This document shows positions 1 through 20,000 of a stretch of 20,000 nt of DNA, piece by piece (positions within the stretch are counted from its first letter, which is position 1; the number at the start of each line of letters is the position of its first letter). The notes beneath the pieces were generated by a model. That model was given only the letters and a program-made list of their open reading frames with translations, did no database searches and was not told where the DNA came from. Location: the sequence record DRR723986_3478. One strand, 5' to 3'. The translations under genes were made by a program, and so were the position numbers.

Positions 1-783
1 ACCAAGTTTATACAAACCATGACCAAAAGAAACATTGTTTGTGGTATTGCTAGTGAAGAAGAGGACGATTTTATCACTATAAACAGCCAAGATGAAAACC
101 ACCAAAACAAGTATGTGGTATTAATAGATCCTTTAGATGGTTCTTCTAATATTGATGTAAATGTTTCTGTTGGTACTATTTTCTCTATCTATAGACGAGT
201 AACACCTGTGGGAACACCTGTAAATATTAAAGATTTTTTACAAAAAGGAAGTCAACAAGTTGCCGCAGGATATATTATTTATGGCACATCCACAATGTTG
301 GTTTATACCACAGGACATGGAGTTAATGGATTTACTTTAAACCCTGCGATTGGTTCGTTTTATTTGTCTCATCCAGACATGCAATTTCCTAAAGATGGAA
401 CTATTTATTCAGTGAATGAGGGTAATTATATACACTTCCCGCAAGGCATAAAAAACTACATTAAATATTGCCAAATGGAAGAAGGAGACAGACCATATAC
501 ATCGAGATATATTGGCTCTTTGGTATCTGATTTTCATAGAAATATGATAAAGGGCGGTATTTACATGTATCCAAAAAGCTCTAAGGCGAGTAATGGAAAA
601 CTTAGGCTTTTATATGAGTGCAACCCAATGGCATTTTTAGCTGAACAAGCCAACGGCAAAGCTAGTGATGGTTTTACAAGAATTATGGATATTAAACCGA
701 CAGAATTGCATCAACGTGTTCCATTTATTTGTGGTAGTAAAAATATGGTTGCAAAAGCCGAAGAATTTATGCAAAACGCATAA
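1..783 (+). CDS. fbp: Class 1 fructose-1,6-bisphosphatase, 5'-truncated by the window edge
   Basis: Motifs [34 protein letters not shown] and [21 protein letters not shown]. The frame is open from base 1 (TKFIQTM...), so the ATG at 19 is internal. Confidence 0.97.
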
Positions 784-785
784 AA

Positions 786-809
786 AAAGCGAACTCTAGA
801 GTTCGCTTT
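786..809. terminator. Intrinsic terminator between convergent fbp and TerB-like genes, probably bidirectional
   Basis: Perfect 24-bp palindrome AAAGCGAACTCT/AGAGTTCGCTTT. The A run at 782-788 gives a U tract on the - strand. Confidence 0.85.
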
Positions 810-828
810 GTAATTATATTTTAAAATC

Positions 829-1260
829 CTATTGATTCATCTTTTTCATTTTCTCTGTAAACTCGTCTAAGTCTACCTCGTAATGCACTAAAGTTAAAGC
901 CTTATCAGCAATGTACTTAACATTATCTTGGTTAAAGCCTAAACCGATGCATAACTTCTCTAATAAATTTAATTGATTAGGCCCTTCTATATGATCTGCC
1001 CATACCATTCGTGATAAGTCATATAATCGCTCTAAACGCTTGTCATATGAATGCGGAGCATTTACAGGATGATTTTTATAATCTTTTAATATCTCTTTAT
1101 ACTCGGCTTCTGTAATATCTAAACGTGTCGCTAGGCGATCTAAAAATGCTTTTTCTGCATCATTAATTATACCATCACTCATAGCAACTCTAACTATAGC
1201 TGCAAAATGGTCCTCGTTTCGTTTTTTAAAACCGCTTTCGAATAAATCTGAAATTGACAT
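829..1260 (-). CDS. TerB-family (tellurite-resistance-like / DjlA N-terminal-like) protein, 143 aa
   Basis: Pattern VAMSDGIINDAEKAFL, repeated as MVWADHIEGPNQLNLL, is typical of TerB-like folds. Start moved to ATG 1260 (MSISDLF) because the upstream start at 1299 overlaps the promoter box. Confidence 0.8.
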   Translation of the reverse strand: MSISDLFESGFKKRNEDHFAAIVRVAMSDGIINDAEKAFLDRLATRLDITEAEYKEILKDYKNHPVNAPHSYDKRLERLYDLSRMVWADHIEGPNQLNLLEKLCIGLGFNQDNVKYIADKALTLVHYEVDLDEFTEKMKKMNQ

Positions 1261-1296
1261 ATATACGTATTTAATTCTCTTATAATTATTAGACCA

Positions 1297-1304
1297 CAAA
1301 TATA
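1297..1304 (-). promoter_or_regulatory. Bacteroidota housekeeping promoter -7 box for the TerB-like gene
   Basis: TATATTTG on the - strand matches TAnnTTTG, 36 nt upstream of ATG 1260. Confidence 0.6.
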
Positions 1305-1348
1305 ATTCTATTCAAAGAAATTATCATTATGGTAAGCTTCAAATATTT

Positions 1349-1356
1349 TATATTTG
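1349..1356 (+). promoter_or_regulatory. Bacteroidota housekeeping promoter -7 box for mfd
   Basis: TATATTTG matches TAnnTTTG, 19 nt upstream of the TTG start. Confidence 0.65.
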
Positions 1357-1375
1357 CACCTTCAAATAATGGAAC

Positions 1376-4300
1376 TTGAGTAAAGCCTTCATTTCCCAAT
1401 CTTTTTCACAGACTTTGCAAGCGCAGAATCTGCAGAGTACTATTGCCCAATCCGAAGTAAAAACCCATTTAAAGGGTCTTGTTGGATCGTCTTTATCTAT
1501 TGTAGTTTCTGAGGTCTTTAAAACTGCAGACAAGCCATTTCTTTTAATTTTTGATGATAAAGAAGAAGCCGCCTATTATCTCAATGACCTAGAGCAACTT
1601 ATTAATGACAAAGACGTTCTTTTCTATCCTGGAAGCTATCGTAGACCATACCAAATTGAGGAAACTAATAATGCAAATGTACTTTTAAGGGCAGAGGTAT
1701 TAAATAGAATTAACTCTAGAAGAAAACCAGCCATTATTGTCACCTATCCGGATGCCCTTTTTGAAAAAGTAGTTACTAAACGAGAACTCGAAAAAAATAC
1801 ACTCAAAATTTCTGTTGGTAACGAACTTAGTATAGATTTTGTCAACGAGGTCTTGTTTGAATATAAATTTAAACGTGTCGATTTTGTTACGGAGCCGGGA
1901 GAATTTTCAGTACGCGGAGGTATAATTGATGTGTTTTCTTTTTCACATGATGAGCCTTATAGAATTGAATTTTTCGGTGATGAAGTAGACAGTATTAGAA
2001 CCTTTGATGTAGAAACACAACTTTCAACAGAACGCATCAAAAAGGTAAGTGTAATACCAAACGTGGCTAATAAACAAATAGCAGAAAATCGTGAAAGCTT
2101 TTTAAAATATATTTCTAATAAAACAGTCGTTTTCTTTAAAAATGCTTCGCTTCTATTTTCAAGAATAGATGAGTTTTACAATAAAGCCGTTGAAGCTTTT
2201 AATGACTTATCAAAGGACATTAAACACGCTTCTCCAGATGAGTTGTTTTGTAATTCTGAATTATTAAAACATCAGTTTTTAGAGTACTCTTTAATAGAGT
2301 TTGGCACTTCTGCTCATATGAGTACTGACACCATTGAATTTTATACCAAACCTCAACCTTCTTTTAATAAGCAATTCAACCTTTTAATTGAAGATTTAAA
2401 TGAAAATCATGCTAATGGCATAACCAATTATATCGCTTGTGTTAGCGAGCAACAAGCTAAACGATTTCACGATATATTTGATGATGTAGATGACAATGTG
2501 CATTATAAAACAGTTGTGCTTTCGCTCTACCAAGGATTTATTGATACTGAGCATAAAATTGCTGTATATACAGATCATCAAATTTTTGATCGTTACCATA
2601 AATTTCATCTTAAAAATGGCTATGCTAAAAAGCAAGCCATAACTTTAAAAGAGCTTACAAATCTTGAAATTGGTGATTATGTAACCCACATAGACCATGG
2701 TATTGGTAAATTTGGTGGGCTTCAAAAAATAGATGTCGAAGGCAAAAAACAAGAGGCGATCAAACTCGTCTATGGAGAGCGCGATATTTTGTATTTGAGC
2801 ATTCACTCATTACACAAAATCACTAAGTTTAATGGCAAAGATGGAAAACCTCCAAAAGTCTATAAACTAGGTAGTAAAGCTTGGAAAACGCTTAAACAAA
2901 AAACCAAGTCTAGAGTAAAAGAAATTGCCTTTAATCTCATTAAACTTTATGCCAAAAGAAAGTTAAGAAAAGGCTTTCAGTACGAACCAGATAGCTACAT
3001 GCAACATGAGCTTGAAGCATCATTTGTCTATGAAGATACACCAGATCAAATTAGCTCTACTGCAGATATAAAAGCAGACATGGAAAGTGAACGACCGATG
3101 GACCGTTTGGTGTGTGGTGATGTAGGTTTTGGTAAAACTGAAGTAGCCATAAGAGCTGCGTTCAAAGCCGTGGACAACGGAAAGCAAGTTGCTGTCTTAG
3201 TACCTACAACCATATTAGCTTATCAGCATTATAGAACATTTACAGCACGTTTAAAAGATTTCCCTGTAACAGTAGATTATGTTAACCGTTTTAGATCTGC
3301 AAAGGAAAAAAGAGAAACTTTAGAGGGATTAGTGAAAGGTAGTGTAGATATTATTATTGGTACGCATCAACTCGCTAATAAAAACGTAAAATTTAAAGAT
3401 TTAGGCTTACTCATTGTAGATGAAGAGCAAAAGTTTGGTGTCGCTGTAAAAGAAAAACTAAAGACCATAAAAGAAAATGTTGATGTCTTGACCTTAACGG
3501 CAACACCCATACCAAGAACGCTACAATTTAGTCTAATGGCTGCTAGAGATTTATCTGTTATTACTACGGCTCCACCAAATCGTTATCCTATAGAAAGCCA
3601 TGTGATTCGATTTAGTGAAGAAAACATTAGAGATGCTATCAGTTACGAAATACAACGAGGAGGTCAGGTCTTTTTTATTCATAATAGAATTGAAAACATC
3701 AAGGAAGTTGCTGGCATGATACAACGTTTAGTACCAGATGCAAAAATAGGAATAGGTCATGGACAACTTGATGGTAAAAAATTAGAGCAACTTATGCTTG
3801 CTTTTATGAACGGAGAGTTTGATGTATTAGTAAGCACAACAATTGTTGAAAGTGGATTAGACGTACCTAATGCCAACACCATATTTATAAATAACGCCAA
3901 TAATTTTGGATTGAGCGACCTACATCAAATGCGCGGACGTGTTGGGCGTAGCAACAAAAAAGCCTTCTGTTATTTTATTACACCAGAGTATTCTGCTATG
4001 ACCACAGATGCAAGAAAACGTATTACTGCCCTAGAGCAATTTACAGAATTAGGTAGTGGCTTTAATATTGCTATGAAAGATCTAGAGATTCGTGGTGCAG
4101 GTGATCTATTAGGTGGCGAACAAAGTGGTTTTATTAATGATATAGGTTTTGATACTTACCAGAAAATTCTAAATGAAGCAATAGAGGAGCTTAAAGAATC
4201 TGAATTTGCAGATCTTTACAAGGACGATGGTAAACCAAAGCAATATGTGAAAGATATTACAATAGACACTGATTTTGAATTGTTATTTCCTGACGATTAT

Positions 4301-4708
4301 GTAAATAATATTACCGAACGTTTAAATCTGTACACCAAACTCAATGAGATTAAAACAGAAGAAGACTTAGAGAAGTTTGAATCTGAAATTATAGATCGTT
4401 TCGGAGAATTACCAACTCAAGTTTCTGATCTACTAGATAGTGTGCGTTTAAAATGGATAGCGACTAAAATGGGCCTTGAGAAAGTCATCATGAAACAAGG
4501 AAAATTGATTGGTTATTTCATTCAGGACCAACAAAGCAAATTCTATCAAAGTGATGCATTTACTAAGGTACTTCAGTTTGTACAAATGAATGCGGGCAAA
4601 TGTAAAATAAAAGAAAAAAAGACAAGGAATGGACTACGCCTCTTACTGACTTTTGATAATATTAAATCTATAAAACAGGCATTAGCTGCATTATCAGATA
4701 TTAAATGA
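1376..4708 (+). CDS. mfd: Transcription-repair coupling factor
   Basis: UvrB-homology region (GEFSVRGGIIDVF), RID/CarD-like region (GDYVTHIDHGIGKF), SF2 motifs CGDVGFGKTEVA, DEEQKFG, TATPIPRT and QMRGRVGRS, TRG motif (DLEIRGAGDLLGGEQSG) and C-terminal TRCF domain. TTG start. Confidence 0.98.
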   Translation: MSKAFISQSFSQTLQAQNLQSTIAQSEVKTHLKGLVGSSLSIVVSEVFKTADKPFLLIFDDKEEAAYYLNDLEQLINDKDVLFYPGSYRRPYQIEETNNANVLLRAEVLNRINSRRKPAIIVTYPDALFEKVVTKRELEKNTLKISVGNELSIDFVNEVLFEYKFKRVDFVTEPGEFSVRGGIIDVFSFSHDEPYRIEFFGDEVDSIRTFDVETQLSTERIKKVSVIPNVANKQIAENRESFLKYISNKTVVFFKNASLLFSRIDEFYNKAVEAFNDLSKDIKHASPDELFCNSELLKHQFLEYSLIEFGTSAHMSTDTIEFYTKPQPSFNKQFNLLIEDLNENHANGITNYIACVSEQQAKRFHDIFDDVDDNVHYKTVVLSLYQGFIDTEHKIAVYTDHQIFDRYHKFHLKNGYAKKQAITLKELTNLEIGDYVTHIDHGIGKFGGLQKIDVEGKKQEAIKLVYGERDILYLSIHSLHKITKFNGKDGKPPKVYKLGSKAWKTLKQKTKSRVKEIAFNLIKLYAKRKLRKGFQYEPDSYMQHELEASFVYEDTPDQISSTADIKADMESERPMDRLVCGDVGFGKTEVAIRAAFKAVDNGKQVAVLVPTTILAYQHYRTFTARLKDFPVTVDYVNRFRSAKEKRETLEGLVKGSVDIIIGTHQLANKNVKFKDLGLLIVDEEQKFGVAVKEKLKTIKENVDVLTLTATPIPRTLQFSLMAARDLSVITTAPPNRYPIESHVIRFSEENIRDAISYEIQRGGQVFFIHNRIENIKEVAGMIQRLVPDAKIGIGHGQLDGKKLEQLMLAFMNGEFDVLVSTTIVESGLDVPNANTIFINNANNFGLSDLHQMRGRVGRSNKKAFCYFITPEYSAMTTDARKRITALEQFTELGSGFNIAMKDLEIRGAGDLLGGEQSGFINDIGFDTYQKILNEAIEELKESEFADLYKDDGKPKQYVKDITIDTDFELLFPDDYVNNITERLNLYTKLNEIKTEEDLEKFESEIIDRFGELPTQVSDLLDSVRLKWIATKMGLEKVIMKQGKLIGYFIQDQQSKFYQSDAFTKVLQFVQMNAGKCKIKEKKTRNGLRLLLTFDNIKSIKQALAALSDIK

Positions 4709-5568
4709 ATGAGAGAAGTCATTTAAATCATTTACTATTACTTACACTAGCTACATTATTTATTAGTACTTCTGGTGCATTAGGTAAATTTATTGCCATG
4801 CCAACTCCAGTTATAATCTGGTTTCGTTCTGCATTAGCAGCTATATTTCTGCTTGTTTTCTGTATTTACAAAGGCATAAATATAAAGATATATAATGGTA
4901 AAGATCGTTGGACATTCTTTCTTGGCGCGGTATTTATGGGAGCACATTGGATTACTTATTTCTATGCACTAAAGTTATCTAATGTAGCTATTGGAATGCT
5001 TTCATTATTTACATTTCCGGTAATTACAGCACTGCTCGAGCCCTTTTTTACTAAAGTAAAATTTGATCCAGTTCATATTGTACTTGGTATTATAGTATTA
5101 ATCGGCATTTATATTTTAGCACCAGAATTTAATTTAAAAAGTGGCCAATTACAAGGTGTACTTTTTGGTTTATTATCCGCAGTTTGCTATGCTTTGCGCA
5201 TACTCATTCTTAAAGGGCATATTGCTAAATATAATGGGACTATGCTTATGTTTTATCAAGTTACTATTCTATCCGTAATACTGGTTCCATTGTTGTTTTA
5301 TATGGATGTTTCTAATATTACATCACAATATCCTTATGTGTTTTTATTGGCCTTATTAACTACTGCTATTGGTCATACCATGTTTGTGAACAGTCTTAAG
5401 TATTTTAAAGCAAGTACGGCGAGTATTATAGGAAGTGCACAACCTGTTTTCGGAATAATAATTGCATTTTTTTTCTTGAAAGAAATACCAACTATACATA
5501 CATTTGTGGGTGGCGCACTGATTTTAACCACAGTGGTTATTGAAAGTATCAGATCCAAATCAAAATAA
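4705..5568 (+). CDS. EamA/DMT family transporter
   Basis: 287 aa with about 10 hydrophobic segments in two repeats and EamA-like motifs. ATGA overlap with the mfd stop suggests translational coupling. Confidence 0.88.
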   Translation: MNERSHLNHLLLLTLATLFISTSGALGKFIAMPTPVIIWFRSALAAIFLLVFCIYKGINIKIYNGKDRWTFFLGAVFMGAHWITYFYALKLSNVAIGMLSLFTFPVITALLEPFFTKVKFDPVHIVLGIIVLIGIYILAPEFNLKSGQLQGVLFGLLSAVCYALRILILKGHIAKYNGTMLMFYQVTILSVILVPLLFYMDVSNITSQYPYVFLLALLTTAIGHTMFVNSLKYFKASTASIIGSAQPVFGIIIAFFFLKEIPTIHTFVGGALILTTVVIESIRSKSK

Positions 5569-5611
5569 TGGCTTAATTATTGCCGTTATAGAAAAGATAA
5601 ATTAAACACCT

Positions 5612-6913
5612 ATGAAAAAATTATTTACCATTCTTATAGTGTTACCTTTTATAACTTTTGCTCAAAGTGTTAAGGGTACATTTTCACCTGCTGAAGATTT
5701 TACTTATGCCTTTCTTTACAAGGCAACACCAGATGGTGCAAATTATGTAGACAGAGGCAAACTAGATAGCCAGGGAAATTTCGAAATTGCATTAGATTCT
5801 ACGGTAGAGCCAGGTATATATAAAATTGTTTATGCTATACCGCCAGAAGAAAATAACTTTGATTTTGTATATGATGGTAAAGAAACGGTAGCATTTAATT
5901 TTAATTACGAAAGTGGAGTAAACTTTACAGAATCTGATGAGAATAAACTTTGGAGTTCATACCTAAAAAGTATGGATATGGTTAATCAAACGATAACTAA
6001 CTATTACTCTAAAAATAATAAGGATAAAAAAGGATTTAAGTCTATCTTTAATGTACTTAAAGACACGCAACTTGCCTATGAAGAATCTGCAAACGGCAAA
6101 TTAGTATCTGCTTTTATTACAGCTAATAGACCATATATTCCTACTAAATATGAGGATGTAGACACCTATTCTAAAAATTTGAAAGAGCAATTTTTAAGTC
6201 AGATAGATTTCAGTAATTACTTGTTACAGAGTTCATCATTTTTAGTAGATCGCATTACTGCCTATGTGTTTAATATTGTTGAAAATCCGAGCGAAGAGAT
6301 ATACAAAGGACTTGTAGATGATGTTGCTAGATCTATTAGTGATGATGATTTAATTATCAAAACAAGTCTGCTAGAAATTTTATGGCAACGATTTGTGACA
6401 TTAGAAAATCACAACCTAGCCAATTATATAACAGATTCATATTTGTTCGACTTAGCCAATAAAACTGAAAATATTGTACTGGCAGAAACCATTACCTCTT
6501 ATAAAAATACATCTTTAGGTACTAAAGCACCAAATTTTAATATCCTCTTAGAGGATGGAAAAACAAGTTTACACAGTTTAGAAGGTGCAAAGAATTACCT
6601 TTTAATTTTTTGGAGTAGTGCCTGCGGTCATTGCCTTAATGAATTGCCTAAAGTAAAAGAGCTTGTTGCAAGTAACCCAAATTTGAAAGTAGTTGCTTAT
6701 GGTCTGGAAGAAACCGACACTAAGTGGTTAGAAGAGATAAAAAAATACCCAAACTTTATTCATGTTTTAGGATTAGGTAAATGGGAAAATTCAATGGTAA
6801 AAACCTATGGCGTGGCCGCAACACCAATGTATTTTCTCCTAAGTGAATCTAAAATTATTATGGCTAAACCGTATGCCTTTGAGGATTTGGAAGTTGTGTT
6901 AAAAAACTTATAG
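5612..6913 (+). CDS. Exported TlpA/AhpC-TSA family thiol-disulfide oxidoreductase with long N-terminal extension
   Basis: Signal peptide (MKKLF...TFA|Q). C-terminal thioredoxin fold with GTKAPNF, LLIFWSSACGHC (CXXC) and YGVAATP (cis-Pro loop). Confidence 0.85.
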   Translation: MKKLFTILIVLPFITFAQSVKGTFSPAEDFTYAFLYKATPDGANYVDRGKLDSQGNFEIALDSTVEPGIYKIVYAIPPEENNFDFVYDGKETVAFNFNYESGVNFTESDENKLWSSYLKSMDMVNQTITNYYSKNNKDKKGFKSIFNVLKDTQLAYEESANGKLVSAFITANRPYIPTKYEDVDTYSKNLKEQFLSQIDFSNYLLQSSSFLVDRITAYVFNIVENPSEEIYKGLVDDVARSISDDDLIIKTSLLEILWQRFVTLENHNLANYITDSYLFDLANKTENIVLAETITSYKNTSLGTKAPNFNILLEDGKTSLHSLEGAKNYLLIFWSSACGHCLNELPKVKELVASNPNLKVVAYGLEETDTKWLEEIKKYPNFIHVLGLGKWENSMVKTYGVAATPMYFLLSESKIIMAKPYAFEDLEVVLKNL

Positions 6914-6952
6914 AACAGTCTATAATTATTAAAGAGTAATTAGACTAAAAGA

Positions 6953-6988
6953 AAAACGCCCAGTCAACAAGTATTGACTGAGCGTTTT
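6953..6988. terminator. Bidirectional intrinsic terminator between the TlpA-like and lipoprotein genes
   Basis: AAAACGC-C-CAGTCAA-caagta-TTGACTG-A-GCGTTTT hairpin with A/T runs on both sides. The single mismatch is a U-G pair on the - strand transcript. Confidence 0.85.
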
Positions 6989-7011
6989 GAAACTAAATAA
7001 CCAACCAGAAT

Positions 7012-7953
7012 TTAGCTTCTTGTATTCTCTCTAGGGTTATCTATTTTATCCGTTTTCTGCTTACGCTTTTTAGGTTTGTCTACATGTTTTGTAACTCTAC
7101 CTTGTGTATCAGATTCTCTGTAATAAGGTATATATCCTCTTCCTGCAAACTCATAAACTGTTCCTGAGGCTTCATGGAACAACTCTATAGTTCCGTCATT
7201 AATAACGCTGAGTTCAAAGAATTCATTGTCAAAGAAATCATAATCTAACGTTAAAGTTTTTAAGTACATATTACCTGGTATATCTCCAACTCCGTACACT
7301 CCTGTATAGTCCCAATAAATATTTGCTGGGTTATTAATACCTTCATCCTGAGAACTTCTAAAAGTAGAATCATTTCCACCAGACAAAAACTGCAAGTAAT
7401 TCTCATTATCAAATTCATTTAGTGCTCCAAAATCACTGGTATATACTTTTTCCCATGCTTCATATTCTTGTAAGAAATAATGAATATTATAGTAGAACAC
7501 GAAGTCATAATCAAAATTGCTTCTTTGGTAACCTCTTAAAAAGTAAGATGTGTCATTAAATGGATTATATAATTCTATGGTATTGTTGTTGACCTGATAT
7601 ACATCAAAGCTGTCATAACCATCAATAACATGGTTTACGTCTAAGATCATGTCATACGCATCATAGTTACCAATTGGTACACCAAAGCCATTGCCTTGAC
7701 TTCCAAAATTCACCAAATTGTTGTTTGCGTATAATGTTCCGTTTCTAAAAGACACTGTAAATGCAATTTGTAAAAATGGTGTTTCACCATATCCTTGAGT
7801 GGCATTAATATCTACATACCAAAGCTCGTAAGAGTTTAGTAATTGATTAATTGTTATGCCTTGGTTATTGTTTACATTAATTTGTTCCGTATAACAAGAT
7901 GTAAATAATGTTGCACTAAGTACAAATCCTAATAGTAATTTCAATGTCTTCAT
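7012..7953 (-). CDS. Lipoprotein of unknown function with two tandem beta-rich (lipocalin-like) repeats
   Basis: SPII signal MKTLKLLLGFVLSATLFTS|C (Cys20), Tyr/Asn/Asp-rich mature part, internal duplication and basic C-terminal tail. Confidence 0.8.
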   Translation of the reverse strand: MKTLKLLLGFVLSATLFTSCYTEQINVNNNQGITINQLLNSYELWYVDINATQGYGETPFLQIAFTVSFRNGTLYANNNLVNFGSQGNGFGVPIGNYDAYDMILDVNHVIDGYDSFDVYQVNNNTIELYNPFNDTSYFLRGYQRSNFDYDFVFYYNIHYFLQEYEAWEKVYTSDFGALNEFDNENYLQFLSGGNDSTFRSSQDEGINNPANIYWDYTGVYGVGDIPGNMYLKTLTLDYDFFDNEFFELSVINDGTIELFHEASGTVYEFAGRGYIPYYRESDTQGRVTKHVDKPKKRKQKTDKIDNPRENTRS

Positions 7954-7986
7954 AATCTAACGTTTTTAGGGTTATTACTTTATCAG

Positions 7987-8004
7987 TTCAAAACGCATGC
8001 CAAA
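7987..8004 (-). promoter_or_regulatory. Putative sigma54 (RpoN) -24/-12 promoter of the lipoprotein gene
   Basis: The - strand reads TTTGGCATGCGTTTTGAA. TGGCATG-N4-TTGA aligns with the consensus TGGCACG-N4-TTGC at exact spacing, 33 nt upstream of the ATG. Confidence 0.55.
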
Positions 8005-8052
8005 TTTGAAAGTGCCTTATTTTCAAGGGCTTCTAAACCACTTATATTTTTG

Positions 8053-8060
8053 TATTTTTG
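8053..8060 (+). promoter_or_regulatory. Bacteroidota housekeeping promoter -7 box for gpsA
   Basis: TATTTTTG matches TAnnTTTG, 24 nt upstream of ATG 8085. Confidence 0.55.
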
Positions 8061-8084
8061 AAATTCAATATTCATTGCAATTCT

Positions 8085-9086
8085 ATGAGTGATTCCACAA
8101 AATATGCTGTATTTGGCGCCGGAAGTTGGGCAACCGCAATCGTAAAAATGCTTTGCGAAAACCTAGATGAAGTAGGTTGGTATATGCGCAGCGTTTATGC
8201 AAAAGAGCATATTCTAAAAGAACAACACAATCCTAGTTATTTGAGTTCTGTAGAGTTTCATACAGATCAATTAAAACTAAGTAATGATATTAACGAAATA
8301 GCGGAATGGGCAGATGTACTTATTTTTGTAATTCCTTCGGCTTTTATGCACTCTGAATTAGCTAAATTAGATGTAGATATTAGTAGTAAAATTGTGGTCT
8401 CTGCAGTAAAAGGTATAATTCCTGAATCTGGCTTATTAGTTGGTGAACATTTTCATGATATTTATAGAATTCCTTTTGAAAATATTGCAGTTATTGCTGG
8501 TCCTTGCCATGCAGAAGAAGTTGCCCTAGAGCGCTTATCTTATCTAACAATATCTTGTGGTGATGCAGAAAAAGCTCAGGCCATTGCAGATAATTTATCT
8601 AGCGATTATATAAAGACTAAAATTAGTGACGATATTATTGGTGTAGAGTATGCAGTTATGCTTAAAAATATTTACGCAATCGCTGCTGGTATTGCGCATG
8701 GTTTAGGTTATGGTGATAATTTTCAGAGTGTATTAATGAGTAATGCCATTAGAGAAATGAAACGCTTTATTAAGAAAATGCACAAAATGAAACGTAATAT
8801 TAATAACTCAGCCTATTTAGGTGACTTGTTAGTAACTGGTTATTCTGTTTTTTCTAGAAATAGAATGTTTGGTAATATGATTGGTAAGGGTTACACTGTA
8901 AAATCTGCTCAAATGGAAATGAATATGGTTGCAGAAGGATATTATGCAACAAAAAGCGCCTTTTTATTAAATGAAAAGAATAAGAAAAAAACGCGCATGC
9001 CTATTATAAATGCTGTCTACGAAGTACTTTATGAAAATAAAAATCCAAAAAAAGTATTTAAGAAACTTACTGAAAAGTTAGATTAA
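8085..9086 (+). CDS. gpsA: NAD(P)H-dependent glycerol-3-phosphate dehydrogenase
   Basis: Rossmann motif GAGSWATA, plus AVKG, GPCHAEEV, LKNIYAIAAG, GDLLVT, SRNRMFG and VAEGY. Start taken at ATG 8085 rather than TTG 8058, which lies inside the promoter box. Confidence 0.96.
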   Translation: MSDSTKYAVFGAGSWATAIVKMLCENLDEVGWYMRSVYAKEHILKEQHNPSYLSSVEFHTDQLKLSNDINEIAEWADVLIFVIPSAFMHSELAKLDVDISSKIVVSAVKGIIPESGLLVGEHFHDIYRIPFENIAVIAGPCHAEEVALERLSYLTISCGDAEKAQAIADNLSSDYIKTKISDDIIGVEYAVMLKNIYAIAAGIAHGLGYGDNFQSVLMSNAIREMKRFIKKMHKMKRNINNSAYLGDLLVTGYSVFSRNRMFGNMIGKGYTVKSAQMEMNMVAEGYYATKSAFLLNEKNKKKTRMPIINAVYEVLYENKNPKKVFKKLTEKLD

Positions 9087-9088
9087 AT

Positions 9089-9379
9089 TTACTCTTCTTC
9101 ATCAATAGAATTGATTATATCATCAATACACTGTTGTGATTTTTTTATTCTTTTATTGAGGAAAATATTCCAACCAAGTATAGATAAAAGAGAAATTAGA
9201 TTTAATGGTATATAAATATATAGTACCCATTTCACCCAGCTATAATCCCACAAAAAGTAAATAATTATTATTGCTATTATTGTGCGAATGGCATACAAAA
9301 GTAACTTCTTATTCCTGTATGCTTTTGATAGCATTGGGTTTTTTGAAAGCTCTTCCATTTCATTTTTAAGATCTTCCAT
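9089..9379 (-). CDS. Hypothetical small membrane protein (two TM helices)
   Basis: 96-aa ATG-initiated ORF with two hydrophobic segments and charged termini. It packs 8 nt behind the upstream gene. Confidence 0.65.
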   Translation of the reverse strand: MEDLKNEMEELSKNPMLSKAYRNKKLLLYAIRTIIAIIIIYFLWDYSWVKWVLYIYIPLNLISLLSILGWNIFLNKRIKKSQQCIDDIINSIDEEE

Positions 9380-9387
9380 AAAAACGC

Positions 9388-9783
9388 TTATTTTACTAGC
9401 ACACCCTTTAATTGCATTAAGGGTAAAGTTTGCAACGCTTTTTCGTTAATGGTATTTTTTCTAAAAAGATAAGACTTATCAAACATTTGATTACCAATAA
9501 AGAAAGTGACTTTAAACGTATTATTTAAGGCTAAGACTTGTTCTTGTAAAAATTCAATTTTCGCAAAGCTTTTTGATGGTAATTTAGCTATTGTATGACG
9601 CATTGGTGGCGTCATTTTAGTATCAGAATACCCTTGAGACACAATAAGGACAGTATCTAAATCTTCAAGACTATTGTTGATGATATAGGCATTCCAGTCT
9701 TGTGTTTTATATTCTAGATGTTCTTCTTGCACAACAGCAACAAAAACATCTTTCACTTCTGGAATTTGTATATCCTTTTTCAA
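9388..9783 (-). CDS. Hypothetical protein, 131 aa
   Basis: TTG start 3 nt after the pheS stop, globular beta-rich composition, fills the gap in the same orientation as pheS. Confidence 0.8.
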   Translation of the reverse strand: MKKDIQIPEVKDVFVAVVQEEHLEYKTQDWNAYIINNSLEDLDTVLIVSQGYSDTKMTPPMRHTIAKLPSKSFAKIEFLQEQVLALNNTFKVTFFIGNQMFDKSYLFRKNTINEKALQTLPLMQLKGVLVK

Positions 9784-9786
9784 AAT

Positions 9787-10806
9787 TTATAAAGCCGATT
9801 TAAACTGCTCTAGGAAACGTACATCATTTTCACTTAATAGACGAATGTCGCTAATTTGATGTAATAATAAAGCTATTCGGTCTATTCCCATTCCGAATGC
9901 AAAACCGGAGTACTCTTTTGAGTCAATCCCACAATTATCTAAAACGTTAGGGTCTACCATACCACAACCCATTATTTCTAACCAGCCTGTTCCTTTGGTC
10001 ATCTTATAGTCAGTTTCTGTCTCAAGTCCCCAATAAACATCAACTTCTGCACTCGGCTCTGTAAATGGAAAATAAGAAGGACGTAATCTAATTTTAGATT
10101 TTCCGAACATCTCAGTTGTAAAATATTGCAGCGTTTGTTTTAAATCTGCAAAACTCACATCTTTATCAATATACAAGCCTTCAACCTGATGGAAAAAGCA
10201 GTGTGAACGTGCAGATATGGCTTCATTTCTATACACTCTACCAGGTGAAATGGTACGAATTGGTGGTTTGTTATTTTCCATATAACGCACCTGCACAGAA
10301 CTTGTGTGCGTGCGTAATAATATATCCGGATCCGTTTGAATAAAGAAGGTATCCTGCATATCTCTTGCCGGATGATATTCTGGTAAATTTAATGCTGTAA
10401 AATTATGCCAGTCGTCTTCAATTTCTGGTCCTTCACTAGCATTAAACCCAATACGAGAAAAGATATCTATTATCTGATTTTTCACTATAGAAATAGGATG
10501 ACGTGCACCTAAGGCAACAGGTTCTCCCGGACGAGACAAATCGCCATAAATACCATTATCTTCATCTTGATTGTCTAGAGCTTCTTTAAGAGCATTTACC
10601 TTATCTTCAGCTGTTTTCTTTAACTGATTTATAGTCTGACCGAACTCTTTTTTCTGATCATTAGCAACATTTTTAAACTCAGCAAAATATTGCTTAAGCA
10701 GTCCTTTAGACCCTAAATATTTAATTCTGAACGCTTCAACCTCTTCCTTAGATTGAGCTGAAAATGCTTCTGCTTCTGCTATAAGTTCTTTTAACTTGTC
10801 TATCAT
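9787..10806 (-). CDS. pheS: Phenylalanine--tRNA ligase alpha subunit
   Basis: Motifs HPARDMQDTF, LLRTHTSSVQ, PGRVYR, FHQVEGL, RPSYFPFTEPSAE and GFAFGMGIDR. Confidence 0.99.
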   Translation of the reverse strand: MIDKLKELIAEAEAFSAQSKEEVEAFRIKYLGSKGLLKQYFAEFKNVANDQKKEFGQTINQLKKTAEDKVNALKEALDNQDEDNGIYGDLSRPGEPVALGARHPISIVKNQIIDIFSRIGFNASEGPEIEDDWHNFTALNLPEYHPARDMQDTFFIQTDPDILLRTHTSSVQVRYMENNKPPIRTISPGRVYRNEAISARSHCFFHQVEGLYIDKDVSFADLKQTLQYFTTEMFGKSKIRLRPSYFPFTEPSAEVDVYWGLETETDYKMTKGTGWLEIMGCGMVDPNVLDNCGIDSKEYSGFAFGMGIDRIALLLHQISDIRLLSENDVRFLEQFKSAL

Positions 10807-10826
10807 GATTACCTTTATTCAGACCG

Positions 10827-10834
10827 CAAATTTA
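10827..10834 (-). promoter_or_regulatory. Bacteroidota housekeeping promoter -7 box for pheS
   Basis: TAAATTTG on the - strand, 20 nt upstream of the pheS ATG. Confidence 0.55.
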
Positions 10835-10841
10835 AAAAATC

Positions 10842-11198
10842 TTAGTCGATATACTCTGTTTCTACAAAATAGTTAACAATAGCCTCTTTCATTAAAATAC
10901 TTTGCTCGCCCGCTTTTAAGTGAGGCAATTGTGCTTTTACCCTGTAATGAGGCCAACCATCATCATCTACATAGTCAAACTCATAAAATCCATAAGGTGC
11001 TAACAGCTTACAAATTGCAATATGCATAAGATCTAATTTGTGGTCTTTTTTATAATCTAGGTGAATTTGACCTAGCTCCTGCACACCAATCAAATAGATA
11101 ATAGCATCAAGATCTAATCTATCTCCATCAGCAAATTGATTTGATAGTTTCTCCACTACCAAGTCCCATCGTTCCTTAAGTTGTTCATCTCTCGCCAT
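10842..11198 (-). CDS. Hypothetical protein, 118 aa
   Basis: Clean ATG ORF with its own promoter box. Motif-like segments LIGVQELG, HIAICKLL and DDDGWPH. Confidence 0.82.
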   Translation of the reverse strand: MARDEQLKERWDLVVEKLSNQFADGDRLDLDAIIYLIGVQELGQIHLDYKKDHKLDLMHIAICKLLAPYGFYEFDYVDDDGWPHYRVKAQLPHLKAGEQSILMKEAIVNYFVETEYID

Positions 11199-11229
11199 TT
11201 CTATTTAATCATACTAAAAATTAAAGATC

Positions 11230-11237
11230 CAAAGTTA
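11230..11237 (-). promoter_or_regulatory. Bacteroidota housekeeping promoter -7 box for the 118-aa gene
   Basis: TAACTTTG on the - strand, 31 nt upstream of ATG 11198. Confidence 0.55.
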
Positions 11238-11291
11238 ACAAACTAAAGCCTTTTGATTTACGTTATTATATCTAAAAGATAAAAATTCGTT

Positions 11292-11299
11292 TATTTTTG
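11292..11299 (+). promoter_or_regulatory. Bacteroidota housekeeping promoter -7 box for cvpA
   Basis: TATTTTTG, 18 nt upstream of ATG 11318. Confidence 0.55.
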
Positions 11300-11317
11300 T
11301 CTAAACTACTACTAACT

Positions 11318-11836
11318 ATGAGTCTTATTGATATTATTTTAGCTGCCCTTTTGCTTTTTGGATTTATAAGAGGTCTTTTTAAAGGCCTTTTTGTGGAAGT
11401 TGCTTCTCTTGTGGCACTTGTTCTTGGTGTCTATGGCGCCATACATTTTAGTGGTTTTGCTGCAGGATTTTTAGAATCTAAAGTAGAATGGAATGAGAAA
11501 ACAATTAATATTGTTGCTTTTGCAATAACCTTTGTTATTATTGTTTTAGCGATTAGTTTAGCTGGTAAAGCCTTAACCAAATTAGCTGATTTCGCAGCTT
11601 TAGGGTTTTTAAATAAGCTTTTAGGCGGTGTTTTTGGTGCATTAAAAATTGGTCTAATATTAAGTGTTTTACTAATTGTATTTAATAAGCTTAATAACAC
11701 CTTACCTTTTATGGAGAAGGAAGATTTGGAAGAAAGCGTTCTTTATGAACCTGTTAAATCTTTAGCTGCTTTAATTTTCCCAACCCTTATAAAAGGTGAA
11801 GCTGAACAAGAAGATTCATCCGATAATGAAGCATAA
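11318..11836 (+). CDS. cvpA: CvpA (colicin V production) family membrane protein
   Basis: IDIIL...GFIRGLFKGLFVEVASL and LNKLLGGVFG motifs, about 4 TM helices. Start taken at ATG 11318. Confidence 0.9.
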   Translation: MSLIDIILAALLLFGFIRGLFKGLFVEVASLVALVLGVYGAIHFSGFAAGFLESKVEWNEKTINIVAFAITFVIIVLAISLAGKALTKLADFAALGFLNKLLGGVFGALKIGLILSVLLIVFNKLNNTLPFMEKEDLEESVLYEPVKSLAALIFPTLIKGEAEQEDSSDNEA

Positions 11837-11862
11837 AAAAGCCACTCAAATGAATGGCTTTT
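11837..11862. terminator. Bidirectional intrinsic terminator between cvpA and the carbonic anhydrase gene
   Basis: AAAAGCCA-ctcaaatgaa-TGGCTTTT inverted repeat with A/T flanks. Confidence 0.75.
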
Positions 11863-11899
11863 AATTAATCTATTGTAATTTAATTATTACTAAGTAATA

Positions 11900-12529
11900 T
11901 TAAAGCATTTCTACTTTACCTGTATGTAGACTATAAACACCACCAACAATAGTTATTTCTCCATTGTCTTCCATTTCTTGAAGAATCTGACTTTTTTGTC
12001 TAATCCTATCCATAGTTAGTCTCACATTATTCTCAACAGTTTTAGCTACAAATTCTTTGTTAGATGAGTTAGCTTCACCCTCTACTTCATCTGCAGATTT
12101 TCTTACGGCTGGCATAATATTACTCAGCATTGCGGTAATATTTCCTAATTCTACACCATCACATGCTGCTTTAACTGCACCACAACTTTCGTGACCAAGT
12201 ACCATAATCAGCTTACTTCCTGCAACATTACACGAGTATTCCAAACTTCCTAGAATGTCGGTATTTTCAAAATTACCTGCAACTCTGGCAACAAAAATAT
12301 CACCAATTGCTTGGTCTAATACTGTTTCTACAGGTACACGAGAGTCTATACAAGACAAAACAACTGCCTTTGGATATTGTCCGCCAGTGGTTTGGTTAAC
12401 AAGGGCAGAATTATCTGCACCTTCTGGTGTTCCACTAACAAATCTTTTGTTTCCTTCTAGTAAATCTGCTAAAACACTTTGTGGTGTCATTGCACTCTGA
12501 ACATCTTTTGTTACTGCTGTATTCTTCAT
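11900..12529 (-). CDS. Beta-class carbonic anhydrase (cytoplasmic)
   Basis: Zn ligands CIDSR and GHESCGAV, plus LLEGNKRF, GDIFVARVAGN and GSLEY. No signal peptide. Confidence 0.95.
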   Translation of the reverse strand: MKNTAVTKDVQSAMTPQSVLADLLEGNKRFVSGTPEGADNSALVNQTTGGQYPKAVVLSCIDSRVPVETVLDQAIGDIFVARVAGNFENTDILGSLEYSCNVAGSKLIMVLGHESCGAVKAACDGVELGNITAMLSNIMPAVRKSADEVEGEANSSNKEFVAKTVENNVRLTMDRIRQKSQILQEMEDNGEITIVGGVYSLHTGKVEML

Positions 12530-12543
12530 TTTTATATTTGTTT

Positions 12544-14406
12544 TTAGTATTCGTCTTTTACGTTTAATTTAATCCATTTTAAACATTCTTTGAATGATTT
12601 AAAAATATGTTCTTCAGAAATGAAATCTGGTATAATATCAATTCGCTCCATCATATATCTTGGTTGCCTTAGGAGATTTACAAATAGAACATCTACGTTA
12701 CGCCGTTTCAAATTCTGCAGCATATCTTCCATTGCGTATAAACCAGATTGATCCATATATTGCATTCTCCCTAATCTCATAATAACAATGGTAGCAGTAT
12801 CTGGAATCTGCGCTGATAGTGCCTGAAAATCACTGGTAGAACCAAAAAATAATGGGCCTTTTAAATGTTTAATAAATACTTCTTCTTTTAAATTTACGGG
12901 GAAATTTACTTCATCTGGCCAAGCTTCTTCTTTTAATGCTTTCACATCGGATCGCTCTGCAGTTAAGTCACCTATTTTTTTCATGAACATTAAGGATGCG
13001 ATGACTAAACCAATTCCAACCGCATAAACCAAATTCCAAAATGTTGAAAGCACTAATACAACGAGCATTATTATAACTTCAGAACTTAATTTAAGTGGTC
13101 CTAATTTTATATCCTTTGGTAAACTTGGAATGGCTTTAAGTCCTTTATAATCCATAACACCAATACCTACCGTTATTAAAATCCCGGCTAAAACAGCTGC
13201 TGGAATTTTAGATGCTAAAGGCGCTAAAGCCAATAAAATGAAAAATAATAAAACACCTGCAATCATCCCTGAAAGTCTGGTTTTTCCTCCAGCATTAATA
13301 TTAACAACTGTTCTAATTGTAGCACCTGCACCAGGAATACCACCAAAAATAGAGGCAATACTATTTCCTATGCCCTGACCTATTAATTCCTTATTTGGTT
13401 TGTGTTTGGTTTTGGTCATATTATCAGCAACAACACTGGTCAGCAAAGAATCTATAGCGCCTAACAATGATAATGTTAAGGCTGTAAAAATGTATGGTGT
13501 GATACTACCTAATTTAAACGCTGTGAAAATTTCTAATCTTGGTAATGGTAATTCTTGAGGAATTGTAGGTATGGGTTTGTAATCTAAATTTGCCAATATT
13601 GCTATAGCAGACATTATAATTAAGGCAATAAGTGTACTAGGAATTTTTGTAGTAATACGTTTAAATCCATAAATAATTAGGATAGTTCCCAATGCCAAAA
13701 TTAGTTCTAACCAATTAATATTTTGTAAAGCTCTAGGTAATAATTTTATGGCACCAACGACACTTTTTGCTTCTTTAGTCGCCAAGTTTACAGACTCCTT
13801 TTTAATATCTGCTTCTGTAATTTCTTTGGACTTTTCTATAGTTTTATTAAACTCTTCTAAAACTAATACACCATCAACAGCTTCATCTTTTATAATTTTT
13901 TCTAAAATAACCTCTTCTGCTTCAGGTCTAAATTTACTAACAAACTCATCATCCTGACTAGCGTTATATCCTAATATTGGTAAAATTTGAGTTATTAAAA
14001 TCATCACACCAATTGCAGTCATAAAACCAGAAACTACTGGGTAAGGAATATATCTAATATACTTTCCCAGACCAATTAAGCCTAAGCCAATTTGCATTAA
14101 TCCAGCTAATAGAAAGACTGTTAGAATTGCTGGTAATGCTTTTTCTACGCTTCCGCCATGTGCACCTATTAAACCAGCAATAACTACCATACTTAATGCC
14201 GTCATTGGTGCTGTAGGACCAGATATCTGTGTATTTGTTCCACCAAAAAGGGCAGCAAAAAAGCTTATAAAAATGGCTCCATAAAGACCTGCACTAGGAC
14301 CTAAACCAGATTGCACACCAAACGCTAATGCTAATGGCAATGCCACAATACCAGCTGTGATACCACCAAATGCATCTCCTTTAAAGTGAGCAAAAAAGTT
14401 CTTCAT
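12544..14406 (-). CDS. SulP/SLC26 anion transporter with STAS domain, BicA-like
   Basis: ALPLALAFG, GLYGA, QISGPTAPM, AIDSLLTSVVAD, ELIGQGIGN and PGAGATIRT. STAS domain with GPLFFGS and YMDQSG. Confidence 0.93.
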   Translation of the reverse strand: MKNFFAHFKGDAFGGITAGIVALPLALAFGVQSGLGPSAGLYGAIFISFFAALFGGTNTQISGPTAPMTALSMVVIAGLIGAHGGSVEKALPAILTVFLLAGLMQIGLGLIGLGKYIRYIPYPVVSGFMTAIGVMILITQILPILGYNASQDDEFVSKFRPEAEEVILEKIIKDEAVDGVLVLEEFNKTIEKSKEITEADIKKESVNLATKEAKSVVGAIKLLPRALQNINWLELILALGTILIIYGFKRITTKIPSTLIALIIMSAIAILANLDYKPIPTIPQELPLPRLEIFTAFKLGSITPYIFTALTLSLLGAIDSLLTSVVADNMTKTKHKPNKELIGQGIGNSIASIFGGIPGAGATIRTVVNINAGGKTRLSGMIAGVLLFFILLALAPLASKIPAAVLAGILITVGIGVMDYKGLKAIPSLPKDIKLGPLKLSSEVIIMLVVLVLSTFWNLVYAVGIGLVIASLMFMKKIGDLTAERSDVKALKEEAWPDEVNFPVNLKEEVFIKHLKGPLFFGSTSDFQALSAQIPDTATIVIMRLGRMQYMDQSGLYAMEDMLQNLKRRNVDVLFVNLLRQPRYMMERIDIIPDFISEEHIFKSFKECLKWIKLNVKDEY

Positions 14407-14499
14407 AAATTAATTATAAACTGATTTCTAAGTTACTCTAATTTTAATTGAATCATACCATTCCTGAAAAATTAAATTCGCTAACAAAACGACATCAAA

Positions 14500-15288
14500 T
14501 TAGGTTACTAACAAAGACACATTTGCCTTATTTATAAGGTCTTTAGTGAAATTTGATTTCATTATAGATTTATTATTTCTATCCAGACATAATAGGTTAA
14601 TTTTATGTTTGGAGACATAATCTGAAATAGTTTTTATTATATTCGGATTGCTTTCAAAAACAAATTCTACTTTCTCAATATCTTCTAATAATCCAGATGG
14701 TTCTTCATTTAGCGATGTATCACTTATCTTAAAGGTTTTTATTGGTTGATTTGAATAACCAATAAAATTTTCTGCTAATTCTTTATTATTAGAGTTATCT
14801 ATATTCTGAAATATACCAAGAGCCAAATCTTTATCAAACTCAATTGTATTTTCTTGACCTATGATTATAACTGATCCACTAAAGTTTTTTAGTACAAACT
14901 CTGTTATATCATCACCTGTAAAACTCAATAAATTTTGTTTTCTTTTTCCTAAAACAATAATGTCAGGTTTAGTAGCTTTTATGCGGTCCAAAATTTCTTG
15001 TTTTACATTGCCAAAAGCAAACTTATATTTAACTTTTAAATTATGGTTAGAAGCTATAGGCTCTATAAGTGATTTTAATTTTTTATCTGTAATAACAGAT
15101 TGTTCACTTATAGTTCTAACAGCAGATAATTGACTTTCACGCCCTACAATTTCTGTTGGTTTTTTAACATGAAAAAGTTCAATCTCTCCATTAATAATTT
15201 TAGAAATTTCTACGGTACTTTTTAAAAGTGTTTTTGCTGTACCTTTTAAATCTGAAAGAACCAGTATTTTATAGCTACTATTTTTCAT
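14500..15288 (-). CDS. Universal stress protein (USP), probably with two domains, the second degenerate
   Basis: KILVLSD N-terminal strand, IELFHV, FGNVKQEIL...PDIIVLGKR and G-DDITEFVLK match the USP fold. A second unit ends in INLLCL...KANVSLLV. Start is ATG 15288 or GTG 15291. Confidence 0.85.
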   Translation of the reverse strand: MKNSSYKILVLSDLKGTAKTLLKSTVEISKIINGEIELFHVKKPTEIVGRESQLSAVRTISEQSVITDKKLKSLIEPIASNHNLKVKYKFAFGNVKQEILDRIKATKPDIIVLGKRKQNLLSFTGDDITEFVLKNFSGSVIIIGQENTIEFDKDLALGIFQNIDNSNNKELAENFIGYSNQPIKTFKISDTSLNEEPSGLLEDIEKVEFVFESNPNIIKTISDYVSKHKINLLCLDRNNKSIMKSNFTKDLINKANVSLLVT

Positions 15289-15299
15289 CACTGTATCTT

Positions 15300-16892
15300 T
15301 TAAGATAATTTTGGTCTAAGTCTAAAAAACTTAAAAAAACTTTCAGGATTCTCAATAACACCTCTTTCTGAAATTAACTTTATATCAATATGCCGTTCTT
15401 TAGCTTTGATGGCAAAATCATCTAAAATTTCAATAATATCGTTATCTAAATATGTTGTTTTACGTACATCTAACTCTAAATATGTATCTCTAGGTAAACT
15501 ATATAATTCTTTTAAAATGGCACCCTTATTAAAGAAAGTTACCTCTTCCGCTAATGTCATTTTTATTTTATGCTTTCCATTACTTTTATCTTCAATATGT
15601 AAAAAATGTGAATTTTGATAACTCTTTATTAATATCACAACAATGCCAATAGCTAATCCCATACCTATTCCTTTAAGTAAATCGGTAAATACTATACCTA
15701 AAACTGTTACTGTAAATGGTATAAATTGCTTCCAGCCGAGCTCATACATCTTAATAAACAACGATGGCTTTGCTAGTTTATATCCTACTATTAATAAAAC
15801 AGCAGCAAGAACTGATAGTGGAATCATGTTAAGTAGTTTTGGTATAAGCATTACTGATATCAACAATAAGAAACCATGTATTATAGCTGACATTTTACTT
15901 CTACCACCAGATTGAATATTTGCTGAACTTCTTACAATTACCTGAGTTATTGGTAATCCACCTATTAAGCCAGAAATTATATTACCTGTACCTTGAGCTA
16001 ATAGTTCTCTATTTGTTGGTGTTACATTTTTATGTGGATCTAATTTATCTGTCGCTTCAACACATAATAGCGTTTCTAAACTCGCAACTAGCGCAATTGT
16101 GAAGGCTACAATCCATATTTCCGGGTTAGTAATTTGACTAAAATTTGGAAAACTAAACTGTCCTAAAAAAGAATTAATACCATCTGGTACCGGGACACTT
16201 ACTAAGTGAGAAGAATCTATACTTAAGGTCTCATTTGACTGCGTTAAAACATAAAATATAATACCTACAACTACGGCAACCAAAGGTCCTTGCACAACCT
16301 GAAAGAATTTTCCTTTTTTAGAAAGCACATTTCCCCAAAGTATTAAAATACCCAAAGAAATAAAGCCAATTAGCGCAGAACCAAGCTTTATATAATTGAT
16401 GGAATTAATGATTTCTGAAAACGTATTTTCACCATCTACTTGAATAAATGCAAAGTCGCCTTCAGGGTCAGCATCATACCCAAAGAAATGAGGTATCTGT
16501 TTTAAAATAATTATAATTCCTATTCCTGTCAACATACCTTTTATAACTGATGACGGGAAATAATAACCAATAATACCTGCTTTTAGAAAACCAAATACTA
16601 GTTGAATAATACCACCTAAAACAACGGCTAATAAAAAGTTTTGATAACTACCCAGAGTTGCAATTGCTGCTAAAACAATCGCAGCTAAACCTGCAGCAGG
16701 GCCACTAACACCAATTTTAGAACCACTAAGTGAACCAACCACAATACCACCAATAATACCAGCTATTAAACCTGAAAATAATGGTGCTCCACTGGCTAAT
16801 GCAATACCTAAACATAATGGTAGTGCTACAAAGAATACGACAATACTCGCTGGTATGTCATTTTTTAAAGTTTTAAACATAGAAAATTTCAT
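15300..16892 (-). CDS. SulP/SLC26 anion transporter with short STAS-like C-terminus
   Basis: VALPLCLGIALASGAP, VSGPAAGL, ASLETLL, NRELLAQGTGN, PITQVIVRSSAN. The start could be ATG 16880 (MFKTLKND) instead. Confidence 0.93.
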   Translation of the reverse strand: MKFSMFKTLKNDIPASIVVFFVALPLCLGIALASGAPLFSGLIAGIIGGIVVGSLSGSKIGVSGPAAGLAAIVLAAIATLGSYQNFLLAVVLGGIIQLVFGFLKAGIIGYYFPSSVIKGMLTGIGIIIILKQIPHFFGYDADPEGDFAFIQVDGENTFSEIINSINYIKLGSALIGFISLGILILWGNVLSKKGKFFQVVQGPLVAVVVGIIFYVLTQSNETLSIDSSHLVSVPVPDGINSFLGQFSFPNFSQITNPEIWIVAFTIALVASLETLLCVEATDKLDPHKNVTPTNRELLAQGTGNIISGLIGGLPITQVIVRSSANIQSGGRSKMSAIIHGFLLLISVMLIPKLLNMIPLSVLAAVLLIVGYKLAKPSLFIKMYELGWKQFIPFTVTVLGIVFTDLLKGIGMGLAIGIVVILIKSYQNSHFLHIEDKSNGKHKIKMTLAEEVTFFNKGAILKELYSLPRDTYLELDVRKTTYLDNDIIEILDDFAIKAKERHIDIKLISERGVIENPESFFKFFRLRPKLS

Positions 16893-16896
16893 TTTT

Positions 16897-16918
16897 GTTA
16901 ATGAGGAATCTCATTAAC
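16897..16918. promoter_or_regulatory. Perfect inverted repeat directly upstream of the first SulP start
   Basis: GTTAATGAG-gaat-CTCATTAAC: 9-bp stem, 4-nt loop. Function unknown. Confidence 0.55.
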
Positions 16919-16970
16919 CATTTTTTTAATTAATTGTAATTGGACAATAGCAGTCCTTAAAAAGAGAAAA

Positions 16971-17264
16971 TTAAATTAATTCGGGAGGCGGAAAAATTTG
17001 GTTTAAATGCGGCTTTGCATAGGCCTTGAAAATGTAAGCCACGTTGTGCGCATTTTTACCGTCCAAAATAGAAGCTTCATGATTGTTTGTTGTTGCTTCG
17101 AAAAGAAGCTTAAAACTCTCATTTTCTTCTTCTTCATTCATTCCAAAGAAATAAGTAACATCAATAGAATCATCCATCGTCATAATTAACGATGGTGCAG
17201 AAATAACACCCATAAATAAAATGGTGAAAAAAATAGCAATATTTTGACGTAACTTCATTTTCAT
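16971..17264 (-). CDS. Small membrane-anchored/exported hypothetical protein with C-terminal PPP motif; candidate leader (arrest) peptide
   Basis: 97-aa ORF co-oriented with the cluster. N-terminal basic plus hydrophobic segment, EEEENE patch, ends PHLNQIFPPPELI. Start may be 17264 or 17258. Confidence 0.75.
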   Translation of the reverse strand: MKMKLRQNIAIFFTILFMGVISAPSLIMTMDDSIDVTYFFGMNEEEENESFKLLFEATTNNHEASILDGKNAHNVAYIFKAYAKPHLNQIFPPPELI

Positions 17265-17307
17265 AAAGCTCTAAAATACTATTTCCTCCTTAACTTTTTG
17301 TTAAATA

Positions 17308-18069
17308 TTATAAAAAACCGTTTAAGAGTTTAATATCACTGGCAGGAATCCAACCTGTAGAATTATCTGATAACTGTATTTTTTTCCAGTCCTCATAAGA
17401 TTCCAAGACCTGCACCTTAGTACCTTCGTGTAGTCTAAAAACTTCTTCACTTTTTTGATTAGGGTCTGCTTTCACCTTACTTTCTTGTACAAATACAATT
17501 GCTGGTCTATCTTTTTTGTCTAATCTATCTTTTTGAAAAGCCATTAATACTGAGAAAAACGCCATAAATAAGCTTAAAACACTTACAATAAAAGCAATGC
17601 GTTTTCTTGAGGTTGCATAGGCAAAATGATACATTAGAAATAAAAACACAAACAGTATAACTCCTGTAACAGCAGTTTTTGCCCAAGTATCTGCAGTTGC
17701 CGTATTAACAATATTATTTAAGATTCTCCTAAATCCTACTTCAGGTACTTTATCAATAGCATCTACAGTCATATTCTGAGCAAATCTTAAATTGTTTTTT
17801 ATGTCTTCATCATTAGGATCTAGTTGTAACGCTTTTTCATAATAAAATATGCTTGGTGCAATATTATTAAGTTTATAATGGGCATTCCCTAAATTGAAAT
17901 AGAGCTCAGAAGAATGTACACCAGAATTTAAAATAGATTTATAGTTGTCAATAGCTTCTGCATATTTACCATCATTATACAATGAATTTGCTTTCTCAAA
18001 TGCATCATTAGCCTGAGAAAACCCAAGGGATGAAAAACAAATTATGAAAAGAATTAATACTACTCTCAT
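17308..18069 (-). CDS. batE: BatE: TPR plus SH3-domain protein of the Bacteroidota aerotolerance operon
   Basis: Signal peptide, TPR repeats (YFNLGNAHYK, YYEKALQLDP), two TM helices and a C-terminal SH3b-like region (LHEGTKVQV...W...GWI). Directly downstream of batD. Confidence 0.92.
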   Translation of the reverse strand: MRVVLILFIICFSSLGFSQANDAFEKANSLYNDGKYAEAIDNYKSILNSGVHSSELYFNLGNAHYKLNNIAPSIFYYEKALQLDPNDEDIKNNLRFAQNMTVDAIDKVPEVGFRRILNNIVNTATADTWAKTAVTGVILFVFLFLMYHFAYATSRKRIAFIVSVLSLFMAFFSVLMAFQKDRLDKKDRPAIVFVQESKVKADPNQKSEEVFRLHEGTKVQVLESYEDWKKIQLSDNSTGWIPASDIKLLNGFL

Positions 18070-18070
18070 G

Positions 18071-19843
18071 TTACCTTATTTGTTTATCTATTTGAGATAT
18101 TGTCCTTGCAGATTTATCATAATCATTCTGCATCGTCACCTGTGTTATTGGTGTATATCGCGCTAATTCACAACTTTCTAAAATTGAAATAAACTCTTTA
18201 ACAACACTCTCTTCGACATTTCTTTTTAATAACAAACTAGTTATTTTCTCCTTATTAAAATCCCTCGTTTCAATATTTAGTTTAGCCTTTAAATAATTAT
18301 GTAATGCTTTTTCTAAAGCTACATAAAAAGCTTCTTTTTTGCCTAAGGCTTTCTTTGCTTCACTCAAATATTTCTTTGCTAATCGATCTGCTCTTCTTAT
18401 TCGGTTACCAACGACATCTGCATCGCGCTTATCTTTGTTTTTTCTGATAATAATTGCCAGTGGAATAAATAAAAATGGCACTAATAATAGTATCCAAAAT
18501 AAATTAGATTTAAAAAAGTTGGATTCTGAAATATTTGTTAGATCAGCATCGGTTTTAATAAAACTAAACGTATCAGAATTTGGCCTTACCGTTTGCTTTA
18601 TACCCGCATGGTTAGTATTTGAATTATTATTGGCCTTGGCATTAGGACCTTCTATAACATCTATAACAATTTCGTCTGAGCTTATACGCTTATAACTTTT
18701 TGTTTTAATATCAAAATATGAAAAGGACATTGAAGGTATAGGATATTTGCCTTTATATTGTGGCACAATAGTATAGGTATCTGAAATACTGCCTTGCATA
18801 CCAGCCAAATTAGTGCGCACATTTTCTTTATGTTCAGGTTCATAAACCTCCAAAGAACTTGGTACTGTGAGTTTCGGAAGTTCAAAAAGTTTAAGATTTC
18901 CTTTACCTGTAACTTCAATTTTTGCTTGTAACGATTCACCTGCATTTAATTGTGACTTAGACGTTGTAACTTTAAAATCAAAGTCACCAACAGCACCTTT
19001 AAAATCAGCTGGCACATCTGTTTCTGGCAATGGTTTAACATCTATAGTTCTGCTTCCTGCGGTAACAGTCTTAGGCACCTTTGTCATAATAGGGCGACCA
19101 AAAATGTCTGTTCTGTTTGTTGGCACTTCTACCGTTATATCTAAAACAAGAGGTTCTAACTTCAACTTACCTGTTTTTTGAGGATAGAGTACCGTTTTTC
19201 TTAGAACAACATATCTGTAATCTTCACCTTTATACTGACCTTTTTGAATATTTAAACCTTTTATTTCAATATTTTGACTCCAAAAATCATTATATCTTGG
19301 ATTATCTTTTTCTCTCCAATTACTAACACCTGTTTCAGAGGATACGTATAATTTGTAAACCACAGTTATGGCCTCATTTAAATATGGATTTGTTTTAGAA
19401 ACCTCTGCAACCAAATGAATATTCTCAGAGGCAATATCTGATACATCTGAACGACCATTTGGCCTGTCTACTGCTGCTGTAACATTAACCGAAATAGGGA
19501 AGGTTTTATAGGTTTCTCCTTCTATTTCAATAATAGCTTGCTTAATAGTGAATTTTCCGCGTTTTTTTGGTGCTAAAAAATAACTGTAGGTTTTTTTATA
19601 GGTTCGTTTGCCGTTAATCCATTTATTACTTACTGAGGTATTTGGTCCACCAACAACTGTAAAATCACTAAAACTTGGCGGAACAAAGTTGTCGCCATCT
19701 TGATTCATTTCAAAATCAATTCGAAGGCGTTCATTAACTCCTAATTTCTTTTTACTCACCTTAGCCTCAAACTTTACTTGTGCAAATGAAACTGAAGTTA
19801 AGACTAAAAAGAAAGTCAGTAATATGTGAAATCTGTTTTTCAT
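18071..19843 (-). CDS. batD: BatD family protein
   Basis: Signal peptide, repeated beta-sandwich BatD segments (GAVGDF, GKGNL, FSYFD), TM helix near residue 450-470 and a C-terminal CELARYTP region. Lies between batC and batE. Confidence 0.92.
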   Translation of the reverse strand: MKNRFHILLTFFLVLTSVSFAQVKFEAKVSKKKLGVNERLRIDFEMNQDGDNFVPPSFSDFTVVGGPNTSVSNKWINGKRTYKKTYSYFLAPKKRGKFTIKQAIIEIEGETYKTFPISVNVTAAVDRPNGRSDVSDIASENIHLVAEVSKTNPYLNEAITVVYKLYVSSETGVSNWREKDNPRYNDFWSQNIEIKGLNIQKGQYKGEDYRYVVLRKTVLYPQKTGKLKLEPLVLDITVEVPTNRTDIFGRPIMTKVPKTVTAGSRTIDVKPLPETDVPADFKGAVGDFDFKVTTSKSQLNAGESLQAKIEVTGKGNLKLFELPKLTVPSSLEVYEPEHKENVRTNLAGMQGSISDTYTIVPQYKGKYPIPSMSFSYFDIKTKSYKRISSDEIVIDVIEGPNAKANNNSNTNHAGIKQTVRPNSDTFSFIKTDADLTNISESNFFKSNLFWILLLVPFLFIPLAIIIRKNKDKRDADVVGNRIRRADRLAKKYLSEAKKALGKKEAFYVALEKALHNYLKAKLNIETRDFNKEKITSLLLKRNVEESVVKEFISILESCELARYTPITQVTMQNDYDKSARTISQIDKQIR

Positions 19844-19878
19844 GATATTTGAAAAAGTCTGTATTATATGGGTACTAA

Positions 19879-20000
19879 TTACCAGTCTTTCTCTGTTTTT
19901 ACTTTAGCGCCTTTTTGTTTTTCTGCATTAATCTTTTCCTGAACTTTTTGCTCTTGATTTTGCATTGCTTCTAGGATATTTTTAATCTGCTGAGGAGACA
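19879..20000 (-). CDS. batC: BatC C-terminus (partial, runs off the window)
   Basis: Not in the ORF track. Manual translation of the - strand gives ...SPQQIKNILEAMQNQEQKVQEKINAEKQKGAKVKTEKDW*, with the EKDW end typical of BatC, directly upstream of batD. Confidence 0.88.
   Translation of the reverse strand, partial: SPQQIKNILEAMQNQEQKVQEKINAEKQKGAKVKTEKDW

Follow-up and report, generated by a model that had tools for sequence, protein, structure and literature searches.

A candidate pausing leader peptide at the head of a SulP/carbonic-anhydrase operon in Flavobacteriaceae

Does the small open reading frame (ORF) that heads an operon of SulP transporters and a beta carbonic anhydrase (CA) encode a protein that acts in trans, or does its translation regulate the genes that follow? 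The question is raised by a stretch of 20,000 nucleotides (hereafter, the window), whose relevant features are listed in Table 1. The interpretation that we favor, with a probability of about one half, is that the ORF is a cis-acting pausing leader peptide of the CutF/MifM kind, and the first cistron of the SulP/carbonic-anhydrase operon.

Table 1. Coordinates of the ORF, its parts and the surrounding elements in the window
Feature	Position	Strand	Basis
97-codon leader ORF (candidate), unannotated family	16971-17264	minus	ORF call and family searches
Hydrophobic export/anchor segment, residues 9-28, near-invariant Pro24	17181..17240	minus	AF2 model and alignment
Acidic region, residues 31-49, DDSIDVT...NEEEENE	17118..17174	minus	alignment conservation
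C-terminal motif FKxYxKPHLNxIxPPPE, residues 79-95, candidate arrest sequence	16980..17030	minus	conservation
PPP codons CCG CCT CCC, proposed pause site	16983..16991	minus	sequence
Pyrimidine tract TTTTCTCTTTTT, directly 3' of the stop	16959..16970	minus	sequence
TTTAACA, -33-like element directly after the BatE stop	17299..17305	minus	conservation; putative role
-7-like box TATTTTAG, 6 nt before the ORF ATG	17271..17278	minus	one mismatch to TAnnTTTG
Hairpin 1 (GGAC / GTCC)	16942..16956	minus	fold and stem comparison; absent from the original prediction
Hairpin 2 (GTTAATGAG-ATTC-CTCATTAAC), 9 bp	16897..16918	minus	fold and covariation
SulP1 initiation region: first ATG 16892-16890, conserved MFK ATG 16880-16878	16878..16892	minus	
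Downstream operon: SulP1, Usp, SulP2-STAS, beta carbonic anhydrase	11900..16892	minus	ORFs and domain matches
SulP (SulP1)	15300-16892	minus	domain match
Usp	14500-15291	minus	domain match
SulP with STAS (SulP2)	12544-14406	minus	domain match
Beta carbonic anhydrase	11900-12529	minus	domain match

Re-reading of the sequence agrees with the original prediction that an ORF of 97 amino acids lies 78 nt before the first SulP gene. That distance runs from the stop codon to the first SulP1 ATG (16892); the ATG at 16880, which opens the conserved MFK N-terminus, is 90 nt from the stop. The encoded protein, MKMKLRQNIAIFFTILFMGVISAPSLIM...NEEEENE...KPHLNQIFPPPELI, has all three elements that had been described: an N-terminal hydrophobic segment, an EEEENE patch and a PPP three codons from the stop, where E, L, I and TAA come after the proline codons (16991-16983). 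The pyrimidine tract reported 3' of the stop is found at 16970-16959, and the linker, described as poorly structured, has an AF2 pLDDT below 50 at residues 54-74. The window protein has no match in Pfam or NCBIfam, and cysteine is absent from its entire length.

A family of such proteins exists. Cluster representatives that match it at E <= 1e-3 number 168, and 172 of the 401 Flavobacteriaceae genomes sampled carry the family, all but one of them (171/172) in single copy. When 138 members were searched against Pfam, none matched any Pfam family. Conservation is concentrated in four blocks: the helix, DDSxDxS, EEEE and KPHLNLIxPPP(E/D). Across the 138 sequences the hydrophobic segment is conserved, P93 and P94 are invariant, and P92, Y82, E44-E46 and Pro24 are each at least 90% conserved; among 20 aligned sequences, D31, D32, D35, E44, E45 and E47 are invariant. 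Neither alignment (20 or 138 sequences) contains a conserved cysteine. The sole element predicted with confidence by AF2 from the 138 sequences is a helix at residues 5-30 (pLDDT 88-95 for residues 11-30), and residues 54-74, as noted, stay below 50. The linker is free in sequence and fixed in length, and the first EE is separated from the last proline by 48-56 residues (5-95% range, 188 proteins). Hence, the pattern that the original prediction had proposed to look for in homologs, a hydrophobic segment, an acidic patch and a terminal PPP conserved at fixed spacing, is the one observed.

The C-terminal triproline is especially constant. PPP is present in 134 of the 150 cluster representatives listed, and in every one of 81 ORFs (80 fetched loci plus the window) it is followed by E (74 ORFs) or D (7 ORFs) and lies 3 to 5 residues from the stop. 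Such a pattern is more than a chance occurrence. In the 81 ORFs, the first and third positions of the triproline make use of all four proline codons, and the second of three; because the codons vary synonymously, selection acts on the peptide. Pattern extraction from 20 distant loci retrieved an ORF ending in PP in 16 of them, 14 of which have PPP; the exceptions are L095, which ends in QPPQL, and L100, which has SPPD. The other four of the 20 (L093, L097, L098 and L099) each have a profile match and a downstream SulP or CA gene.

Gene order is equally regular. A SulP or beta-carbonic-anhydrase gene lies downstream on the same strand in 80 of the 80 loci fetched, no more than 300 nt away in 77 of them, and the same arrangement is found in 20 of 20 distant loci, so the linkage that the original prediction had suggested examining by synteny holds throughout. 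The gene that comes first after the ORF can be SulP1, CA or SulP2; therefore, the ORF tracks the 5' end of the operon and not one particular protein. All 80 loci keep the frame open. On the other side, BatE is the upstream neighbor in 60 of the 80 loci and is not found there in the remaining 20; BatE of the window carries an SH3_3 domain. None of the metatranscriptome contigs spans both the ORF and SulP1, parts of the stretch being without any cover, and these contigs therefore do not bear on co-transcription. They do give a hint that RNA 3' ends may accumulate at the PPP codons.

Promoter-like sequences are located before the ORF. Of 81 loci, 64 have an exact Bacteroidetes box, TAnnTTTG, 14-31 nt before the start of the ORF; only 2 have one in the spacer downstream of the ORF. 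The window is one of the 17 loci without an exact match before the ORF. An element of the TTTAACA type stands about 20 nt 5' of the -7 box in most of the loci listed, including loci without BatE. A sigma-70 promoter scan gave matches at the level of shuffled sequence; sigma-70 is the wrong promoter type for the host phylum.

The spacer between the ORF and the next gene is structured, with a mean folding z of -2.64 and values under -2 in 49 of 69 loci. Hairpin 2 of the window has z = -4.0 against dinucleotide shuffles, and compensatory changes were found in 8 of its 9 pairs (23 sequences). The original prediction placed a hairpin near the SulP start. A hairpin of 9 bp does exist, ending 17 nt 5' of the conserved MFK ATG of SulP1, but the start codon lies outside it. 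The stem of hairpin 1 varies with the locus (GGAC/GTCC, GGGC/GCCC, GGCT/AGCC) and, going by these stem variants, this hairpin appears to covary as well; in relatives, it is commonly preceded by U-rich sequence on its 5' side. No Rfam family reached threshold, and seven matches far under the gathering scores were taken as chance. An intrinsic terminator after the ORF was considered and rejected, as neither hairpin has a U tract behind it on the mRNA strand. Hairpin 2 is terminator-like on the opposite strand only.

The tail of the ORF can also pair with the start region of SulP. In the minimum-energy fold, 55 of 69 loci have at least six such pairs, compared with 32 of 69 when the upstream segment is swapped and 33% with shuffled tails, controls that run high in such AT-rich sequence. 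Three classes of complementary tail and start sequences were distinguished: CATATTATAA/TTATAATATG, GAATTCATTT/AAATGAATTT and GATTTTAT/ATAAAATC. RNAalifold, run on MAFFT alignments of 49 spacers and of 25 class-2 spacers, found no consensus structure because the alignments were too gapped; the long-range helix was therefore named by hand. The resulting counts, which are biased toward that helix, are 86.5% and 91.7% of cells paired, versus 30-52% with slid partners. Compensatory pairs amount to one per class. Two loci (L025 and L036) keep the pairing across spacers of 220-257 nt, and loci in which CA comes first have runs of 5-7 nt only.

Occupancy of the ORF by a ribosome was simulated as well. 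In 25 of 69 loci, a ribosome on the last proline made the start region more accessible by over 0.15; one placed 15 codons upstream did so in 1 of 69. The window behaves differently from such loci: its minimum-energy fold has zero tail/start pairs, with the best run of 7 located elsewhere, and ribosome masking lifts the accessibility of the start merely from 0.47 to 0.50. Alignment rows, read directly, show 8 of 10 positions of the window tail pairing with the SulP1 initiation region, with two internal mismatches, and the helix is predicted neither in the window nor in its Winogradskyella-like relatives. On these models, the pairing is clear in many lineages and degenerate in the window. The idea, put forward by the original prediction, that the ORF is a cis-acting sensor leader is partly supported: the synteny, the conservation, the promoter-like box and the structured spacer fit it; ribosome arrest, action in cis and a pH, cation or inorganic-carbon cue are hypothetical, and the pairing is degenerate in the window itself.

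From this material we infer a pause, its modulation, a direction of regulation and a cue. The ORF would act mainly in cis, by being translated. Transcription would start directly 5' of the ORF, and the hydrophobic N-terminal segment would direct the nascent chain to the membrane. Peptide-bond formation would slow down at PPP(E/D), 3-5 codons from the stop. During the pause, the approximately 15 conserved residues before PPP (FKxYxKPHLNLIx) would occupy the exit tunnel, and the DDSxDxS...EEEE patch, some 50 residues back, would be outside the ribosome at the membrane. The paused ribosome would keep the ORF's 3' end from pairing and remodel the structured spacer of about 90 nt. Against this scheme, a ribosome on the last proline would reach approximately the stop codon, short of hairpins 1 and 2. 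In many lineages, the pause would liberate the SulP start region, otherwise paired to the last codons of the ORF. Bacteroidia do not use Shine-Dalgarno sequences, and translation of SulP would rise because initiation in this class does without them and is tuned by mRNA structure. Such tuning is described for F. johnsoniae (PMC6847099).

The length of the pause would depend on the fate of the exported acidic part, which may be pulled during export or bind a cue, on EF-P, or on both. Two attributes of an EF-P-dependent pause site were found, namely PPP in the window and an efp gene, scoring over its family cut-off, in each of the 3 family-carrying relatives checked. EF-P normally relieves stalling at PPP; its presence in the relatives implies that PPP alone need not arrest the ribosome.

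Conservation of the peptide admits more than one explanation. The strong conservation of the helix and of the acidic patch would suit a trans-acting protein too, and in the main rival to the pausing leader the ORF would encode a small exported or membrane-anchored protein that serves as accessory or regulator of SulP or CA, or that carries a polyproline docking motif (e.g., for the SH3 domain of BatE). Under this explanation, PPP(E/D) would serve in binding, and the hairpins of the spacer would be nothing more than the usual elements of an operon. Residue-level conservation of the helix, DDSxDxS and EEEE is in keeping with such a protein, as are selection on the peptide rather than on codons and the single-copy nature of a family that always adjoins SulP or CA. 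BatE with an SH3_3 domain, upstream in 60 of 80 loci, would be a possible partner, yet it is not the neighbor in the other 20. We nevertheless consider this explanation less likely than the pausing leader. Even with 138 sequences, one helix only is predicted to fold; the conserved motif is constantly 3-5 residues from the stop; the ORF keeps its place at the 5' end of the operon regardless of the next gene, and the sole promoter-like box belongs to it; and in many lineages its last codons pair with the start region of the next gene. A complex prediction for SulP1 and the small protein scored 0.00, a value that, obtained without alignments or controls, weighs neither way on binding.

The RNA evidence (pairing and simulated occupancy) is shared by the pausing leader and by a simpler scheme of constitutive coupling without sensing, in which a slight slowing at PPP opens the spacer and SulP1 is translated in proportion to the ORF, the exported N-terminus merely bringing the mRNA to the membrane where transporters insert. 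The downstream products are indeed membrane proteins, and with EF-P present a long arrest is unexpected. Such a scheme is, however, unlikely in our opinion, as it leaves unexplained the near-invariant acidic patch, the distance of 48-56 residues from patch to last proline and the conservation of some 15 residues before PPP; besides, CA-first loci start with a soluble enzyme. Far less probable still is that the frame is open by chance and that a non-coding RNA leader is the element that matters. A structured spacer and the lack of a protein family match are compatible with that idea, which we rejected because it is contradicted by a frame open in all 80 loci, by 168 cluster representatives at E <= 1e-3 and by amino acids conserved while codons vary; in addition, Rfam families were all below threshold.

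If the pausing leader is retained, a further speculation, which we regard as decidedly improbable in its specific form, is that the peptide is a co-translational sensor of the energized or ionic state of the membrane, a nascent-chain electrometer for inorganic-carbon and pH homeostasis. Such a device would work in a phylum that lacks Shine-Dalgarno sequences and would be present in roughly four in ten of the Flavobacteriaceae genomes sampled. The spacing of 48-56 residues would put the acidic patch at the translocon or membrane exactly at the time of the pause. The patch would be pulled across, ending the pause, by the membrane potential or through a change in its charge caused by external pH or cations, and the duration of the pause would convert membrane potential, alkalinity or Na+/Ca2+ status into amounts of SulP and carbonic anhydrase. 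That membrane potential can pull acidic nascent segments is stated in part of a review (PMC6028853).

No account of a leader peptide ahead of a SulP or bicarbonate transporter was found in a literature search conducted largely outside the subscription journals. If the interpretation as a pausing leader is correct, anion/bicarbonate transport and carbonic anhydrase would join the targets of nascent-chain regulation, and a pausing leader before an inorganic-carbon operon would be a new mode of control for inorganic-carbon uptake. The arrest peptides of the monitoring type known so far regulate either the export machinery or the handling of metals. The host setting would also be new: in Bacteroidia, it is mRNA structure that governs initiation, without Shine-Dalgarno pairing. 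Marine Flavobacteriaceae are major degraders of algal carbon, and, the family being common there, such a leader could bear on their inorganic-carbon uptake and pH balance. The system is compact and testable (one promoter, one ORF of 97 codons and one spacer of about 90 nt), and natural variants with and without the masking helix occur in the family.

Among known leaders, MgtL and MgtP of the Salmonella mgt genes offer a precedent in which the speed of translation at proline codons sets the expression of an ion transporter via alternative RNA structures. Those peptides are very short and cytoplasmic, and act largely by transcription attenuation, unlike the ORF described here, which has 97 codons and an export segment. 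RAPP-like peptides (ApcA, ApdA, ApdP, RQH) carry R/Q/H-A/G-P-P/G, in contrast with I-[SF]-P-P-P-[ED] in the ORF family.

MifM, SecM and VemP resemble the ORF in having an export or insertion segment, a linker and a C-terminal motif near the stop, according to passages of PMC12992588 and PMC9973294. The same passages describe a stalled ribosome that opens a downstream start masked by RNA, whereas the masking helix of the window is weak, and they present as an established principle for such monitoring substrates that a pulling force on the nascent chain releases the arrest. The targets of these peptides are SecA, YidC2 and SecDF2, unlike the putative SulP/CA targets of the ORF family, and the arrest motifs are unrelated.

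Another parallel is uA_LPPP of Planctomycetota, for which excerpts of PMC10987492 report a toeprint that puts the P-site of the stalled ribosome at the third LPPP codon, as well as an arrest that requires the Leu and Pro residues. Both have an N-terminal signal and carry xPPP among their final 15 residues, and in both the N-terminal part is diverse. On the side of the differences, uA_LPPP belongs to another phylum, precedes secA and monitors protein export (PMC10987492), and it has Leu immediately before PPP, whereas the ORF family has Ser or Phe there and Leu at -3. When the defining traits of uA_LPPP were sought, xPPP in the last 8 residues and a hydrophobic segment were present, and LPPP and secA were absent.

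A further parallel is with CutF of Rhodobacter capsulatus and CruR (DUF2946) of Bordetella pertussis. CutF has an export signal and a ligand motif, together with a Pro-rich motif at the C-terminus and a stem-loop, and the sections of PMC9973294 that deal with its Pro-rich tail report no detectable arrest by the tail alone. The likeness, again as portrayed in parts of PMC9973294, comprises a small ORF immediately 5' of the regulated gene, an N-terminal export signal with a putative ligand-facing exported motif, a Pro-rich C-terminal motif near the stop and a structured spacer. The sequences are unrelated: DUF2946 matches at E <= 1 were found in 0 of 138 family members. In a protein-language-model search, the named neighbors closest to the ORF (0.87-0.88) were CzcI, DUF6660 and a 'DUF2946 domain-containing' cluster, which we take as a lead only. 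The ORF family further differs in its host phylum, which makes no use of Shine-Dalgarno sequences, in having an acidic DDSxDxS...EEEE patch instead of a Cys/CxxxC motif, and in preceding anion transporters and carbonic anhydrase instead of copper/metal genes.

The 97-codon leader ORF, which lies upstream of the first SulP gene (SulP1), is by sequence comparison a member of a real, unannotated protein family. Its product matches no entry of Pfam or NCBIfam, and 138 members compared with Pfam matched no family beyond chance. Because no profile matches, the family is considered new in sequence. A word-based search retrieved 19 relatives, and an exhaustive profile-free search yielded 168 cluster representatives at E ≤ 1e-3, 47 of them at E ≤ 1e-10. 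In a language-model neighbour search, the nearest named clusters were CzcI, DUF6660 and 'DUF2946 domain-containing', at 0.87–0.88, values under the reliable level for such neighbours that make this proximity a lead only. When one genome of each species was scanned, 151 encoding stretches were identified, and the best 80 of these were fetched as relative loci. Nearly all records among these best 80 are labelled as Flavobacteriaceae genera (among them Winogradskyella, Lacinutrix, Olleya, Mariniflexile and Psychroserpens) or as unclassified flavobacterial bins; the closest is a Winogradskyella bin (L001), whose ORF is 79% identical and whose neighbour genes are 87–94% identical. The family was matched in 172 of 401 sampled Flavobacteriaceae genomes, with a single match in each except for one genome with two. 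That the leader ORF is a chance ORF has a probability next to nil, and this explanation was excluded: the frame is open in all 80 loci, representatives at E ≤ 1e-3 number 168, and the peptide is kept while codons vary.

The product has a basic N-terminus, 20 hydrophobic residues (9–28), the sequences DDSIDVT and NEEEENE, and a C-terminus that reads ...FKAYAKPHLNQIFPPPELI; TTTTCTCTTTTT is found directly after the stop codon. The original prediction had described an ORF with a hydrophobic segment, an acidic patch, a PPP, a tract after the stop and a spacer hairpin, and this description was borne out, coordinates included.

Features of the leader ORF region in the window
Feature	Coordinates	Strand	Remarks
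BatD	18071–19843		upstream of leader ORF; Pfam
BatE-type protein	17308–18069		TPR / two-helix / SH3_3; directly upstream of leader ORF; Pfam
TTTAACA, conserved	17299–17305	minus	about 20 nt upstream of −7 box; also in loci without BatE
−7-like box TATTTTAG	17271–17278	minus	one mismatch; ends 6 nt ahead of ATG
Leader ORF	16971–17264	minus	97 codons; sequence
Pro codons CCG CCT CCC	16991–16983	minus	three codons ahead of TAA
Hairpin 1	16956–16942	minus	spacer; small, GGAC/GTCC
Hairpin 2	16918–16897	minus	spacer; 9 bp

In 20 close sequences, D31, D32, D35, E44, E45, E47, P85, N88, I90 and P92–94 are invariant. When the comparison is widened to 138 sequences, the most divergent of them about 25% identical, P93 and P94 alone remain invariant, and P24, E44–46, Y82 and P92 are kept in at least 90%. 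PPP is present in 134 of the 150 representatives listed, and another 7 have xPP and then E, D or K in that place; of the remainder, one continues past SPP and eight are fragments or have another C-terminus. The residue after PPP is E in 74 and D in 7 of the 81 ORFs (80 loci and the window), and 2–4 further residues lead to the stop in all of them. The first and third prolines of these ORFs draw on all four proline codons and the second on three; codon choice also varies synonymously along the whole KPHLNLI stretch. This variation indicates that in the C-terminal stretch it is the peptide rather than the RNA that is under selection. The linker between acidic patch and C-terminal motif has no conserved sequence, but its length is held: in 188 proteins, the first EE and the last proline are 48–56 residues apart (5–95%), and the conserved helix proline and the last proline 68–76 residues. 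The terminal PPP is thus conserved at a fixed spacing from the acidic patch, the pattern for which the original prediction had called for a test. AlphaFold2, run with the 138-sequence alignment, predicted only helix 5–30 with confidence; the remainder is coil, with pLDDT < 50 for residues 54–74.

Behind the leader ORF, the operon encodes two SulP permeases separated by a Usp-domain protein, the second of them (SulP2) bearing a STAS domain, followed by a beta carbonic anhydrase (CA). The best NCBIfam similarity of the STAS-bearing SulP is BicA, under the cut-off of that family. The Usp protein (14500–15291, 263 residues) matches the Usp profile in residues 8–144 only, and SulP1 (15300–16892, 530 aa) has no STAS match in Pfam, unlike SulP2; the C-terminal halves of both may be divergent copies of Usp and STAS domains, respectively. 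The first ATG of SulP1, at 16892, lies 78 nt past the leader ORF and gives MKFSMFK. The conserved N-terminus of relatives (MFK...) corresponds to the ATG at 16880, with a spacer of 90 nt; the true start may therefore be 12 nt downstream of the longest-ORF start (window 16878–16892).

Linkage of the homologs to SulP and CA genes, also anticipated in the original prediction, was found throughout. A SulP or CA gene lies downstream on the same strand in 80/80 loci (the best 80 of 151). The first such gene is at most 300 nt away in most cases (SulP1 in 71 loci, CA in 4, SulP2 in 2), and lies beyond 300 nt but within 1500 nt in 3. A 224-residue secreted protein intervenes in two of the latter, both from Winogradskyella; it has a signal-like N-terminus starting MFKT and is encoded between leader ORF and SulP2 (L003, 6355–7029; L007, 6385–7059). 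Twenty distant loci, which match the profile at E-values between about 4e-9 and 1e-11, all have SulP1, SulP2 or CA just downstream, and a PP-ending ORF was recovered by pattern in 16 of them (14 with PPP, one with a QPPQL end and one with SPPD). BatE is the immediate upstream neighbour in 60/80 loci, and the order Bat, small ORF, SulP is kept in 60/80 loci and in 19/20 distant loci. As BatE adjoins in just 60 loci and SulP or CA is found in all 80, the constant partner is the SulP/CA operon and not the Bat genes.

TAnnTTTG is the −7 promoter motif of Bacteroidetes. An exact copy, mostly TATATTTG, precedes the ORF start by 14–31 nt in 64/81 loci, and falls in the spacer behind the leader ORF in only 2/81; hence, the predicted SulP/CA transcript appears to have the leader ORF as its first cistron. 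The position of the putative −7 box of the window, shared with seven relatives, suggests a nearly leaderless mRNA. The TTTAACA element could be −33-like or a regulator site. An AGGAGG sequence (17285–17290) precedes the leader ATG by about 20 nt and is not kept in L001, the nearest relative; ribosomes of the host phylum ignore Shine-Dalgarno sequences. Metatranscriptome assemblies from two studies contain one short contig each, nearly exactly over the small ORF (16986–17237 and 16990–17254). Both have a depth of 2.2–2.6 and end within the PPP codons (16983–16991) with no loose end. This faintly suggests that RNA ends or is cleaved where the pause is proposed; contigs do not reveal RNA termini, and DNA may have been carried over. 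In DNA runs, 0.97 of the sampled words of stretch 16500–17500 are present.

The spacer is more stable than dinucleotide shuffles when its last 12 nt are omitted (mean z −2.64 in 69 loci; z < −2 in 49; window z = −4.0). Two hairpins recur across loci with differing sequences, and an Rfam search of the spacer matched no family. RNAalifold predicts hairpin 2 from 23 sequences; compensatory changes occur in 8 of its 9 pairs, and 90.3% of its cells are paired. This hairpin ends 15–20 nt ahead of the SulP1 start codon and therefore does not mask it. On the plus strand (16897–16918), hairpin 2 followed by CATTTTTTTA has a terminator-like score; no convergent gene is found there.

In many lineages, the last codons of the leader ORF are complementary to the SulP1 start region, as seen by eye and then computed. 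In 27 loci, CATATTATAA, with the ORF stop codon in it, pairs with TTATAATATG, which contains the ATG of SulP1; about 16 loci pair GAATTCATTT, formed by the E-F-I codons that come straight after PPP, with AAATGAATTT, 5–15 nt before the ATG; and in 3, GATTTTAT pairs with ATAAAATC. Minimum-energy folds contain at least 6 tail/start pairs in 55/69 loci; controls reach this in 32/69 with the tail replaced by an ORF segment from further upstream, and in 33% with shuffled tails. The mean duplex energy is −7.9 kcal/mol for cognate partners versus −5.8 for non-cognate ones. Paired cells reach 91.7% in class 1 and 86.5% in class 2 of this pairing, against 30–52% with partners slid, figures that rest on hand-named structures and are inflated by kinship of the sequences; only one pair per class shows a compensatory change. 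The helix is kept across enlarged spacers of 220 and 257 nt (L025, L036). When a ribosome was simulated on the last proline codon by holding bases −12 to +15 unpaired, the mean unpaired probability of the start region rose from 0.43 to 0.53, and the rise exceeded 0.15 in 25/69 loci, versus 1/69 with the ribosome 15 codons upstream. The helix was not found in the window nor in most Winogradskyella-like loci. In the window, alignment rows give 8 of 10 paired positions with two internal mismatches, accessibility starts at 0.47 and reaches only 0.50, and the tail has another partner in the minimum-energy fold, the stretch behind hairpin 1. Complementary runs in CA-first loci are of just 5–7 nt.

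The combination of an export segment, an exported motif that is conserved, a ruler-like linker, a conserved C-terminal motif of ~17 residues that closes with PPP(E/D) beside the stop, and a structured spacer ahead of the first operon gene is the anatomy of a monitoring-type arrest peptide. Because of this anatomy and of the precedents of CutF, uA_LPPP, RAPP/RGPP ORFs and Flavobacterium johnsoniae, we favour, with a probability of about 0.5, a cis-acting leader: ribosomes would pause at PPP(E/D), the pause would reshape the spacer and thereby set SulP translation, and the exported acidic part would govern pause duration. EF-P is encoded in the 3 relatives checked (3/3), so a long arrest would need the motif that precedes PPP or a regulated input. 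It is somewhat unlikely that the product is instead a small exported protein working in trans. Such a protein would fit with the helix and acidic patch being conserved residue by residue, and the SH3 domain of BatE, adjoining in 60/80 loci, is a conceivable partner of the polyproline tail; however, no fold is predicted, the C-terminal motif keeps a fixed position next to the stop, the ORF stands at the operon 5' end whichever gene comes next, and pairing with the start of that gene occurs at codon level. A constitutive coupling device devoid of sensing is improbable, as it leaves the acidic patch and the ruler unexplained.

As to the signal that a cis-acting leader might perceive, membrane potential pulls electrically on acidic nascent segments, enough to release SecM arrest (review PMC6028853, in its account of Ismail et al. 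2015). Since the patch lies about 50 residues from the putative pause site, the leader could serve inorganic-carbon uptake by sensing membrane potential, external pH or cations, a speculation to which we assign a distinctly low probability.

A literature search, with most subscription journals and supplements outside its scope, did not find the family described. Regulatory pausing leader peptides with an export signal are already known as a kind of element. As reported, uA_LPPP of Planctomycetota is a PPP-based arrest peptide upstream of secA (PMC10987492), small ORFs with RAPP/RGPP precede genes of many functions (PMC12992588), and mRNA structure tunes initiation in F. johnsoniae without Shine-Dalgarno pairing (PMC6847099). 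The closest described case is CutF. PMC9973294 reports that it carries a Sec signal and a copper motif of the form CxxxC, that a proline-rich motif lies at its C-terminus, that the next gene is masked by a stem-loop, and that the proline-rich tail on its own gave no detectable arrest. The likeness comprises the export signal, the motif rich in proline at the C-terminus and the structure before the next gene; however, CutF bears a CxxxC copper motif where the leader ORF family bears an acidic module. This conserved module and the predicted target, bicarbonate-type SulP transporters and carbonic anhydrase, mark the family as new, and so does the setting of the putative leader, in Bacteroidia without Shine-Dalgarno sequences.
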